A stretch of 64,000 bases of DNA, taken from a phage. This document shows, piece by piece, positions 1 through 64,000 of this stretch. The notes beneath the pieces are model-generated. The model worked only from the letters and a program-made list of their open reading frames with translations, ran no database searches and had not been told where the DNA came from. Every line of letters begins with the position of its first letter. Within the stretch, counting starts at the first letter, position 1. The DNA lies in assembly GCA_038450185.1 (NCBI GenBank), contig GCA_038450185.1_4765.1; one strand, written 5' to 3'. The position numbers were made by a program, and so were the translations under genes.

Positions 1-97
1 TTTACTTGATAGTGGGTTATCTGCTGCTGGTAATGCTTTATCGCGTCTAAATGGCGTTGGTGGGCGTGTGGTGAATACTGTCACTAACTGGTTCTGA
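1..97 (+). CDS. partial CDS, 3' end only (about 31 codons ending ...VTNWF, stop TGA)
   Basis: Open frame from window edge to TGA at about 95-97; convergent with the minus-strand alt cluster; T4 synteny would put a late structural gene here, identity not established. Confidence 0.3.
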   Translation, partial: LLDSGLSAAGNALSRLNGVGGRVVNTVTNWF

Positions 98-106
98 TAA
101 GCGAAA

Positions 107-131
107 GGCGGGGATTATCCCCCGCCTTTTT
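107..131. terminator. bidirectional intrinsic terminator hairpin
   Basis: GGCGGGG-loop-CCCCGCC stem flanked by A-run and T-run, between convergent genes. Confidence 0.55.
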
Positions 132-615
132 ATTTTGCTAAATCATTGCAATATTTTAGTGCCTTAGTTTGAAATTCTGCGCTGTTAAGTTCTTCATAAC
201 GGTCATAATCACCGTTTAATGCTGCCTTTCTTGCTTCTTGCTCTATCTGTATGTCAGACATGATAATACAGCGATCCCGTGCTTTCATCTTCTCAAGTTG
301 TATAGACTCTTCTTTCTGCTTGCGCAATTCTTCTTGACGCTTCTTTTCTTCTTGTGCTTTCTCTTCCCGCGCTTCTTTGATTGCATCCTTGAACATCTGC
401 GTTTGTGGTGCTAAACCAACTTTAACGCGATCCACGTCTCGACGTTCCATTTTAGAAATAAAGCACGATTCGATCTGATCATCACTTGCATATGCTGCTT
501 TACATTCACGAAGCAAGAAAACCGGATCTGATTTAGCATTCATCATAGCTTCCATGTTGGCACAACCAGTAAGCATGAATGCAGCCGCAAGACCAATCAG
601 TTTAATCATTTTCAT
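130..615 (-). CDS. lipoprotein with K/E-rich coiled-coil region (161 aa)
   Basis: N-terminal signal peptide with lipobox LTGC; 4-nt start/stop overlap with upstream ORF. Confidence 0.55.
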   Translation of the reverse strand: MKMIKLIGLAAAFMLTGCANMEAMMNAKSDPVFLLRECKAAYASDDQIESCFISKMERRDVDRVKVGLAPQTQMFKDAIKEAREEKAQEEKKRQEELRKQKEESIQLEKMKARDRCIIMSDIQIEQEARKAALNGDYDRYEELNSAEFQTKALKYCNDLAK

Positions 616-1436
616 TTAGTCACCTCACCGAAAATTGTAAATTGTCTACGATTCTCATCGCCGAAAGATTCTACTACGTCGTTTACCTTGACGCAAGTCC
701 CGCGCGGTAAAATTACTTCACATTCGCAAGGGTTCCATGCAATTGACCCAACAACAAAACCTTTATGATCTTTTACGTCAATTACCCATGATACATTACA
801 AGAATGTTGCATCTTTCCGGTCATTGATTCATATCGATTCTCACAATAAAGGCTAGTGCTGTTTGATAGCCATCCTCCAAAGATGATCGGTGTCATGCTG
901 GTCGATACAAAGTTTTTAAAGGTAAACTCCTTATCTTCAATGATGCGCTCTATTGTCTGAATGTCAAGATGTTGACCGCGATAAAGAGTACCGTTTAACT
1001 TTTCGGTTTTATCCATGACGCAATCCATCAAATCGACAATCTCTGATATCTCATCGGTCATGTCTTCTTCCCCTAAGAGAGCACCATTTACCCATTCGTA
1101 TTGTTCAGATACATAATCACAGATTGCATTATATTCTGCTGGGGTTATGTTGTTATGTTTGTAATGTTTGAATACATTATCTCCAAAGTCTTCGGAGTGT
1201 ACTTCATACATCACATTAATGATTTTCTTGACAAATCCATAATCTTGTGTCTCACGCTCAAGGAAGCGGATAACCTTCACATAATCATCAAAGTTAATCT
1301 GATCGCTGATCATCTCAGTGATCATGTAACCATTAATCCCCTCAATGTCATATGTTTCAATATAATTGTCCATACGTTCCATCATTGATTCGCGTGATTC
1401 TTCTGAAAGACGAAAATCCTGTAATTGTTTGAACAT
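612..1436 (-). CDS. ADP-ribosyltransferase-like protein, paralog of the Alt catalytic region
   Basis: R-S-E-type motifs LYRGQ, FVSTS, CECEVILPRG parallel to those in the adjacent 683-aa Alt-like ORF. Confidence 0.55.
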   Translation of the reverse strand: MFKQLQDFRLSEESRESMMERMDNYIETYDIEGINGYMITEMISDQINFDDYVKVIRFLERETQDYGFVKKIINVMYEVHSEDFGDNVFKHYKHNNITPAEYNAICDYVSEQYEWVNGALLGEEDMTDEISEIVDLMDCVMDKTEKLNGTLYRGQHLDIQTIERIIEDKEFTFKNFVSTSMTPIIFGGWLSNSTSLYCENRYESMTGKMQHSCNVSWVIDVKDHKGFVVGSIAWNPCECEVILPRGTCVKVNDVVESFGDENRRQFTIFGEVTK

Positions 1437-1460
1437 TTTAAACCTCCCATATAACAGAAA

Positions 1461-1494
1461 ACGGGGGCTAGTATAAAACTAGTCCCCGTTTGAG
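1461..1494 (-). terminator. hairpin terminator downstream of alt
   Basis: Inverted repeat AAACGGGG..ACTAG/CTAGT..CCCCGTTT followed by T-rich tract on the minus strand. Confidence 0.45.
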
Positions 1495-1515
1495 TCAACC
1501 ATTATTTCTTAAAAA

Positions 1516-3567
1516 TTACATTTTAAATTTATCTGGCATTGCGTCTACAGATACCAGATCAGCGATAAGCTGACGTAGAGTTGCCTTATCTGCTTTCTTA
1601 CGTTCGGTTTTAGCTTCGGTAATAAAGCTGGAGAAAGACAGGTCAGAAGCAGGTTTAACAACACCTTCACGGATGAATGCATCACCGTCCGCGATCATCT
1701 CGCCAGATTCTTGTAATGCTGCCAGTTCATTTTTGTTCATAATATGTGCCTCAATGTAATAAGTTTCTTGTGAATCCGTCGATGCCGTAGCACGAGTTAC
1801 CGTATCAAAGGATAACACAACACCGCGAGGAAGTAAAATCTCGCATTCTTTGTAAGCAAATGCTTTGTTACCTACTGGCAATACAGGGATGTTTTCCGCG
1901 CCAGCAATGGAGAAAGCAACATTAGCGCCACCTTCACCGCGAGAGCCAGCCATAGAATCAACACCAGCAACGGCACTAGCCACGTTTGCATTCCAGCCGC
2001 CAAAAATGTTAGGTGCAAGGGAAGTGCTCACATAGTTTTTAAAGTAAAACGCTTTTTGCTTACGTGCAGTTTCCCACATTTGAGACCGGAAGTCCATACC
2101 ACGATACAGAATAGTACCCGGATCAAGTTTAACACCATAGTTAGAGAAGGCATTATCCAGTGCATCGCACATCTTGACCAATTCTTCTGGATCTGCGATA
2201 CCATCAAATTCTTCCAGCTTACGGTCGGTTAGGAAGTTGTTCATATTGATGTATGCTGCATCCGCATATTCGCTCAACACAAAACCTTCCGCACCTGGCA
2301 GATCAAGATCAATATCTGCCATCATTTCACCCATGTTGCTAGCAATTGCTTCAAACATACCGGAAGCAACATTACGTAGGGCATCGGTTTTAATCTGGGT
2401 GATATGACTACGCAGCATTTCAGCTTTTACATCTGCTGGCATAGACTGGTCTACTCGATCCATTGCCAGGGCGGTGATCTTGTTTTCGAATACTTCCTCG
2501 CTCATGATTTCTTTTAAGCGTTTGATTGATGCTGCGATAACTTCCGCAGACAACGGATCATATTGATCCTGAACTTTTACCAGTTCGCTTACTGCGTATT
2601 TTGCATCGGCTTCGCTTTCAAAAATAGTACGCATGAAACCATAGCGAGTGATAATATCACTTGTCCAGTCATTCAGAGAACGGGCGGTTGAACGTTCTAA
2701 GGCTTGACGGTCAATCAGAGTATTAAACTGTTTCTTAGGTTCGGCTTCGGTGATATCTTCTTCCGGTTTAAGATTAATTTTTTCTGGATGATTCACATAG
2801 TCGCTGTTATAGGTCGCTTGAGTTTTCAGCATTTCTTCTTTAGTCAAACGAGATTTAGCCGCTACGCGTTGTTCCGCTTCCGCGTTTCGTTCTTCTTCTG
2901 ACACAAGACTAGCCGCATACGCCTCATCTTTAGTCAGAGATTCACCAGTAGCCTTAGATACCCAGCGATCACCTAAATCACTTTCTACTTTAGTGAACAA
3001 GGATTCATCAAGTTTAATCCCTTTAATCTTATCAATCGCCATCCCGCGACGCTTGACAACAACTAAAGCGATCTTTTTGCTGGTCATTACTTCCTGCTGG
3101 AATACTTCAAACTTCGGTGTACGACGCACCAAACGCTCTATAACGCGCTTAACCAGTTCGGTCTTACCTTTCATGCGGGATACGTTAAAACGGAACATAA
3201 CAGCGTCTAATTGCGCTTTACGGGCTGTTTCCATAACCACATCAAAAGCACTTGACATAACTGCAATCGGGTTATCGCCTAGACCATTTTTAAGCTGTAC
3301 AATACGACCGCTTTTGTTCATTTCGCACAGTACAACATGTGCGGTCTTGTCACCCATACGAATGATTTTAGGTGTTTTGTTGGTGAAGTTACAAAGACGG
3401 ACAATCACATCTTTATCGCGTGTCTGTACTGCAAAAAGCTGTTTAGGATTCTGCTTAGGCTTTAAGCACTGTACCGGAGCAATACTGCCAAAGTTTTCTT
3501 CCTCTTCCGTCAACAGCCATTTCTCGAAAGATTCAATCATTAGATCGTCGATTTCTAAGTTAAACAT
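1516..3567 (-). CDS. alt: ADP-ribosyltransferase Alt (virion internal protein)
   Basis: 683 aa, close to the recalled T4 Alt length (682 aa); motifs ILYRGMDFRS, YVSTS, KECEILLPRG; position next to the ligase region as in T4. Confidence 0.7.
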   Translation of the reverse strand: MFNLEIDDLMIESFEKWLLTEEEENFGSIAPVQCLKPKQNPKQLFAVQTRDKDVIVRLCNFTNKTPKIIRMGDKTAHVVLCEMNKSGRIVQLKNGLGDNPIAVMSSAFDVVMETARKAQLDAVMFRFNVSRMKGKTELVKRVIERLVRRTPKFEVFQQEVMTSKKIALVVVKRRGMAIDKIKGIKLDESLFTKVESDLGDRWVSKATGESLTKDEAYAASLVSEEERNAEAEQRVAAKSRLTKEEMLKTQATYNSDYVNHPEKINLKPEEDITEAEPKKQFNTLIDRQALERSTARSLNDWTSDIITRYGFMRTIFESEADAKYAVSELVKVQDQYDPLSAEVIAASIKRLKEIMSEEVFENKITALAMDRVDQSMPADVKAEMLRSHITQIKTDALRNVASGMFEAIASNMGEMMADIDLDLPGAEGFVLSEYADAAYINMNNFLTDRKLEEFDGIADPEELVKMCDALDNAFSNYGVKLDPGTILYRGMDFRSQMWETARKQKAFYFKNYVSTSLAPNIFGGWNANVASAVAGVDSMAGSRGEGGANVAFSIAGAENIPVLPVGNKAFAYKECEILLPRGVVLSFDTVTRATASTDSQETYYIEAHIMNKNELAALQESGEMIADGDAFIREGVVKPASDLSFSSFITEAKTERKKADKATLRQLIADLVSVDAMPDKFKM

Positions 3568-3611
3568 TTTATATCCTCTAGTTGATAACCTATAAACCTA
3601 TATTTATGAAA

Positions 3612-3635
3612 ACGGGGCTTAACGCCCCCTTTTTA
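3612..3635 (-). terminator. hairpin terminator
   Basis: GGGGCTTAACGCCCC stem-loop with flanking T-run. Confidence 0.45.
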
Positions 3636-3848
3636 TTATAATGCACCATCAAGCAATTGCTCTAAGGTGTATCCTGAATAGTCTTTTTCAATCAGGATAT
3701 ATTTTCCTACTCGTTTAATACAACCACGCATTTCAACGTATTCTGCGTAGTTGATGGTACGAGTTGTTCCATCTTCCAGTAATGCAGTACCGATTTCGTT
3801 AATGCGGTCATAAGTTACGTCGGTAATGATGATTTCGATGTTAGCCAT
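3636..3848 (-). CDS. hypothetical small early protein (70 aa from ATG)
   Basis: Track ORF 3636..3899 starts at an upstream GTG inside the promoter; internal ATG is preceded by AAGGAG. Confidence 0.5.
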   Translation of the reverse strand: MANIEIIITDVTYDRINEIGTALLEDGTTRTINYAEYVEMRGCIKRVGKYILIEKDYSGYTLEQLLDGAL

Positions 3849-3884
3849 TTGATACTCCTTAGTAGTTCGTTTCGGTATGTGTGC

Positions 3885-3913
3885 ATTATAGGGGATCACC
3901 GATCCCCTGTCAA
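3885..3913 (-). promoter_or_regulatory. sigma70-type early promoter, TTGACA-17-TATAAT, palindromic spacer
   Basis: -35 TTGACA and -10 TATAAT read on the minus strand; spacer GGGGATCACCGATCCCC. Confidence 0.6.
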
Positions 3914-3920
3914 CAACTTT

Positions 3921-4475
3921 TTAGTTATTTTTTAATTGTTCATCTTGCAATAATGCAATCACATGCTGGCGATGTTCTTCCGATTGAGGTACACCGAAAA
4001 AGTTTGTTTTGTAGAAATACTCTAATCGGTCTTCTCGTGTGCTCTCTTCCATCATGATCGCGGGTAGTCCGAGATTTCGGAAACGTCGCTTTTCTGCTGG
4101 CGTAAAATCACTGTAATACAACATAGAATCATCATTACAAGCAATGCTAAACTCATCCTTCATAAAGGAGAATATTGCGTTTAAACGCTGTTTACCGTCC
4201 ACGATTTCGATCTCATAGCGAGAGCCATCATCAATCTTAGCCATTGCGATAGCACCAACCGGAAAATCATTAATCAGGTTTTCGATAAACATACGTTTGT
4301 TTTCGGTGTCCCATACTAAAGGACGCTGATAATCTGGGTTCATGTTGATATAGCCATCTTCTAACCATGCTTCGTAAACAGAGATGACAAAGTTTTTAGT
4401 ATTGGTATAGTAACGGCGTTTAGGCGTTAAACGGTTCATGTTATAGTCTCCTGAATGGATCATCACGTAAATCAA
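3921..4475 (-). CDS. DUF262 (ParB-like, GmrS-type) domain protein
   Basis: Motifs PDYQRPLVW and IVDGKQRLNA typical of the DUF262 N-terminal domain of GmrSD-type enzymes; alternative ATG at about 4439 right after the upstream stop. Confidence 0.6.
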   Translation of the reverse strand: MIYVMIHSGDYNMNRLTPKRRYYTNTKNFVISVYEAWLEDGYINMNPDYQRPLVWDTENKRMFIENLINDFPVGAIAMAKIDDGSRYEIEIVDGKQRLNAIFSFMKDEFSIACNDDSMLYYSDFTPAEKRRFRNLGLPAIMMEESTREDRLEYFYKTNFFGVPQSEEHRQHVIALLQDEQLKNN

Positions 4476-4773
4476 TATCTTTTAAGAACTCATCCCATGA
4501 ATGGCGGATATTGTTCTTAATTCTCCAGATGAGCGCAGGGATTGAACGCTCTCCCATCTGGAAGTATGGATCATATGATCCGTATGCCCAATATGCTACT
4601 ACAATTCCACAATCAGAGCAATAGTATTCTATTTCACTTGCTGGCGACCAAAGTCCATCAATATGATCGGTGATCTTGCTTTCGATGTTATGGCTATGGC
4701 AATCAGGGCAACGGATGCAATGACCTTGTTTGTCGTAATTTGACGTTAGAGAATACTTAAACAATCTCATCAT
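4441..4773 (-). CDS. Cys/His-rich zinc-binding protein (110 aa)
   Basis: CxxC..CxH and CxxC clusters; translationally coupled to both neighbours. Confidence 0.45.
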   Translation of the reverse strand: MMRLFKYSLTSNYDKQGHCIRCPDCHSHNIESKITDHIDGLWSPASEIEYYCSDCGIVVAYWAYGSYDPYFQMGERSIPALIWRIKNNIRHSWDEFLKDIDLRDDPFRRL

Positions 4774-5486
4774 AGATCCTTATTGGCTTCAAATACTGCC
4801 TTTGCGAATCCTCGCGGGGTAAGCGACCTGATAGTCTTTGTTCTGGTTCCTTTCCCGCCTAGCTTAGAATGCTGTTTACTGTACCCTTTATTAATCTGCA
4901 AAGGTTTCTTTTCTGGCATTATAAAGCCTTGTCCGGTCCATAAGCAAGTCTTTTTTGGGTACATATCACGGGCGGCAATATACTCAGGAAACGTAGGATG
5001 CTTATCATCTTCCGGCAAATAACCGCCATATTCCCACGGATGGAACATATAATCAGGCTTACGCCACATGCTAGAGATAACGCTTACAGGATTCTCTATC
5101 ATGTAGGGAACTCCTAGCCATTCACCCAAATAAGCGGTTATTTTAGCTGCCCGTACATCATGAACTTGAATCAATGGTCCTTGTCCTCGTTTCTTTCGTT
5201 CAAAGTGCGCAGCGCCACTAACAGCTAAATTGGTGCACGGTGGGAATGCAAAGATAATATCCGGTTTCCCCCATTCAAGGTCCATTGCTCTTTCCAGCCA
5301 ATTCAAATCAATCCATGTGTTTACATAAGTAATGTTTGGATGTTCAAATCGGGTATTATACTTTTTGTATGTGCCGTGATCGCCATCGTCAGCATTAAAG
5401 CAGATCACCTTATGACCTTCTTTAGCCCATTCTAGCCCCATTATCCCCGATCCGTCAAAGTTGCAGAATATTAATTTTTGTTTCAT
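4770..5486 (-). CDS. compact C5-cytosine-methyltransferase-like protein (238 aa)
   Basis: Motif I-like FCNFDGSGIMG, motif IV-like IFAFPPCTNLAVSGA (Pro-Cys), motif VI-like ENPVSV, possible motif IX RSLTPRGFAKA; too short to hold a normal target recognition domain. Confidence 0.5.
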   Translation of the reverse strand: MKQKLIFCNFDGSGIMGLEWAKEGHKVICFNADDGDHGTYKKYNTRFEHPNITYVNTWIDLNWLERAMDLEWGKPDIIFAFPPCTNLAVSGAAHFERKKRGQGPLIQVHDVRAAKITAYLGEWLGVPYMIENPVSVISSMWRKPDYMFHPWEYGGYLPEDDKHPTFPEYIAARDMYPKKTCLWTGQGFIMPEKKPLQINKGYSKQHSKLGGKGTRTKTIRSLTPRGFAKAVFEANKDL

Positions 5487-5728
5487 ATACGCCCCTTTAA
5501 TCCAACACAGATTTTAGAAGGTTCTTTGCCGTGCCACATTAAGTAAAGTCCGTTAATGCGGCCTTGTTTTGTATATGATTCTTTTCTGATCTTCTTATAG
5601 TGTCGTGTTTCCTCAACTGATTGTTTAGAATACCAATCATAAAGGAAGAGGCACAAAGGCCAACCATTAGCGGCCTTAATGCAGTTATTAAGAAATTCCT
5701 TATTGCGTTTAATTAATTTTCTTTTCAC
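5483..5728 (-). CDS. hypothetical protein (81 aa), operon member
   Basis: 4-nt overlap with both neighbours. Confidence 0.45.
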   Translation of the reverse strand: MKRKLIKRNKEFLNNCIKAANGWPLCLFLYDWYSKQSVEETRHYKKIRKESYTKQGRINGLYLMWHGKEPSKICVGLKGRI

Positions 5729-5976
5729 GCTGCCCCCATTGGTTTGATAGTAACAGAATCTAAAAGACCTTTGTTAGCCAGTTCGCGGCAAGTTTTCAGA
5801 TCCGCAACTTCCCAGCCAGCCGCAATCAGGTTGTCAATGAGGCTGTTAGCAACTTCTTCGCTCATGAAAGAGCACTGTTTGCCGATGGTGTAGCGTACAC
5901 GCTGTAATTTCAGTTTACGGAAGCCTTTAACGTTCAGGTCTTTAGCGATTTTCTTTGCGGTTTCGATGTTAGCCAT
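5725..5976 (-). CDS. hypothetical protein (83 aa), first gene of operon
   Basis: ORF behind the promoter at about 6017-6045. Confidence 0.5.
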   Translation of the reverse strand: MANIETAKKIAKDLNVKGFRKLKLQRVRYTIGKQCSFMSEEVANSLIDNLIAAGWEVADLKTCRELANKGLLDSVTIKPMGAA

Positions 5977-6016
5977 TGTTTGATTCTCCTAAGTGGTATC
6001 TCGTCTTGATGGTTGT

Positions 6017-6045
6017 ATTGTAGGGGAGTTATCCTCCCCTGTCAA
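6017..6045 (-). promoter_or_regulatory. sigma70-type early promoter, TTGACA-17-TACAAT
   Basis: Spacer GGGGAGGATAACTCCCC is an imperfect palindrome. Confidence 0.5.
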
Positions 6046-6059
6046 CACTTTTTATAAAA

Positions 6060-6227
6060 TTATTTGTTAATTTCTGGTGCGTTGCTCGGATAGTAACCTT
6101 CTTTAACACCCAGATATTTTGCAACCATCCCTACAATCTTCTGTGCTACTACAATGTCAAATTTCAGATAATCTTCGCCGTGGGTTTCAATGATATATGC
6201 TTCACATGCTGCTTTAGTCTCGAACAT
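6060..6227 (-). CDS. hypothetical small protein (55 aa), paralog of 9803..9970
   Basis: C-terminus HGEDYLKFDIVVAQKIVGMVAKYLGVKEGYYPSNAPEINK nearly identical to the second copy; track start is upstream of the promoter. Confidence 0.55.
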   Translation of the reverse strand: MFETKAACEAYIIETHGEDYLKFDIVVAQKIVGMVAKYLGVKEGYYPSNAPEINK

Positions 6228-6260
6228 TTTGATTCTCCTATTTCGTTTCGTTATGTGTGT

Positions 6261-6290
6261 ATTATAGGGGATCGGTGATCCCCTTGTCAA
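6261..6290 (-). promoter_or_regulatory. sigma70-type early promoter, TTGACA / TATAAT
   Basis: Spacer palindrome GGGGATCGGTGATCCCC. Confidence 0.55.
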
Positions 6291-6305
6291 CAACTTTTTT
6301 TAAAA

Positions 6306-6587
6306 TTATTCGTGATTAGTTTCGATGTTGTGCATTTTGCACCAGTTCAGCCAGTCGCCCAGATCTTGATAGTTGATGCTTTTATCTGCTGCCATCGTTT
6401 TTGTCTTGATACCCATATGTGCGTTATGAGTAAGCATTTTTACAGTGAACTCGATTTTATCGCCTTTAGCTTTAACATCAACCAGTTTGGTCCACTGGCT
6501 ACCAGCGCCGCGAATGTTCATACCAACGATGTTTCCGATGTATGCTTCTTTGTTTTTCAGGATTTCGGTTGCTTTGATGAATTTCAT
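6306..6587 (-). CDS. hypothetical early protein (93 aa)
   Basis: ORF behind its own promoter. Confidence 0.5.
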   Translation of the reverse strand: MKFIKATEILKNKEAYIGNIVGMNIRGAGSQWTKLVDVKAKGDKIEFTVKMLTHNAHMGIKTKTMAADKSINYQDLGDWLNWCKMHNIETNHE

Positions 6588-6620
6588 TTTTGGTTCTCCA
6601 GTTCGTTTCGGTATGGGTGT

Positions 6621-6649
6621 ATTATGCTATGTTCTTACTTTGGTGTCAA
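6621..6649 (-). promoter_or_regulatory. sigma70-type early promoter, TTGACA-17-CATAAT
   Basis: -35 and -10 hexamers on the minus strand. Confidence 0.5.
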
Positions 6650-6657
6650 CAACTTTT

Positions 6658-6927
6658 TTAGATATTTTCAGAAATAAATTTTAAAACTTGACGTAAATGT
6701 TTCTCATCTTTGATAGTCGCCGGAAGTTCTTCTTTTACTTCCTGTGCAAGATAGATATTTCCGTTCCAAGTGAAAGATCCGTCTTCGTTTACGCGATAGC
6801 TGAACATCCACTCGCAATCATTTTCGATTTCATATACACACAGAAGGGTGTAATCGTTAAAGCTAGTGATTTCAAGGTCGAAGCCGTGACGTTTTGCAAA
6901 GTTGGTAGTGGTTTTAGTCAGAGCCAT
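6658..6927 (-). CDS. hypothetical early protein (89 aa)
   Basis: ORF behind its own promoter. Confidence 0.5.
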   Translation of the reverse strand: MALTKTTTNFAKRHGFDLEITSFNDYTLLCVYEIENDCEWMFSYRVNEDGSFTWNGNIYLAQEVKEELPATIKDEKHLRQVLKFISENI

Positions 6928-6967
6928 TGTTTGATTCTCCTAAGTGGTATCTCGTTTCGATGTGTGT

Positions 6968-6996
6968 ATTATGCTATAGGCCGGATCTGGTGTCAA
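6968..6996 (-). promoter_or_regulatory. sigma70-type early promoter, TTGACA-17-CATAAT
   Basis: -35 and -10 hexamers on the minus strand. Confidence 0.5.
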
Positions 6997-7002
6997 TGCC
7001 TT

Positions 7003-7030
7003 TTTTAAAAAAGCCGACACTAAGGTCGGC
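7003..7030 (-). terminator. hairpin terminator
   Basis: GCCGAC-loop-GTCGGC followed by T-run on the minus strand. Confidence 0.5.
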
Positions 7031-7231
7031 ACATTTTAAAAATTCTTGCTATATATGCAAGCCTCATAATCTAGAGGATGACCGCCAATCCTACCCGGCT
7101 TAATATTCCAACCGCATCGATATTTGCTGACCATGCTAACAGTTTCGGTTCTTAGAGCATTTCTTTGCAAATCATACCCCCTAAATTCTTGTCTATAAGG
7201 ACAGTCCGCTTTGCAAGTTGGCGGTTCTACG

Positions 7232-7423
7232 TCATTTAGAGGGTCGGAAGCAGTTGGCTTTATTATCAATTCTTTGTTTGCAATAATCATAAGCACATCC
7301 CATTGAAGACAATTTAACATCTTCGCAATAAGTGTTGAATCCGTCAAATACAATCACTTCGTATTTGACTCCATCAGCGATAGCTTTTACTTTATACCAT
7401 CCATGCTTGTATAAAATCTTCAT
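7232..7423 (-). CDS. hypothetical Cys-rich small protein (63 aa)
   Basis: ATG preceded by GAGGAAAT; behind promoter at about 7456-7484. Confidence 0.45.
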   Translation of the reverse strand: MKILYKHGWYKVKAIADGVKYEVIVFDGFNTYCEDVKLSSMGCAYDYCKQRIDNKANCFRPSK

Positions 7424-7455
7424 CTTTATTTCCTCAATCTCGTTTCGATGGGTGT

Positions 7456-7484
7456 ATTATGCTATAGTCGTGATCTGGTGTCAA
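7456..7484 (-). promoter_or_regulatory. sigma70-type early promoter, TTGACA-17-CATAAT
   Basis: -35 and -10 hexamers on the minus strand. Confidence 0.5.
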
Positions 7485-7504
7485 TGCCTTTTTTAAAATT
7501 TTAT

Positions 7505-7536
7505 GCAATAAAAAAGCCGACACTAAGGTCGGCTAA
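7505..7536 (-). terminator. hairpin terminator
   Basis: GCCGAC-CTTAGTGT-GTCGGC followed by a T6 run on the minus strand. Confidence 0.5.
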
Positions 7537-7541
7537 TGAAA

Positions 7542-7847
7542 TCATTTAGACAAATAATCATTCTGTGCAATCCGGTCAGCATGTTCCGGCGTTACGTCAA
7601 TTGCAATCACTTTAACGCGCGCTTTCTTGACTGAATTTTCTCGTAGCCAGTGCGTGTGACCGTGCACATTTTTATACTTTGATGCTTTTTCGAAAGTACG
7701 GATCGGACCTGGGTAATCAGCGTAAAGGATCTCTAGGTCTTCTGTGATGTAAAAATATACATCATAATTACTGTTCTCTAGTTTAAGCAGAGACTTTCGG
7801 AACATTGGGAGATTTTCGCGGGTAAATTCAAAGATATTATCTTTCAT
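7542..7847 (-). CDS. small protein, HxHW paralog family member (101 aa)
   Basis: C-terminal HGHTHWL...VIAIDV motif shared with five nearby ORFs; trimmed to internal ATG. Confidence 0.55.
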   Translation of the reverse strand: MKDNIFEFTRENLPMFRKSLLKLENSNYDVYFYITEDLEILYADYPGPIRTFEKASKYKNVHGHTHWLRENSVKKARVKVIAIDVTPEHADRIAQNDYLSK

Positions 7848-7861
7848 AGTATTATCCTCAA

Positions 7862-7888
7862 TAGTTGGATGAAAAGGGGGCTTAACGC
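7862..7888 (-). terminator. intergenic hairpin (terminator or processing site)
   Basis: GGGGGCTTAACGCCCC stem-loop. Confidence 0.4.
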
Positions 7889-7896
7889 CCCGTATA

Positions 7897-8184
7897 TTAA
7901 AACAGTCCTTCCTGTACACCGTAGTAGAGTTCATCGCTGATAATTTCATTAATGCGACGGTGTGCATATTCCTGATTTGCGAAGTTGTCAGCAAGTTCTA
8001 CTTTAGTTTCGCCGTCATGAGTCCATTTAGTGATAACTTTACCATCTGCAAATTTGAAGTTGAACTCTTTAGCTACTGCATCGCGTACCAGACGTGCAAA
8101 CTTATTGTTGCGGATTGCATTGTCGGTTTCGTGTGCAGCGTGAGCGAATTTGTTAACTTTCAGGGTGATAGTAATGTATGCCAT
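7897..8184 (-). CDS. hypothetical early protein (95 aa)
   Basis: ORF behind its own promoter. Confidence 0.5.
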   Translation of the reverse strand: MAYITITLKVNKFAHAAHETDNAIRNNKFARLVRDAVAKEFNFKFADGKVITKWTHDGETKVELADNFANQEYAHRRINEIISDELYYGVQEGLF

Positions 8185-8230
8185 AATTTGATTCTCCTAG
8201 TTAGAAAGTGTATCTCGTTTCGATGGGTGT

Positions 8231-8259
8231 ATTATGCTATACACCCAACCTCATGTCAA
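8231..8259 (-). promoter_or_regulatory. sigma70-type early promoter, TTGACA-17-CATAAT
   Basis: -35 and -10 hexamers on the minus strand. Confidence 0.5.
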
Positions 8260-8265
8260 CACTTT

Positions 8266-8544
8266 TTATAAAATAATTTTTTGATATTTTTCTATGATGT
8301 TCGTGTAATTCACATCAACCGCTAGCACCGTTGCTTCGAATCCACCGTTTAGCCAATGGCTATGATCGTGATCGTGAAAGAAACCTAGACCAGTACGAAG
8401 ACCTTCTTTATATTCGGCGCGTACATTTAGATCATCATCGATAAACAGATAAAACCATGAATTTTTACTAGGATTGATGATACAACCTTTCAGATTCGGG
8501 AGAATATCACGACTAAGAATAAACTTATCACCTACTTTGAACAT
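8266..8544 (-). CDS. small protein, HxHW paralog family member (92 aa)
   Basis: HDHSHWL...VLAVDV motif; trimmed to internal ATG. Confidence 0.55.
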   Translation of the reverse strand: MFKVGDKFILSRDILPNLKGCIINPSKNSWFYLFIDDDLNVRAEYKEGLRTGLGFFHDHDHSHWLNGGFEATVLAVDVNYTNIIEKYQKIIL

Positions 8545-8558
8545 AATATTTTCCTCAC

Positions 8559-8867
8559 TTATAAAGTTTGACCGTTGTTTTTCGCGTAATGCTGAATGCG
8601 TGCTTGATCTGCTTCCGATGGTGATAGATTCCATGCAACCACTACAACTTCTGAAGCATCGTCATCCGTTTCTGATACCCAATGATTGTGATTCATACAG
8701 TTATTTGCTATCGAGTGAGCAAATGATTTCATCACTGGAGACGTATAATCATAGTAACGGATTTTCAGATTTTCATCAACATACAAGTAGATCGTATACG
8801 GCTTATATTCAGTAACCAATAACAGACAGTTACGCAATTCTGGGAAAATCTTTTTAGTTAATTTCAT
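8559..8867 (-). CDS. small protein, HxHW paralog family member (102 aa)
   Basis: YLYVDENL...NHNHWV...VVVVAW motif pattern. Confidence 0.5.
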   Translation of the reverse strand: MKLTKKIFPELRNCLLLVTEYKPYTIYLYVDENLKIRYYDYTSPVMKSFAHSIANNCMNHNHWVSETDDDASEVVVVAWNLSPSEADQARIQHYAKNNGQTL

Positions 8868-9069
8868 ATTCTAGTTCTCCGTAATACACGGTAATCCATT
8901 TTTCTTCATACTTTGTATCTTTCCAGCACACAATCCCGTTTACTGTGCAATCTTTGGAATTGACGAATGATTCATATTGTTCTGCATCTTCCATCATTTC
9001 ATGAGCGGTCTTTTCATCGAATATATCGCAGATCGCTTTATATGCTCGATAATCTTTAAATTTGCTCAT
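8854..9069 (-). CDS. hypothetical small protein, tandem paralog A
   Basis: MSKFKDYRAY...MMEDA...GIVCWKDT shared with 9072..9281. Confidence 0.5.
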   Translation of the reverse strand: MSKFKDYRAYKAICDIFDEKTAHEMMEDAEQYESFVNSKDCTVNGIVCWKDTKYEEKWITVYYGELEYEIN

Positions 9070-9071
9070 AA

Positions 9072-9281
9072 TTAACACCACTCAAGAGTTTTTGAAAACA
9101 CATCTATCCATTGTTGAGTATATGCGGTTTCTTTCCATGACACAATACCAGTCGAATAATGGTTTTTGTTTCCAGAAAAGGACGGGCATTTTGATGCATC
9201 TTCCATCATCTTTTCGGCGAACTCTGGTGCGTATACTCGCAGGATCTGTTGATATGCTTTATAGTCTTTAAATTTGCTCAT
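9072..9281 (-). CDS. hypothetical small protein, tandem paralog B
   Basis: MSKFKDYKAY...MMEDA...GIVSWKET shared with 8854..9069. Confidence 0.5.
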   Translation of the reverse strand: MSKFKDYKAYQQILRVYAPEFAEKMMEDASKCPSFSGNKNHYSTGIVSWKETAYTQQWIDVFSKTLEWC

Positions 9282-9546
9282 AATCGTTAACTACCTTATC
9301 AGCTTCTTTTATTGTTTTTACATCAACTGCGATAATCCGTAAAGGTTCGTCGAAGGTCCACCAATGATCGTGAATATCAGCTTGTGATTTATCACCAAAG
9401 GAATCACGAATATCATTTTTACATTTATAGCTAATGTGACCGTCATAGTCAACATAAAGGTAATTATCGAAAATCGGCGTTTTTAAGATCATACCGAAAA
9501 ATCTTTCTTTGTGTGTCTTATCCAGTGTTGCAGTAATTCGCATCAT
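9268..9546 (-). CDS. small protein, HxHW paralog family member (92 aa)
   Basis: YLYVDYDG...HDHWW...IIAVDV motif. Confidence 0.55.
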   Translation of the reverse strand: MMRITATLDKTHKERFFGMILKTPIFDNYLYVDYDGHISYKCKNDIRDSFGDKSQADIHDHWWTFDEPLRIIAVDVKTIKEADKVVNDYEQI

Positions 9547-9558
9547 AATATATTCCTC

Positions 9559-9738
9559 TTAGAAAGGGATGGTCATTTCTTGAGCTTGTACATTCTCGTT
9601 AGGATTAAACTTCATCCAACCGATATTGTCTACCAGCATATGTACATTTTTATCATATCCTACGTGAGTAGTCAACACTAAATGTGCTTTACCTTCAACG
9701 ATGATTTCCATGTACTTCTGAACTTCGATAGCTTTCAT
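9559..9738 (-). CDS. hypothetical small protein (about 59 aa, below track cutoff)
   Basis: ATG-initiated ORF MKAIEVQKYMEII... behind a TTGACA -35 at about 9794. Confidence 0.4.
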   Translation of the reverse strand: MKAIEVQKYMEIIVEGKAHLVLTTHVGYDKNVHMLVDNIGWMKFNPNENVQAQEMTIPF

Positions 9739-9802
9739 TTTGATTCTCCGTTTGTTGTCTTGATGGGAGTATATTACTACTCCCTTTAATCATTGTCAAC
9801 TA

Positions 9803-9970
9803 TTATTTGTTAATTTCCGGTGCGTTGCTCGGATAGTAACCTTCTTTAACACCCAGATATTTCGCAACCATTCCGGTGATCTTCTGTGCTACTACGATAT
9901 CGAATTTCAGGTAGTCTTCACCGTGGTTTGCTACAATGTATGCTTCGCATTCTGCTTTAGTCTGGAACAT
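9803..9970 (-). CDS. hypothetical small protein (55 aa), paralog of 6060..6227
   Basis: About 90% nucleotide identity to 6060..6227 by eye; same promoter type. Confidence 0.55.
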   Translation of the reverse strand: MFQTKAECEAYIVANHGEDYLKFDIVVAQKITGMVAKYLGVKEGYYPSNAPEINK

Positions 9971-10003
9971 TTTTGATTCTCCTATATCTCGTTGGTATGT
10001 GTG

Positions 10004-10033
10004 CATTATAGGGGATCACCGATCCCCTGTCAA
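10004..10033 (-). promoter_or_regulatory. sigma70-type early promoter with GGGGATC..GATCCCC spacer
   Basis: Near-identical to promoter at 3885..3913. Confidence 0.55.
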
Positions 10034-10041
10034 CAACTTTT

Positions 10042-10344
10042 TTATTCTTCGTCTTTATCTTTATATGCGTATTTCATAAATTTGTCTGCTACTTCATCGG
10101 CATGTTCCGATTCTACGTCGGATTCGAGAACAATAGCAAGATCGGTTTCGTCGTTTCCGTCATACCAATGATTATGAGTATCGTTTTCTTCGATATAGAA
10201 TGAGTCATTTGGAGTTGGACGACAATATACATCTAAATTCTCATCGATGTAAAAGATCCAATCTTCGTAAAGAATAACCGTATTAGCCAGATTTTTATTG
10301 CCTTCAACGAAAGGTTCAGCTACAAATAGCTTAGTTTGTTCCAT
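10042..10344 (-). CDS. small protein, HxHW paralog family member (100 aa)
   Basis: IFYIDENL...THNHWY...LAIVLESDV motif; trimmed to internal ATG. Confidence 0.5.
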   Translation of the reverse strand: MEQTKLFVAEPFVEGNKNLANTVILYEDWIFYIDENLDVYCRPTPNDSFYIEENDTHNHWYDGNDETDLAIVLESDVESEHADEVADKFMKYAYKDKDEE

Positions 10345-10360
10345 AATATTTTCCTCAAAA

Positions 10361-10552
10361 TTATACAGCTTCGTAAACTTCCCAATGTTCAGCGCCAGCA
10401 CGCTTAACGAAAAGGTTTTCTTTGATGTTATTCATAAACGTCTGGATGGATTTAATGCGGTTGGAAGGTTTCCAGTCTTCGTTAGCATTTCGGCGATACA
10501 TTATAACATTACCAGATCGCTTATATTCAGCAACCATTTTAAGACCACACAT
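10361..10552 (-). CDS. hypothetical small protein (63 aa)
   Basis: ATG-initiated ORF in the array. Confidence 0.4.
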   Translation of the reverse strand: MCGLKMVAEYKRSGNVIMYRRNANEDWKPSNRIKSIQTFMNNIKENLFVKRAGAEHWEVYEAV

Positions 10553-10608
10553 AATATTATCCTCAATTTGTGGGAGAGTATTACCCTCCAGATTATTGTT
10601 ATACTACA

Positions 10609-10911
10609 TTACGCAAAATGGCGTGTCAATGCTTCTTTTGCTGTTCCGCTAAGATTCTCGATCTCTCCTGGCATAACATCAACCGCCAGAACTTCTACAA
10701 CATCCTCTGATCCTAACCAGTGAGTATGACCTTTGTAGAACTTGATATCCCATTTATCGCTATCGCTAGCCCACCACACATCACCGTCGATAAAGTTGAT
10801 GTAAAGCACACTACGACACATTGAATTAATTACTTTCAATACTGCGCCTTTCATATCTTCCACGGTATGGTCTTCCATTTTGAAGACCTCACCTACCTGA
10901 ACTTTTGCCAT
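10609..10911 (-). CDS. small protein, HxHW paralog family member (100 aa)
   Basis: LYINFIDGDV...KGHTHWL...VLAVDV motif. Confidence 0.55.
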   Translation of the reverse strand: MAKVQVGEVFKMEDHTVEDMKGAVLKVINSMCRSVLYINFIDGDVWWASDSDKWDIKFYKGHTHWLGSEDVVEVLAVDVMPGEIENLSGTAKEALTRHFA

Positions 10912-10928
10912 TTAGTCACCTCTCTTTA

Positions 10929-11108
10929 TTACATAACAATCACGCCAGCCGTTGAAAGTTGATGTTTCAACTGAGCATTTTCTGCTACTGTCAAATCAAT
11001 GATTTCTTGTGACGCTGCAATCATATAGCCATTGGTGATATTGTTTTTCATCAGTTCAATGGTTTCTTCGTTGTAGCGGATTTTAGCGATGATTTCGTTG
11101 AAGTTCAT
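10929..11108 (-). CDS. hypothetical small protein (59 aa from internal ATG)
   Basis: Track ORF start lies upstream of the promoter; trimmed. Confidence 0.4.
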   Translation of the reverse strand: MNFNEIIAKIRYNEETIELMKNNITNGYMIAASQEIIDLTVAENAQLKHQLSTAGVIVM

Positions 11109-11142
11109 AATTGATTCTCCTAGTTCGTTTCGGTATGTGTGT

Positions 11143-11171
11143 AGTATAGGGGATCGGTGATCCCCTGTCAA
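11143..11171 (-). promoter_or_regulatory. sigma70-type early promoter with GGGGATCGGTGATCCCC spacer
   Basis: -35 TTGACA, -10 TATACT. Confidence 0.5.
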
Positions 11172-11184
11172 CAACTTTTTTGAA

Positions 11185-11661
11185 TTATTTTTCTTTATGC
11201 TCGCGCTCATACTTTTCGAAATAAAATTCTACTGGCTGGTCGTGGATTGACAGTAAGCCAAAGCGTTTAGCCGCTCGCAATCCCATATTGCGCTGAATGT
11301 ACTTCTGGAAGTTCTCGCGTATACACTTACGCCAGTATTCTAAGCCCATACAGCTTTTATAAAGATTGCATTGCACACATGCCGGATTCATGTTATCAAG
11401 TATATCATGCTCCGGTTTATGCATTCCTACAACCTTATACTTCCACGATCCATCATCATTACGGGCAATTCGTCCATTTTCATCATAGACTACCTTTGAG
11501 CGTCGCAATACTGGTTTGATGTGGTCTGCGTGCCAGCGATCCCCTAGTTCCTCGCCACAATAGGCACAACGTCCACCATATTTCATTTTCAGGATCTGGC
11601 GTTGCTCTTTCTTTGACAATTTTTTAGGTTTAGGGGCTTTCGCCCCTTCATTATCACACAT
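11185..11661 (-). CDS. HNH endonuclease
   Basis: CAYCGEEL...WHADHIKP HNH motif plus C-terminal CVQCN; overlaps the ligase 3' end by 8 nt. Confidence 0.55.
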   Translation of the reverse strand: MCDNEGAKAPKPKKLSKKEQRQILKMKYGGRCAYCGEELGDRWHADHIKPVLRRSKVVYDENGRIARNDDGSWKYKVVGMHKPEHDILDNMNPACVQCNLYKSCMGLEYWRKCIRENFQKYIQRNMGLRAAKRFGLLSIHDQPVEFYFEKYEREHKEK

Positions 11662-13153
11662 CGAATACCTCTTTTACTGTATTTGCAGTGGTCTTGTCGT
11701 AGCGAATACGTTTGATGATCGGGAGAAATAAAGAGAACTCCGGTTCATCTTCTTTACGTGATTTGCTGCGGATATACCCGTTGCATGTCATCTCAATGAC
11801 TTTTCCAATCAGGTTATGACGGTCAGCCCATAACATTTCTCGGTCAAGTTCATTTCTACGATCGAACGGAATCACACGTTCAATACCATCATCTTTTTCG
11901 GTTGTAGTGTCGGTCAATCCCGATCCGGTGTTGGTCATCATTCGTCCGCACGCACTACGGACAGTAAAACCGCCTACCTTATTAGGATCTTTACTATGCG
12001 GATATACATCAACAATTTCCGCGTCGAAGTCAATCACTTCTTTAAATTTAACCTGATCTTTACTGCGACGATCTTCAAATACACCATGCAGATTTTTAAG
12101 GATAATACCTTCTAATCCCATGTTTACATATCGATGATATACTTCGCGAGCTTCATCGATATTGTTAACTACAGTATTTTCGATTATCTGCACACGAGGA
12201 TCGTTAAGTTCTTCAACAATCTGTTTTAGTTCTTCGAATCGATCTTTATATTGCTTCGTTGCTTTCTCGTTTCCGTAATACACATCACGGTTGATAACAT
12301 CCCAGACAGTGTAAACAATACATTGGGCTTCTTCTTTTGGAATAGTTCCTTTCAGTGATTTGTTGAGGATACCATTTCCGGTCTGACGATCTGCAACAAC
12401 GGATTCTTTTACTGCTTCCGCTACTGGCGTTAATGGCATTTCCTCTTCTTCAAATATCCATGACAGAGTACCATCATAAACGCTTTCAACGAAGTTCTGC
12501 GCTGGTGTTTGCGAAAGGGTAGGCATATATACCAATTCGCCATCTAGAACAATTCCACGGCCTCGTAGACGCTCTAAAACAGCAAACAAATCATCCAGCC
12601 CCTGATAGGTATTACCTGAACGGGTATATATTGCTAGTGTTTCCCCGTCAATATCAGCCATACCACGAGCGCCATCACTTTTAAGTTGTGCATATGCCGG
12701 ATATTTGATATTAGCAATAGCCTTATCAGAATATGACGATGCAAGGTGGCATGGTTGCTGTGGGATCAGTTTCTTCCATACCTTGTTTGCAGTGGTAGCG
12801 GAACAACCGCATTCCAGATCACGATTCAGGACCATCATTGCAACTTTAGCATCATCTTCTGACAAGCAAGTCAGAGTATCGGTAACTAGTTGTAATGCAG
12901 CATTACCAGTTACTTGACGCGTGGCAAGTTTATTTTTAAAGACCTGTAATGCACCGGATAAAGACAATACAGACGAATAACGCGATGGTTTATCGTATTT
13001 CTTTACGCCAAACGTAACCTGTTTGCAATATGCCAGATAAAAGCATTCTTTCAGCGTTTCATTGCTTGCAGATTCTTTCAGGATCTTTTCTTTCAGCGAT
13101 GTTTTGTCTGTCGCTGCAAGCTGATTAATGATATTAAGAATTGACATTTTCAC
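11654..13153 (-). CDS. 30: ATP-dependent DNA ligase
   Basis: 499 aa; adenylation motif KSDGAR; position and size match T4 gp30. Confidence 0.85.
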   Translation of the reverse strand: MKMSILNIINQLAATDKTSLKEKILKESASNETLKECFYLAYCKQVTFGVKKYDKPSRYSSVLSLSGALQVFKNKLATRQVTGNAALQLVTDTLTCLSEDDAKVAMMVLNRDLECGCSATTANKVWKKLIPQQPCHLASSYSDKAIANIKYPAYAQLKSDGARGMADIDGETLAIYTRSGNTYQGLDDLFAVLERLRGRGIVLDGELVYMPTLSQTPAQNFVESVYDGTLSWIFEEEEMPLTPVAEAVKESVVADRQTGNGILNKSLKGTIPKEEAQCIVYTVWDVINRDVYYGNEKATKQYKDRFEELKQIVEELNDPRVQIIENTVVNNIDEAREVYHRYVNMGLEGIILKNLHGVFEDRRSKDQVKFKEVIDFDAEIVDVYPHSKDPNKVGGFTVRSACGRMMTNTGSGLTDTTTEKDDGIERVIPFDRRNELDREMLWADRHNLIGKVIEMTCNGYIRSKSRKEDEPEFSLFLPIIKRIRYDKTTANTVKEVFDV

Positions 13154-13613
13154 CTCGTTTTGTTAAACGTTCACGAATATCATTGAGGATACTACAAAAT
13201 TCCGATTCGGTCAATATGGTCTTTAACGGATCAGTTCCACCTATACTATGACGTAATTTCTTATTTCCTGTAGCAAGTAATGCTTTACAAAATTCTGGGT
13301 TATTCCGTGCCATCGTAACAAATGCCAGATGTACCAGTCTGTAATAATGCTCACTCATTCGATGAATCTGGCGACCCTGAAAATATAACATGTGATTCTC
13401 AATCTTTTCAGTTCTTCCGGTTCTTTTTGCTTTGCCACCGTGCATCAAAAAGATTTCTCTTTGTCTCTGAGGGTTCTTAAATCTTAGCCCCTGTAAAAAT
13501 CCTTCTGTGCTGTTAATATCGCAACCAAATAGACGGAATGGTCTTTTATTGAAATTACTCAATTCACCCGATGGATAAGGTCCACCCGCATAGATATCAA
13601 TTTCAGAAGTCAT
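13134..13613 (-). CDS. NADAR (YbiA-like) domain protein
   Basis: N-terminal GPYPSGELSNF...STEGFLQGLRF resembles the NADAR/DUF1768 signature; 159 aa. Confidence 0.5.
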   Translation of the reverse strand: MTSEIDIYAGGPYPSGELSNFNKRPFRLFGCDINSTEGFLQGLRFKNPQRQREIFLMHGGKAKRTGRTEKIENHMLYFQGRQIHRMSEHYYRLVHLAFVTMARNNPEFCKALLATGNKKLRHSIGGTDPLKTILTESEFCSILNDIRERLTKRGENVNS

Positions 13614-13821
13614 TGAAACTAATCTCGCTAATCAGAGAGAACGGATCATAATCGTCATTAGGAATATCGATAGTAATCGAATGAGGATTTACCCATACAC
13701 CAAACTGGTCTTCTTCGGTGAATACTTCGGTATGGATTTCGTGGATGTTTACATTCATAGTTTTCATAATAAAATTCCTTAATAATCAATAACTTACAAA
13801 ATCATATAGCCAAAATATAGG

Positions 13822-13845
13822 CGGGATTATTTCCCGCCGTTTAAA
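13822..13845 (-). terminator. hairpin downstream of gene 31
   Basis: GGCGGGA-loop-TCCCGCC stem-loop. Confidence 0.4.
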
Positions 13846-13849
13846 ATCA

Positions 13850-14173
13850 TTAACCGTAAACTACCACAATATTCTGTTTGTGCGTTACAGTCCATTTCAG
13901 GTCGATCTCTTCTTCCTTCTTAACGCCGTTAATAACGTCTGGATGAGGAACTTTATTCATCTTTCCATGTGGCAGTAGAACAGTTTTACCCAGCAACTCT
14001 TTATCTACCGTTTCACCAATATCAATAATCTTACCTACCAGCGGAATCTCGCCCATAGTGCGCTTTTGCTCAATAATGATCCCCATAGAGCTTTTTACTT
14101 CGGTCCCTGCGCTTTCTGCTTTAGCTTCGATAATTACATAATCACCAAGTGCTTTAGGAGTTTTAACGGTCAT
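13850..14173 (-). CDS. 31: co-chaperonin (GroES-like) for capsid folding
   Basis: 107 aa GroES-like ORF with GDYVII motif; position between cd and ligase as in T4. Confidence 0.6.
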   Translation of the reverse strand: MTVKTPKALGDYVIIEAKAESAGTEVKSSMGIIIEQKRTMGEIPLVGKIIDIGETVDKELLGKTVLLPHGKMNKVPHPDVINGVKKEEEIDLKWTVTHKQNIVVVYG

Positions 14174-14214
14174 AATTTTATTACCTCTTCAAATCAATAC
14201 AGTTTAATGATGAA

Positions 14215-14535
14215 TTATTTATAAATTTCGACGATCTGCGCTGGAGTCAGCCCGTCTACATTAATCAGACTATCAAGCCCAAAACTACGGAAACCTTCAA
14301 CTGCAATTTCATATACTGGCAAAGATGTTTCTGATTCTTTATGCGGTTTTTCAACATTCGGAACTAACCACTTTTCGTATGTTTCAAACGGCATCAGTGC
14401 CGGATCTCGCGTGGCGATCATCTCACGGACAGTACCATCTTTCTTAGTAAACTGTAAAGAGTGAGTACCTACAGCAAGCATTTTCTTTAGTGCTTCACGA
14501 AGTGCGATATTATCAATTTGTTCAGTCATTATCAA
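14215..14535 (-). CDS. hypothetical protein (106 aa)
   Basis: ORF overlapping the cd stop. Confidence 0.45.
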   Translation of the reverse strand: MIMTEQIDNIALREALKKMLAVGTHSLQFTKKDGTVREMIATRDPALMPFETYEKWLVPNVEKPHKESETSLPVYEIAVEGFRSFGLDSLINVDGLTPAQIVEIYK

Positions 14536-15028
14536 TACCCTTCAAATCAGTCAATAATGCTTTTGGAATACGCGTAACCGTAATGTCGGCTTTATCCAAA
14601 ATATCAGCCCAATCACGCCCACCATTTCGGTCGTATGTATCGCAATAGTATAGATGTTTAATACCACTGTTTGCAATTGCTTTAGCGCAATCTGGACACG
14701 GTGAAGCAGTACACCACATACTAGCGCCTTCAATCGATACACCGCTACGGGCAGCAAACAAAATAGCATTTAATTCAGCGTGGATCTCGTTTTTCTGTGA
14801 CCATGCACTATGTTCTGGTCGTTTTTCTGGGATCATTTTACCGTCACCATCCAGCCAACCGCTTTTATGTGCATGACAGCTACAATTTACTTGCCCTGCT
14901 GGAGTGCCATTAAATCCAGTAGAAATGATTCGCCCGTCTTTTTCAATTAGTGCGCCTACCTTCCACGAAACACATTTAGAGTTCTTTGCGATTAGATAGG
15001 CGATCTGCATGTAAGTTTGTGACAACAT
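14522..15028 (-). CDS. cd: dCMP deaminase
   Basis: Zinc-binding motifs HAELNAI and CPDCAKAI. Confidence 0.85.
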   Translation of the reverse strand: MLSQTYMQIAYLIAKNSKCVSWKVGALIEKDGRIISTGFNGTPAGQVNCSCHAHKSGWLDGDGKMIPEKRPEHSAWSQKNEIHAELNAILFAARSGVSIEGASMWCTASPCPDCAKAIANSGIKHLYYCDTYDRNGGRDWADILDKADITVTRIPKALLTDLKGIDND

Positions 15029-15049
15029 AATATAATCCTCACATATTAA

Positions 15050-15253
15050 TTAACCGTATACGCGAAAGTATTCTACTGATCCGTCGCTATATTGTTTTAC
15101 ATTGAATGTATTCACGCCATGATCATTGCTCATAATGACATACACACTGCGACGCTCATCACTAAACGGGTTAACTGGTGCTGGTTCAATTTCAACATTA
15201 AAACCACGTTTAGCAAGTGCTTCGCCTAATTTCTTGAGTTTATCGGTAAACAT
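15050..15253 (-). CDS. hypothetical small protein (67 aa)
   Basis: ORF between pseT and cd. Confidence 0.4.
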   Translation of the reverse strand: MFTDKLKKLGEALAKRGFNVEIEPAPVNPFSDERRSVYVIMSNDHGVNTFNVKQYSDGSVEYFRVYG

Positions 15254-16152
15254 TAAAAGTCTCCGTAGTTAACCTGAAAACATTCTACACCAATTGAGCG
15301 GTACATGTCAACCACTTGATCACGGTCATCTACTGCCAAAACAACATGATATCGCGGTGCAATTTCAGAGAAGAAAATCTCTTTCTTTACTTCATGATCA
15401 GGACGACGATCATTAGTTTCACGTTGAAAGTGATCACTAGGTTCAATACCCTGTTCACGCAACCATTGCAGAGTATCTTCTTCGCAAACATCCTCACGCC
15501 CTGAGCATGTAATGATACGATAGCCATTATCACGATACAGTTTAAGCATTTCGACCACTTGCTGACGTGGTTTATCTTCTTTGACCTTTGTCCAGTCAAA
15601 CGGATGACGACCGCCCTTATCCGCTAATGTTCCATCAATATCAAAGATCACTGCCTTTGGCAGCATAGTATTCGGTTTGTATACTTCTTGACCCATATAT
15701 TCCTGCATCAGATAAAATTGGTTGCGCAAATGAGAAAGTGGAATTGCTTTCTCGCCGCGATAGAAATTACGTTTCTTTAGTGTCTCAAATGATTCATTGA
15801 ACACTTGTTCAGTATACACCGCGTTAAATTCTTTTGCAAGTTCTTTGTAGAATACACGATGTTTTTCTTTCAGGTTAGTATCAGAGATAATGATACTTAA
15901 TCCGCGTGATAGAGTCTCACGAGCAATCATTCTCTGAATAGACTCTACCAGCTTTTCCTTTTCCTTAGTATATTTGTATTTCAAAAGTGAGTCAACACCA
16001 AACAACATAAGACGAAGGTCATCACGATTCACATTACGATAATTACTAAACCTTTTACATGTTTCCATAGCCCATGTAGTTTTACCGGACCCAGAACAAC
16101 CAACGGTTAAAATCACTTCACATTTCGGCATTATTTCTCCTTCGGTTTGCAC
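15253..16152 (-). CDS. pseT: polynucleotide 5'-kinase/3'-phosphatase
   Basis: Walker A GCSGSGKTT and phosphatase motif FDIDGTLA; 299 aa. Confidence 0.85.
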   Translation of the reverse strand: MQTEGEIMPKCEVILTVGCSGSGKTTWAMETCKRFSNYRNVNRDDLRLMLFGVDSLLKYKYTKEKEKLVESIQRMIARETLSRGLSIIISDTNLKEKHRVFYKELAKEFNAVYTEQVFNESFETLKKRNFYRGEKAIPLSHLRNQFYLMQEYMGQEVYKPNTMLPKAVIFDIDGTLADKGGRHPFDWTKVKEDKPRQQVVEMLKLYRDNGYRIITCSGREDVCEEDTLQWLREQGIEPSDHFQRETNDRRPDHEVKKEIFFSEIAPRYHVVLAVDDRDQVVDMYRSIGVECFQVNYGDF

Positions 16153-16586
16153 CGTTCCTCATTAAGTTCTTTTCGATAATAACACATGATCAACTTACTT
16201 TCAAGTGTATATCTCTTAATATCCGCAAGCCAGACTCTGAATTTTTGGGAGTCCTCCCACGACATAGAAACTCTAGGTTTACCGTCTATTGTATCCACTT
16301 TCAGGTCAATGTCAACTTTTTCTATTGGTGCTGGTAGTGGAGGATGTAATTTCGGTTCCTGTGAATAATGGTCCATTGTACACGAAGAAAGAGCAAATAC
16401 AATAGGTACAGCGCAGACATGGATTATGGCGGTCTGAAAATTCTTATGTGCTTTCTTAAACATCCAGTGTATCACGAAAATTGAAAACACCATCAGGATA
16501 ATAATAATGCTTGCACCTATCCCCAGATAATCAACAAGATTAAAATTGTTTATCTGCTCTTGCGTAGACAATATTTCTATGCTCAT
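16131..16586 (-). CDS. putative o-spanin (outer-membrane lipoprotein)
   Basis: Internal signal peptide with lipobox ALSSC; true start probably internal (about 16463); adjacent to pseT as T4 pseT.2. Confidence 0.5.
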   Translation of the reverse strand: MSIEILSTQEQINNFNLVDYLGIGASIIIILMVFSIFVIHWMFKKAHKNFQTAIIHVCAVPIVFALSSCTMDHYSQEPKLHPPLPAPIEKVDIDLKVDTIDGKPRVSMSWEDSQKFRVWLADIKRYTLESKLIMCYYRKELNEERCKPKEK

Positions 16587-16906
16587 TTAGTCGCCTCCTT
16601 TAATTCTTCGGTAAACTCCTTAAATGAATCATTAAGCTGTTTCTCTACCAACTTGGGTTTTTGTGCTACTACATAGCCTCGTGTAGCGTCTTTCATTGCT
16701 TTGTTTTGTTCTTCTGCAAACTTAGTTCTTATTCCGTACATCTCCTTTTGTAGTGAGTCTACGACCTTCATCTTTTCATCTGTCTTTTTCTTATATTCTG
16801 TAAATTCCTGATTCAGTCGATCTACCTCTTTTTTATTTTCCCACCACATATTGCCACCCACCCCCAGCAATACAGATATGATAACAATGTATATCAGCTT
16901 TGACAT
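16583..16906 (-). CDS. putative i-spanin (N-terminal TMD plus coiled coil)
   Basis: MSKLIYIVIISVLLGVGG transmembrane segment then charged helical region; trimmed to internal ATG. Confidence 0.5.
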   Translation of the reverse strand: MSKLIYIVIISVLLGVGGNMWWENKKEVDRLNQEFTEYKKKTDEKMKVVDSLQKEMYGIRTKFAEEQNKAMKDATRGYVVAQKPKLVEKQLNDSFKEFTEELKEATK

Positions 16907-16922
16907 ATTACCCCCAACGACA

Positions 16923-16946
16923 AAAGGCGGGGAACTAGCCCCGCTT
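16923..16946 (-). terminator. hairpin terminator downstream of rnlA
   Basis: GGCGGGG-loop-CCCCGC then T-run on the minus strand. Confidence 0.45.
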
Positions 16947-16950
16947 ATTA

Positions 16951-18120
16951 TTACCAATCAATCTTATCAGCCGGAATAAGTTTCTTATAATTCCGTAGAT
17001 AGTAAGTTTTCATTGAATCCATAATACGGTCATAATCAAGACCATCAAATGCAATCATCAGACACATGAAAATATATGCTTGTGCATCACCGTGTTTACG
17101 TGATTCGATAGTCGCATTTGATGCATATGTCTTTCTGTCTTCTCCCGCGTGTGCGTTATAAAATTCTGTTGCTGTCGTGAAGGCATTGCGAAGAATAGAC
17201 CTGAATGCTTCCTCGAATAGCTCGATTCGTTCCATTGCTTCCGGTTCGCCTTCATATGCAGCACGCAAATCATCGGTTTCGCTTTCTACGACATAGTAGA
17301 TCAGGTTATTAGGAAACATCGATGTGTTTTTAATGTTGTGCACACCAATATACCATTCACTCTTCACTTTGAACATTTGACCGTCTTTAGTGCGGGCAAC
17401 AATTCCTTCGATACCTTCTGCGATCCTAACTTCATCAAGAATATTGCTAAAACGCGCTGAATCAACCTGTAACGCATTTACCAGATGAGGACGTAGGATT
17501 GCGTCAGCAAATAGCATTTGATGCGGTACGTACTCTCCTGTGACGTTATGGCGTACATTCAGAAGTGTTAGCGACGGTTCAGAATATTCTACAACAATTC
17601 GGTTGCTGGGTGCTGTATATTCAAAGTTGAAAGTATAATCAGACCCAATATCAGCAATCTTAGCGCGTAGATCCGCATACTTCTCTGAATACAGAAGACC
17701 GTTTGCTCTCTCTGCCTGGCTTGAGTACAAGGCCGCTTTAGACTTCAACTGAACATAGCCGTTATCAATGTATGTGCTTACTAGACTACCGTCCATTTTG
17801 TCCATGACCATTTCCACATCTTCCGGCTTAAAGCGAGCGCGATCATTCTCGCCCAAATTAAAAAACTTCTCCATAGGACGAGATGCAATGCGGATCGGAC
17901 GACCTTTATCGTCAATTTCAAACATGATCCCGCGACACTCTAACGCATCTGGTTTATTCCACATTTCAGGTTTGCTCAAGTACAGATAACTAAAAATGCG
18001 CATACGGGTTTGCATCGCCGTAATTTCATCTTTGTAATAGAACGTATCAGATCCGTCACATAGTGCCATCAGATTTTTGAACAATGCTAAAACTTTTTTG
18101 TTGTTTTCTTTTGTTGACAT
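16951..18120 (-). CDS. rnlA: RNA ligase 1
   Basis: PDALECRGIMFE, ASRPMEKFFNL and KxDGSLVSTY motifs as in T4 Rnl1. Confidence 0.85.
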   Translation of the reverse strand: MSTKENNKKVLALFKNLMALCDGSDTFYYKDEITAMQTRMRIFSYLYLSKPEMWNKPDALECRGIMFEIDDKGRPIRIASRPMEKFFNLGENDRARFKPEDVEMVMDKMDGSLVSTYIDNGYVQLKSKAALYSSQAERANGLLYSEKYADLRAKIADIGSDYTFNFEYTAPSNRIVVEYSEPSLTLLNVRHNVTGEYVPHQMLFADAILRPHLVNALQVDSARFSNILDEVRIAEGIEGIVARTKDGQMFKVKSEWYIGVHNIKNTSMFPNNLIYYVVESETDDLRAAYEGEPEAMERIELFEEAFRSILRNAFTTATEFYNAHAGEDRKTYASNATIESRKHGDAQAYIFMCLMIAFDGLDYDRIMDSMKTYYLRNYKKLIPADKIDW

Positions 18121-18517
18121 AATTTGTGTTCCATTCTGGTTTAAATTTGGTGATCAAAACAGGTTCTTCGATATCGGCAGTGCTTATAATATCCTTACCC
18201 GTTGGATTCTCGATGTACAACTCAAAGCACTGTCGGTAATAGAATGTTACTGTCTTACCTTCCTCTAGCGCCTTATGAATATTCTTACTCTTGCGAGTAT
18301 CCGCTGTTGGTGTTTGTCTGTTAATGCTAGTCCGGTAATAATTGATCCTCTTTCTGAGATTGACAGTCTGACCAATGTATACCAGTTCATCATCAACCGC
18401 AATAGCGTAAAGAACATTTAAACGGTTCTTCTGAGGCGGCAGAATCACATCACCATCTTTACACTCTAAACATGAATATTTAACGAATCCATAGTTTTCT
18501 ATTAGCTCATTAATCAT
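18056..18517 (-). CDS. denA: endonuclease II (GIY-YIG family)
   Basis: NVLYAIAVDDELVYIGQTVNLRKRINYYR closely matches T4 EndoII. Confidence 0.75.
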   Translation of the reverse strand: MINELIENYGFVKYSCLECKDGDVILPPQKNRLNVLYAIAVDDELVYIGQTVNLRKRINYYRTSINRQTPTADTRKSKNIHKALEEGKTVTFYYRQCFELYIENPTGKDIISTADIEEPVLITKFKPEWNTNYVNKRKQQKSFSIVQKSDGTM

Positions 18518-18540
18518 TATCCTTTCCTCACGTCACAACA

Positions 18541-18566
18541 AAGGCGGGATTTCTCCCGCCCACCTT
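18541..18566 (-). terminator. hairpin terminator
   Basis: GGCGGGA-loop-TCCCGCC stem-loop. Confidence 0.4.
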
Positions 18567-18567
18567 A

Positions 18568-18966
18568 TTAACTTTCCAGAATATCGCGAGCTTCGTTACG
18601 CTCCTTGATGATTTTCAGGACAAATTCCAGTTTTTCTTTGTTTAGTGTTCCGTTTTCCATTGCTTCTTTGACGGTAAACACTCCTCCACCTTGCCCGTAT
18701 ACAGTGACAGTGATTTCACCTAACATCGTGGTGTGAAAACCGCCAATTTTCGGTGATTCGAAAGAAACAATTACCTCGCGGACAGTATTGCCGTCGTTGA
18801 TTTCTGAGAGGGTAATGTCGTTTTTGTAGGCGGTTGCTTTAACCATACGGATCAGCATAGTCTGATCTGGGGAGATGGTCATTTTGTCCATTGCATGTTG
18901 CAATGCAGCGTAACCGAAAACTTTAACGAAGTCCAGAACGTCTTTGCGAGTTTGAAAATTAATCAT
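18568..18966 (-). CDS. hypothetical protein (132 aa)
   Basis: ATG-initiated ORF. Confidence 0.45.
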   Translation of the reverse strand: MINFQTRKDVLDFVKVFGYAALQHAMDKMTISPDQTMLIRMVKATAYKNDITLSEINDGNTVREVIVSFESPKIGGFHTTMLGEITVTVYGQGGGVFTVKEAMENGTLNKEKLEFVLKIIKERNEARDILES

Positions 18967-19253
18967 CTTGATACTCCTTAGTTGTTTTGGTATGGGAGTA
19001 TCTTACTACTCCCGTGATATGCTGTCAACTGCTTTTTTATGCAACCGCAAACATCAACATTTGAACATTCTTGGCTGTCTGGCTTTCAAAGTTCTGACAT
19101 TCTTTGATAATGTCCTCTACTTTCTCGCCGGAGATCTCCGCGTAAGTTTCGATTGCCATTTTCAGTACCGCGTCAAAGTTGTTCATTTGATTCTCCTTAA
19201 AGTGTATTTCGTTTCGATGGGGGTATATTACTACCCCCGTTTCATGCTGTCAA

Positions 19254-19472
19254 CTACTTTTTAATGACAAGTTCGAATTTTGCTACCTTGCGTCCTCGTT
19301 TATTGAAAGCAACCCACGGACGGTTTTCAATGTAGAACAATTCTTCGCCAATAATGAATACTGGCTGATTGTAAAGGCGACCCATCAGGTCACGCTGGCG
19401 AATGGTAGTAGATTCGTATACTTCTCCCACTACAAAGTGTTTGCTGATAGAGTCGGTGCAAGTAAATTTCAT
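19254..19472 (-). CDS. hypothetical small protein (72 aa)
   Basis: ORF behind a promoter. Confidence 0.45.
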   Translation of the reverse strand: MKFTCTDSISKHFVVGEVYESTTIRQRDLMGRLYNQPVFIIGEELFYIENRPWVAFNKRGRKVAKFELVIKK

Positions 19473-19505
19473 TTTGATTCTCCTTTGTTTCGTTTCGATG
19501 GGGGT

Positions 19506-19534
19506 ATATTACTACCCCCGTTATTCAGTGTCAA
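19506..19534 (-). promoter_or_regulatory. sigma70-type early promoter, TTGACA / TAATAT
   Basis: -35 and -10 hexamers on the minus strand. Confidence 0.45.
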
Positions 19535-19541
19535 CTACTTT

Positions 19542-19760
19542 TTACTTGTTGTATTCATTCCACCATTGGGTTAGCTTATCAATTATTTTTGTGTTTCTAT
19601 CCAACTTCTCCCACCGTTTTCTAGGGTTTATCAACCGGAATAGGTAAGGTGTACTTGTTAAGTGAACTCGGTCAATGTAGTGATTGATGTACTGCTTTTC
19701 GATTCTAAGTTTCATCTTTTTACGATGAAAATATGCAATGACTTGTTCTTCTGTTTCCAT
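19542..19760 (-). CDS. hypothetical small protein (72 aa)
   Basis: ORF behind a promoter. Confidence 0.45.
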   Translation of the reverse strand: METEEQVIAYFHRKKMKLRIEKQYINHYIDRVHLTSTPYLFRLINPRKRWEKLDRNTKIIDKLTQWWNEYNK

Positions 19761-19784
19761 ATGTTCCTCCGTTTCGATGTGCGT

Positions 19785-19813
19785 ATTATGCTATGGCAAG
19801 ATCTGATTGTCAA
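19785..19813 (-). promoter_or_regulatory. sigma70-type early promoter, TTGACA-17-CATAAT
   Basis: -35 and -10 hexamers on the minus strand. Confidence 0.5.
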
Positions 19814-19819
19814 CACCCA

Positions 19820-19848
19820 ATAACAAAAAAGTCGCCACTATGGGCGAC
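19820..19848 (-). terminator. hairpin terminator
   Basis: GTCGCC-loop-GGCGAC then T6 on the minus strand. Confidence 0.5.
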
Positions 19849-19860
19849 TTTGAACAAACA

Positions 19861-20337
19861 TTAATCATGACCGTGATTTGCAATATCCGCTCGTGTCGTG
19901 TCTTTGTGATTTCCTACGTCAAAGACACGATAGCCGTTTTCTCTGAGAACTTTAATCACTTCTGGGTTATCTTCGAATACTCCCACCACTTCATCTTTAT
20001 CAAATGATTTAATTACCTCTAATTTGATGTGATAGTCTTTACGGGAATCGGTACGTCCTCTCATAAAGATTTTATCAAAACACACCCCGTTAGAAATTAA
20101 CCAATCAATTGTTTCCATGTAAGCATGTGAACTTCGTCCTGTGAGGATGTAAATCAAATGCCCGTTGTCGGAAAGAGCATTGATAACACGGATTACATCG
20201 TAAATGGGGGAATCTCCCCCACATGCCTTGTTATATTCGATCCATGACTCGACTTTATCAAGATTTTCGGTTGGCATCTTTGCTAGTCGATGCGTTGGAT
20301 CTGTGATCGTAAAATCTAAATCGACAAAATATATCAT
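19861..20337 (-). CDS. HAD-like phosphatase (158 aa)
   Basis: N-terminal DxDxT motif FVDLDFTITD; overlaps nrdB stop by 4 nt. Confidence 0.4.
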   Translation of the reverse strand: MIYFVDLDFTITDPTHRLAKMPTENLDKVESWIEYNKACGGDSPIYDVIRVINALSDNGHLIYILTGRSSHAYMETIDWLISNGVCFDKIFMRGRTDSRKDYHIKLEVIKSFDKDEVVGVFEDNPEVIKVLRENGYRVFDVGNHKDTTRADIANHGHD

Positions 20338-21521
20338 AGATATTTCCCGAATCGGTTGTAGTCGTCGTCTGTTAAATCGGTATTAACCTGAGATACCAGA
20401 TACATGATCTCTACTTCTTGCGCCGCGTTTTGAACTTCGTCAGAGTTTAACCACTTACGCATCCACGGTAAAGGATGACGACGAACACTAAACGGGCTTT
20501 TCAGTCCGGCAGCACGCATACGGGAATCTGCCAGGTATTCTACATAGGTTTTCAGAATTTCCGGTGACAGGTTAGGAATTGCCCCCATTGCGAATAGGTG
20601 GTCTACCCATTCTTTTTCTTGCTCGACAACATCCAGAAAGATTTTCGTTGCTTCGCCTTCAAGTTCTTCCGCAATCTGTTTCCACTCATCACCATCAACC
20701 CCCGTTTGCCATTGACGAATAATGTATTGTGTGCCTTTTAAATGAAGTTGTTCATCACGCGCAATAAATTTCATGATCTTCGCGTTACCTTCCAGTAAAC
20801 CACGTTCGGCAAAGCTGAAAGTACATGCAAAGGACACATAAAAACGGATTGCTTCCAGTGCATTGACGCAGTGTGCACACAGATAAATCGAAGCCATCAG
20901 ATCTCGTTTTGTATCTTCAAAAAATCTTCTTGCATCATCTAATTCTGTCTGATCGTCTCGTTCTTCCCAATAGTGGTGGAGAACTTCTTCTTCCCAATAG
21001 CGGAGATCTTCTTTTGCATTCTCATACTTACGAATCCAATAAAGAACATCATCATAATATTTCCCGATAGATTCCGCTCGCTTCATGATAGCAGGGTTAT
21101 CGATGATCTGGTCGAACTCACTAGCCGGATCAATGAAACAGTTACGCATAATGTGTGTATAGCTTCGGCTATGAATCGTTTCGCTGAATGTCCATGTTTG
21201 CAACCATGTATCGAGAGTTGGATCAGATACAATTGGACCAAATGCTGCGGACGGTGCGCGACCTTGAATAGAATCAAGTAATGTCTGATACTTCAAGTTT
21301 TCAGTAAAGAAACGCTTTTCAACGTCACCCATATTAAGATATTGAATGCGGTCGGTTGCAAGTGAAATTTCTTCTGGACGCCAGAAAAATGACAATTGCT
21401 TTTCGATCAGTTCTTCAAATACTTGATGACGCTGAATATCATAGCGAGCGATACCCAACCCACTACCCAGAAACATTGGTTCGTTCATAATATCAACATG
21501 TTCGCGGTTAAATACGCTCAT
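20334..21521 (-). CDS. nrdB: ribonucleotide reductase small subunit
   Basis: 395-aa class I RNR beta-subunit-like ORF next to nrdA; uninterrupted. Confidence 0.85.
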   Translation of the reverse strand: MSVFNREHVDIMNEPMFLGSGLGIARYDIQRHQVFEELIEKQLSFFWRPEEISLATDRIQYLNMGDVEKRFFTENLKYQTLLDSIQGRAPSAAFGPIVSDPTLDTWLQTWTFSETIHSRSYTHIMRNCFIDPASEFDQIIDNPAIMKRAESIGKYYDDVLYWIRKYENAKEDLRYWEEEVLHHYWEERDDQTELDDARRFFEDTKRDLMASIYLCAHCVNALEAIRFYVSFACTFSFAERGLLEGNAKIMKFIARDEQLHLKGTQYIIRQWQTGVDGDEWKQIAEELEGEATKIFLDVVEQEKEWVDHLFAMGAIPNLSPEILKTYVEYLADSRMRAAGLKSPFSVRRHPLPWMRKWLNSDEVQNAAQEVEIMYLVSQVNTDLTDDDYNRFGKYL

Positions 21522-21703
21522 TAATTCACCTCACTATCACTTTTTAACACAAAAGAACTTAGTATTTCTGTTTATTTCGTTATCCTGTTGCAATTCCTGC
21601 ACGGCTTCAAAACAGCTTTGATGTGATGAAAACTCCACGCTGGTAACAGTTCCTTTATTATATGATCCTACGCTAACGGAAAGCAATAACCATACAGTAG
21701 CCA

Positions 21704-21871
21704 TTATCCTACAACCTCAAAACATTTATCATCGGGAAGAATAACCCATTCTACGCCGTATTCATCCTCAACGTAGTAGCAAGTCCCATCATATCGAGCC
21801 TCATATACATTACCGACAACAAAGCTATCAGCTAGCTCAAAATCTACAGCAACACATTTTAATTTGGTCAT
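21704..21871 (-). CDS. hypothetical small protein (55 aa)
   Basis: Internal ATG with RBS; between nrdA and nrdB. Confidence 0.4.
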   Translation of the reverse strand: MTKLKCVAVDFELADSFVVGNVYEARYDGTCYYVEDEYGVEWVILPDDKCFEVVG

Positions 21872-21939
21872 AATAAAATCCTCACTTGTTTTTGATGGTT
21901 GTATTATAGCGGGGATTTCTCCCCGCGTCAACACTTATT

Positions 21940-24183
21940 TTACAGCTTGCAAGATGAGCACTCGCTAGCGTCTTCCGTACCATCTGCACCGTCGCGAACG
22001 TTCGCATAATACAGGGTTTTCAGACCGTAATATTGAGCAAACAACATATCATCTAACACATCAGCAATATCGACTTTACCAGTCTTATAAGTGCTTGGAT
22101 CATAGGATGTATTGGAACTAATCGCCTGATCTACAAACTTCTGCATGATCGCTGCCAGTGTCAGATAGGGCTTGTTACCTTTCTTGATCAGTGTCCAAAG
22201 CAGGTCAATAACATCAGCATTATTCTCTACGTTCGGAATAACCTGATTAAATTGCCCTTCTTTCGATCCTTTAACCGATACAATCCCGCGAGGCGGTTCA
22301 ATACCGTTTGTGCTGTTAGATACCTGAGAAGACGACTCACAAGGCATCAGAGCCGAAAGCGTACTATTACGAATGCCATATTTTTTCAGGTCTTCGCGCA
22401 GTTCTTCCCAATCCATCTCATACACAGGATCAACCAGTTCATCTACTGTCTTTTTGTACCAGTCGATAGGCAGTTCACCGCGTCCATAACGTGTTTCGTG
22501 CATCAGTTCGCAAGCACCCTTCTCTTTAGCCAGTTGCACACTAGCCTTAATCAGAGCATATTGCAAGCGTTCAAACGTTTTATGCGTAAACTCGTTAGCG
22601 TCTTCATATGTGAAGAAATTATCCGCTAGATATGACGCAAAGTTAGTAACACCAACACCCAGAGAGCGACGTTTTTTGGCTGTCAGAGCTTGTTCTACAG
22701 GATAATCCTGATAATCTAACAGGTTGTCAAGTGCACGCACCATAACCATAGCAATGCGTTCTACTTCTTCCATGTTTTCGATATCGAAATTACCTAAAAC
22801 ATATGCTGCCAAAGTACATAGGCTGATCTCTGAATCATCACGCCCCATCGGTTTAGTAGGCAGAGCAATTTCACAACACAGGTTAGATTGTTTAATTGGT
22901 GCTACATTACGAATAAACGCCCCGTGATTGTTCATGTTGTCTGTGAATGTTGGGTAGATTCGACCAGTGTTAAAACGTTCAATTGCCACCGCTAAAAACA
23001 GGTCTTCGGCTTTAACACGAGTTTTACGAACACTCGGATCTTTTTCCAGTTTTTCGTAAAGCTGGCGGAAACCTTCCTCATCTCGGAAGTACAGATCCCA
23101 CAACAAGCCACCTGCAACATCTGGACTAAACAGAGTAATGTAATCCCGTTTAAGGAATCGCTCTACCATCAGGTTATTAATCTGTACGCCGTAGTCAAGA
23201 TGGCGAATGCGGTTATCTTCCACGCCCTTATTGTTCTTTAACACAATCAGACTTTCAAACTCTAAATGCCACATTGGGTAATAGAGAGTCGCCGCCCCGC
23301 CACGAATACCGCCTTGTGAGCATGACTTAACGGCAGTCTGAAAATGTTTCCAGAATGGGATAACGCCAGTATGACGAACTTCACCATGCCCGATCTTAGA
23401 TCCTTCCGCGCGAATCATGCCAGCGTTGATACCGATACCAGCACGCTTGCTAATATACTTGATGATTGCATTTGCTGTTTCGTTGATGCCCTGCAATGAG
23501 TCATCACTTTCAATCACCACACACGAACTAAATTGTCGTGTTGGAGTACGCACACCCGCCATAATCGGAGTAGGCAGAGAGATTTGCTTATTCGCAACAG
23601 CATTATAAAAATCAATCACATGTTCAAGTCGATTTTCTGTCTCTTCTTGATGCAAACACATACCAATCAGCATATACGCAAATTGCGGTGTTTCGATGAT
23701 TTTCTTAGTGCTGCGATCCTGAACAAGATATTTCTCTTTTAACTGCATCGCACCAGCATAGGTCATTTTAAAATCAAGTTTATGGTCGATGAATTTCTCC
23801 AGATATTCCACTTCTTCACGGGAATATTTTTGCAGAATTTCGCGATCATATTTTCCGGTTGCAATATTACGCTCAATATGGCTATAAAAATCAATAGGTT
23901 GGAATTGACCGTATACTGATTTACGAAGCGCGAACATTGCAAGGTTACTTGCTACATATTGATAATCAGGCGTTTCTACAGTAATGTTATCTGCGGCGAC
24001 CTTAATCAATACTTTCTGGATATCATTGGTAGACATACCTTCTGTCAGAAGTGGTTCAACCATATCAAACAATTCATATGGATCAACGTTATGACCTTCG
24101 GCTGCCGCTTCCAGAATTTTCATTACTTTTTCTTTTTCAAACGGAACAGTCAGACCGGAAGACTTAACAACATTTTTAATCAT
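21940..24183 (-). CDS. nrdA: ribonucleotide reductase large subunit
   Basis: 747 aa (T4 NrdA about 754); active-site region NLCCEI and C-terminal CESSS.. Cys cluster. Confidence 0.9.
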   Translation of the reverse strand: MIKNVVKSSGLTVPFEKEKVMKILEAAAEGHNVDPYELFDMVEPLLTEGMSTNDIQKVLIKVAADNITVETPDYQYVASNLAMFALRKSVYGQFQPIDFYSHIERNIATGKYDREILQKYSREEVEYLEKFIDHKLDFKMTYAGAMQLKEKYLVQDRSTKKIIETPQFAYMLIGMCLHQEETENRLEHVIDFYNAVANKQISLPTPIMAGVRTPTRQFSSCVVIESDDSLQGINETANAIIKYISKRAGIGINAGMIRAEGSKIGHGEVRHTGVIPFWKHFQTAVKSCSQGGIRGGAATLYYPMWHLEFESLIVLKNNKGVEDNRIRHLDYGVQINNLMVERFLKRDYITLFSPDVAGGLLWDLYFRDEEGFRQLYEKLEKDPSVRKTRVKAEDLFLAVAIERFNTGRIYPTFTDNMNNHGAFIRNVAPIKQSNLCCEIALPTKPMGRDDSEISLCTLAAYVLGNFDIENMEEVERIAMVMVRALDNLLDYQDYPVEQALTAKKRRSLGVGVTNFASYLADNFFTYEDANEFTHKTFERLQYALIKASVQLAKEKGACELMHETRYGRGELPIDWYKKTVDELVDPVYEMDWEELREDLKKYGIRNSTLSALMPCESSSQVSNSTNGIEPPRGIVSVKGSKEGQFNQVIPNVENNADVIDLLWTLIKKGNKPYLTLAAIMQKFVDQAISSNTSYDPSTYKTGKVDIADVLDDMLFAQYYGLKTLYYANVRDGADGTEDASECSSCKL

Positions 24184-24252
24184 ATTACCTCACTTCATAT
24201 TTTAGCAGGAACAAGTTTTATCCTCCATATTGGGGGCTTTCGCCCCCTTTGT

Positions 24253-25488
24253 TTATACTGCCATTTGAGCGGTGATCGCTGGATGGCTTTGATAGTTGTG
24301 AATTTTAAAGTCTTTCGGAGTCTTTGTCAATACCTCATCTAAAGACTTAAATTCCGGCAACTCAATTGTTGGTTTATCAAACGGAACACGGCTTAACTGT
24401 TCCATAACTTGATCAAAATGGTTTTTGTAAATGTGGCAATCCCCACACTGATAAACCAGTTCGCCAACTTCTAACCCGCAAATCTTCGCGATGATATGCG
24501 TTAACAGTGCATAGCTCGCTACGTTGAACGGATTCCCTAAAAAGAGATCATTCGAACGCATGAAAAATAAACAACTCAATTTGTTGTCGTTGGAAACATA
24601 AAACTGTACCATCGGATGACATACACCTAACACAGCATTATGCGTTTCCTGTACGTTCCATGAATCAATGATAATACGACGACTATACGGATCATTCTTG
24701 ATCATGTCAATAACTTTTTGTAACTGGTCTTCCCAAATCTTCGGGCGATAGACATATTCTTCATCGTCTTTAGTGCTTGATGTGTCTACGTCCATACTAG
24801 CAAAGATCGTGGTATCTGGTGCTAAAATATCCCCACCCAGATAATCACTATCAAGCAGATAACCGAAATAACCATCATCTACCCATTCCTGGAATCCCCA
24901 CAAGCAATATGCATCATTAACAAAATTAGATTGAGTCTTCCAGTGATCGGCTACTAAGAATTGATTATATTCAGAATCAAACTCTTCATAACGCATACCA
25001 CGCCAGATAGCACATAAACGGTCTTCTGTTTCATTGGTTGGCGTAAAGTCTTCTACCCACGGGTGCTTAAATGTATGTGCATATTTGCTCTTAACTCGCT
25101 TAATTTTGATTTCACCGTGTGGATGAATCGGTTTGCGTCGCCACGCCATACCATACATATTGCCGACATTATAACCATTGAATCGCAAGGGATTCTTTTC
25201 TTTCATATCAAGACAGTTGCCGCGCCAAATATCAAAGGCTTCCTCGTCAAACTTGCCGCGTGTAATTTCCTGTAAGCGACGGCGGTCAAGTGATCCCTCC
25301 ATAAACCATAGCAATTCGCCAATTACAGAGGCTGTAGCCATCTTTTTAGTGGTCAGTAAGGGGAAACCCTTGCTTAAGTCAATTCGCATTTCTGCACCGA
25401 ATTTAGAGAGCGTACCTACCCCCGTGCGGTCTTCACGAGGCCAGCCATTATCAAGAACATCACGCAACAGTTTCAAATATTCTTTCAT
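24253..25488 (-). CDS. td: thymidylate synthase with a large in-frame insertion
   Basis: ThyA motifs DRTGVGT, PLLTTKK, SRRIIIDSWNV, LGVCHPMVQFYV, RSNDLFLGNPFNVASYA; 411 aa against about 286 in T4. Confidence 0.8.
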   Translation of the reverse strand: MKEYLKLLRDVLDNGWPREDRTGVGTLSKFGAEMRIDLSKGFPLLTTKKMATASVIGELLWFMEGSLDRRRLQEITRGKFDEEAFDIWRGNCLDMKEKNPLRFNGYNVGNMYGMAWRRKPIHPHGEIKIKRVKSKYAHTFKHPWVEDFTPTNETEDRLCAIWRGMRYEEFDSEYNQFLVADHWKTQSNFVNDAYCLWGFQEWVDDGYFGYLLDSDYLGGDILAPDTTIFASMDVDTSSTKDDEEYVYRPKIWEDQLQKVIDMIKNDPYSRRIIIDSWNVQETHNAVLGVCHPMVQFYVSNDNKLSCLFFMRSNDLFLGNPFNVASYALLTHIIAKICGLEVGELVYQCGDCHIYKNHFDQVMEQLSRVPFDKPTIELPEFKSLDEVLTKTPKDFKIHNYQSHPAITAQMAV

Positions 25489-25750
25489 CCCACTTCCCCT
25501 TTTTCTTTGCTTTCTTACGCAGTTTTGCTACTGTCTCGCTAATGTTAATAAAAATATCGTCTGGACCGAATACAGTAACAGGTCTTGATATATCGCTATT
25601 TTCTTGTACAGGAAACCATGACGCTTTCGATTCATCATAGAGATATTGCAACCCGTAAAGATCTTCTGCTACTGCGTAGTTTTCATGGGTTGCCGACCAT
25701 AATCGAATAATACTGATTTTCATTATTGTTCCCGTCCGCAGTGTAAACAC
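25460..25750 (-). CDS. hypothetical small protein
   Basis: ORF between frd and td; start uncertain. Confidence 0.4.
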   Translation of the reverse strand: MFTLRTGTIMKISIIRLWSATHENYAVAEDLYGLQYLYDESKASWFPVQENSDISRPVTVFGPDDIFINISETVAKLRKKAKKKGKWDERIFETVA

Positions 25751-25816
25751 CGACTACCAGCAAACATCAAAGATTCACCACAATGTTTGCATTCATAATC
25801 TGTCAGAATTTTCATG

Positions 25817-26386
25817 TTACGCCTTCTTACGTTCTAAAATTTGTTCGCTGATCAGGTAATCATCAAGGAAGTAATTATGTTCTTCTTTTGTTGCAAAGTC
25901 AAAATATAATTCCTGAATCATTTCCTTAGAGATACCAACATCATATTCGAACGGATCATTAATTCCTGCTCGTTGAACATACGTTAACACAATACGGTCC
26001 GCAAAGTCAACCGCTTTTTCAATCAGGGAAGGTCCGCCGATAACACTTACCAAACCTTGCGTTTTCTCTAGGGCTTTTAACAGATCCTTCAATTCAATTC
26101 CAGTATACACATCAGGTTGGTCGCCGTTTTTAGCTTTCGGTTCTGGCTTGTTGGTATCGGTGCTAACAACCACATTCAAACGTCCCCAAAGTGCTTTAGG
26201 CAGACTTTCAAAGGTATTGCGTCCCATTACTACCGCAGAAAAATCAACCTCGCCAATAGTGCGGATTTGAAAGTTTTCCATATCTTTTTTGATTGGACGA
26301 CCCCACGGTAAACCGCCTTTAAAACCAAAAGCCCAATTTTCATCCGACATTTTAGTGTCACCAATAGCAAATACACATTGAATCAT
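25817..26386 (-). CDS. frd: dihydrofolate reductase
   Basis: FGFKGGLPWGRPIKKDMENF DHFR motif; 189 aa. Confidence 0.8.
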   Translation of the reverse strand: MIQCVFAIGDTKMSDENWAFGFKGGLPWGRPIKKDMENFQIRTIGEVDFSAVVMGRNTFESLPKALWGRLNVVVSTDTNKPEPKAKNGDQPDVYTGIELKDLLKALEKTQGLVSVIGGPSLIEKAVDFADRIVLTYVQRAGINDPFEYDVGISKEMIQELYFDFATKEEHNYFLDDYLISEQILERKKA

Positions 26387-26401
26387 AATATAAATCTCCC
26401 A

Positions 26402-26731
26402 TCAAATCAGTTTGAAATAGTTTTCGTTTACATTTTCTTCTGTGATTGCTGTCTTAAATTCTTGACCGTTATCCGGTGTGATGAAATAACGGTCAGAATA
26501 ATCACGAAAACGTTTTAAGTGAGATACACCAACATTAACACCATTTTCCCAAAAACGAAAGGTAATCATTTTTGGTTCATATCGATAGTCGCTGGTTAAC
26601 ACAGTACCATCACCGCGACGGGCTTCATAAACCGTAATACATTCACGATTGGCGGCTTTTAAGCATTCTTCAATAGTGCCGCACGAGATAATACTTACTT
26701 TTTCATCTACGATTTGTTCTACAGTCCACAT
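26402..26731 (-). CDS. hypothetical protein (109 aa)
   Basis: Internal ATG behind promoter. Confidence 0.45.
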   Translation of the reverse strand: MWTVEQIVDEKVSIISCGTIEECLKAANRECITVYEARRGDGTVLTSDYRYEPKMITFRFWENGVNVGVSHLKRFRDYSDRYFITPDNGQEFKTAITEENVNENYFKLI

Positions 26732-26762
26732 AATATAATCCTCTCTTTGTTTCGATATGTGC

Positions 26763-26790
26763 ATTATACACTATTGCGTTACGCTGTCAA
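26763..26790 (-). promoter_or_regulatory. sigma70-type early promoter, TTGACA / TATAAT
   Basis: -35 and -10 hexamers on the minus strand. Confidence 0.5.
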
Positions 26791-27795
26791 CTCTTTTTCA
26801 AAAGTTTTTACGATATACATGATAGTGCTCAATTCAGACGGCGCGACTGTTTCTGTGTAGCCATCCGGCATATCTTCTTTTGAGATATAGGAAGTTTTAC
26901 CTTTCATCGCTTCCTTGATCTTGTTCTCTAATTCTAAGATCTTTTGACCGTCTTGTAAAGTCAATTCATAAAAGATCTCGTGGTCGAATTTAGATTTCGC
27001 TGATTGGTTTCTCATTCGTTCTTGTGTTGTTAAATTGGTTATTCCAAATTTGATTCCATAAAAACATGATTTTTTAATTAGTTTTTGAATGTATAGTGTT
27101 CCGTGTTTTAAAGTGTTGTATCCAAATCTAGCACAACTTGAACATCTATTTCCTGATAGAAACCCGTTAATTGTTGGTGTAAATGTATGACCATTACAAC
27201 ATTGCAATTTTAATTTTGTTGTATTTCCTTTCCATTCACCTATAAATCCATTGAATAGTATGTTTTCTTTATCAAAGATTGGTTTAATTCTAATAATATA
27301 GTCATCTTTGGGTATTGATTTTAATTCTTTCAGTTTTAACCGGTAGCATTCTTGGCAGCGTCTTCCATTTTTGAAATTGTTAATTGTTGGTGTAAATGTA
27401 TGTCCATTACAACATTGTAGATTTAATTTTGTCGATGACCTTTTCCATTCACCTATAAATCCATTGAATAGTATGTTTTCTTTATCAAAGATTGGAGTTA
27501 ACTTATGTAGATGTTCATCTTCCGAAAAAGATTTCATCCTTCCATTCTTTATGTCTGCACATTTATGACAGCGATTTCCAGCGTTGAAATTGTTAATTGT
27601 TATTGTAAATGTATGACCATTACAACATTGCAATTTTAATTTTGTTGTATTTCCTTTCCATTCACCTATAAATCCAATAAACTTTATATTTTCTTTAAAG
27701 AATGTTGGTTTTAATTCTTCGTAGTAATTCACTGGAGATTTTGAATTGTGAGCTTTTCTAACCCATTCAATCTCATGTGCTTGACGTACTAACAT
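26779..27795 (-). CDS. T5orf172-like (GIY-YIG superfamily) protein with three tandem Cys-rich repeats
   Basis: Three copies of about 70 aa containing FIGEWKGNTTKLKLQCCNGHTFT..NRC..C; C-terminal GTLYIQKL...YGIKFGITNLTTQERMRNQ. Confidence 0.5.
   Translation of the reverse strand: MLVRQAHEIEWVRKAHNSKSPVNYYEELKPTFFKENIKFIGFIGEWKGNTTKLKLQCCNGHTFTITINNFNAGNRCHKCADIKNGRMKSFSEDEHLHKLTPIFDKENILFNGFIGEWKRSSTKLNLQCCNGHTFTPTINNFKNGRRCQECYRLKLKELKSIPKDDYIIRIKPIFDKENILFNGFIGEWKGNTTKLKLQCCNGHTFTPTINGFLSGNRCSSCARFGYNTLKHGTLYIQKLIKKSCFYGIKFGITNLTTQERMRNQSAKSKFDHEIFYELTLQDGQKILELENKIKEAMKGKTSYISKEDMPDGYTETVAPSELSTIMYIVKTFEKELTA
27160..27700 (-). repeat. three tandem direct repeats, about 210 bp each, inside the CDS
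   Basis: Near-identical blocks ...GTAAATGTATGACCATTACAACATTGCAATTTTAATTTTGTTGTATTTCCTTTCCATTCACCTATAAATCCA... at about 27170, 27380 and 27590. Confidence 0.75.
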
Positions 27796-27825
27796 AATTT
27801 TATCCTCCGTTGTTTCTATGGGTGC

Positions 27826-27853
27826 ATTATACATTACCACATCAGCATGTCAA
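27826..27853 (-). promoter_or_regulatory. sigma70-type early promoter, TTGACA / TATAAT
   Basis: -35 and -10 hexamers on the minus strand. Confidence 0.5.
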
Positions 27854-27881
27854 TACATTTTCATAAAATTTTATGCAATAA

Positions 27882-27906
27882 AAAAGCCTCCCCGAAGGAA
27901 GGCTTT
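27882..27906 (-). terminator. intrinsic terminator downstream of gene 32
   Basis: GCCTTCC-TTCGGG-GAGGC hairpin then T6 on the minus strand. Confidence 0.55.
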
Positions 27907-27914
27907 AAAATTCA

Positions 27915-28889
27915 TTACATCCCTAACAGAGCGTCAAGATCATCCAGATCAGAAGCGGAGGAAGTACCGCCACCCAGGTCCAGAGATGCCATCAGGTCAT
28001 CAGCGGAAGAATCTAACGCCGTGCTAGCTGCGTTAATACCAACTACAGTGCTAGCTGCGGTCATACCAGAATCGAATGCATTCATCTGTGCGTCAAAATC
28101 GTCAAGCTGGCTGTTAATCGCTGCCGCAGCACTGGAAGCCGCAGCACCAGCTACCATAGAAACGCCCATAGTTTTCTTAAATTTGGTTTCCAGTTCATCG
28201 AACGGTTTAAACTGGCTAGGCGCTACAATCTCACTCAGATCAACCATGTTTTCCATCAGATATTTCTGATATGCTTCGTCTTCAATTTTCGGAAGCTGTG
28301 ATTGCTGCATGAAACGAGAATCATCATAGTTCTGGTGTTTATCAACCTTCTTAGCTTTCAGGAGGAAGTTAGCACCGGAGAACACACAAGTTACATCGAC
28401 CGGAACTTCGCCCATGTCGGTATTCACGTTCACCATTGCAACGATCTTATCATAAATTTTCTGACCGAAGCGGAATTTGAATACCTTACCTTCATTTTCT
28501 GGTGCTTGAGGATCTTTCAGTACCAGAATATTTGCGTAGTAAGACGCTTTACGCTTAATCAGTTGCCATTCGGTTTTATCGGTATTGTACAAGTCTTTTT
28601 CGTTAATATATTTGCACACAGGGCAAGAATCAAAATCACCGTGGGTGCTAGAGCAGTTTTCCCAATACCATTTGCCATTAACTTTGAAGGAATGGTTTAC
28701 CAGTTTCACAATCGGCAGACCGTCTTCTGTCTTAGACGGCAGGAAGCGAATCAGGGCTTCACCGTTACCTGCTGCATCAGTCTTAATCTTCCACTCTTTC
28801 GGATCTTCTTTGGAGAAACCGTTGCCACCTTTCAGTGCGGCCAGTTGAGCTTGCAATTTGGAGCTATCTTGACGACGAAACATGTTCAT
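27915..28889 (-). CDS. 32: single-stranded DNA-binding protein
   Basis: IRFLPSK...[24 protein letters not shown] matches the T4 gp32 zinc-binding core; acidic C-terminus. Confidence 0.9.
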
Positions 28890-28949
28890 AATTATACCTC
28901 TTTATACATTAACTATTGATTAATTTACGTTTTATACTATATCAGATAC

Positions 28950-29546
28950 TTAATTGCTTGTCAATACTTTATCAATTATATCTAACAGTTTTGGCTTTCT
29001 ATTTTCAAATTCTAACATCTCTTCGGGAGAAATGTCAACTACTTCTGTTTTGTTGAAAAAGTTTGGGTCTATAGCATCAGCAACAAAGTTTCTCGCAAGT
29101 GCTGCCGCTTTCTCATGAACATATATTCCCAAATATATCAACTTCTTTCTTTCGACCTGAATATTGGCAACATATTTACCATCTCGTTTATAAAGACTAA
29201 CACCGATATATTCAGACGATCGACCTTTCTGTTTACCCATATTTCTTGAGTTTTGTTGCTCGTTCGCATCTCTCAAGTTTTCAATCCGATTATCTGTTAT
29301 AATTCGGTTAACATGGTCAACGTATTTTGGCATGTATCCATGATGCATAAAGAAAATTATTCTATGCTCTTTATGATGTTTACCATCGATACACACCAAT
29401 CTGTATCCATGACTAGGATTAACTCCACCAGCTCTAGATCCGACTTTATGCTTTCGGTTTGTCGATATCTTGCAAATCAGCTTACCGTTATCATATTTAA
29501 AGAGTTCATGACAACGAGCATACAATTCAGGATCATATGTTTTCAC
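28950..29546 (-). CDS. HNH endonuclease with AP2-type DNA-binding domain
   Basis: HNH motif HHKEHRIIF...DHVNRI..DNRIENLR; AP2-like YIGVSLYKRDGKYVANIQV...IYLGIY; lies between genes 32 and 59. Confidence 0.6.
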   Translation of the reverse strand: MKTYDPELYARCHELFKYDNGKLICKISTNRKHKVGSRAGGVNPSHGYRLVCIDGKHHKEHRIIFFMHHGYMPKYVDHVNRIITDNRIENLRDANEQQNSRNMGKQKGRSSEYIGVSLYKRDGKYVANIQVERKKLIYLGIYVHEKAAALARNFVADAIDPNFFNKTEVVDISPEEMLEFENRKPKLLDIIDKVLTSN

Positions 29547-30210
29547 CTTTTAACCTCGATATTTCTTTACACTCTTTAACTACTTTAACAAATAATGCTC
29601 TTGCTTTTGCGGCGTCAATAACAAGTAGTTTCTTGTACGCCTTCATTTTAACACTATAAGTTTGCCAAATCAAGTCTTTGGCTACCTTGTCGTGTTCGTC
29701 GATTATATTTAGAAAGCTATCTAACAACATAAACGACTCAAACGATATAATCCGATTTTGCAGTAGTTTAAAAATACCGCTTGTTTCGGTTGCGGGATTA
29801 TATGTAATTAGCTCTTTAAGAGTAACCCCGCGTTTCTCGGAGAAGTATACCAGACTTTTAATGTCATCGTCAAATCTTGTTGCTGCATCGGTTATCTTTC
29901 CTATGTATTCCATATAAAAGCCGTATGCGTCAACATCAGTGATTTCACCTACCCATGCATCGGTATTAGCTACCAGATTGCTTAGGAATAGGAAGTATAA
30001 TTCTCTTAGATTGTATTTTTCCGCTAATTTCGCGAAATAATACTTATCTCTGCGTTTATTGAATGCGGCATCAGATAACCGCATCCTCCAATTATATTTT
30101 ACGCAATCATAACGCCCGTTCATATGAGCTTTCATCATGCAATATAACATATACACAGATTTAGCATTAATTCGCATATCTGGATCTGGAGGAAGACGGT
30201 TTCTGATCAT
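29533..30210 (-). CDS. 59: helicase loader gp59
   Basis: Size (225 aa), position between 32 and 33, and similarity to the recalled T4 gp59 N-terminus. Confidence 0.65.
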   Translation of the reverse strand: MIRNRLPPDPDMRINAKSVYMLYCMMKAHMNGRYDCVKYNWRMRLSDAAFNKRRDKYYFAKLAEKYNLRELYFLFLSNLVANTDAWVGEITDVDAYGFYMEYIGKITDAATRFDDDIKSLVYFSEKRGVTLKELITYNPATETSGIFKLLQNRIISFESFMLLDSFLNIIDEHDKVAKDLIWQTYSVKMKAYKKLLVIDAAKARALFVKVVKECKEISRLKGENI

Positions 30211-30219
30211 ACATACCCC

Positions 30220-30489
30220 TTAAATATCGAGAGTGTTGGTCGGTTCGTCGATCACTCCCTTCCTGAGTGTTCTATTTACTATACATTCTTGTGTGATCTT
30301 GTCAATAATGGACACCGGAATATACTTCTGATAGTGACCATATTCTATAGAGTTTTCCTCTACAAACTGAGTGGTCGCTTCAAGATAAGTCAATCCCTCT
30401 TCAACAACCAGTTTTTCGATTGCAAGACCGTTTGCTGTTTTGTTCGCGGCTTTTACCGCATGTTCATTAAGCATTGAACACCCGATCAT
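30220..30489 (-). CDS. 33: late transcription accessory protein gp33
   Basis: Small acidic protein with EEGLTYLEATTQFVEENSI region at the T4-syntenic position. Confidence 0.5.
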   Translation of the reverse strand: MIGCSMLNEHAVKAANKTANGLAIEKLVVEEGLTYLEATTQFVEENSIEYGHYQKYIPVSIIDKITQECIVNRTLRKGVIDEPTNTLDI

Positions 30490-30742
30490 AGAGTTCTACC
30501 GCTTCGTCGCGTTCTGCTTCGAAGGTTTCGCGCTGTTGCTGGTGATACAGTTTAAACAGAATGCCCCACATTTTACCATCTACGCCTAATTCTTCTTTAG
30601 CACGCTGTTTGATCTCTTTGATCTTATCGCCATATGCTTCTTGAATTGTTTTCTGATCGCTGGCTTCTTTAATCAGTTGTGCCAGGGTATTTCCGTGTAC
30701 ATTTTCATCGAATACTACTTTTTCTTTTTTCTGTTCAGTCAT
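30467..30742 (-). CDS. dsbA: double-stranded DNA-binding protein
   Basis: 91 aa; KEASDQK...AKEELGVDGKMWGILFKLYH...ELYDRVF matches T4 DsbA. Confidence 0.7.
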   Translation of the reverse strand: MTEQKKEKVVFDENVHGNTLAQLIKEASDQKTIQEAYGDKIKEIKQRAKEELGVDGKMWGILFKLYHQQQRETFEAERDEAVELYDRVFNA

Positions 30743-30747
30743 AATAT

Positions 30748-31350
30748 TTAACCCTCTTTCGTCATTAATTGAAAACCACGTTCAGCTTTTGAAATTTCGC
30801 TAGGACTTAAATCGTCACCAACATATTCTAGCATCATTTCTCGGATAATGTCAAGTGCTTTTTCATCACCTGATTTTAACTCGAACTCAAGTTCATAATT
30901 TGCGCTTGTGTTGATAGTATATCTACCTATTCCTGCATAATTAAATGCATCTGTGCATATTTCAACTAAGCCTACACCAGTATCAATTGTTCTAGCTACT
31001 CTCGCTGTCATCACATAAAATTGCGGTCTAAGTTGTGTTAAATTGACACCCAGACAATCAACAAATTCAGAAAAATCTTGATAATTACATAACACTATTT
31101 CTTCTCGGTTAAATAAACCGCTTTCGTGACTTCCATGTTTTATTAGAAATTTATTTGTCTTTTTGTCAAGACGTGCATACACTCCCTGTTTATGTAAAAT
31201 ATATTCTTCGTCATCATAATACGATTCTAGCTTATTATAGATTTTTCTGTCTACAATACTATAACAATCATATAACTTAGAACATGCGTCAAAAATAGAC
31301 TTAAGCCCTTTGTTTGACCTTGCATAGTATTTTAATTCAAGTTCTTTCAT
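30748..31350 (-). CDS. CYTH-like triphosphate tunnel metalloenzyme domain protein
   Basis: N-terminal ExExK signature MKELELKYY and C-terminal acidic strand ELEFELK; 200 aa. Confidence 0.4.
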   Translation of the reverse strand: MKELELKYYARSNKGLKSIFDACSKLYDCYSIVDRKIYNKLESYYDDEEYILHKQGVYARLDKKTNKFLIKHGSHESGLFNREEIVLCNYQDFSEFVDCLGVNLTQLRPQFYVMTARVARTIDTGVGLVEICTDAFNYAGIGRYTINTSANYELEFELKSGDEKALDIIREMMLEYVGDDLSPSEISKAERGFQLMTKEG

Positions 31351-31360
31351 ATGTCAATCC

Positions 31361-32308
31361 TTAGAACTCACCAATTTTCTGCAACATTTTAACTAACGCA
31401 TTTGTTACAAAATAGTTATAAATCTTACCGCGTGGTGCTGGTTTAGATTTCTCCCATGACTCCAGGATCTGATTCTGGATATTGTCTGGGATCTCGTCAA
31501 AGTCAATCAACTGACGGTTTTCATCAAAGCGTCGTGCTTCTTCCTCTGTCATCAAAGACTTTGGATCTTCGGCATCGAAAATTTGCTCTAACCATTTGGT
31601 TGCAATTGGTTTAGCTCGTTCTCCTTCCAGTCGTGAGATAATGAAATCACTACGGCACTTGATCGAAGCTACACCGTCTTTTGCGTCACCCTTAACACAT
31701 TTTACCATAAGGTCTTTGTAAGGGCTACCATATTTGCATTTCTTCCATGCTTTCTGTACTGGCGCCCACTGTTTCACGTTTTTGTATTTGTGCAACTGTG
31801 TGTAGTCACCATCGCCGGAGTTGATTAGCACCTGGCGACCTTCTACAGAAAACTTTTTAGTTAACACAGCGATTATATCATCCGCTTCAACTTTGTCAAC
31901 CTTAATAACGTGATAAGGCATGTTCTCTTTAAACTCTTCGGTGATCTTATTGATCGCAGCAAAGATCATCTCCCAATCACGCGGATCTGCGTCTCGTTTT
32001 TCCTTACGGTTGCGTTTATAGTAAGGGGCGATATCACGTCGCCAGTAACCTTTGCTTGAATCAAAGGCAAGTACCGTAATTGGGTATTGCTCTTTGAATT
32101 TTGTCATATTATAACGCATGGTGTCAAGAATAAGATGACGGATCATGCCTTCACTAATAGGGTCTTCCGGTTTAAAGGTATGCGAGATAGTAGCAATCAT
32201 AAGCTGCGACATATCAATCAAATGCACACCTTCCGGCAGTTTATCTTCTGGATCATCGAAGAAATCATTAAGTGTAGCGGTAGTTTTTGTAAACGGGTTA
32301 TACGTCAT
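31361..32308 (-). CDS. rnh: RNase H (FEN-family 5'-3' exonuclease)
   Basis: 315 aa; multiple matches to T4 Rnh (GYWRRD, NMPYHVIKVDKVEADD, HKYKNVKQW, VRSDF, IDFDEIPDNI). Confidence 0.85.
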   Translation of the reverse strand: MTYNPFTKTTATLNDFFDDPEDKLPEGVHLIDMSQLMIATISHTFKPEDPISEGMIRHLILDTMRYNMTKFKEQYPITVLAFDSSKGYWRRDIAPYYKRNRKEKRDADPRDWEMIFAAINKITEEFKENMPYHVIKVDKVEADDIIAVLTKKFSVEGRQVLINSGDGDYTQLHKYKNVKQWAPVQKAWKKCKYGSPYKDLMVKCVKGDAKDGVASIKCRSDFIISRLEGERAKPIATKWLEQIFDAEDPKSLMTEEEARRFDENRQLIDFDEIPDNIQNQILESWEKSKPAPRGKIYNYFVTNALVKMLQKIGEF

Positions 32309-32310
32309 AA

Positions 32311-32496
32311 TTAAGTTCTCTCCACTCTCACAACAACATATTCGCCAAACGAGTTAGATACTTCACGATCATACCCGTATTTCTCCATAACTCGCAGAAT
32401 TGCATTGTTTAATTCGGCACGGAAATAATTATAATCCTTATCAGGGATTCTGTCAACTACCCATTTTGCACCTTCTGACAAATCAACTTTAACCAT
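32311..32496 (-). CDS. hypothetical small protein (61 aa)
   Basis: ORF directly upstream of rnh. Confidence 0.4.
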   Translation of the reverse strand: MVKVDLSEGAKWVVDRIPDKDYNYFRAELNNAILRVMEKYGYDREVSNSFGEYVVVRVERT

Positions 32497-32534
32497 AATA
32501 TATCATCCTCTTTTGTTTCTATCAAGCCTCATTT

Positions 32535-32542
32535 TATAAATA
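32535..32542 (+). promoter_or_regulatory. T4-type late promoter TATAAATA
   Basis: Exact TATAAATA about 29 nt upstream of the gene 34 ATG. Confidence 0.65.
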
Positions 32543-32570
32543 TGAACATACTATAAAAGGAGACCCAATA

Positions 32571-35500
32571 ATGGCAGATTTTTCTCAACATTTCAAGGCC
32601 ACATTTGGCTTTGACGCTGGTAATGAAAAGGTCGTCAATGTAGCATTGGCTGATAAGAATGTCAACACCGATGCGGTCAACGTTGAATTTTTCAATTACC
32701 ATAATGGTATTACTCAGTATGACACAACTCGCGGTTATGATCAATACGGAACTACAATCTATCAAAACCGTCCGTATTATGCAAAAGAAGATATCACAAA
32801 ACCAGCAGGTGACTTTGACCCGACTAAATGGCAAGCACTGCGCACGGACCCACGTTGGGATTATGTTGCAGCAACTTCCGGCGATACTCCTTTAAAGTCC
32901 GGTGATTATATCGCAGCGGACTGTCAGTTTGCAAACTTGACATTCTCAATGCCTACTAATCCGGCAGAGGGCGACACTATAACAGTAAAAGATATCGGTG
33001 GCAAGTGCGGTGTTAATGAGTTATCGTTCCTTGCGGCTGGTCATGAGTTCTATCATAACGGTGTGGTAAACAACCGCAAATGGTATTGTACTACCCCTTA
33101 TGCAATGAACTACTTCATTTTTGCTCGCAATCGCTGGCACGTTTACCAGACGGGAACAGAGCCGCGCGGGGTATATGCACAACCATCTATCGACCCGATT
33201 CAGATGCAAAACGGTGATCAGGTATTCCGCCGTAGTTCTTTGGGTAACATTGTTTTGATGCTTCCTAAGTTTGCTAATAACGGTGATATAATCCAGACTA
33301 CCGATCTTGACGGATTGACTGCAACCAACCATGTTACGGTAAAAGTGCATGAAGGTGCGCAAGAACAATCGATCGGTACTTTCGGGGTAAAAGAAATTGT
33401 TGGTAAGCGTAGCGGTCATGGTGTATTCATATTTGACAAACCGGAAAACTTATGGCGTTTGTGGGATGGTGATCAGTCTGTTCGCTTGAATCCTATCATT
33501 AGTGATACTCGCTTATCCCCCAATAGCTATGTTGCAGTATTTGGTGATCGTGATGTTACCTTGACTTTACCGACCAATGTCGAGCCGGGTGATCGTATTC
33601 AAGTTTCTATGCAGTATATGCACGGAAACCAGACTTGCCGAATCATTACCTCAGAAGAGGATACAAAAATCCTTATGCAGAAAAACATGGTTCAGTTTCC
33701 TAAGCGTAGCGAGTACCCATTCAATGGGGCCGATACATGGACGGGAGTGTCTGAATTGTCTTTCAACGCTGCAAATGATTATGTACCTTATCTGGAGTTC
33801 TCTTATTCAGAAGGTGATGATGGTAAGAAATACTGGTTGGTGGCACATGCTCACCCGATTGTAGAACGAGTAGATCCGACTCGTAAAGATCGTGTTGGTG
33901 TAATTGCACTGGCTACCCAGGATGAAACAAACAAAAACCATGAAGATAATCCTAGCGACGAAGTTGCGGTGACTCCAAAGGTTCTGGCTAATAAAACAGC
34001 CAACGAAACTCGACGCGGTATTGCTCGCATTGCAACTCAAGCGGAAACTCATCAAGATACTGGTTCCAGCTTCCTGGATGATGTTATCGTTACACCTAAA
34101 AAGTTAAATGACTGTGTTGCTACCGAAGCCCGTCGTGGTGTGATGGAAATTGCAACTCAACATGAAACCAACGAAGGTTTAGACGATACCCGCGCAATCA
34201 CTCCTAAGAAGTTAGAAGAGCGTCGAGCGTCAGAGGATCTTGCTGGTATCGCTGAAATTGTTCAGGTAGGCGGTAATGCTGCCGCTCTAAGGGGTGAAGC
34301 TGGTACAGGGATCTATAACATCAATGACCATGCTAAAATTGTTACACCGCAAAACATCAACGAAGTTAAGGCGACCGAAACTTCCCGTGGTGTTGGGTAT
34401 CTGGCGACGGATGAGGAAGTTCAAGGGGCTACTGAATCAACCCCGCAAGATGCATTGCTGATCACTACTCGCACGTTAACCAAGCGCACTGCTACCGAAT
34501 CCCGTACTGGTATCGCTGAAATTGCAACTCAAGAAGAAACAAACTTAGGCCAAAGTGATGACCATATCATCACACCTAAAAAACTGCATACTCGCCGCGC
34601 AACGGAAACTTTACATGGTTTAGCAGAAATTGCAACTCAAGAAGAGTTTGACGCAGGTCTTGACGATGCTCGCATTTCTACCCCATTGAAGATTAAAACC
34701 TTCTTTGAGAATGCACAGCGTTTGAAAGTAGACCCGACTCAGGGGCTTAACCTTACTGGTGATTTGTGGCAAGGTATCATGATCAGCGGTCTGGACGCAA
34801 CCGAAGACACAAAAGGTGTCGCTAAAGTTGCTACTACTCAGCTTACGGATGCTGGTCAAGATGATACTACAATCATCACGCCTAAAAAGCTGCAAGGCAA
34901 AAAAGCCACCGAAGGTAAAGAAGGTATTATCCGCGTTGGTACTCAAGCCGAAACCGTGGCTGGTACACTGGCTAATGTAGCAATTTCTCCGAAGAACTTC
35001 AAATATGTTGTTCAGACAGAGGATACATGGAAAGCAACCGAAGCGCGTCGTGGATTCTTGAAAGTTGCTACTCAGGAAAACTGTTTTGTTGGTGATAATC
35101 TGCAAGGTTCTACTCAAGAACTAGGAAACTACCAGCATGACGGAATTGCTGTTACCCCGAAAGGATTAAACTACGCACTTGCTAATTTCTTACCTAAGAT
35201 GGCAACTGCTCAGAATAGTTTGAAATTGGGTAACGTAGAGGCCGCTAAATGGGCGCGTAGAGACATTGACCAGACCATAGAGAGCAATTACACGTTTAAT
35301 AAAAACGTTAACGTGAAGGGCGATTTAGAGTGCTTAAAATCAGGTTCCTTTGAAACTCTATCTGTGACTAAGAACTCGACCGATGTTCCGAGTAATGGTC
35401 ATCTGGTGTTGGGTGAGCGTGGAGTTGACGGTCACACCGGAATTACTCTGCATGGCACAACCGCATCGGAAGGCATGAAAAACTCTTGGTCTATTATCGT

Positions 35501-36311
35501 TGGTGGCACTGGAACAGCGCAAGTTGTTGATAGTGATGCTATCGCTTTCGGTAAAATCAATGATGGTGGAGTCGTTGAGCATTACGCCTTTGCTATGAAA
35601 CACAATGGCGACGCGACAGCATATAGAGACTTTATTGCAGGTCGTAACCTGTATGCGAAACAAGGCGGTTTATACATTGTTGACCAGTCTAATCCGGCAA
35701 TGACTCGTTCCCCAGATGGTATGCTGAATATCGGTCACGGTGGAAGTGTTAACATCAAGGCAGGTCATCAAACGTTAACTACAGAGATCGCCGGACAGAA
35801 ATATCAGATCGTACACGCAGGAAACGCTGACGAAGTTCTTAACCGTCAGTTTGTTAAGAATGCTGGCGATACAATGGTCGGTAAGCTGACTATGGATAAT
35901 GCGCCTATTGTTTCTGTTAAGCATGAAGCTAGCGCGGCAACCGCTCCGGCAATCGGTAACATCGGTTTCTGGAATATGCGAGTTACTACCCAGAACATCA
36001 AAGAAACTTATCCAGAGAAGAAAAACGGTACTCTGATGCAATGGGGTACTGACGCGGACGGGCTTACCCAGCTTTGGTCCCCCGATGGTACTCATAAACA
36101 TTATATCCGTTCCGGTACTGGTGGTCAATGGACCGCATGGGGTGAAATTTACACCAAACAGAATAAGCCTACCGCTCAGGAAATCGGGGCAGTAGTTGCA
36201 GAAGGTGGTTTAATGAACTCTATGACGGTTCGTGATTGGATCAAAGTTGGTAATGTTAAAATCATCGCCAATAATCTGACTCGTACCGTAGACTTTATCT
36301 GGGAAGACTAA
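32571..36311 (+). CDS. 34: long tail fibre proximal subunit
   Basis: 1246 aa; repeated ATQ.ET..G.DDT..ITPKKL motifs and LAEIATQEEFDAGLDDARISTPLKIKT as in T4 gp34. Confidence 0.85.
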   Translation: MADFSQHFKATFGFDAGNEKVVNVALADKNVNTDAVNVEFFNYHNGITQYDTTRGYDQYGTTIYQNRPYYAKEDITKPAGDFDPTKWQALRTDPRWDYVAATSGDTPLKSGDYIAADCQFANLTFSMPTNPAEGDTITVKDIGGKCGVNELSFLAAGHEFYHNGVVNNRKWYCTTPYAMNYFIFARNRWHVYQTGTEPRGVYAQPSIDPIQMQNGDQVFRRSSLGNIVLMLPKFANNGDIIQTTDLDGLTATNHVTVKVHEGAQEQSIGTFGVKEIVGKRSGHGVFIFDKPENLWRLWDGDQSVRLNPIISDTRLSPNSYVAVFGDRDVTLTLPTNVEPGDRIQVSMQYMHGNQTCRIITSEEDTKILMQKNMVQFPKRSEYPFNGADTWTGVSELSFNAANDYVPYLEFSYSEGDDGKKYWLVAHAHPIVERVDPTRKDRVGVIALATQDETNKNHEDNPSDEVAVTPKVLANKTANETRRGIARIATQAETHQDTGSSFLDDVIVTPKKLNDCVATEARRGVMEIATQHETNEGLDDTRAITPKKLEERRASEDLAGIAEIVQVGGNAAALRGEAGTGIYNINDHAKIVTPQNINEVKATETSRGVGYLATDEEVQGATESTPQDALLITTRTLTKRTATESRTGIAEIATQEETNLGQSDDHIITPKKLHTRRATETLHGLAEIATQEEFDAGLDDARISTPLKIKTFFENAQRLKVDPTQGLNLTGDLWQGIMISGLDATEDTKGVAKVATTQLTDAGQDDTTIITPKKLQGKKATEGKEGIIRVGTQAETVAGTLANVAISPKNFKYVVQTEDTWKATEARRGFLKVATQENCFVGDNLQGSTQELGNYQHDGIAVTPKGLNYALANFLPKMATAQNSLKLGNVEAAKWARRDIDQTIESNYTFNKNVNVKGDLECLKSGSFETLSVTKNSTDVPSNGHLVLGERGVDGHTGITLHGTTASEGMKNSWSIIVGGTGTAQVVDSDAIAFGKINDGGVVEHYAFAMKHNGDATAYRDFIAGRNLYAKQGGLYIVDQSNPAMTRSPDGMLNIGHGGSVNIKAGHQTLTTEIAGQKYQIVHAGNADEVLNRQFVKNAGDTMVGKLTMDNAPIVSVKHEASAATAPAIGNIGFWNMRVTTQNIKETYPEKKNGTLMQWGTDADGLTQLWSPDGTHKHYIRSGTGGQWTAWGEIYTKQNKPTAQEIGAVVAEGGLMNSMTVRDWIKVGNVKIIANNLTRTVDFIWED

Positions 36312-36315
36312 TTAA

Positions 36316-36334
36316 AGGGGGCGAAAGCCCCCTA
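36316..36334 (+). other. intergenic stem-loop between genes 34 and 35
   Basis: GGGGGC-GAAA-GCCCCC hairpin without a T-run. Confidence 0.4.
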
Positions 36335-36344
36335 TGGGGTTATT

Positions 36345-37484
36345 ATGACACAAGAGATAGAATTACGCAACACTGGAATTACGTTTGCGCATTTCGACGA
36401 AGACTCTGCGACATTTACAAGCATTTCAGAAAACAACTCTGTAATGTATAAGCTGGAAGTGCGCGGATCTAATGCAGATTCTACCAAACCAGCAAGGATT
36501 AGATTTAATGGAGTGGAGATCGTTGGTACTGGCTATGAAAATGGCCTAAATTTTAAAGTTCTTACTCCAACTGGACAACTACACGAAGAAAAGGTATTCT
36601 ATGGTCGCGGTGCTGTTTTGGCAATGCGTGATTATCTTTCTTTGCTGAAAGGTGACTATATCATTGCGATGGCAACTCATGGAGAATTGTTTGCAGATCC
36701 GATAAGTGATGTTGTATTTTCTAAGATGGGATCTGTATCATTCCCGAATCACATTTTGTTACAGCAAATGCCTCGTGTATCCTATGCAGCAATTTATTCT
36801 ACTAAAATGGGTAAAATTGTGTGCGAAGGGATGCAAGCAACTAACGGGGAAGGACAAAATTCATCTATACAAATTGAGAAAGTCTATGATACTATAGATG
36901 ATCTTGCTATAACAGGAACACCACAACGATTTTTAGATTATCCGGTTGAGTATGTTAGCGAAGATGCCGAACATTTCGAGCTAATACAATGGCCTCATGA
37001 TGAGACCAGCGCCCCACTTGAGGATTTTAACATAAAGGCAGGTGACAAACTATCAATATCCTTTGAATTGTTCCGTGATAGTGCCGCAGCCGCAGCCAAC
37101 GTAACAGCGCGTTTCTATCACAACTACTTCACCGATGGACAATATAAAACTGGTGTTCGATACAATGCCAGCAAAAAAGACCAGTGGGAAAAGTTTGAAG
37201 CAGTCTATACCGTACCGGAAGGTGTCGATAGTGTAGTAACTGGTTGTATCAGATATCCAACCAACTCAAATGAAGGTATTGTTAAAATTAGAAACATACT
37301 AATAACGCCGATCAGTGGAGTCGTCAAAACTACTGGTCCGACTTCATTTGGTGTTAATGGTGTTAGAACAACTCATATTCAGGATAACGGTGATTTTACT
37401 AACCCTGTAATGAGTCTTCTTAAACTTCCTAGAGACAATAAACATATCACATCCAACAACTTTAAAGAGTTCGATGTTGATTAA
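36345..37484 (+). CDS. 35: long tail fibre hinge connector
   Basis: 379 aa (T4 gp35 about 372) between 34 and 36. Confidence 0.7.
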   Translation: MTQEIELRNTGITFAHFDEDSATFTSISENNSVMYKLEVRGSNADSTKPARIRFNGVEIVGTGYENGLNFKVLTPTGQLHEEKVFYGRGAVLAMRDYLSLLKGDYIIAMATHGELFADPISDVVFSKMGSVSFPNHILLQQMPRVSYAAIYSTKMGKIVCEGMQATNGEGQNSSIQIEKVYDTIDDLAITGTPQRFLDYPVEYVSEDAEHFELIQWPHDETSAPLEDFNIKAGDKLSISFELFRDSAAAAANVTARFYHNYFTDGQYKTGVRYNASKKDQWEKFEAVYTVPEGVDSVVTGCIRYPTNSNEGIVKIRNILITPISGVVKTTGPTSFGVNGVRTTHIQDNGDFTNPVMSLLKLPRDNKHITSNNFKEFDVD

Positions 37485-37498
37485 CATTTTTAACAAGC

Positions 37499-37524
37499 CG
37501 ATCCTCGTGGTCGGCTTTATTTTT
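37499..37524 (+). terminator. intrinsic terminator after gene 35
   Basis: AGCCGATC-loop-GGTCGGCT then TTTATTTTT. Confidence 0.55.
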
Positions 37525-37644
37525 ATACAGTTGGTTAAATTGTAACCAAAACGAAGAAAGATCTTTAGAATAATAAAAATTTGTTTCGGTTAAAAAGTAG
37601 TCAGTGCCTACGGCACGTCGCGAAGCGATATTTTGTTAACATTC

Positions 37645-37652
37645 TATAAATA
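37645..37652 (+). promoter_or_regulatory. T4-type late promoter TATAAATA
   Basis: Exact TATAAATA about 34 nt upstream of the gene 36 ATG. Confidence 0.65.
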
Positions 37653-37685
37653 CTCGGAACTATAACTAATTTTTGAGGTTACTTT

Positions 37686-39176
37686 ATGGCAGATTTGAAA
37701 TATGGATCTACTGTAGGTGGATCTCCCATTTGGACGCAAGGAAACTTGACGATCCAGCCAGCGGGGGATCAGCTTTTCTACAAAGGTCATAAAATCTATA
37801 CCGCTTTTGATAGACCTTCGGCTACCGATTTTGATGCTGTTAGTGCATCTGAAGGTGGCACATTTCAAAAGCAAGTTCATTTCGAGGAAGGTTTAAGCGT
37901 AGGTAGCGCATCGGCTGGAGAAACCAAAAAGAATGGTATCTTTAAAGGTCAGAGTGACGCTGCTAATTTTGACGGCGTAAGCTGGGGTTTGCATTCATGG
38001 AAGTCAATCGGCTTTGTTAATGCCCGTGATGGCGTTATTATGGCGTATATTGACACCACAACGGGCGAATTTAAGTCTAAAGGGACTATCGAAGGGACAA
38101 CCATTAAAGACACAGGTCAACGCGTCTATAGCCCTGTTAATAAACCAACGAATAATGATTTAGATTTGGTGTCTCGTCGCGGTGATACTCTCACAGGAAC
38201 ATATAATTTAAACACTGTCACTGTTAAACTATCGGTTGATTCGAAATTAATTGCAAGGGAACGTGATTTAATTAATTTTGATGCGACTAAGATCTATTAT
38301 GGTAACGTTCTTGATACGTTGGTCTTCCGAAGTAAAGATGAGCCTACCATTTTTGTTAATGGCATAGAAGGTCGTTTTTATCACACCAACAATAAACCAA
38401 CTAAAGCCGATGTTGGACTAGGCAATGTCACCAATGATGCACAGGTTAAACGTGCTGGTGATATTATGGAAGGTAACTTGCAAGCGCCTAGAATGTTGGC
38501 GACAAACGATCCTGCTGGTCCTAATGAATTGGTTCGTTTGAGCTACTTTGAGAGAAAATCAATGGTAGCAAATCCAACCATCATAGGAAACGTTGATTGG
38601 AACACTCTTATTAATCGCGGTATCTATCGTGTGGAAAATGCTGGGTCGGGTACTAATAAACCGTCTGATAGCTATTATAACGGCGTTTTGATGGTATATC
38701 GCCCAGAAGATGCGGTCGGTACTCGTCGAATTGTTCAGGTGTATTATCCTGAATCTATTGACCATCCGATGTGCTGGCGTTCGTGTTCTAATGAATCATG
38801 GACTGCATGGAACTATGTAGATCACCGTAAATTGGCTGATATTCGCTATGTTAACGTCACTGGCGATACCATGACAGGACCGTTAACTGTTCCTGCTGCA
38901 AATGGCGTTAGAACGGCTAGAGGTGCATATAATGGTGATAACTACTATGCTGGGTTAAATAGTGCTGATGGCACTGCTATGATTCACCGTATCAGCGATA
39001 TTAAAGCCACCGAAAAATTGGGTATTACTCACGATTCTAAAGCTGTTTTCATTAAAGCGCGTGGAAATACTCAAGACACAGACCGCTATGAACTTTACCA
39101 CGAAGGCCATAAACCGACACCCGCAGAGGTTGGCGCGGTTCCACTTAATGCGGTGATTGATTTTGGTACTTTCTAA
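37686..39176 (+). CDS. 36: long tail fibre distal hinge subunit, enlarged
   Basis: N-terminus MADLKYGSTVGGSPIWTQGN matches T4 gp36; 496 aa against about 221 in T4. Confidence 0.75.
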   Translation: MADLKYGSTVGGSPIWTQGNLTIQPAGDQLFYKGHKIYTAFDRPSATDFDAVSASEGGTFQKQVHFEEGLSVGSASAGETKKNGIFKGQSDAANFDGVSWGLHSWKSIGFVNARDGVIMAYIDTTTGEFKSKGTIEGTTIKDTGQRVYSPVNKPTNNDLDLVSRRGDTLTGTYNLNTVTVKLSVDSKLIARERDLINFDATKIYYGNVLDTLVFRSKDEPTIFVNGIEGRFYHTNNKPTKADVGLGNVTNDAQVKRAGDIMEGNLQAPRMLATNDPAGPNELVRLSYFERKSMVANPTIIGNVDWNTLINRGIYRVENAGSGTNKPSDSYYNGVLMVYRPEDAVGTRRIVQVYYPESIDHPMCWRSCSNESWTAWNYVDHRKLADIRYVNVTGDTMTGPLTVPAANGVRTARGAYNGDNYYAGLNSADGTAMIHRISDIKATEKLGITHDSKAVFIKARGNTQDTDRYELYHEGHKPTPAEVGAVPLNAVIDFGTF

Positions 39177-39182
39177 TTTTAG

Positions 39183-39205
39183 CGGGGAGATAATCCCCGC
39201 TTTTC
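39183..39205 (+). terminator. intrinsic terminator after gene 36
   Basis: GCGGGGA-loop-TCCCCGC then TTTTC. Confidence 0.5.
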
Positions 39206-39246
39206 TAAATAATATTATTCTAATAACCGTTTAAGGATTTTATAAA

Positions 39247-42162
39247 ATGGCAGATTTAAGCAGAATCCAATTTAAACGTACTAGCACTAAAGGCCGTCGA
39301 CCTGATGCTGGTACGATGAATCCGGGGGAATTGGCAATCAACCTTGCGGATCAATATCTTCTTACTAAAAATGATTCCGGTGCTATTATCAATTTAAGTT
39401 GTCCTCCGGTTTATGACAGCGATGTTACAATGGCGGGTAAGGTTAAAGGAAATAATTATATTTTAAGTAAAACCGCTAATTATTTTGAAGACCAAACCGC
39501 GCGAGATCTTAATTATTTTGGTGCGTTTCGACCGAATAATGCTGATGGTTGGTCTAACTTGATTCTGAACATTCCTCATCCCAGCGGTAAAGCACACGGT
39601 CGCGGGTTTGAATTTGAATATGGTTCTAGTTCCTCTCAGGTTAAAACCTATGGCTTTGATAAGGATGGTAACAAGAGATTCAGCTTTCGCATGTATCACG
39701 AAGGTGATAAACCTACTCCCTCAGAATTGAACGTCTATAGCAAACAAGAAATTGACCGTATGTTTGTTAAGAACGTTAAAATGGTTGTTCCTTCTGGTGG
39801 TGCAACCCGTGGTTATTTTAAAATTGCATCCGCAATGATCCCGCAGAGTGGTCGGATGGCGTTTCTGCGAATCTATGGTGGTAATGGATATAATGTAAAC
39901 TCATATGATCAAGTTGATTTTCTTGAAATTGTTATTCGTAGTGGTAATAATAACCCTAAAGGCGTTAGTATTGCTGCATATCGTCGAAATTCTTTGAACG
40001 TCCATGAAGTATTTGCAATTAATACTTCCGGTGATAACTATGACATTTATGTTAACTATGGTCGCTTCACCGATAACGTTATTGTAGAGTTTGGAAAAAC
40101 TGTTGATGTTGCATTGACTGTTCACGATGTTCCTGAATTTTCGGCGACTAAACCAGAAACCGGAACTAAATTTGATGCTCGTGTTATTACTATGTTCAAC
40201 ACCGAAAACAAAGCCGGAACGTTGATGTTTGATAATAACTCACAAACAACCTATGATATTGTTAGCCTTAATAACGTACCAGACAACAATAAAAAATATA
40301 TGCGTAAATTCCGCAGTCGTGCGGCGGAAACAATATGGCATGAAACTGTTCAAGGTGATGTTTATCGCCTAGCGACAGGGGCTACCGATCAGAAAGAAGT
40401 GTTAAAGATTGTAGGTAGTGATGGTTTATTTGTCAATAGACTTCATCTGCAAGGCAATAACGCGATTCGTATGTGGCGTCCTACTGGTTGTAGTAACTAT
40501 TTTGAATATATGGATCAGCGAGACGGGGCTAATAAACGTCAAGGCTGGTTTGGTTTTGGTTCTACAGAAACCAACGATTTTCAATGGTATAGTGACGAAG
40601 GTAAAAACTTTGTTAAGCTAGAAGCAAGTGGTCAAGTATCTTTAAGCGCAGGTGCAACCAAAATTGTATACACTAATGGTCAATATGTAGCTGCCAATTC
40701 TGATGCATACCGTATGATCTTTGGTAATTATGGTGCATTCTGGCGTAATGACGGCACTAAAGTTTATCTTATGTCTACTGCCGAAAATGATAGATTTGGT
40801 GGCTGGAATGCCTATCGTCCATTCATTTATGATTTAACTTCCGGTAACGTTCAATTAGGCGGTGATGGTAACGAAGATGCATTAACGTTAGAAAGTGCTT
40901 CTCGTGCCGCTCGCTTTAGTAATGACGTTTACATTAAGAAAGGGCTTTTGACTTTCGACGCTGGGCGATTAAATTCCCGCGATTACTTCCGGTTTAACCA
41001 TTGGGGCGATAGCAATAACGGTCGCGATAACATTTTACAGCTTGACGATAGCATAGGTCCACACTTCACCACTGAACGTACTTTAGCAACTGGTTCAATT
41101 AAAACTAAATTCTTCGGTAATTTGGAATCTGCTGGTCAAATTAAATGGGGTAAAGGGACCGCCACATCTACGTTTACTCTACGTGTATGGGGTAGCGATA
41201 GCCGTAAACAAATATTTGAATGCGGCGATGAAAGCGGGTGGCATTGGTATACCCAACGCGCGGGCGGTCCTGATACTTCTGCAATTGATTTTGCCATCAA
41301 TGGTACTGTTAGGCCTCAAGCAATTCACACTGGCGGTAATATCACTATCAACGGTGCTGATATTGAGTTTAAACGCACTGGCAATAAGCACATCTGGTTT
41401 AGAGATCCAAACGGCTTAGAGTTAGGTCTGTTGTACTGCGATGATGCTGGCGTTATGCGTATGCGCGGTAAGAAACAAACCGAAGTCTGGAAATTCGGCG
41501 GTAAGATGATTCAACTTGAAACTGGTACTGTAACCGGTGGCGGTAGTGGTCTGATTCGTGGTAGCGTTGCTGGTGGTAGTTGGACTAGCTGGCGCGATCG
41601 TGCTTCCGGTTTACAGGTCGACTGTCAACAATCAACCGTTTCCGCTCATAACGTATGGAAAGCAACCCATCAAGGTAAATATCATATAGCAGCAATGGGT
41701 GTACACGTTCCTAGTGGTACTATCGGAAATGCTATGGTGCGTATGCACGTACACGATGCAACTTTTGACTTTGGTGCGAGCGGTGACTTCCAGGCAAGCC
41801 GTAATGGTAATTTTAACGATGTTTATATTCGTTCTGATGCTCGCCTTAAAATCAATAAGGAAGAGTATAAGGAGAATGCCACCGATAAAGTTAATCGCTT
41901 GACGGTATACACCTATGACAAGGTTAAATCTTTAACCGACCGTACTGTCATTGCTCATGAAGTTGGTATTATTGCTCAGGATCTTGAAAAAGAATTGCCG
42001 GAAGCCGTAACAACTTCTAAGATCGGCGATCCAGATAATCCAGAAGAGATCTTAACAATTTCTAACTCCGCTGTCAACGCTCTTTTAATTAAGGCGTTTC
42101 AGGAAATGAGCGAAGAACTTAAAGCCGTTAAAGCTGAACTAGCGGAACTTAAAAAGAATTAA
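39247..42162 (+). CDS. 37: long tail fibre distal subunit with C-terminal intramolecular chaperone domain
   Basis: N-terminus MADLSRIQFKRTSTKGRRPDAG..GELAINL matches T4 gp37; C-terminal roughly 108 aa begin at an S-D-A-R-L-K motif. Confidence 0.85.
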   Translation: MADLSRIQFKRTSTKGRRPDAGTMNPGELAINLADQYLLTKNDSGAIINLSCPPVYDSDVTMAGKVKGNNYILSKTANYFEDQTARDLNYFGAFRPNNADGWSNLILNIPHPSGKAHGRGFEFEYGSSSSQVKTYGFDKDGNKRFSFRMYHEGDKPTPSELNVYSKQEIDRMFVKNVKMVVPSGGATRGYFKIASAMIPQSGRMAFLRIYGGNGYNVNSYDQVDFLEIVIRSGNNNPKGVSIAAYRRNSLNVHEVFAINTSGDNYDIYVNYGRFTDNVIVEFGKTVDVALTVHDVPEFSATKPETGTKFDARVITMFNTENKAGTLMFDNNSQTTYDIVSLNNVPDNNKKYMRKFRSRAAETIWHETVQGDVYRLATGATDQKEVLKIVGSDGLFVNRLHLQGNNAIRMWRPTGCSNYFEYMDQRDGANKRQGWFGFGSTETNDFQWYSDEGKNFVKLEASGQVSLSAGATKIVYTNGQYVAANSDAYRMIFGNYGAFWRNDGTKVYLMSTAENDRFGGWNAYRPFIYDLTSGNVQLGGDGNEDALTLESASRAARFSNDVYIKKGLLTFDAGRLNSRDYFRFNHWGDSNNGRDNILQLDDSIGPHFTTERTLATGSIKTKFFGNLESAGQIKWGKGTATSTFTLRVWGSDSRKQIFECGDESGWHWYTQRAGGPDTSAIDFAINGTVRPQAIHTGGNITINGADIEFKRTGNKHIWFRDPNGLELGLLYCDDAGVMRMRGKKQTEVWKFGGKMIQLETGTVTGGGSGLIRGSVAGGSWTSWRDRASGLQVDCQQSTVSAHNVWKATHQGKYHIAAMGVHVPSGTIGNAMVRMHVHDATFDFGASGDFQASRNGNFNDVYIRSDARLKINKEEYKENATDKVNRLTVYTYDKVKSLTDRTVIAHEVGIIAQDLEKELPEAVTTSKIGDPDNPEEILTISNSAVNALLIKAFQEMSEELKAVKAELAELKKN

Positions 42163-42204
42163 GGAAAAATCCCAGGGAAGGGAAACTATTAAGGAGAAAC
42201 GGCT

Positions 42205-42444
42205 ATGGTCTATAATATCGTCATTGGTGCTTTGTCTAGTTTCGGAATGAAACTATTATCAAAGTTAATTAGTGAAAAGATGCTCACTAAAATTTTCTTC
42301 TATTGCGCTCGTCGTCTTGCGGCTTATACCAATACGCCAATTGATGATCGTTTTGTGGAAGAACTTTATAAGGAGTTTAATAAAGATCAGTCAGAAGATA
42401 GTAACGAGCAAGATAAACCTAGTGATAGTCAACTACCTAAATAA
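42205..42444 (+). CDS. hypothetical small protein (79 aa) between gene 37 and holin
   Basis: Strong RBS AAGGAG; hydrophobic N-terminus and acidic C-terminus; no similarity recognised to gp38. Confidence 0.45.
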   Translation: MVYNIVIGALSSFGMKLLSKLISEKMLTKIFFYCARRLAAYTNTPIDDRFVEELYKEFNKDQSEDSNEQDKPSDSQLPK

Positions 42445-42477
42445 GAATACACTGTCATAGTTATCTTAGGGCATTAT

Positions 42478-43134
42478 ATGCAAGTTTCTGAAAAAGGGAA
42501 AGACTTTGCTATCTCAAATGTCCTGCGCGCTATTTTCACAACTAAAAGCACGGAGTTGCTCGTACTTCGTGTTTTTGCTGCCGTCGTGTTGTCCGTATTG
42601 GCATTTGTCGTTTATAGTAAAAACGAGTTATTTGCGCTTTATAAAGAGACTCGTTATGAGACTTATGCTCACATTCTCCAGGTAGAGAAAGACCGCAATT
42701 TTGATAATGCAGCACAGGAGCAGTTACAGATAGTTCATGTGTCGGCTGATGCCGATTTTTCTGCTGTTTTTAGCTTTCGTCCGAAAAACCTAAACTATTT
42801 TGTTGATTTGGTGGCATATGAAGGAAAGCTACCGCATACGATCGATGAAAAGAATTTAGGCGGATTCCCTATCAATAAAACGAGTGAAGAATATCGTAGG
42901 CATCTTTTAGGTAAATCATATTTTACCGATAAAGATTTCCAGTATATTCCATCGAGGGAGAAAAAATTAGAGAATATCGATATAGGGTTTATGTATTCTT
43001 GTCCTATATTCAATCTCGATAATGTCTATTCTGGTAGTATCGCCATTGCATGGAAGAATAAACCGGATATTGACATTGAGAATTTGGATACTCTTTGCAA
43101 TCAATCTGCCAGAATCCTCGGAAGGATTAGATAA
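42478..43134 (+). CDS. t: holin
   Basis: 218 aa, same length as T4 holin T; LEQLQIVHVSADADFSAVFSFRPKNLNYFVDLVAYEGKLP and C-terminal ARILGR match. Confidence 0.85.
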   Translation: MQVSEKGKDFAISNVLRAIFTTKSTELLVLRVFAAVVLSVLAFVVYSKNELFALYKETRYETYAHILQVEKDRNFDNAAQEQLQIVHVSADADFSAVFSFRPKNLNYFVDLVAYEGKLPHTIDEKNLGGFPINKTSEEYRRHLLGKSYFTDKDFQYIPSREKKLENIDIGFMYSCPIFNLDNVYSGSIAIAWKNKPDIDIENLDTLCNQSARILGRIR

Positions 43135-43141
43135 CTTAAAG

Positions 43142-43168
43142 GGGAAGCCTTTCGGCCTCCCCTTCTTT
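43142..43168. terminator. bidirectional intrinsic terminator
   Basis: GGGGAAGCC-TTTCG-GCCTCCCC hairpin flanked by A-run and T-run, between convergent genes. Confidence 0.6.
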
Positions 43169-43169
43169 T

Positions 43170-43418
43170 TTATTGGCGCATAGAAGCCCCTGAATCACAT
43201 TTTGACGCTGTATGATGAAAACAGGTAGCGTACCAGTCATCGGCTTGTTTGTCTTCGTCAGAAAACGCGTAATTTCGTTGTATGCCGTTTTCTACTTTGA
43301 CCAGCGCAATAGCTGTTTCTGGAAGATCAATCAATCGGACAAAATCGCCATCTTCCCATTCTACACGAGCAATATCATAACCCATCTCAAAGTATACAAT
43401 CGCTTGTCCTAATTTCAT
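43170..43418 (-). CDS. hypothetical protein (82 aa)
   Basis: ORF, 4-nt overlap with upstream gene. Confidence 0.4.
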   Translation of the reverse strand: MKLGQAIVYFEMGYDIARVEWEDGDFVRLIDLPETAIALVKVENGIQRNYAFSDEDKQADDWYATCFHHTASKCDSGASMRQ

Positions 43419-43747
43419 TCTGGAAACTTCCCGTAAATGTTCTCTGCCAACATACGCGCATCGCTAATGATATCTTTCATGCTATGACCGTAGTGTTCAG
43501 CCATTGAGTTGACACAATCAACAAAGAAATTATAACGGCGACGGTTTAAGATTTCTTCTCTGCTATAGTTTTCATATTTGACGGTCGAGTGTGCTTTCTC
43601 GATTGCCTTGATCGCTATATTGACTTCATTGATAATGGTTTTAGCATTGTATGCGCCACGACGGATCAGGATATTTGTCAATTCTCTTGCAATATCTTGC
43701 AATTCTTCATATTCATGTTCAAACATAATCAACCTCTCAAAATACAA
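43415..43747 (-). CDS. hypothetical protein (110 aa)
   Basis: ORF; start may be internal. Confidence 0.4.
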   Translation of the reverse strand: MYFERLIMFEHEYEELQDIARELTNILIRRGAYNAKTIINEVNIAIKAIEKAHSTVKYENYSREEILNRRRYNFFVDCVNSMAEHYGHSMKDIISDARMLAENIYGKFPE

Positions 43748-43750
43748 TCC

Positions 43751-44083
43751 TTACAGATGAAAACCTGTTACGATCACCGCATCGATCTTACCGCTAGGAA
43801 TAAACGGTTCGCCCTCTTTTATTTCAACTTTGAATTGATGCCATTTCGCTAATACTTCTTCCGGTACACCCAGCGATTCGGCGTCTGCTTTAGTTTCATC
43901 CATAATCCAACTAGGCTGCATGAGAGCATAGTTTACATAGTCCATTTCTGGGGTCATGTCATCAATGTTAATATATTTGCAGTTGACGCGTTTCAGAATT
44001 TCAAATTCTTTATTATCAACCTGTACCATGTATAATTCAGTAGTTTCTGGAATCAGTTCCCACACAATCAGTACATTTTTCAT
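43751..44083 (-). CDS. hypothetical protein (110 aa)
   Basis: ATG-initiated ORF. Confidence 0.4.
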   Translation of the reverse strand: MKNVLIVWELIPETTELYMVQVDNKEFEILKRVNCKYINIDDMTPEMDYVNYALMQPSWIMDETKADAESLGVPEEVLAKWHQFKVEIKEGEPFIPSGKIDAVIVTGFHL

Positions 44084-44091
44084 AGTTCACC

Positions 44092-44460
44092 TCACTTAAC
44101 AAAGATTTTCTTTAATGCTTTCAGGATCGTTGCTTCCGGCGCTTCTTCCGGTGGAGGAAGCAATTCTACCACTTCCTCTTCCAACTCGATATAGTCTACC
44201 AGATATTCTACATAGAATGCAAGTGCTTCCATGAAATTAGATGCTACATCCGATTCACCACAAGCGCCTACATGCATTGTATAAACATCACTGCGATCAA
44301 GTTTGTGGATGCTTCCCAGATAGTTTCGGTTATACCAGACTTCCCACACTTTCAGCTTTCCGGTTTTGGTTGCTGTTTTATAATCGGTTTCGTAATGATG
44401 CAATTGACGTTGCAAATCATTGATAATAACACATTTTTCGTAATTGTTTTGAATTTCCAT
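44092..44460 (-). CDS. hypothetical protein (122 aa)
   Basis: ATG-initiated ORF. Confidence 0.4.
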   Translation of the reverse strand: MEIQNNYEKCVIINDLQRQLHHYETDYKTATKTGKLKVWEVWYNRNYLGSIHKLDRSDVYTMHVGACGESDVASNFMEALAFYVEYLVDYIELEEEVVELLPPPEEAPEATILKALKKIFVK

Positions 44461-44470
44461 GATGTAATCC

Positions 44471-44662
44471 TCACTTATCGTTAAGAAGTTCTAAAACTTT
44501 CTGTCGTACTTTGTCAATATTAGTTGATTCAAAAACTGTACGGTATCCCCAGCTTTGACCGTATGAGCGGTTGCAATCTCCATATCCCCATTGTTCAACC
44601 TGATAGTATTCAAGGAATGGGTGCTGCCGAACTATGATACCATCGCGATTAAAAATTACCAT
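44471..44662 (-). CDS. hypothetical small protein (63 aa)
   Basis: ATG-initiated ORF. Confidence 0.35.
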   Translation of the reverse strand: MVIFNRDGIIVRQHPFLEYYQVEQWGYGDCNRSYGQSWGYRTVFESTNIDKVRQKVLELLNDK

Positions 44663-44685
44663 AATATAATCCTCACGTCAACAAC

Positions 44686-44973
44686 TTATTTTCGGTTGTG
44701 GTCACGATATGTTTTAAAATATCCCTCGTACCACGGTAAAACATCTGGATTTTTACCACTATACAGACCTTTAACCATCATGTCAATAAGACCGTCCGGT
44801 GTTTGATAATTACCAGCTTTTATAAGCTCTCTGATTAAAATTTCCCTGTATATGTCTTTCGGATCTTCGTAATCAACTTGTATCGTGGTTGTTGTCTCGC
44901 TTAATTTGGTTTCTGGAGTATCTTGCATCGCCTTCCACCAATCTTTTGTGATCTTCATGTTATTGAATTGCAT
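44686..44973 (-). CDS. hypothetical protein (95 aa)
   Basis: ATG-initiated ORF. Confidence 0.4.
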   Translation of the reverse strand: MQFNNMKITKDWWKAMQDTPETKLSETTTTIQVDYEDPKDIYREILIRELIKAGNYQTPDGLIDMMVKGLYSGKNPDVLPWYEGYFKTYRDHNRK

Positions 44974-44984
44974 AATTTAACCTA

Positions 44985-45743
44985 TTACTTGCAAACGTAT
45001 TGATCTACATCAATTGCGCCACCGAATGTAGGATGACGTTTTTCGAATCGAATAGTTCCGTCGTTTGGTTCGAAAACGGAGTATTCATATAGATCTTTCT
45101 TGCCAACATTCTTATAAAACCCGCCTTTAGTCATAACGGTTTCTTGTACGTTTGCTTTGTGTACGTTGTATTCATCAATGTATACAAAATCAACCATCTT
45201 CCCATTTTTAATTGTTACTTTAAGATCTCCTGGTTGGTTTCCATATTTGGCATACAGTGGCGCTTCTTTAATTTTTGTGGAAATTCCATCTTTCATACTC
45301 CACTCATAACGAACGGTGCATTGATAGGTAAAAGTTTCGACCTTCGGTTCTTCTACCACTTTTTCTTCCTGTTTCGGTTGTTCTTCTTCAACCTTCACAG
45401 AAGTCTCTGAATCGCTTTCTGACGCGGTTTCTTCTTTAGGTAATACATTCATCAAGTTTTGGATTTGAGCGTTGTATACAGCCTCCAGTGGCTGAATCTG
45501 CCCGATATTGATCATTGTATCACGAACAGTTTTATTCCAGTTGCGTTGCTCTTGTTTCAGAGACGGATCAATCTTAACAGCTTTAACATATACTTCATGA
45601 AGTTTCGAATCCAGTGCGGAGATTGACTCATTAACACAAATAAACTTCTCTGATTTGGTAGTAGCCTTAGTGCAATCAAAGGACGCAGCATTAGCACCTA
45701 AAGCAGTAGCAGAAAGAACGATAGCAGCGATAATGTTTTTCAT
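44985..45743 (-). CDS. secreted protein with LprI-like (DUF1311) N-terminal domain
   Basis: Signal peptide MKNIIAAIVLSATALGANA; then FDCTKATTKSEKFICVNESISALDSKLHEVY as in lysozyme-inhibitor LprI-type domains. Confidence 0.45.
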   Translation of the reverse strand: MKNIIAAIVLSATALGANAASFDCTKATTKSEKFICVNESISALDSKLHEVYVKAVKIDPSLKQEQRNWNKTVRDTMINIGQIQPLEAVYNAQIQNLMNVLPKEETASESDSETSVKVEEEQPKQEEKVVEEPKVETFTYQCTVRYEWSMKDGISTKIKEAPLYAKYGNQPGDLKVTIKNGKMVDFVYIDEYNVHKANVQETVMTKGGFYKNVGKKDLYEYSVFEPNDGTIRFEKRHPTFGGAIDVDQYVCK

Positions 45744-45813
45744 AATATATTCCTCAATGTTTTGTCTTGATGGGAGTATCTTACTACTCCCTTAATCCGG
45801 TGTCAACTACTTT

Positions 45814-45969
45814 TTAAATTTCTTCTACAGTAAAGTCTTCAATGTTGTTGTGCTCGGCGAACGTTGCCAGACCAGCATTCCATGCATCATCCTCAGAGAA
45901 GAATACACCGTAACGTTCATATCCTTTAGCGCCTTCAAATTTAACCATTAATTTGTGAGTATGTTTCAT
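45814..45969 (-). CDS. hypothetical small protein (51 aa from internal ATG)
   Basis: Track ORF start lies across the promoter; trimmed. Confidence 0.35.
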   Translation of the reverse strand: MKHTHKLMVKFEGAKGYERYGVFFSEDDAWNAGLATFAEHNNIEDFTVEEI

Positions 45970-46000
45970 TTTGATTCTCCTTCGTTGTCTTGATGAGTTC

Positions 46001-46029
46001 ATTATAGGGGATCGCAGATCCCCTGTCAA
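46001..46029 (-). promoter_or_regulatory. sigma70-type early promoter with GGGGATCGCAGATCCCC spacer
   Basis: -35 TTGACA, -10 TATAAT. Confidence 0.55.
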
Positions 46030-46041
46030 CTATTTTTTAAA

Positions 46042-46323
46042 TTATTTTCGCCATTCACCGGAAACAATGAAGTTTGTAAAGTGATTGTGGTCCGTGATAA
46101 TGTCATTAAGTACCATATGCGGATATGCTTTAGTGTAATCACGTTTACGATCAGTCATCCAACCAACGAAAGTCGGTGCAAAGTACGGCACACCGTCAGA
46201 TGATGCCATATTAAACCCTTTATCAGCCATAAATGCAGCCGCCCTAAGATTTTTAATTGAAGTAGTGCGACTAATTTCAAAAACTTTATCGGTAAAATTC
46301 ATTTTAAACCCCCACTCGTGCAT
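46042..46323 (-). CDS. hypothetical protein (93 aa)
   Basis: ATG-initiated ORF. Confidence 0.4.
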   Translation of the reverse strand: MHEWGFKMNFTDKVFEISRTTSIKNLRAAAFMADKGFNMASSDGVPYFAPTFVGWMTDRKRDYTKAYPHMVLNDIITDHNHFTNFIVSGEWRK

Positions 46324-46513
46324 TAATACGCATTTTCTGCATAGCCATGATCTGGCTTACTGCTTCTTCTTTACGTTCTTGCGTGATAACGTGACCAGAT
46401 TCCGCAAACTCTCCCGTAACTTCTTCTATGATCTCGCGAACTTGAGAACGTCCAAAGATGCGGTTTCCTTCGTAGCTCATAAATTCAGTCACTACTTGCT
46501 CAATAGATTTCAT
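46304..46513 (-). CDS. hypothetical small protein (69 aa)
   Basis: ATG-initiated ORF. Confidence 0.4.
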   Translation of the reverse strand: MKSIEQVVTEFMSYEGNRIFGRSQVREIIEEVTGEFAESGHVITQERKEEAVSQIMAMQKMRINARVGV

Positions 46514-46578
46514 GTGATTCTCCTTTCGTTTGGTATGGGAGTATCTTACTACTCCCTTATCTTTACGTCAACCAGTTT

Positions 46579-46821
46579 TTAGAAATTTTTCGCTTCTTCT
46601 TCGGTCATCATCACCGCGCATTCGTGCATAACTTTGAAAACCGGGTCAATCATATCGAATGCTTCGCGGGACAGTTTACGAGAAGCGATTTTGATTGCTT
46701 CAACGTCTTCTACTACAGGAACAAAAACAGTTTTCAGTTCGTCGAGCACGGCAGCTTCTTTTTCATTCAGGAAGATTCCAGCGTCGTACAATGCAACTTC
46801 GATAACATTAACTTTAACCAT
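46579..46821 (-). CDS. hypothetical small protein (80 aa from internal ATG)
   Basis: Trimmed to internal ATG. Confidence 0.4.
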   Translation of the reverse strand: MVKVNVIEVALYDAGIFLNEKEAAVLDELKTVFVPVVEDVEAIKIASRKLSREAFDMIDPVFKVMHECAVMMTEEEAKNF

Positions 46822-46884
46822 TTTTATTTCCTCCAGTTCGTTTCGGTATGGGAGTATAATACTACCGATGACCTTTGGCGTCAA

Positions 46885-47085
46885 CTAGTTTTTGTTATTT
46901 TCGTGAAAATTTTTCGTCGCCTCATGTGCTTTTCGCTGGGCTTCTTGTTGTGCTTGCTGGCGTGCTGCCTCTTGCGATGCCATAACAGACGCATTTGCAG
47001 CAGTTACAGCCGCGACCATCGCTGCGGTATTAGCATTTACCGTACATGCACTAGCCAGCAAAGCAATTGCAATCATTTTCTTCAT
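46885..47085 (-). CDS. small secreted or lipoprotein-like protein (66 aa)
   Basis: Signal peptide MKKMIAIALLASACTVNA. Confidence 0.4.
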   Translation of the reverse strand: MKKMIAIALLASACTVNANTAAMVAAVTAANASVMASQEAARQQAQQEAQRKAHEATKNFHENNKN

Positions 47086-47252
47086 AGTTTCCCCTTTAGG
47101 TTATCTTCGACCTTCACCCATTCCGCGTATTCTTGCGCGGCTACTTTCGGATTTAAGCCGTCTTCGTACATTGCTTCAAGTAATTCTTCGTCGGTTGGCT
47201 TATACCCTAGATAAGCCTCCACCTGATTTTTCCAAATTTTATACCAGTTCAT
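47082..47252 (-). CDS. hypothetical small protein (56 aa)
   Basis: Trimmed to internal ATG. Confidence 0.35.
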   Translation of the reverse strand: MNWYKIWKNQVEAYLGYKPTDEELLEAMYEDGLNPKVAAQEYAEWVKVEDNLKGKL

Positions 47253-47256
47253 ATTA

Positions 47257-47529
47257 TCACCAGTCAAGAGCGCGTGTCTCTGCGTCTTCCCATGCTTGAT
47301 CCATAACAGCCTTGAAAACATATTCTAGAGTATCATCTTTAGAGAATCCGAAGACTTTAGACGGAATATCTTCGATTGCTACTCCCGCAACTTCTGCATT
47401 ACGCGCTTGGCAATAATGCAACTCTAAGTTATCGAGATAGCGACCGCCTAATTTCTCCATATCATCCCAGCATTTCCAGTAACCTACTTTATCTGCAATT
47501 GCCAACACTTTGCTGTTTTCGTTGTTCAT
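47257..47529 (-). CDS. hypothetical protein (90 aa)
   Basis: Trimmed to internal ATG. Confidence 0.4.
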   Translation of the reverse strand: MNNENSKVLAIADKVGYWKCWDDMEKLGGRYLDNLELHYCQARNAEVAGVAIEDIPSKVFGFSKDDTLEYVFKAVMDQAWEDAETRALDW

Positions 47530-47560
47530 CTTTGATTCTCCTTTTGTTTGGTATGTGTGT

Positions 47561-47589
47561 ATTATGCAATGATGGATTATGGAAGTCAA
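47561..47589 (-). promoter_or_regulatory. sigma70-type early promoter, TTGACT / CATAAT
   Basis: -35 and -10 hexamers on the minus strand. Confidence 0.45.
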
Positions 47590-47605
47590 CAACTTTTAAA
47601 ATAAA

Positions 47606-47628
47606 AAAGCCGACCACAAGGATCGGCT
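47606..47628 (-). terminator. hairpin terminator
   Basis: GCCGATC-loop-GGTCGGC then T-run on the minus strand. Confidence 0.5.
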
Positions 47629-47638
47629 TAATAATCAG

Positions 47639-48034
47639 TTACTTACTAAATTTCTTTTTGGCTTCGTCTACTGCATGAGATGCTAGTACCGCTGCCGCAT
47701 GTGCACTTTTATCTGTGTTGCAGAGAACACCCAGATAAACATCACGCCAAAGTTTAATCATCTCATAGATCATATCAATATCATTTTCTTGTTTGTTGGC
47801 GATGCTATTCGTCGTTATCTGGTAAGGTAACGGCTTGATCTGTACTGGTTCCGCCATCGGGCTAATCGGTTTCGGATCAGTCATAATAGGTGCTGTTGTG
47901 GGTGGTGTTTTCCATACATCATTATTCCACGGTTTAATCGTTGTGTCGTAAAGTTTATAAGGATTTTTGTCTGGGTCAACCATCCATGCATGATGAGTAC
48001 CCAAACCATTTGAAGTGATGCGTCGTTCAGTCAT
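47639..48034 (-). CDS. hypothetical protein (131 aa)
   Basis: ATG-initiated ORF. Confidence 0.4.
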   Translation of the reverse strand: MTERRITSNGLGTHHAWMVDPDKNPYKLYDTTIKPWNNDVWKTPPTTAPIMTDPKPISPMAEPVQIKPLPYQITTNSIANKQENDIDMIYEMIKLWRDVYLGVLCNTDKSAHAAAVLASHAVDEAKKKFSK

Positions 48035-48236
48035 ACTTTCCCTCCAAAAATTCTTTCATCAAATAGTCTATCGTTACTCTGTGTTCTGGTGTGTTTGTTA
48101 TCTCTGCTAACTTATTCAGAGATTCAATAGTGATCCGGTTGGCTTCTTCCATAGTCTCAACGACCATCGGTACAATCTTTTTATTGTTGTACACGAAAGC
48201 CACATAACCGCCTTCTGGATATTCTTTCATAATCAA
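48027..48236 (-). CDS. hypothetical small protein (69 aa)
   Basis: ORF overlapping both neighbours. Confidence 0.4.
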   Translation of the reverse strand: MIMKEYPEGGYVAFVYNNKKIVPMVVETMEEANRITIESLNKLAEITNTPEHRVTIDYLMKEFLEGKYD

Positions 48237-49612
48237 CCCTTCTTAAGTTCTTTAAGATCTTTCTTATATTCCTTCATTGCGGTCGTCTTTGTCCAATACT
48301 CATATTCACTATGATGTTTATCGGCATCTTTGACCAGTCGATCATACTCTTCTTGAGTAACGCTATACAATGGCATAGAAACTAGCTTATCGGCGTATGG
48401 ACGCAGTTTTTCATGTCCATTGATGGATTGCATTACCTCGGCCTTTTTCTTTCCCTGTAGCTCGATTTCGCCCTTAATTACAAGGTCGATAAATTCAGCT
48501 TTAGCCATTGCATAATTGTATGCTTCCAGTGTTTCCGCTTGCATCAATTCAATGCGTTTATCTACATAGCCTAATCGGATTTCGACGAATCGACGGATCA
48601 GATCGCTCGCTTTTTCGAATACTTCTACTAAACCACGTTCGTTAACTACTACGATATTCTGGGCTACTAACTGCGTTAGTTTAAAATCCTTCATGATTTG
48701 CTCATGTCGAGCGGATTCATCTTCGCTTTTGAAATAATCACGTTTCAGTGTTACTTCAAATCTGAATCCGTCCTTAGAGCAACGGTCATTATACGATACA
48801 ATCAGATCTTTTTCTTCCAGTGCATCCAGTACCGCTACATATTCTTCACGGTCGAACTTATAAGGAACTTCTGATATTGTCAGTTTAGTCTTGCCGTTTA
48901 GTTCATATGTACCCTCAAGAATCACACCATCGCGATCATCTCGCGGGATAACTTTACCCGTGAATTTCGGGAATTGAACACTAGGTTCTTTATCCAGTTT
49001 TCCGGCAAGTGCTAGCTCTGTGCATTCAATAAGGCTTTCCAGTGAATGCGGTAAAATGTCAGTTTTATACCCTGTAGCAATACCACTAATACCGTTAGCC
49101 AATACCATTGGAACAACTGGCAAGTAGAACGCTGGCGGGATGTGTTCCAGATCTTCGTGCTTAGGTGCGCAATTCATATCTTTATAGATTTTAAAGAAGT
49201 TTTCATGAACACGAGCAAAGATATAACGTGCCGCACCTGCTTTCTGGACTAAACGCGATCCGAAGTTACCTTGACCGTCAAGCAGTGGAGTATTATTGCT
49301 CCATGTATTCGCCATGAGTGATCCGGCTTCTACGGCATTAGTTTCCCCGTGGTGATAACCCAACTCAGCAACACCAGATCCAATATCTGCCATCTTACGG
49401 AATTTCTTACGGTCGCCTTTACTCTTTTGAAGTGCGCACTCCATAACAAAGCGTTGCACTGGTTTAAGCCCATCCACTAATTGAGGAATCCCGCGTTCCT
49501 CGGCAGAATAGATCGCATATTCCTTAGCTTCATTATGTACAATGCTTTCAAGGCTGCGGTAAGTAAATGTGTTTACAATTTGACTAATTTTATCCATCTT
49601 CACCTCATACAC
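48233..49612 (-). CDS. 52: DNA topoisomerase II medium subunit (GyrA-like)
   Basis: 459 aa; GyrA-type PQLVDGLKPVQRFVM motif; T4 gp52 about 442 aa. Confidence 0.8.
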   Translation of the reverse strand: MYEVKMDKISQIVNTFTYRSLESIVHNEAKEYAIYSAEERGIPQLVDGLKPVQRFVMECALQKSKGDRKKFRKMADIGSGVAELGYHHGETNAVEAGSLMANTWSNNTPLLDGQGNFGSRLVQKAGAARYIFARVHENFFKIYKDMNCAPKHEDLEHIPPAFYLPVVPMVLANGISGIATGYKTDILPHSLESLIECTELALAGKLDKEPSVQFPKFTGKVIPRDDRDGVILEGTYELNGKTKLTISEVPYKFDREEYVAVLDALEEKDLIVSYNDRCSKDGFRFEVTLKRDYFKSEDESARHEQIMKDFKLTQLVAQNIVVVNERGLVEVFEKASDLIRRFVEIRLGYVDKRIELMQAETLEAYNYAMAKAEFIDLVIKGEIELQGKKKAEVMQSINGHEKLRPYADKLVSMPLYSVTQEEYDRLVKDADKHHSEYEYWTKTTAMKEYKKDLKELKKG

Positions 49613-49967
49613 GCTTACAAATCACATTCTTTACTTTATCAGATTTATCAGCCCAATCCAATAGCCATTTTAACGGAAGGATTGAAACAATAAACGGGGC
49701 AGCAATCAAAGCAAACATGATACCCCTGATAATCAGGAAAGCGCAAGTGACAAAACTGGCGATAGTGATCCCGACAAAACAAAATACCATAGAAAACAGA
49801 GTAATGATATAGAAAGGCCAGAATACCCACTCCCGCATCTTAACTCCTTTGTATTCTCTGAATTGCTTAAAATCTACAAACAACTCTCGGATAGACGCGT
49901 ACAGGACCGAAAAATCATCTTTCATTGCTCTGAATGAGCAATCTTCTATTTTAGAATGACCTAGCAT
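49605..49967 (-). CDS. hypothetical membrane protein (120 aa)
   Basis: Two or three predicted transmembrane helices. Confidence 0.4.
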   Translation of the reverse strand: MLGHSKIEDCSFRAMKDDFSVLYASIRELFVDFKQFREYKGVKMREWVFWPFYIITLFSMVFCFVGITIASFVTCAFLIIRGIMFALIAAPFIVSILPLKWLLDWADKSDKVKNVICKRV

Positions 49968-49969
49968 TA

Positions 49970-50263
49970 TTAACCGCCTTTAACCATTGATACAGGAATT
50001 GTTTTCTGATTTGTGTATAAGTGGCCTACTTCAATTTTTTCTTGAATCACCACGACGTTACAATATCCACTGTCTTTAAGTTTTCTGATAATGACTCGCT
50101 TTTGTTCGTCGGTGATAGGATTGACTGTTCTCACCAATTCACCACAAATAATAGCACCATCTTTACAATTACCAGTAACTTTCATGCTACGACCGTGAAC
50201 AACAACCACGTCACCGTAAATCACATTTTCGTCGTCGTATTTGGTAATAACCGTGACCGTCAT
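49970..50263 (-). CDS. hypothetical protein (97 aa)
   Basis: ATG-initiated ORF. Confidence 0.4.
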   Translation of the reverse strand: MTVTVITKYDDENVIYGDVVVVHGRSMKVTGNCKDGAIICGELVRTVNPITDEQKRVIIRKLKDSGYCNVVVIQEKIEVGHLYTNQKTIPVSMVKGG

Positions 50264-50282
50264 AATGTATACCCTCTAAGAA

Positions 50283-50305
50283 AGGCCGCTTTGCGCGGCC
50301 TATGT
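50283..50305 (-). terminator. intergenic hairpin
   Basis: GGCCGC-TTTG-CGCGGCC stem-loop. Confidence 0.4.
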
Positions 50306-50308
50306 TTA

Positions 50309-50626
50309 TTATTGTTCTACAGTATAACCGTTGTTTTCAAGCCATGCAATAACAATCTTTTCGCCAATTTCATCGAGCATTTCATCAGCGCCATATTCTT
50401 TAATGAAAGTCGATGGATCATTATTGCTTACTACGTGCTGGATCACAACATGTTCAGGGATTGCATCTAACAGTTCATCATGGTCATACTCGTTAGCAAT
50501 ATCTTCAACGGTAACATTATTAGCCAGATCCACATCGTCTAAAGTCACCGTAACGCGTCGAGATGGATATAATACCTGTTCTACTTCAACATGTGCACTT
50601 TCGCAAGTAACCTTCATATCAATCAT
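50309..50626 (-). CDS. hypothetical acidic protein (105 aa)
   Basis: ATG-initiated ORF downstream of rIIB. Confidence 0.4.
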   Translation of the reverse strand: MIDMKVTCESAHVEVEQVLYPSRRVTVTLDDVDLANNVTVEDIANEYDHDELLDAIPEHVVIQHVVSNNDPSTFIKEYGADEMLDEIGEKIVIAWLENNGYTVEQ

Positions 50627-50640
50627 AATTAATTCCTCTA

Positions 50641-51642
50641 TTAGTAATGGCTAAAACCTTCGGTTACATCTTCAACCACATAGTAACGATGACAGCGCAT
50701 TTTGGCATTCGCATAATCTTTCGGGATACTTACAACGTGACGCGGATCAACTTTGCATTTAATGATTCGGCCTCGCCCACCGCCATAGTGCGGAATATAG
50801 TGTTTCGCTGCAACGTGGAGGCCATTAGAGCAAGTGCGATCATCATCTGGGTCCACGTCTTTACGCTTCATTTTAACCGTGCGCCCTGGGCTATTATCAA
50901 ACGTATGCGTAAAGAAATCTTTATAATCAACATCAACACGTTTCCATGCATAGAAACAACCATCTTCCCCGATCTCAATGTCGTTGTGCTCTAAGAAGTC
51001 AAACAGACGATCTACGGCCTTACGGCTAGGGTTTTTCTTGCACTTCTCAAAGAAGTTCAGATAGTGCGTATATGGCTTATTCTCTTTAATCGACTCCACC
51101 ACTCGACGAGTCAGATTATTATCAAGAACAATATTATGATAATACACAATACCATTTTCGATACGGAAAGCACCGTGATAATATACTTCAACCGCTTTCT
51201 TAATGTCAATCAGCGTAATAGCTTTGATGAAATCATTATGTTTAATCGCTTCCAGTGCTTCATTAAAGTTAACATGTGATGGGTCAGCAGTATAAACAAT
51301 GTCACCACATGTAATAGTAATAAATTTAGATGAGGCTATTGCTACGATTTTTGAGGAAGTAGTCACGGGCTTTTTTGCGCGTTCACCGCCTTTTCCTTTA
51401 CTGGTTTTACGGCGTGCTTTACGGTTTTCCAGTGCCTTGCGACCTTCCGCTACTGCGTCTTTCTGAATCAGTAATACACGAGAGGCAGTGCGACGAGATA
51501 CACCGAATGCTGCCGCAAGTGCTTCGCGGGTAGTAAACTTACCTTCGCCCCACTGTTTAGCCAGTTTGATTTGTTTTGCGGAGTCCAGACATTGAACGTT
51601 ACGGTCAGAGACGGTGATTTTTGCTTTAGTCATATTATTCAT
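50641..51642 (-). CDS. rIIB: rIIB protein
   Basis: 333 aa; SQKAVSRLFDFL, YFYAWK, HTFDNSPG, VDPDDD, DYANAKMR, YVVEDVTE match T4 rIIB. Confidence 0.85.
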   Translation of the reverse strand: MNNMTKAKITVSDRNVQCLDSAKQIKLAKQWGEGKFTTREALAAAFGVSRRTASRVLLIQKDAVAEGRKALENRKARRKTSKGKGGERAKKPVTTSSKIVAIASSKFITITCGDIVYTADPSHVNFNEALEAIKHNDFIKAITLIDIKKAVEVYYHGAFRIENGIVYYHNIVLDNNLTRRVVESIKENKPYTHYLNFFEKCKKNPSRKAVDRLFDFLEHNDIEIGEDGCFYAWKRVDVDYKDFFTHTFDNSPGRTVKMKRKDVDPDDDRTCSNGLHVAAKHYIPHYGGGRGRIIKCKVDPRHVVSIPKDYANAKMRCHRYYVVEDVTEGFSHY

Positions 51643-51695
51643 TCCTCTATTAGTTGGGCGACTCTCGCCGCCCGATTCACATCATTATACCAGAA

Positions 51696-51827
51696 TTATT
51701 TTGCTTCTACAACCTTGCGGATTGTGCGGTCTGATACATTATAGATTCGTGCCAGTTCGCCTTTAGTCAAGCCGCGAGCGTATTGTTTACGGATGGTTTC
51801 TTTCTGGATAGCGGTCAGTTTAGTCAT
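51696..51827 (-). CDS. small helix-turn-helix protein (about 43 aa, below track cutoff)
   Basis: ORF MTKLTAIQKETIRKQYARGLTKGELARIYNVSDRTIRKVVEAK with SD AAGAGGTGA; sits between rIIA and rIIB. Confidence 0.45.
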   Translation of the reverse strand: MTKLTAIQKETIRKQYARGLTKGELARIYNVSDRTIRKVVEAK

Positions 51828-51838
51828 AATATCACCTC

Positions 51839-53944
51839 TTAAAATTTAACATTCTTAACCAGTTTCATAAAGTCTTGTGCGCGTTTGTCGTTATGCAGAA
51901 TACGATACCAGTTATCTACAATATCATACAGTAACGGGCTATTCTCTTTAAACTTCGCACAAACTGCTTTAATTCGTTCGTTTGCTGCCGTGAATTTTTC
52001 ATCACAAATCTTTTTAGTTTCTTCGTCCATAATCCAACGAGTACGAAGGAGTAACTTGGAAACCTCTTTATTATAATGACGACCGTACAGTCTGTCAATA
52101 AATTCTGGAATACAGCGTTCTAGTTCATCGTCATGAAACAACATAGTGATCACACCCAGATATTCGCCATACCCCAGATGATTGGTCTTAACCTTCTTAG
52201 CCAGACCAGCCAGCTTACCGCGAACAAATTCTAGCGCACATTCCAATTGTTCGTCAACGAGATATTTTTGTGTCTCGTTTCTAGTAATAATATACTTTGT
52301 TACCCCGAAGTAGTCAAGCGCCGTGTGTAATGTATTTTCACTATAGATCGATTTACGACTACGGCTTTCGAATGCATCACCTACGCGGAACATGTGCAAG
52401 CCTGATAACTCGCGAATCTCTGCCGCTTTCATGTGATGGCTGGTTTTATGCCAACTGTCACCAATCTTTTCCATGATATACACGTTAGGCAGCTTGGGAG
52501 TCGCTTCACGTTGTGTGCTCGGTCTTTCCGGTTTAACTGCTTTAGCACGCAGATCATCGGCCTCTGATACCTTAATCACGGTCATTTCAGAATCATCATA
52601 ATACTGTTTGATGTACTCGAAAGTCTCCATATGTTTTTCGTTGTTCTGACGGAACACCAGTACCTTTTTATTGATGCCGTATTCTTGGACCATGCCGTTA
52701 AGAGTCAGTGCACGCAGTTTCGGTTTATCAGTATCATCAATAAGACACGTAATATCTTCTTTATGCATCCATACAAAATGCGTAATGTTGTATTGACTGC
52801 TAACGAAAGCAGGGCGCAATTTGCTGATTGTGTGACGAGTACGATACAGAGTATACACCTGACCTTCTACGTCATTTGGCGAATCTTTACCCGCATTCAC
52901 AAACTTATTATAGGTTGCTACCGGATCATCCCACTGCCCGATCTTACCCATCTTGCTAATAATATTGCGTTGAGTCGATGAATACTCGCTCATAAATTGC
53001 GCAAGTTTACGCTCTGTTTTAATGTTGGCGATCTTTTCTTTAACCTTTTCCAACATCATTTCATTGATTTCTGCAATGCGTTTTTCGATGTTCGCTTTAG
53101 TCTCAATTGACAAGTGAACTTCTTCACGCGATGGCATCAGGTCCAGATCACCCAACTCAAAACTAATGTAAATGGTCTGGTGCTGGCGGTTTACAGCTTC
53201 TAACCATGTTCCGCGAACATATTCATACGGGATCGGATACTGGATCTTACCCATGATTGCATATACTACATAGGAATCGTTATCACGCCCATTACAAACA
53301 TAATAATTATCAAAGCTAGGGAAATAATTAATTTCGATTGCATTGATATTCGGTTTGTGTTCCCCAAAATGACGCAGTACAAATTGCGCTTCTCGATGCC
53401 ATGTCTGAATGTCTTTTTCTTTCACCGGAATAGTGATTTTCAGACCGTTGTCTTCATAGGTCGGTTCGTCGAAAATCTGCACCATTTTCGGAATAGAGTT
53501 TTGCACAAATGCAGTAAAGCCATAAGCGCGACCATTGTAGTAGTTTACGATTGTAAAGGTGTCAGTATAGCTATAAGCAGACTTCGCACCTAAACCAAAA
53601 GATCCGATATAATCATTAGTCTGGTCTTTGGTTGATTCAAAGTAAACAGTAAACAGTTGTTCTAATTCTTTCTTAGACGGAATACCCGTACCATAATCAC
53701 GCACAGAGAAATAAGGTTCAATTGCGGTAGGCAAATGAATATCAAACGGACGATCTAAGGTTCCGGCTTCTTTGTGGGTGTCGGTAGCATTACATGAATA
53801 CTCACGGACACAAGCACGTTCACAATATTGATAAGTGTTCTTAGAAAGCACCATAAAAGCCTTGCTACTTGCTTTCAGAGAAAAATCAACCGCACCGCTC
53901 AAGTCACTGCCAAATACTTCTTCATTATCAATATGCATTTTCAT
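51839..53944 (-). CDS. rIIA: rIIA protein
   Basis: 701 aa; YIGSFGLGAKSAYSYTDTFTIVNYYNG matches T4 rIIA. Confidence 0.85.
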   Translation of the reverse strand: MKMHIDNEEVFGSDLSGAVDFSLKASSKAFMVLSKNTYQYCERACVREYSCNATDTHKEAGTLDRPFDIHLPTAIEPYFSVRDYGTGIPSKKELEQLFTVYFESTKDQTNDYIGSFGLGAKSAYSYTDTFTIVNYYNGRAYGFTAFVQNSIPKMVQIFDEPTYEDNGLKITIPVKEKDIQTWHREAQFVLRHFGEHKPNINAIEINYFPSFDNYYVCNGRDNDSYVVYAIMGKIQYPIPYEYVRGTWLEAVNRQHQTIYISFELGDLDLMPSREEVHLSIETKANIEKRIAEINEMMLEKVKEKIANIKTERKLAQFMSEYSSTQRNIISKMGKIGQWDDPVATYNKFVNAGKDSPNDVEGQVYTLYRTRHTISKLRPAFVSSQYNITHFVWMHKEDITCLIDDTDKPKLRALTLNGMVQEYGINKKVLVFRQNNEKHMETFEYIKQYYDDSEMTVIKVSEADDLRAKAVKPERPSTQREATPKLPNVYIMEKIGDSWHKTSHHMKAAEIRELSGLHMFRVGDAFESRSRKSIYSENTLHTALDYFGVTKYIITRNETQKYLVDEQLECALEFVRGKLAGLAKKVKTNHLGYGEYLGVITMLFHDDELERCIPEFIDRLYGRHYNKEVSKLLLRTRWIMDEETKKICDEKFTAANERIKAVCAKFKENSPLLYDIVDNWYRILHNDKRAQDFMKLVKNVKF

Positions 53945-53958
53945 AATATAATCCTCAC

Positions 53959-54216
53959 TTAATTAAAATCTTCTTTGTCCATCTCTGCGTAGATTACATC
54001 CCACGCCCATAAATCAATAAACGCATTATATGTCACGGTGCAATCGTTGTCAATCACTTCTTTCGCATATTTCTTGATGTTTTCGTAGGAAACTTGCGGA
54101 TCAATTTTGTGTTTACGAAGGTGTGCATATTCATACCTCAAACATTTCATAAACAGGTCCATCGATTTCTTTTCTCGATGGTACTTGGCGAACATAAAAT
54201 CAAAACTTCTATTCAT
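53959..54216 (-). CDS. hypothetical small protein (85 aa)
   Basis: ATG-initiated ORF. Confidence 0.4.
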   Translation of the reverse strand: MNRSFDFMFAKYHREKKSMDLFMKCLRYEYAHLRKHKIDPQVSYENIKKYAKEVIDNDCTVTYNAFIDLWAWDVIYAEMDKEDFN

Positions 54217-54226
54217 TTTCTACTCC

Positions 54227-54421
54227 TTATACATTTTCAATCACCCATTGCAGATGGGCTTCTGCGTCAACCAGTTCAGCGCGGCTTTTCTCTAAGCACT
54301 TGCTGTATTCTTTACGTTCCCAATCAGCAATTTCGTTTTTCAGGACTTCTTCATAGTAAGCAATTACGCCTTTCAGATCGGAAACTTTACGGCTTGCCAG
54401 TTCGATGTAATGGTTACGCAT
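54227..54421 (-). CDS. hypothetical small protein (64 aa)
   Basis: ATG-initiated ORF. Confidence 0.4.
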   Translation of the reverse strand: MRNHYIELASRKVSDLKGVIAYYEEVLKNEIADWERKEYSKCLEKSRAELVDAEAHLQWVIENV

Positions 54422-54617
54422 TTTGATTCTCCTTTGTTACTAGATAACGAATTTGGTCTTGCATTGCAATCAGTTCCCAGCGTGCTACTTTCATCATAGA
54501 AACCGACTCTTTGAACATAATATTAGCTTTTTCCTTATCCCCTGTCAAGTAGATTTCTGCAATTTTTTCACAAAATTTTTGAGTTTCTTCATTCTTAAAC
54601 GGTTTCATATAAGTCAA
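54414..54617 (-). CDS. hypothetical small protein (67 aa)
   Basis: ORF behind promoter-like TTGACA at about 54662. Confidence 0.4.
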   Translation of the reverse strand: MTYMKPFKNEETQKFCEKIAEIYLTGDKEKANIMFKESVSMMKVARWELIAMQDQIRYLVTKENQNA

Positions 54618-54674
54618 CCTTTTGTTTTCGATGGGGATATTATGATATATCCCCGATCCAGTGTCAACAGATTT

Positions 54675-54974
54675 TTAATCTTTTTTCAGTGCATCCATTA
54701 CTCGCTCTGCGATCAGTTCTCTTAAGCACTGATAACCATGATATTTGATGGCAATGTCACGCAGATCATTAACCAGTTCCCGTACTTCATGGTCTTTCAG
54801 ATCGTCTCTGTATTTCGATTTAATCGTATCTTTAGGTGGATTGCGGATAACCTGAAAACCTTGTTCTGCAATCACTGCGGCTTCTCGCTGGCGTTCATGC
54901 TGTACGGTATTTTTGATCAGGTCTGCTTCCATGAACTTTGCCATACTCATCATCATGTTATTCTTTTTGCTCAT
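54675..54974 (-). CDS. hypothetical protein (99 aa from internal ATG)
   Basis: Internal ATG with GAGGA Shine-Dalgarno; downstream of gene 39. Confidence 0.4.
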   Translation of the reverse strand: MSKKNNMMMSMAKFMEADLIKNTVQHERQREAAVIAEQGFQVIRNPPKDTIKSKYRDDLKDHEVRELVNDLRDIAIKYHGYQCLRELIAERVMDALKKD

Positions 54975-55039
54975 CGTTAAATCCTCATAAAAGAAAAGGG
55001 AGACTCCCATTATAGAGAATCTCCCTTGTATGTCAAGTG

Positions 55040-56863
55040 TTATGATTGCATCCAAATTTTGCGCTGATCTGCATCTTCACTATAGAGCAAATCGAATAGC
55101 TCTTTATAGTTTTCCGGTAACGTGATGATCTCCATGACAGGATCGTTGATCACGCGATGATAGTCGGATTCTGTGAGCGATGCTAAACCTTTGATATATC
55201 GAATGTTGTAACCTTTGATATTATCTCGGTCGTTCTCGAAATCTTCTAGGTCATAATACCATCGAACATCATCACCTTTCTTTGGTTCAGCAATGATAAT
55301 AGGTGTTTTGATAAACCGGATTCGTCCATCTTCAAACAATTCAGGCCAACGTGCAAAGAAAGAGATCAGACTAGGTTTAATAGACCCGATCCCGTCAGTA
55401 TCAGCGTCGGTCATAATCGCAATATTTTTGTATTGCATAACTTCCAATGCATCAACACCAAATTGCAAACCAGTGATCGCCATGATGTTAAAAATTTCGG
55501 CGTTCTTAACGATCTTTGCCTCTGGTTGTTCCCACGTTGTAAGAGTTTTACCTCGCAACGGGAAACCGCCATGTAAATCTTGATCACGTACAGAGATCAG
55601 ATAGTTGATCGCGGAATCACCTTCCGTCAAAAACAGGGTAGTTTCTGCGTCAGTTCCAATAAGGTTAGCTTTAACGTGTTTTGCTACCTTAGCCCGTTTC
55701 GCTGCTTTTGCTGCCTTAGTCGCTGCCGCTTTATCTGCTGCCTCTTTGCGTGCCAGGACTACAGCAATAATAGGCATGATAATGTTTTCTTTCTTCGCAA
55801 TGACTTTAGCCAGCTTTTTAAAATCAAGAACAATATGACGCTTGATATCACCAGTTGGGTTAGTCAAGCGTTCTTTTGTCTGTGAATCAAAGCGCAAGTT
55901 AGGCAATTCACGAACAATAAGAATACAGGTCAATCCAGACTTAACCGCAGCTTTAGTAACATCAACCTTATATTCTTTCTTGATTCGTTTTACAATCTCT
56001 TCACAAAGATCATCTGTCACATAATCAACGTGTGTTCCCCCGTTTTTGGTAAACAGACCATTAGCAAAGGATACTGATTTAAAACCTTCTCCCTCGACCG
56101 CCGGAACTAGAGCAAGTGAAAAGTTTTTATCTTCAATGACAAACGGATCATCATTGTATAGTTTAGCATAATCCTTGAACTTACTAACAATGCGTTTACC
56201 ATTAAACTTAAACGTGATCTTAGGAAAGATTACGCTCAATGATTGCAGACGATCATGAACAATATCTAAAACAGAGTTGTCCATCATATAACCTTCGAAG
56301 TGGTCGAAGTCTGGGCAAAATGTAACCTTTGTTCCCTTCAATTTTGATGGTTTTGATGACCATGTGATATTTTCAGCACCGTTTGTGCATTGAACGGTCA
56401 TTTCTGTTTCGCCGTCACAGGTCACACCAGTAAACCAATCGCTAAAGAAATTTGACAACGACGACCCCACACCGTTCATCCCTTGCGTTAATCGATTGGT
56501 ATCATCAAAGTTAGACCCTGCTTTTGTTCGTGTCCATGCGGCTACAGGTTGCGGAATCTGCGTACCCTCTGGGGTAGTAACCATATGTTGAGGAATACCG
56601 CGACCATTGTCTGTTACCGTAACAATATTGTTTTGGATATCGACGCTAATCACATTGGCAAATTCAAAATTAGTGCGGATCGCCTCGTCTACAGAGTTGT
56701 CGATGATCTCATCAATGATTTTAACCAGTCCAGGAACGTATGAAATTTTTGTCCATTTACCGAACAGGAAACGTTGATGTTCTTCGTAAGTTGTTGATCC
56801 TATATACATTCCTGCACGCTTAAGGACATGTTCACGATCAGATAAAATGCGAAACTCACTCAT
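55040..56863 (-). CDS. 39: DNA topoisomerase II large subunit (GyrB-like), single uninterrupted ORF
   Basis: 607 aa; GyrB-type ATPase and Toprim regions; no split gene 60 segment. Confidence 0.85.
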   Translation of the reverse strand: MSEFRILSDREHVLKRAGMYIGSTTYEEHQRFLFGKWTKISYVPGLVKIIDEIIDNSVDEAIRTNFEFANVISVDIQNNIVTVTDNGRGIPQHMVTTPEGTQIPQPVAAWTRTKAGSNFDDTNRLTQGMNGVGSSLSNFFSDWFTGVTCDGETEMTVQCTNGAENITWSSKPSKLKGTKVTFCPDFDHFEGYMMDNSVLDIVHDRLQSLSVIFPKITFKFNGKRIVSKFKDYAKLYNDDPFVIEDKNFSLALVPAVEGEGFKSVSFANGLFTKNGGTHVDYVTDDLCEEIVKRIKKEYKVDVTKAAVKSGLTCILIVRELPNLRFDSQTKERLTNPTGDIKRHIVLDFKKLAKVIAKKENIIMPIIAVVLARKEAADKAAATKAAKAAKRAKVAKHVKANLIGTDAETTLFLTEGDSAINYLISVRDQDLHGGFPLRGKTLTTWEQPEAKIVKNAEIFNIMAITGLQFGVDALEVMQYKNIAIMTDADTDGIGSIKPSLISFFARWPELFEDGRIRFIKTPIIIAEPKKGDDVRWYYDLEDFENDRDNIKGYNIRYIKGLASLTESDYHRVINDPVMEIITLPENYKELFDLLYSEDADQRKIWMQS

Positions 56864-56962
56864 TATTAAACCTCTTCATAACATAACCATAACTTACTGC
56901 AACCGCCACAAAGACGGCTGCAACAATCATATTAAAAATTGAGTGATTGTCAAGTATATGAC

Positions 56963-57136
56963 TCATGACACGCGCACATTTTTATCATAGTACCCGCCAT
57001 TAATCCCGCGCGGGGCAGTTAATCCCTGTTTGCATTCTTTACCACATTCAGGGCATTCTGCCTTTTCACGCTCGGAAATTTTGCGGATTTTCTGAAATTG
57101 ACCGTGTTCTTCACAAGAATAATCGTATAATGGCAT
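56963..57136 (-). CDS. FmdB-like zinc-ribbon protein (57 aa)
   Basis: MPLYDYSCEEHGQFQ...CPECGK pattern; trimmed to internal ATG. Confidence 0.4.
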   Translation of the reverse strand: MPLYDYSCEEHGQFQKIRKISEREKAECPECGKECKQGLTAPRGINGGYYDKNVRVS

Positions 57137-57137
57137 A

Positions 57138-57806
57138 TTATCCCCTTTGTTTCTTAACTGAATTTGGATCTGGATTTTCTGGTAGGTCTTCCAGACCCAT
57201 AGCATAACGTTGTGCATAGATTAGCATAAGAATATCGCGAGCGCAATCATGAATTGCATCATGTGCGATAAAACCATCTAGCGTACCCATTGGTAACGGA
57301 CACTCACACATCCCGCGATGCATCAATGTACGCTCAATGGCGGTGCGAACATCTCGGATGTTCCAGAATCGCACAGGTTCAAGATTGAACGTCTCTCGTG
57401 TATTGTGTGCACAGCGGATCATATCAACTAGTAACGGAATATCAAACGCATTACCGCGTGACCACATTACGGATTTAACCGGATCTACCCCTACGGCTTC
57501 ACAGAATGCGTTAAAACGCGCTAAACCTTCTTTAGTTGATACTTCCGTACCATTTGTGATTAATTGCTTTCTCATACCTTCTGAGGCGGTATTCTTCCAC
57601 CATTCAACCACACCATGATCAAACACCCTTACACCTTTCTGGGAAGGAATATCAAATTTTACCAGAAAGGAATTGTCGACCAGTTCTTTAAATGTAGGTG
57701 GATTGTGCGGATCTTCTTTAAATCCGATTGCCGCCATATTGATAACCGCCCCATCGGGCGGATAACCTAAACTTTCAAAGTCAATCATTAAATCCACTGG
57801 AAGCAT
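57138..57806 (-). CDS. dexA: exonuclease A (DnaQ-like 3'-5' exonuclease)
   Basis: IDFESLGY, KFDIPSQKG, EWWKN, LEPVRFWNIRD, CPLPMGTLDGFIAHDAIHDCARDILM, YAMGLEDLP match T4 DexA. Confidence 0.75.
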   Translation of the reverse strand: MLPVDLMIDFESLGYPPDGAVINMAAIGFKEDPHNPPTFKELVDNSFLVKFDIPSQKGVRVFDHGVVEWWKNTASEGMRKQLITNGTEVSTKEGLARFNAFCEAVGVDPVKSVMWSRGNAFDIPLLVDMIRCAHNTRETFNLEPVRFWNIRDVRTAIERTLMHRGMCECPLPMGTLDGFIAHDAIHDCARDILMLIYAQRYAMGLEDLPENPDPNSVKKQRG

Positions 57807-57807
57807 T

Positions 57808-58050
57808 TTAAATATCCTCCGCGATATGCCGGAACAACTCCAGATCGTTTTTATCCAGAATGAAACCGCTACAATCAATAATCCCGTTACCGTAATTATC
57901 GGTTAACAGTCGTTCCGTTGCCATGTATGCGCGTACTTTGTTGTTAAAATTCATTACATGTTGTGCATAGTCACAATGAATCTTTTGACGGTTCCACGCG
58001 ACAATTGATTGTAGATGTATTACATTAGCCACATTATTAATAACAACCAT
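57808..58050 (-). CDS. hypothetical small protein
   Basis: Internal ATG inside the repeated RBS element. Confidence 0.35.
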   Translation of the reverse strand: MVVINNVANVIHLQSIVAWNRQKIHCDYAQHVMNFNNKVRAYMATERLLTDNYGNGIIDCSGFILDKNDLELFRHIAEDI

Positions 58051-58292
58051 ATCAAAACCCTCGCTTAGTGGAATGTTCTGGCATTTTATTGATACATTCA
58101 GCTTGGTCGTCACGAGATTTTTTTGACGAATTAAGAGCTACAGCCAAAAAATCCTGTAACTGTTCGTTTGTCATTTTTGGCTTACACCGCGTATCTAAAC
58201 CCTTCGTTCTTCTAGCTTCATTAGCCATATCAAAACCCTCGCTTAGTGAAATGCTCGATCATTTTATTGATACATGCAGCTTCACTATCGCC
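58046..58292 (-). repeat. two copies of an about 65-bp direct repeat spaced about 180 bp apart
   Basis: CATATCAAAACCCTCGCTTAGTG.AATG.TC...CATTTTATTGATACAT.CAGCTT at about 58046 and 58226; on the minus strand each spans a conserved C-terminus, stop, and RBS-ATG of the next small ORF. Confidence 0.6.
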
Positions 58293-58407
58293 GGACACGT
58301 TCCAGCCGTATAGACCCCATCTAAAGCACATGGTAACAGTTCCATTGTGACGGCTTACCGTCACATCATTAAATTCTGGGATACTTCGCATAATCATAAT
58401 AATTTCC

Positions 58408-59799
58408 TCAAATATAGTCTACTCGATACCGCGCACGGGTAACACCCACATATAATAACTGCATTGCCAATTCAAAGTCAACATTGTCTGTACACATGCA
58501 AGGAGTATACAGGAACACGCGGTCTACGCTGATCCCTTGTGACTTATGAATGGTGCAAGCTGGTAATGCTTTTACATTCAAGAACATACGCTTCATCGTC
58601 CAGAAGGAATCCCAATCTGGTTTAAATTTTGGATTCTCTTTCTTCATTTCGCGATATTGTCCGGCGACCGTATTCAGATAGATAGAGAAAATGTTCTTCT
58701 GACGTTGTTCTGTCAGAATGTTGATTTCTACTAAATCTGGTTTATCTGTAGTGATTCCGACTGCATCTAAACCGACTTTCTGATTTAGGATTTCTTTGTC
58801 TTCGTCATCATCGACGCTTTCCACTTTCAGAGTATAGCCTAAAACTGGTTGCGGATCTACCCCCGTGCAACGTAATGTAAATTCGCGCGGGATGACCTCT
58901 TTAACTCGGATCATCTCACCATTGTTAAAAATAACATTGGGAATCTTCTTCCCGCGTTCATCTCGCAGATATTCGATCAATGGTTCCTGAGTAACCAGAA
59001 TTTCATCTACAATCACTGGTTCATCGGTGTTATAAACGCGCTTACGCACAATTTCATTGAGTTTTTCGACGCTCTTGTTAGTGTAGGCCAGAATACGGTT
59101 TTCTAGCAGGTCTTCCGGCGTTTTAACGGTTTCGAAATAATGCTTCATAAACTCCGGCAGAGTTGAGCTATGGAATACACCCTCGTTGCCGCACTGCTTT
59201 TCGAATACCCATTTACCATTACGGACAGCGGTCGCCACATCAATGATCGGTGCATTAGATCGTTTAATTTCTGTCAACTCCACGTTTTGAAAATTTTCAT
59301 CCGTGAAGAAAGGAGAGATCGACGTTGCACCGCTCGGATCAACTGGTCGTAACTGGTGCGGATCGCCAACTGCAATAACAACAATTCGACCGTTGATACT
59401 CTTCATGAGAATATCAAATAGTTTCTTATCGACCATACTCGCTTCATCAACAATGATGATCTGAACATCATCTAGCTTAGGAGTATCTTTTTGTTCAAAT
59501 ACTTGAGTATCTTCATAGTTGGTTGGATTTAGTCGCAGTAGTGCATGTAAAGTAAATGCTTGACGACCTACCGCCTTACTCAAAACTTTTTTAGCCTGGT
59601 GGGTAGGCGTTGCCAAAACCACACCAGTTACACCACGGCGGACCATTTCCTGAACAATGAATTTCATCATTGCGGTTTTACCAGTACCCGCCGCACCACG
59701 GACAGTTGTATGCTTCTTTTGTTCAATACGTTTCATTAGAACATCAAAAGCATGTTTTTGCCCGTCTGTTAACATATCGAAAGTTAATACTCTGCTCAT
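58408..59799 (-). CDS. dda: Dda DNA helicase (SF1)
   Basis: Walker A GAAGTGKT; N-terminus LTDGQKHAFDVLMKRIEQKKH matches T4 Dda. Confidence 0.85.
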   Translation of the reverse strand: MSRVLTFDMLTDGQKHAFDVLMKRIEQKKHTTVRGAAGTGKTAMMKFIVQEMVRRGVTGVVLATPTHQAKKVLSKAVGRQAFTLHALLRLNPTNYEDTQVFEQKDTPKLDDVQIIIVDEASMVDKKLFDILMKSINGRIVVIAVGDPHQLRPVDPSGATSISPFFTDENFQNVELTEIKRSNAPIIDVATAVRNGKWVFEKQCGNEGVFHSSTLPEFMKHYFETVKTPEDLLENRILAYTNKSVEKLNEIVRKRVYNTDEPVIVDEILVTQEPLIEYLRDERGKKIPNVIFNNGEMIRVKEVIPREFTLRCTGVDPQPVLGYTLKVESVDDDEDKEILNQKVGLDAVGITTDKPDLVEINILTEQRQKNIFSIYLNTVAGQYREMKKENPKFKPDWDSFWTMKRMFLNVKALPACTIHKSQGISVDRVFLYTPCMCTDNVDFELAMQLLYVGVTRARYRVDYI

Positions 59800-60149
59800 T
59801 ATCCTAAAATCCTCACCTTGCGAACACAGATAGTATTGAGTTCTCGCCGTACCCGTTCTTTTTCATATTCAGGAATTTTATATTCGATACCATCCCGAAC
59901 AATTTCAGAAGACCGGATTATGCCAAATTTTCGTTTAGGTACAACCTTGTATTTCGGTTCACCCGCCAATAGACTCTCACAATAATCTATCTGATCACAC
60001 ATTGACGCTAACGCAGCATCATGTGTTTCGCAAGTTAGGACGCGACCCTTCGCGTCCACTGAGTATTGAAAGAATCCGTCTTTATCACGATAACATACAG
60101 CAAATACATGCATTATAAACCTACCTTCGCTTTCATCAATTCGATCCAC
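59799..60149 (-). CDS. hypothetical protein
   Basis: ORF between srd and dda; start may be the internal Met. Confidence 0.4.
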   Translation of the reverse strand: MDRIDESEGRFIMHVFAVCYRDKDGFFQYSVDAKGRVLTCETHDAALASMCDQIDYCESLLAGEPKYKVVPKRKFGIIRSSEIVRDGIEYKIPEYEKERVRRELNTICVRKVRILG

Positions 60150-60868
60150 GACGCATCAATCGGAAGCCCGTATTTCACGCGTTCTTTTTGTGCTGGCGTT
60201 AAGTTCTCATACTTAGAAAGAGATTCAATCAAAACGCTGGTATATTTTAGCACGATTTCGGTATTGTTTGCAATAGCCTTAAGTTTTTCTTCTTTCTTGT
60301 TGATTTCGCTAAGGGCTTGCTTGAGATCTGCAATTTTCTGATAACGTTCTTCCATACGTAAGAGAGTATTTTTAATCGCTCGCTCGGCTGCCTCTGCTTT
60401 CTCCGGTTCGTTGTGCTTTTTGTGGCGCTCTATTGCTAATTTCTTTTCTTCGATTGCCATTTCCTGATTTTTGATGCGATTCTCGTTAAGTTCGATCCAC
60501 TCGATGTACTTCGCACGTAGGGCAATTTCATCATCAGAAAGTTTACCGTTAGTTCCTAGTTCCTGGATCTCTTTAAGAGATTCGATAGTGTGATTGCCAC
60601 GGAAAGAATTGTATTTCAGTTTAACCGGAATTACATTGCCATCAACATATCCCAGATTGCAATCAATGCGCTCTAAGGAGAGTCCGTCATCACCTTCACC
60701 GAAAGCCTCACCTGAATAGGCACAATGAGTCTGGCGGTAAATGTTACGCACAGTGACTAAGCTCATAGAGAAGTCTTTGTTGCGACGTGAAGCACCAGCC
60801 ATGATAGAGTTCAGCCGGAAAACAACCAGCGCCAATTCTTCGTTAGATTTAAAAGCAAACAGTTTCAT
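60113..60868 (-). CDS. srd: Srd-like protein
   Basis: 251 aa at the T4-syntenic position between dda and the Mod-like gene; identity is from position and size only. Confidence 0.45.
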   Translation of the reverse strand: MKLFAFKSNEELALVVFRLNSIMAGASRRNKDFSMSLVTVRNIYRQTHCAYSGEAFGEGDDGLSLERIDCNLGYVDGNVIPVKLKYNSFRGNHTIESLKEIQELGTNGKLSDDEIALRAKYIEWIELNENRIKNQEMAIEEKKLAIERHKKHNEPEKAEAAERAIKNTLLRMEERYQKIADLKQALSEINKKEEKLKAIANNTEIVLKYTSVLIESLSKYENLTPAQKERVKYGLPIDASWIELMKAKVGL

Positions 60869-60929
60869 AATTGATTCTCCTTAGTTGGTATGTGTGTATT
60901 ATTGTCTATCTGGTTTGTGCTGTCAACAC

Positions 60930-61433
60930 TTAAATTAAAGAAAATTTGTAAATCTCTATCAGATCGCCATTACACGCGTAAACTTCCTCGATCTCATCAA
61001 GGATCATGGTCGTCCCTGTCTTGTATATGCACTCGCGCTCATCTGCCAACATAGCATACAAAGACAGTCGAGTAGTCGGATTGTCATACTCTTTAGACAC
61101 CACTCGGTCAATAGCATGTTCGTAATAATTCATGCAAGGCTTGGTAGGTTTTATTGCAATAATCTTTCCTGTTGCATAAACATCGGTTGCAAAGTCCTCT
61201 GCTGTTGATTGCAGTGGCGTAAAGCTCATAGGACGCTCTACAACGAAAGAATCGCCTACAATTAAGGTATCCAGCTTACGGCCTTCTCTTTTGCTCACAC
61301 CGCGATACAAGGCTTCATGATGCACTAACCGCTCAGTCTTTTCAATCAATCCATTAAGGATCGACATATCGATATTTTCTTTAGAGTTCATCACCTCATC
61401 AATGATGTTAAGTTCTTCTGGTGTAAATTGCAT
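60930..61433 (-). CDS. ADP-ribosyltransferase, ModA/ModB-like
   Basis: ALYRGVS, SFTPLQSTAED and ADERECIYKTG motifs parallel to the Alt-like proteins; 167 aa. Confidence 0.5.
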   Translation of the reverse strand: MQFTPEELNIIDEVMNSKENIDMSILNGLIEKTERLVHHEALYRGVSKREGRKLDTLIVGDSFVVERPMSFTPLQSTAEDFATDVYATGKIIAIKPTKPCMNYYEHAIDRVVSKEYDNPTTRLSLYAMLADERECIYKTGTTMILDEIEEVYACNGDLIEIYKFSLI

Positions 61434-61444
61434 AATAAAAAAGC

Positions 61445-61468
61445 CTCCAATCTTTCGACGGGAGGCAT
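61445..61468 (-). terminator. hairpin terminator
   Basis: GCCTCC-loop-GGAGGC then T6 on the minus strand. Confidence 0.5.
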
Positions 61469-61502
61469 AATAAAACCATTATAGAGTAGTGTCAACTAAT
61501 TT

Positions 61503-62027
61503 TTAGTAGCCGCGTTCTTGACGGGCGAAGTTTTCAGCATTTTTCAGATAGTACAGAATAAAGAGTTCTTGAGCGTCAATACCCAGCGGGATCATCTTTG
61601 ACAGAATGAAGTGGATCGCGTCCACAAATTCAAATTTCACTTCAAGCTGATCTTCCGGTGACAGTTCAGAGAATTTACGCGCTCGCGCTTCCCCGTGGTT
61701 CTTTTTCCACATTTTCCAGATTGCACTTGCATCTTTACCATTGGACATTCCACCCAGAGATGTGTAAAGCTCTCGTGTTTCGTCTGCGATAGCGTCATCC
61801 ATCCGTTGCATCCAATCCAGCATTTCACCGCAAGTCTCTAGCTTAGTTGGATTTGGGACCCAATCAAATTTTTCGGATAATGCAACCTGCAAACCAGTTT
61901 GCATTTCGAGCATCACCTGAAACGGATCTTTACCTTCTGCAATCGCGTGATGATATGCGGCGATAGCCGCGTTAATATCTTTTTCGTTAACCAGACCAGC
62001 ACAAGAATTAAATTCTGACATATTCAC
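61503..62027 (-). CDS. putative dCTP pyrophosphatase (gp56-like, MazG-type)
   Basis: 174 aa (T4 gp56 about 171) adjacent to primase; identity is inferred from size and position. Confidence 0.4.
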   Translation of the reverse strand: MNMSEFNSCAGLVNEKDINAAIAAYHHAIAEGKDPFQVMLEMQTGLQVALSEKFDWVPNPTKLETCGEMLDWMQRMDDAIADETRELYTSLGGMSNGKDASAIWKMWKKNHGEARARKFSELSPEDQLEVKFEFVDAIHFILSKMIPLGIDAQELFILYYLKNAENFARQERGY

Positions 62028-62035
62028 CTCATTAA

Positions 62036-63064
62036 TTAAAATTTACAATATTTCATAAACCGCATTTTAGCCATCAGACCTTGTACGGTGTTCTCTTTGA
62101 TATATTCCATGATCTGGTCGCGTGTAGCGCCCTCGTCCTGAATCATGGCGTTAACGTCTTTAGAATGCCACGGGCAGCGATCCCACAAAACAATCTTTTC
62201 CCCTGCATTGATAAACTTTTCCAGTCGGTGCATTGTATCGGCAGACCGTGGTTCCGCATCAAGTACAAACACTCGCTGATCAGGGAAAGGAATTTCATCT
62301 AATCCCAAAGTACCGCCAGTAATTGCACACCCGTTATCAATAAACAATGAATCGATCGGACCTTCTAAGAAATACACAGGTTTACTCGGATCGGCGCGTT
62401 CAAGACCATAGACCTTACTCGCTAACTCATGAGTTTTAATCGTCATATATTTGGTCTTTCCGTAATCCTTTCTCAATGCTCGCCCCTGAATGGATTCTAT
62501 CTTGTTCTCGCGGTTAAAGATAGGAATCACTAAACGCGGTTCAGGTTGTGGATTCTTGAAAGTATCAGCCTTAATGTGATTTGCTACCTTTTGCCATTCT
62601 CTCGTGAAATACAGAAGATCCCATTTATCGTGAGGAATACAGCGATCACTGACATACTTTATTATAGGATGATTAGCCGGAAGAGTATCTAATCTCTCGC
62701 AGAAAGGCAATGTTTGCACTTTCTTAATCTCCGGCTTTTCTACCTTTTTCAGTGGCTTGAACGTGGTGTTCTTGTGGTCGCCTTGTTCCTTCCGTCTCTC
62801 CATAAGCCATTCCCTGAATAGGTCCGGCTTATACTGTTTGAGAAATTCACCTAACGGCTGATTGTAGTTACAGTTGAAACAACCACAACGCAAACTATCT
62901 TTATAGGTATAGATACGGAATCGCGCTTGAGTATGATTTTTCTTTGAGTCACCGCAGATCGGACAACTACAGACCAGCGTAAATGAGCTAGTATGCAACC
63001 GTTTAAAATTTCGTTCGCCGTATATGGCTTTTTCCGCTATTTCATAATCTGCGTAGTAAATCAT
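62036..63064 (-). CDS. 61: DNA primase
   Basis: 342 aa, same as T4 gp61; zinc ribbon CSCPICGDS..CGCFNC; Toprim-like YFLEGPIDSLFIDNG. Confidence 0.75.
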   Translation of the reverse strand: MIYYADYEIAEKAIYGERNFKRLHTSSFTLVCSCPICGDSKKNHTQARFRIYTYKDSLRCGCFNCNYNQPLGEFLKQYKPDLFREWLMERRKEQGDHKNTTFKPLKKVEKPEIKKVQTLPFCERLDTLPANHPIIKYVSDRCIPHDKWDLLYFTREWQKVANHIKADTFKNPQPEPRLVIPIFNRENKIESIQGRALRKDYGKTKYMTIKTHELASKVYGLERADPSKPVYFLEGPIDSLFIDNGCAITGGTLGLDEIPFPDQRVFVLDAEPRSADTMHRLEKFINAGEKIVLWDRCPWHSKDVNAMIQDEGATRDQIMEYIKENTVQGLMAKMRFMKYCKF

Positions 63065-63073
63065 AATAACCTC

Positions 63074-63277
63074 TTATAGCTCAAATTTCATGAAAGTTCC
63101 TACACTTTCATTTTCATTCTCTCCGTTTTCATCTAAGCCAAATTTGTAGACACTACCATCTGGCGATGTGTAAGAGAATACACGAAAACGGCCTACCGAA
63201 TCAAGTTCTGTAAATTCATATTCTTTTCCGGCTTCAAAAAGTGCATATGTGCTTTTAAGACATTTCATCGTAATCAT
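63074..63277 (-). CDS. hypothetical small protein (67 aa)
   Basis: ORF upstream of primase. Confidence 0.35.
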   Translation of the reverse strand: MITMKCLKSTYALFEAGKEYEFTELDSVGRFRVFSYTSPDGSVYKFGLDENGENENESVGTFMKFEL

Positions 63278-63597
63278 TTAAGCGCCACCGACAACAGAAT
63301 GAGAACTACACCAACATACATTGTGATCTCGGATAACTTTTCTGTTTTTGTTTTGTGTCCAGATAATCCGAAAACAACAACACCGATAATAGCGGACAGC
63401 AAGCCAACGATAAACATGATGATACTAAGCACCGTCTTTCTCCTTTTTGCGTTTTTCTTTACCCGCTACACTAGGTCCACGATTGGTAATAGATCCGCTC
63501 GTTTCACCTGCTGCGATCTTCTCAGGATTGCCGCCAGCATCGCCAGCGGTCATATCTTCTTTGAGTTTATTTTCTTCAACAAACTGTTTAAAGCCAA

Positions 63598-63975
63598 TCA
63601 TAGAATAATCTCTTTCAGTAAGTCAACAATCTGGTCTTTCGTCAGTTTATCCTGATTCTCTACAATCTTGATAACACAAGCGTTAACATCTTTTCGAGTA
63701 ACGCGGGAGATCGTTTTAATACGATGAAACGGTTCGTAGAAATATACTGCTTCATTATAGAGCGCAGCAATTTTTCGACGCATTTGATCTTTATCCGACA
63801 AGAAAACAAGTGCTGTTTTATGACCTTCTACACCCGCCACGTTATATAGTTCAGCAACACCCCAGCGACCTTCCGGTTCAATCATTCCGGCGTGTTTACC
63901 GTCGATAAAAATAAGAATATCTCCGTTGAATGCGGTTTTGAATGCTACATCTTCCGGCGTAATCATATTTTTCAT
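63598..63975 (-). CDS. hypothetical protein (125 aa)
   Basis: ATG-initiated ORF near window end. Confidence 0.4.
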   Translation of the reverse strand: MKNMITPEDVAFKTAFNGDILIFIDGKHAGMIEPEGRWGVAELYNVAGVEGHKTALVFLSDKDQMRRKIAALYNEAVYFYEPFHRIKTISRVTRKDVNACVIKIVENQDKLTKDQIVDLLKEIIL

Positions 63976-64000
63976 AATATAGTCTCCTTAGAGTTTCATT

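Follow-up and report, generated by a model that had tools for sequence, protein, structure and literature searches.

A 43-codon gene between rIIA and rIIB of Krischvirus phages is probably a detached paralogue of the RIIB N-terminal helix-turn-helix

Between rIIA and rIIB of a T4-type coliphage lies a 43-codon reading frame (hereafter the mini-gene) that we consider likely to be a genuine early phage gene, encoding a basic, minimal helix-turn-helix (HTH) protein of 43 aa that would be a detached paralogue of the HTH module found at the head of RIIB. [quoted passage not shown] The clade studied here amounts to a natural domain-separation experiment: besides its usual place at the head of RIIB, the HTH has a gene of its own for a free-standing protein of 5 kDa, and the comparisons presented below suggest that this HTH may have an autonomous, selected activity. 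What is new is the purifying selection acting on the gene across the wider clade, its RIIB-type HTH identity as a separate gene and the presence of a cassette of the PeSL type (promoter-early stem-loop) on its 3′ side. The label of about 60 genomes could thereby change from 'hypothetical protein' to 'RIIB-type HTH domain protein'. The mini-gene would be a neat example of how a domain is duplicated and split off at a well-known locus, and not a new kind of system; apart from the re-annotation, there is nothing unusual about it as a small HTH gene of a phage.

Organization of the rII locus

The window, that is, the whole stretch of 64,000 nt that was analysed (NCBI GenBank assembly GCA_038450185.1, contig GCA_038450185.1_4765.1), covers an early-gene region of Krischvirus, the RB49-like T4-type coliphages, and its rII segment is 97-98% identical at the nucleotide level to kaaroe, RB49, Sf20, JEP8 and about 55 more records. 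The features discussed in this work are listed in Table 1.

Table 1. Positions of the rII-region features, numbered from the first letter of the 64,000-nt window.
Feature	Position	Strand	Remarks
rIIA	51839..53944	minus	701 aa; PHROG 612, E 4e-189; stop abuts the mini-gene SD
Mini-gene (43 codons and stop)	51696..51827	minus	between rIIA and rIIB; RB49p274, PHROG 15481
Shine-Dalgarno (SD) sequence of the mini-gene	51838..51831	minus	directly after the rIIA TAA (51841..51839), 3 nt before the mini-gene ATG
rIIB	50641..51633	minus	330 aa as annotated in relatives; PHROG 609, E 2e-106
RIIB N-terminal extension	51582-51633	minus	conserved, ~11 residues before the HTH
RIIB HTH	51466..51582	minus	residues 18-56; AF2 model; same helix arrangement as the mini-protein
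RIIB C-terminal domain	50641-51348	minus	residues ~96-330
Putative sigma70-type rIIB promoter	51684..51712	minus	-35 TTGTAG, 17-nt spacer, extended -10 TGgTATAAT
Stem-loop, 7 bp, GC-rich	51656..51673	minus	GGGCGGC-GAGA-GUCGCCC, without U-tract
Sigma70 promoter, perfect consensus	52070..52098	minus	TTGACA-17-TATAAT; embedded towards the 3′ end of rIIA, ~240 nt before the mini-gene
Consensus promoter	54053..54025	minus	would drive the rIIA transcription unit

Translation of the mini-gene gives MTKLTAIQKETIRKQYARGLTKGELARIYNVSDRTIRKVVEAK, followed by a stop codon, a sequence identical to that of the RB49 copy. Its ATG is found 11 nt past the rIIA stop and this short interval holds GAGGTGAT, an 8-nt match to the anti-SD, while 62 nt separate the end of the mini-gene from rIIB. 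The original prediction, made from the letters of the window, had described a 43-codon ORF with a strong SD in a gap of roughly 196 bp between the two rII genes, and each of these elements is confirmed, the gap measuring 196 nt from the rIIA stop to the ATG at 51642 and 205 nt to the better-spaced ATG at 51633. Its statement that the two rII genes almost touch in T4 also holds for T-even phages, the gap being 11 nt in T2 and 0 nt in JD18 and Metamorpho. The prediction had further presented the ORF as one that falls below the size cutoff of an ORF list; the ORF is real, but it had already been annotated in RB49 (RB49p274, NP_891845), kaaroe (kaaroe_171), GEC-3S (BN201_0276) and others, in nearly all records as a 'hypothetical protein'. 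The mini-protein matches the PHROG 15481 profile over its full length (E 3e-34, positions 1-43 of 43) and thus belongs to the same family as RB49p274, for which the database entries give neither a function nor a link to RIIB. The literature that we searched, including the RB49 and T4-like genome papers, holds no discussion of the mini-gene, and no Rfam match was found in 51400-52200.

For rIIB itself there are two candidate starts. The ATG at 51642, which gives the longest ORF (MNNMTK...), is separated from the SD AGAGGA by no more than 1 nt, whereas the ATG at 51633 (MTKAKIT..., 330 aa) has a 9-nt SD spacing and is the annotated start in RB49, kaaroe and GEC-3S.

Conservation and selection

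By tblastn, the mini-gene is present at 95% or higher amino acid identity in 59 phage records, the same number as match the rII DNA, and no cultured phage outside those 59 records exceeded 60% amino acid identity to the mini-protein. A word-indexed search of 5.8 billion proteins returned five clusters of 43-aa homologues (98-69% identity); it missed the 45-aa version of one uncultured lineage (L012), which was recovered through its rIIB neighbours. The order rIIA, 43-45-aa ORF, rIIB is found in five diverged uncultured lineages (L006, L007/8, L009/10, L011 and L012/13), a count that comprises every contig long enough to show the context. The GAGGT-type SD at the rIIA stop is kept in L007, L009, L011 and L012, and is weaker in L006.

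Between lineages, pS ranged from 0.47 to 0.78 and pN from 0.015 to 0.17, yielding dN/dS values of 0.02-0.13 with synonymous sites that are near saturation. Across lineages the mini-protein shares 71-86% amino acid identity with that of the window, whereas in the same genome pairs the identity is 38-43% for RIIA and 54-63% for RIIB, which makes the mini-gene the most constrained gene of the rII locus. Because the ORF is kept at 43-45 aa under purifying selection in diverged relatives, it is more than a chance reading frame, and as judged from these alignments it is a real gene under strong purifying selection. The original prediction had named a lack of conservation in close relatives, together with a missing translation signal, as what would speak against it; as regards conservation, we found the ORF and its SD both kept, in close as well as in distant relatives. 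Beyond these lineages, the mini-gene is absent from L014, a member of the next-closest rIIB clade in which rIIA is followed by 83 nt and then by rIIB, and from JD18 and Metamorpho (Jiaodavirus) and T2 (Tequatrovirus), where rIIB abuts rIIA.

A metagenomic protein of 32 aa (P0159, MTKLTAIQKETIRFHFSRGLTKCDVSRMYNFS) agrees with the mini-protein in its first 13 residues but not beyond them; its likely source is a read of the mini-gene that is erroneous or frameshifted, or else a rare disrupted allele.

Predicted fold of the mini-protein

The mini-protein has a mass of 4979 Da (5.0 kDa), a pI of 10.4 and a net charge of +6.5. Over residues 2-43 it matches the Pfam family CENP-B_N (PF04218, a psq-type HTH) with 26.0 bits, above the cut-off of 21.2 (E 7e-6), a match that places it in a generic HTH class and says nothing on its function; the scores for Sigma70_r4, HTH_28, HTH_11 and HTH_7 (resolvase) were just under their Pfam cut-offs. 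The AlphaFold2 model, built from a six-sequence alignment, has a pLDDT of 90.7 and three helices, at residues 6-18, 22-28 and 33-41. When this model was compared with the PDB using Foldseek, only HTH domains were retrieved, with E-values that are weak, as expected at 43 residues. They included Hin (1ijw_C, TMq 0.83, TMt 0.76), the IstA transposase (TMq 0.81, rmsd 1.0 Å) and CENP-B (TMq 0.78), and further matches were to gamma-delta resolvase and to LuxR/NarL-type domains. The homeodomain-like HTHs of Hin, gamma-delta resolvase, IstA and CENP-B superpose on the predicted mini-protein over 39-43 residues with TMq values of 0.78-0.83 and rmsd values of 1.0-1.6 Å. Unlike those proteins, the mini-protein is without a catalytic domain and has no evident N-terminal minor-groove arm, and the sequence identity is 18-28%. 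In comparison with the Hin-type HTHs, its DNA binding is putative, with indirect support from the fold, the pI and the invariant recognition helix.

Among seven distinct family members, the helix 2-turn-helix 3 portion (TKGELAR-YNVSDRTIR-VVE) is essentially invariant and helix 1 is variable. At 43 aa, the mini-protein is about as small as an independently folding domain can be, a point against our preferred explanation. The Hin domain provides an example of a peptide of this fold, about 50 residues in length, that is able to bind DNA alone. The minimal HTH that had been proposed from the letters is upheld by the CENP-B_N score and by a confidently modelled three-helix bundle, and the models support a tiny three-helix HTH, that is, a predicted domain of DNA-binding type.

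Relationship to the RIIB N-terminal HTH

Outside Krischvirus, the top tblastn matches of the mini-protein are to the first ~40 residues of RIIB in Jiaodavirus (52%), Slopekvirus, Karamvirus and Winklervirus phages, although individually these matches are non-significant (E 0.04 or higher). The mini-protein also matches PHROG 609 (RIIB) at the N-terminal positions of RIIB, and 116 of the 122 RIIB proteins compared carry a single HTH that starts at residues 1-5, with which the mini-protein is colinear from its own Met. The two share the three-helix module known from the RIIB N-terminal HTH (T4/T2 RIIB ~5-45; PF26926 Phage_T4_rIIB / PHROG 609), the motif L-x3-Q-x3-I ... G-x-[ST]K-x-[EL]LA-x2-[YF]-x-VS-x-[RD]TI-x-[RK]V and a position directly downstream of rIIA. 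The mini-gene start, in particular, falls at the position of the rIIB start in T2.

Pairwise similarity between the mini-protein and RIIB HTHs is only 42-52% over ~40 residues, and some unrelated HTHs are equally similar, one example being the HTH at the C-terminus of the HNH endonuclease P0144 (~55%). BLASTP of the mini-protein against the RIIB of its own phage gave no match (E 25); the kinship appears only via profiles and the RIIBs of other phages. We derived an HMM from the RIIB modules of 106 out-group proteins, with the sequences of the Krischvirus clade left out. With this profile the mini-proteins scored 47.6-54.3 bits and the resident RIIB HTHs of the Krischvirus clade 33-40 bits, while 147 look-alikes, which are the best non-RIIB matches to the mini-protein profile among 1.84 billion representative proteins, scored at most 44.3 bits (median 24.3). 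Proteins with several HTH repeats and the HTHs of endonucleases made up the bulk of what that search of the representatives with the mini-protein profile returned. The higher score on the RIIB profile than either the resident HTHs or the look-alikes, together with the rIIB-like start site, argues for a detached paralogue of the RIIB N-terminal HTH module, a reading that the sequences support, sited where rIIB normally begins. The original prediction had spoken of an insertion; the mini-gene would rather be a detached RIIB HTH copy at the usual start of rIIB, and not foreign.

Covalent continuity with the RIIB linker and C-terminal domain is lacking in the mini-protein, since codon 43 is followed by TAA, the 62-nt spacer intervenes and rIIB is in another frame; the mini-gene is therefore a paralogue of an RIIB domain and not part of RIIB. 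It differs from the RIIB HTH in being a separate, unfused polypeptide of 43 aa that coexists with a second, diverged HTH attached to RIIB. The Krischvirus-like clade thus has two RIIB-type HTHs, one free and one attached, and their recognition helices differ, reading SDRTIRKVV (VSDRTIRKVV) in the mini-protein and SRRTASRVL (VSRRTASRVL) in the resident RIIB, each conserved within the clade. This pattern suggests that the free and the attached copies may have taken separate roles. In pairwise alignments the resident HTH is the better match for T2 (67 vs 47) and the mini-protein for JD18 (80 vs 63), and the scores thus conflict over which of the two HTHs would be the original and over whether a two-HTH rIIB was split.

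The resident RIIB

The RIIB of the window is complete, aligning with other RIIBs from residue ~11. Its AF2 model (pLDDT 87.9) shows, past the HTH, a long helix, a disordered basic linker (residues 81-92) and a C-terminal alpha/beta domain, the latter modelled with high confidence (pLDDT mostly >90). No meaningful fold match for the RIIB model was found in the PDB (best TM 0.2 or less), nor did we find a solved RIIB structure or a solved sequence homologue, and on the strength of the model the RIIB body looks like an uncharacterised fold. One paper suggests that RIIB may be a transcription factor (PMC7824862).

Across the clade, an rII locus carries between 1 and 4 HTH modules. In a Krischvirus-related metagenomic phage (L006:4685-6064, ENA ERZ27260015 k141_60519), a 459-aa RIIB carries three tandem N-terminal HTHs (residues 1-48, 56-103 and 142-188) in addition to a stand-alone 43-aa HTH gene. 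The RIIBs of the Krischvirus clade (for example P0007 and P0008) also share the short N-terminal extension listed in Table 1 (M..K/L-IT-x-SDRN). In this extension, KITVSDRN resembles a segment found after the HTH in T2 RIIB (RPKVTISGD), a likeness that could be the trace of a tandem duplication junction, although the match is too short.

The T4 genetics offers a parallel. The B1 segment at the start of T4 rIIB tolerates frameshifts and the r1589 deletion. From the work of Crick et al. in 1961 and from r1589, the N-terminal segment of T4 RIIB is reportedly dispensable for growth on K(lambda). By analogy, these observations are consistent with a separable function of the HTH.

The spacer between the mini-gene and rIIB

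The 62-nt spacer carries, besides the SD of rIIB, a putative promoter and a GC-rich hairpin. The -35 element of the promoter (51712..51707) lies inside the last codons of the mini-gene and its -10 (51689..51684) is perfect, with a TG upstream, while the -35 matches the consensus at only 3/6 positions, and for this reason the promoter was missed by our promoter scan. The GEC-3S record carries a promoter annotation here, and L006 has the same TGGTATAAT as the window. In L007 and L009 the rIIB promoters (TTGACA-17-TACAAT/TATAAT) are wholly downstream of the mini-gene stop. The minimum free energy of the window spacer is -17.9 kcal/mol (z -3.1) and that of the six lineages ranges from -14 to -18 kcal/mol (z -1.6 to -4.6). 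A promoter and a GC-rich hairpin are found in the spacer of all six lineages, with differing sequences and layouts.

This arrangement recalls the PeSLs of RB49 and phi1, in which the stem-loops are attenuators or terminators (PMC2839356) and which, together with ORFans, form cassettes that are a unit of shuffling (Arbiol et al. 2010, PMC2839356). The spacer matches the PeSL layout in its succession of an upstream stop codon, a putative sigma70-type promoter, a GC-rich stem-loop, an SD and a start. Those of L007 and L009 are textbook PeSLs, with TTGACA-17-TA(C/T)AAT and a stem around the -10, whereas in the window the weak -35 is inside coding sequence, with an extended -10 that would compensate, and the stem-loop is downstream of the -10. 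The mini-gene also differs from PeSL-associated ORFans in that it is a paralogue of an RIIB domain, stably inherited and not shuffled. Read from the sequence, the locus is made of the mini-gene followed by a PeSL-type cassette, with a predicted promoter and stem-loop, that would drive rIIB.

Origin of the mini-gene and competing explanations

A plausible course of events would begin with a Krischvirus-like ancestor in which the HTH-coding 5′ end of rIIB was duplicated. One HTH copy would have become a separate cistron at the end of the rIIA transcription unit, its product being translated from the site normally used by rIIB, and a PeSL-type promoter and stem-loop cassette would have come to separate it from rIIB, leaving the latter with its own promoter, SD and HTH. 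The mini-protein, in turn, has in our estimate an even chance of binding nucleic acid via its invariant recognition helix (VSDRTIRKVV) and of then acting in trans, whether by assisting the rII system or by serving as a small regulator early in infection. If it does act in trans, the HTH of RIIB can work uncoupled from the RIIB body. That it would constitute a third, trans-acting rII component ('RIIC') is unlikely, but if this were true the HTH would have a conserved target of its own, be it a DNA site, a host sensor or a tether of the RIIA-RIIB membrane complex to phage DNA, and would offer an easy way to find out what the rII proteins do biochemically.

It is also conceivable, though not very likely, that a real mini-protein works through protein contacts, docking on RIIA or RIIB so as to replace or compete with the RIIB HTH, or serving as a decoy for host sensors that recognise RIIB. 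Its gene is co-located with rIIA, to which it is probably translationally coupled, in the usual slot of rIIB, and the dispensability reported for the T4 RIIB N-terminus on K(lambda) would mean that the core rII activity does not depend on the HTH. Furthermore, at least one defence system senses RIIB, which also acts against RexAB (bioRxiv 10.1101/2023.05.28.542683). However, the conservation is strongest on the helix 2-turn-helix 3 surface and the protein is highly basic, features that are typical of nucleic-acid binding. The PeSL-type cassette on the 3′ side of the mini-gene, given the known shuffling of PeSL and ORFan cassettes in RB49/phi1 (PMC2839356), could instead point to modular shuffling having brought in a foreign ORFan or the domesticated DNA-binding remnant of a homing endonuclease, and the same class of HTH does occur at the C-termini of HNH endonucleases and in multi-repeat HTH proteins. 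We regard such an origin as quite improbable. There is no PeSL on the 5′ side, where the mini-gene starts as close to the rIIA stop as rIIB does in T2; no HNH or GIY-YIG nuclease family is found among its Pfam and PHROG matches and its flanks are rIIA coding sequence and the spacer; the mini-proteins outscore all 147 of the best non-RIIB look-alikes on a profile made of RIIB HTHs only; and the two small stand-alone look-alikes that were checked (P0197 and P0253) are in unrelated contexts.

That the mini-gene is a non-functional leftover, produced by a partial duplication of the rIIB 5′ end or by gene replacement and kept only through its overlap with the rIIB promoter, could be argued from its resemblance to the first ~43 rIIB codons and from the overlap of its 3′ end with the -35 element in the window. 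The selection data largely refute this and make it very improbable: dN/dS is low while synonymous sites are nearly saturated, the length and the SD are preserved in five diverged lineages with a conservation above that of both flanking rII genes, and in L007 and L009 the promoter does not overlap the mini-gene at all. Translational bypass has its known example in T4-type phages (gene 60), and in the window the last two codons of the mini-gene (GCA AAA, then TAA) recur as codons 4-5 of rIIB with the stem-loop between the two GCA AAA sites, so a joining of the mini-gene to RIIB by read-through, frameshift or a gene-60-like bypass was considered, as was a role as a mere regulatory uORF; we give these readings almost no credence. 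The two ATGs are 194 nt apart (2 mod 3), the match of take-off and landing codons exists in the window only and has no equivalent in L006 or L009, spacer lengths differ, the stem-loop is 23 nt from the mini-gene stop and not at it, and rIIB has a promoter, an SD and an ATG of its own, while the conservation of the peptide sequence argues against a uORF alone. A gene-60-type bypass or an HTH-RIIB fusion was consequently rejected, given the reading frames and the relatives without matched codons.

Promoters of the rIIA unit and elsewhere in the window

The promoter at 52070..52098 is a possible second promoter for the mini-gene. It lies in the rIIA codons for FIDRLYGRHYN; L009 and L006 have near-consensus promoters at the homologous rIIA codons, and in L012 and L011 one is shifted downstream by ~45 nt. 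It is reminiscent of the rIIB promoters that T4 has inside rIIA. Considering the promoter positions, we infer that the mini-gene would be the last cistron of the rIIA unit, driven from both 54053..54025 and 52098..52070, with rIIB driven separately.

Across the 64-kb window, all of the near-consensus sigma70 promoters (11/12 or better) are on the minus strand (36/36), for example at 3913, 6045, 6290, 10033, 11171, 21931, 46029, 54667 and 55036. Many of the 36 are canonical PeSLs, in which AAAAAGTTGTTGACA lies upstream and the -35 and -10 flank a GGGGATC...GATCCCC stem.
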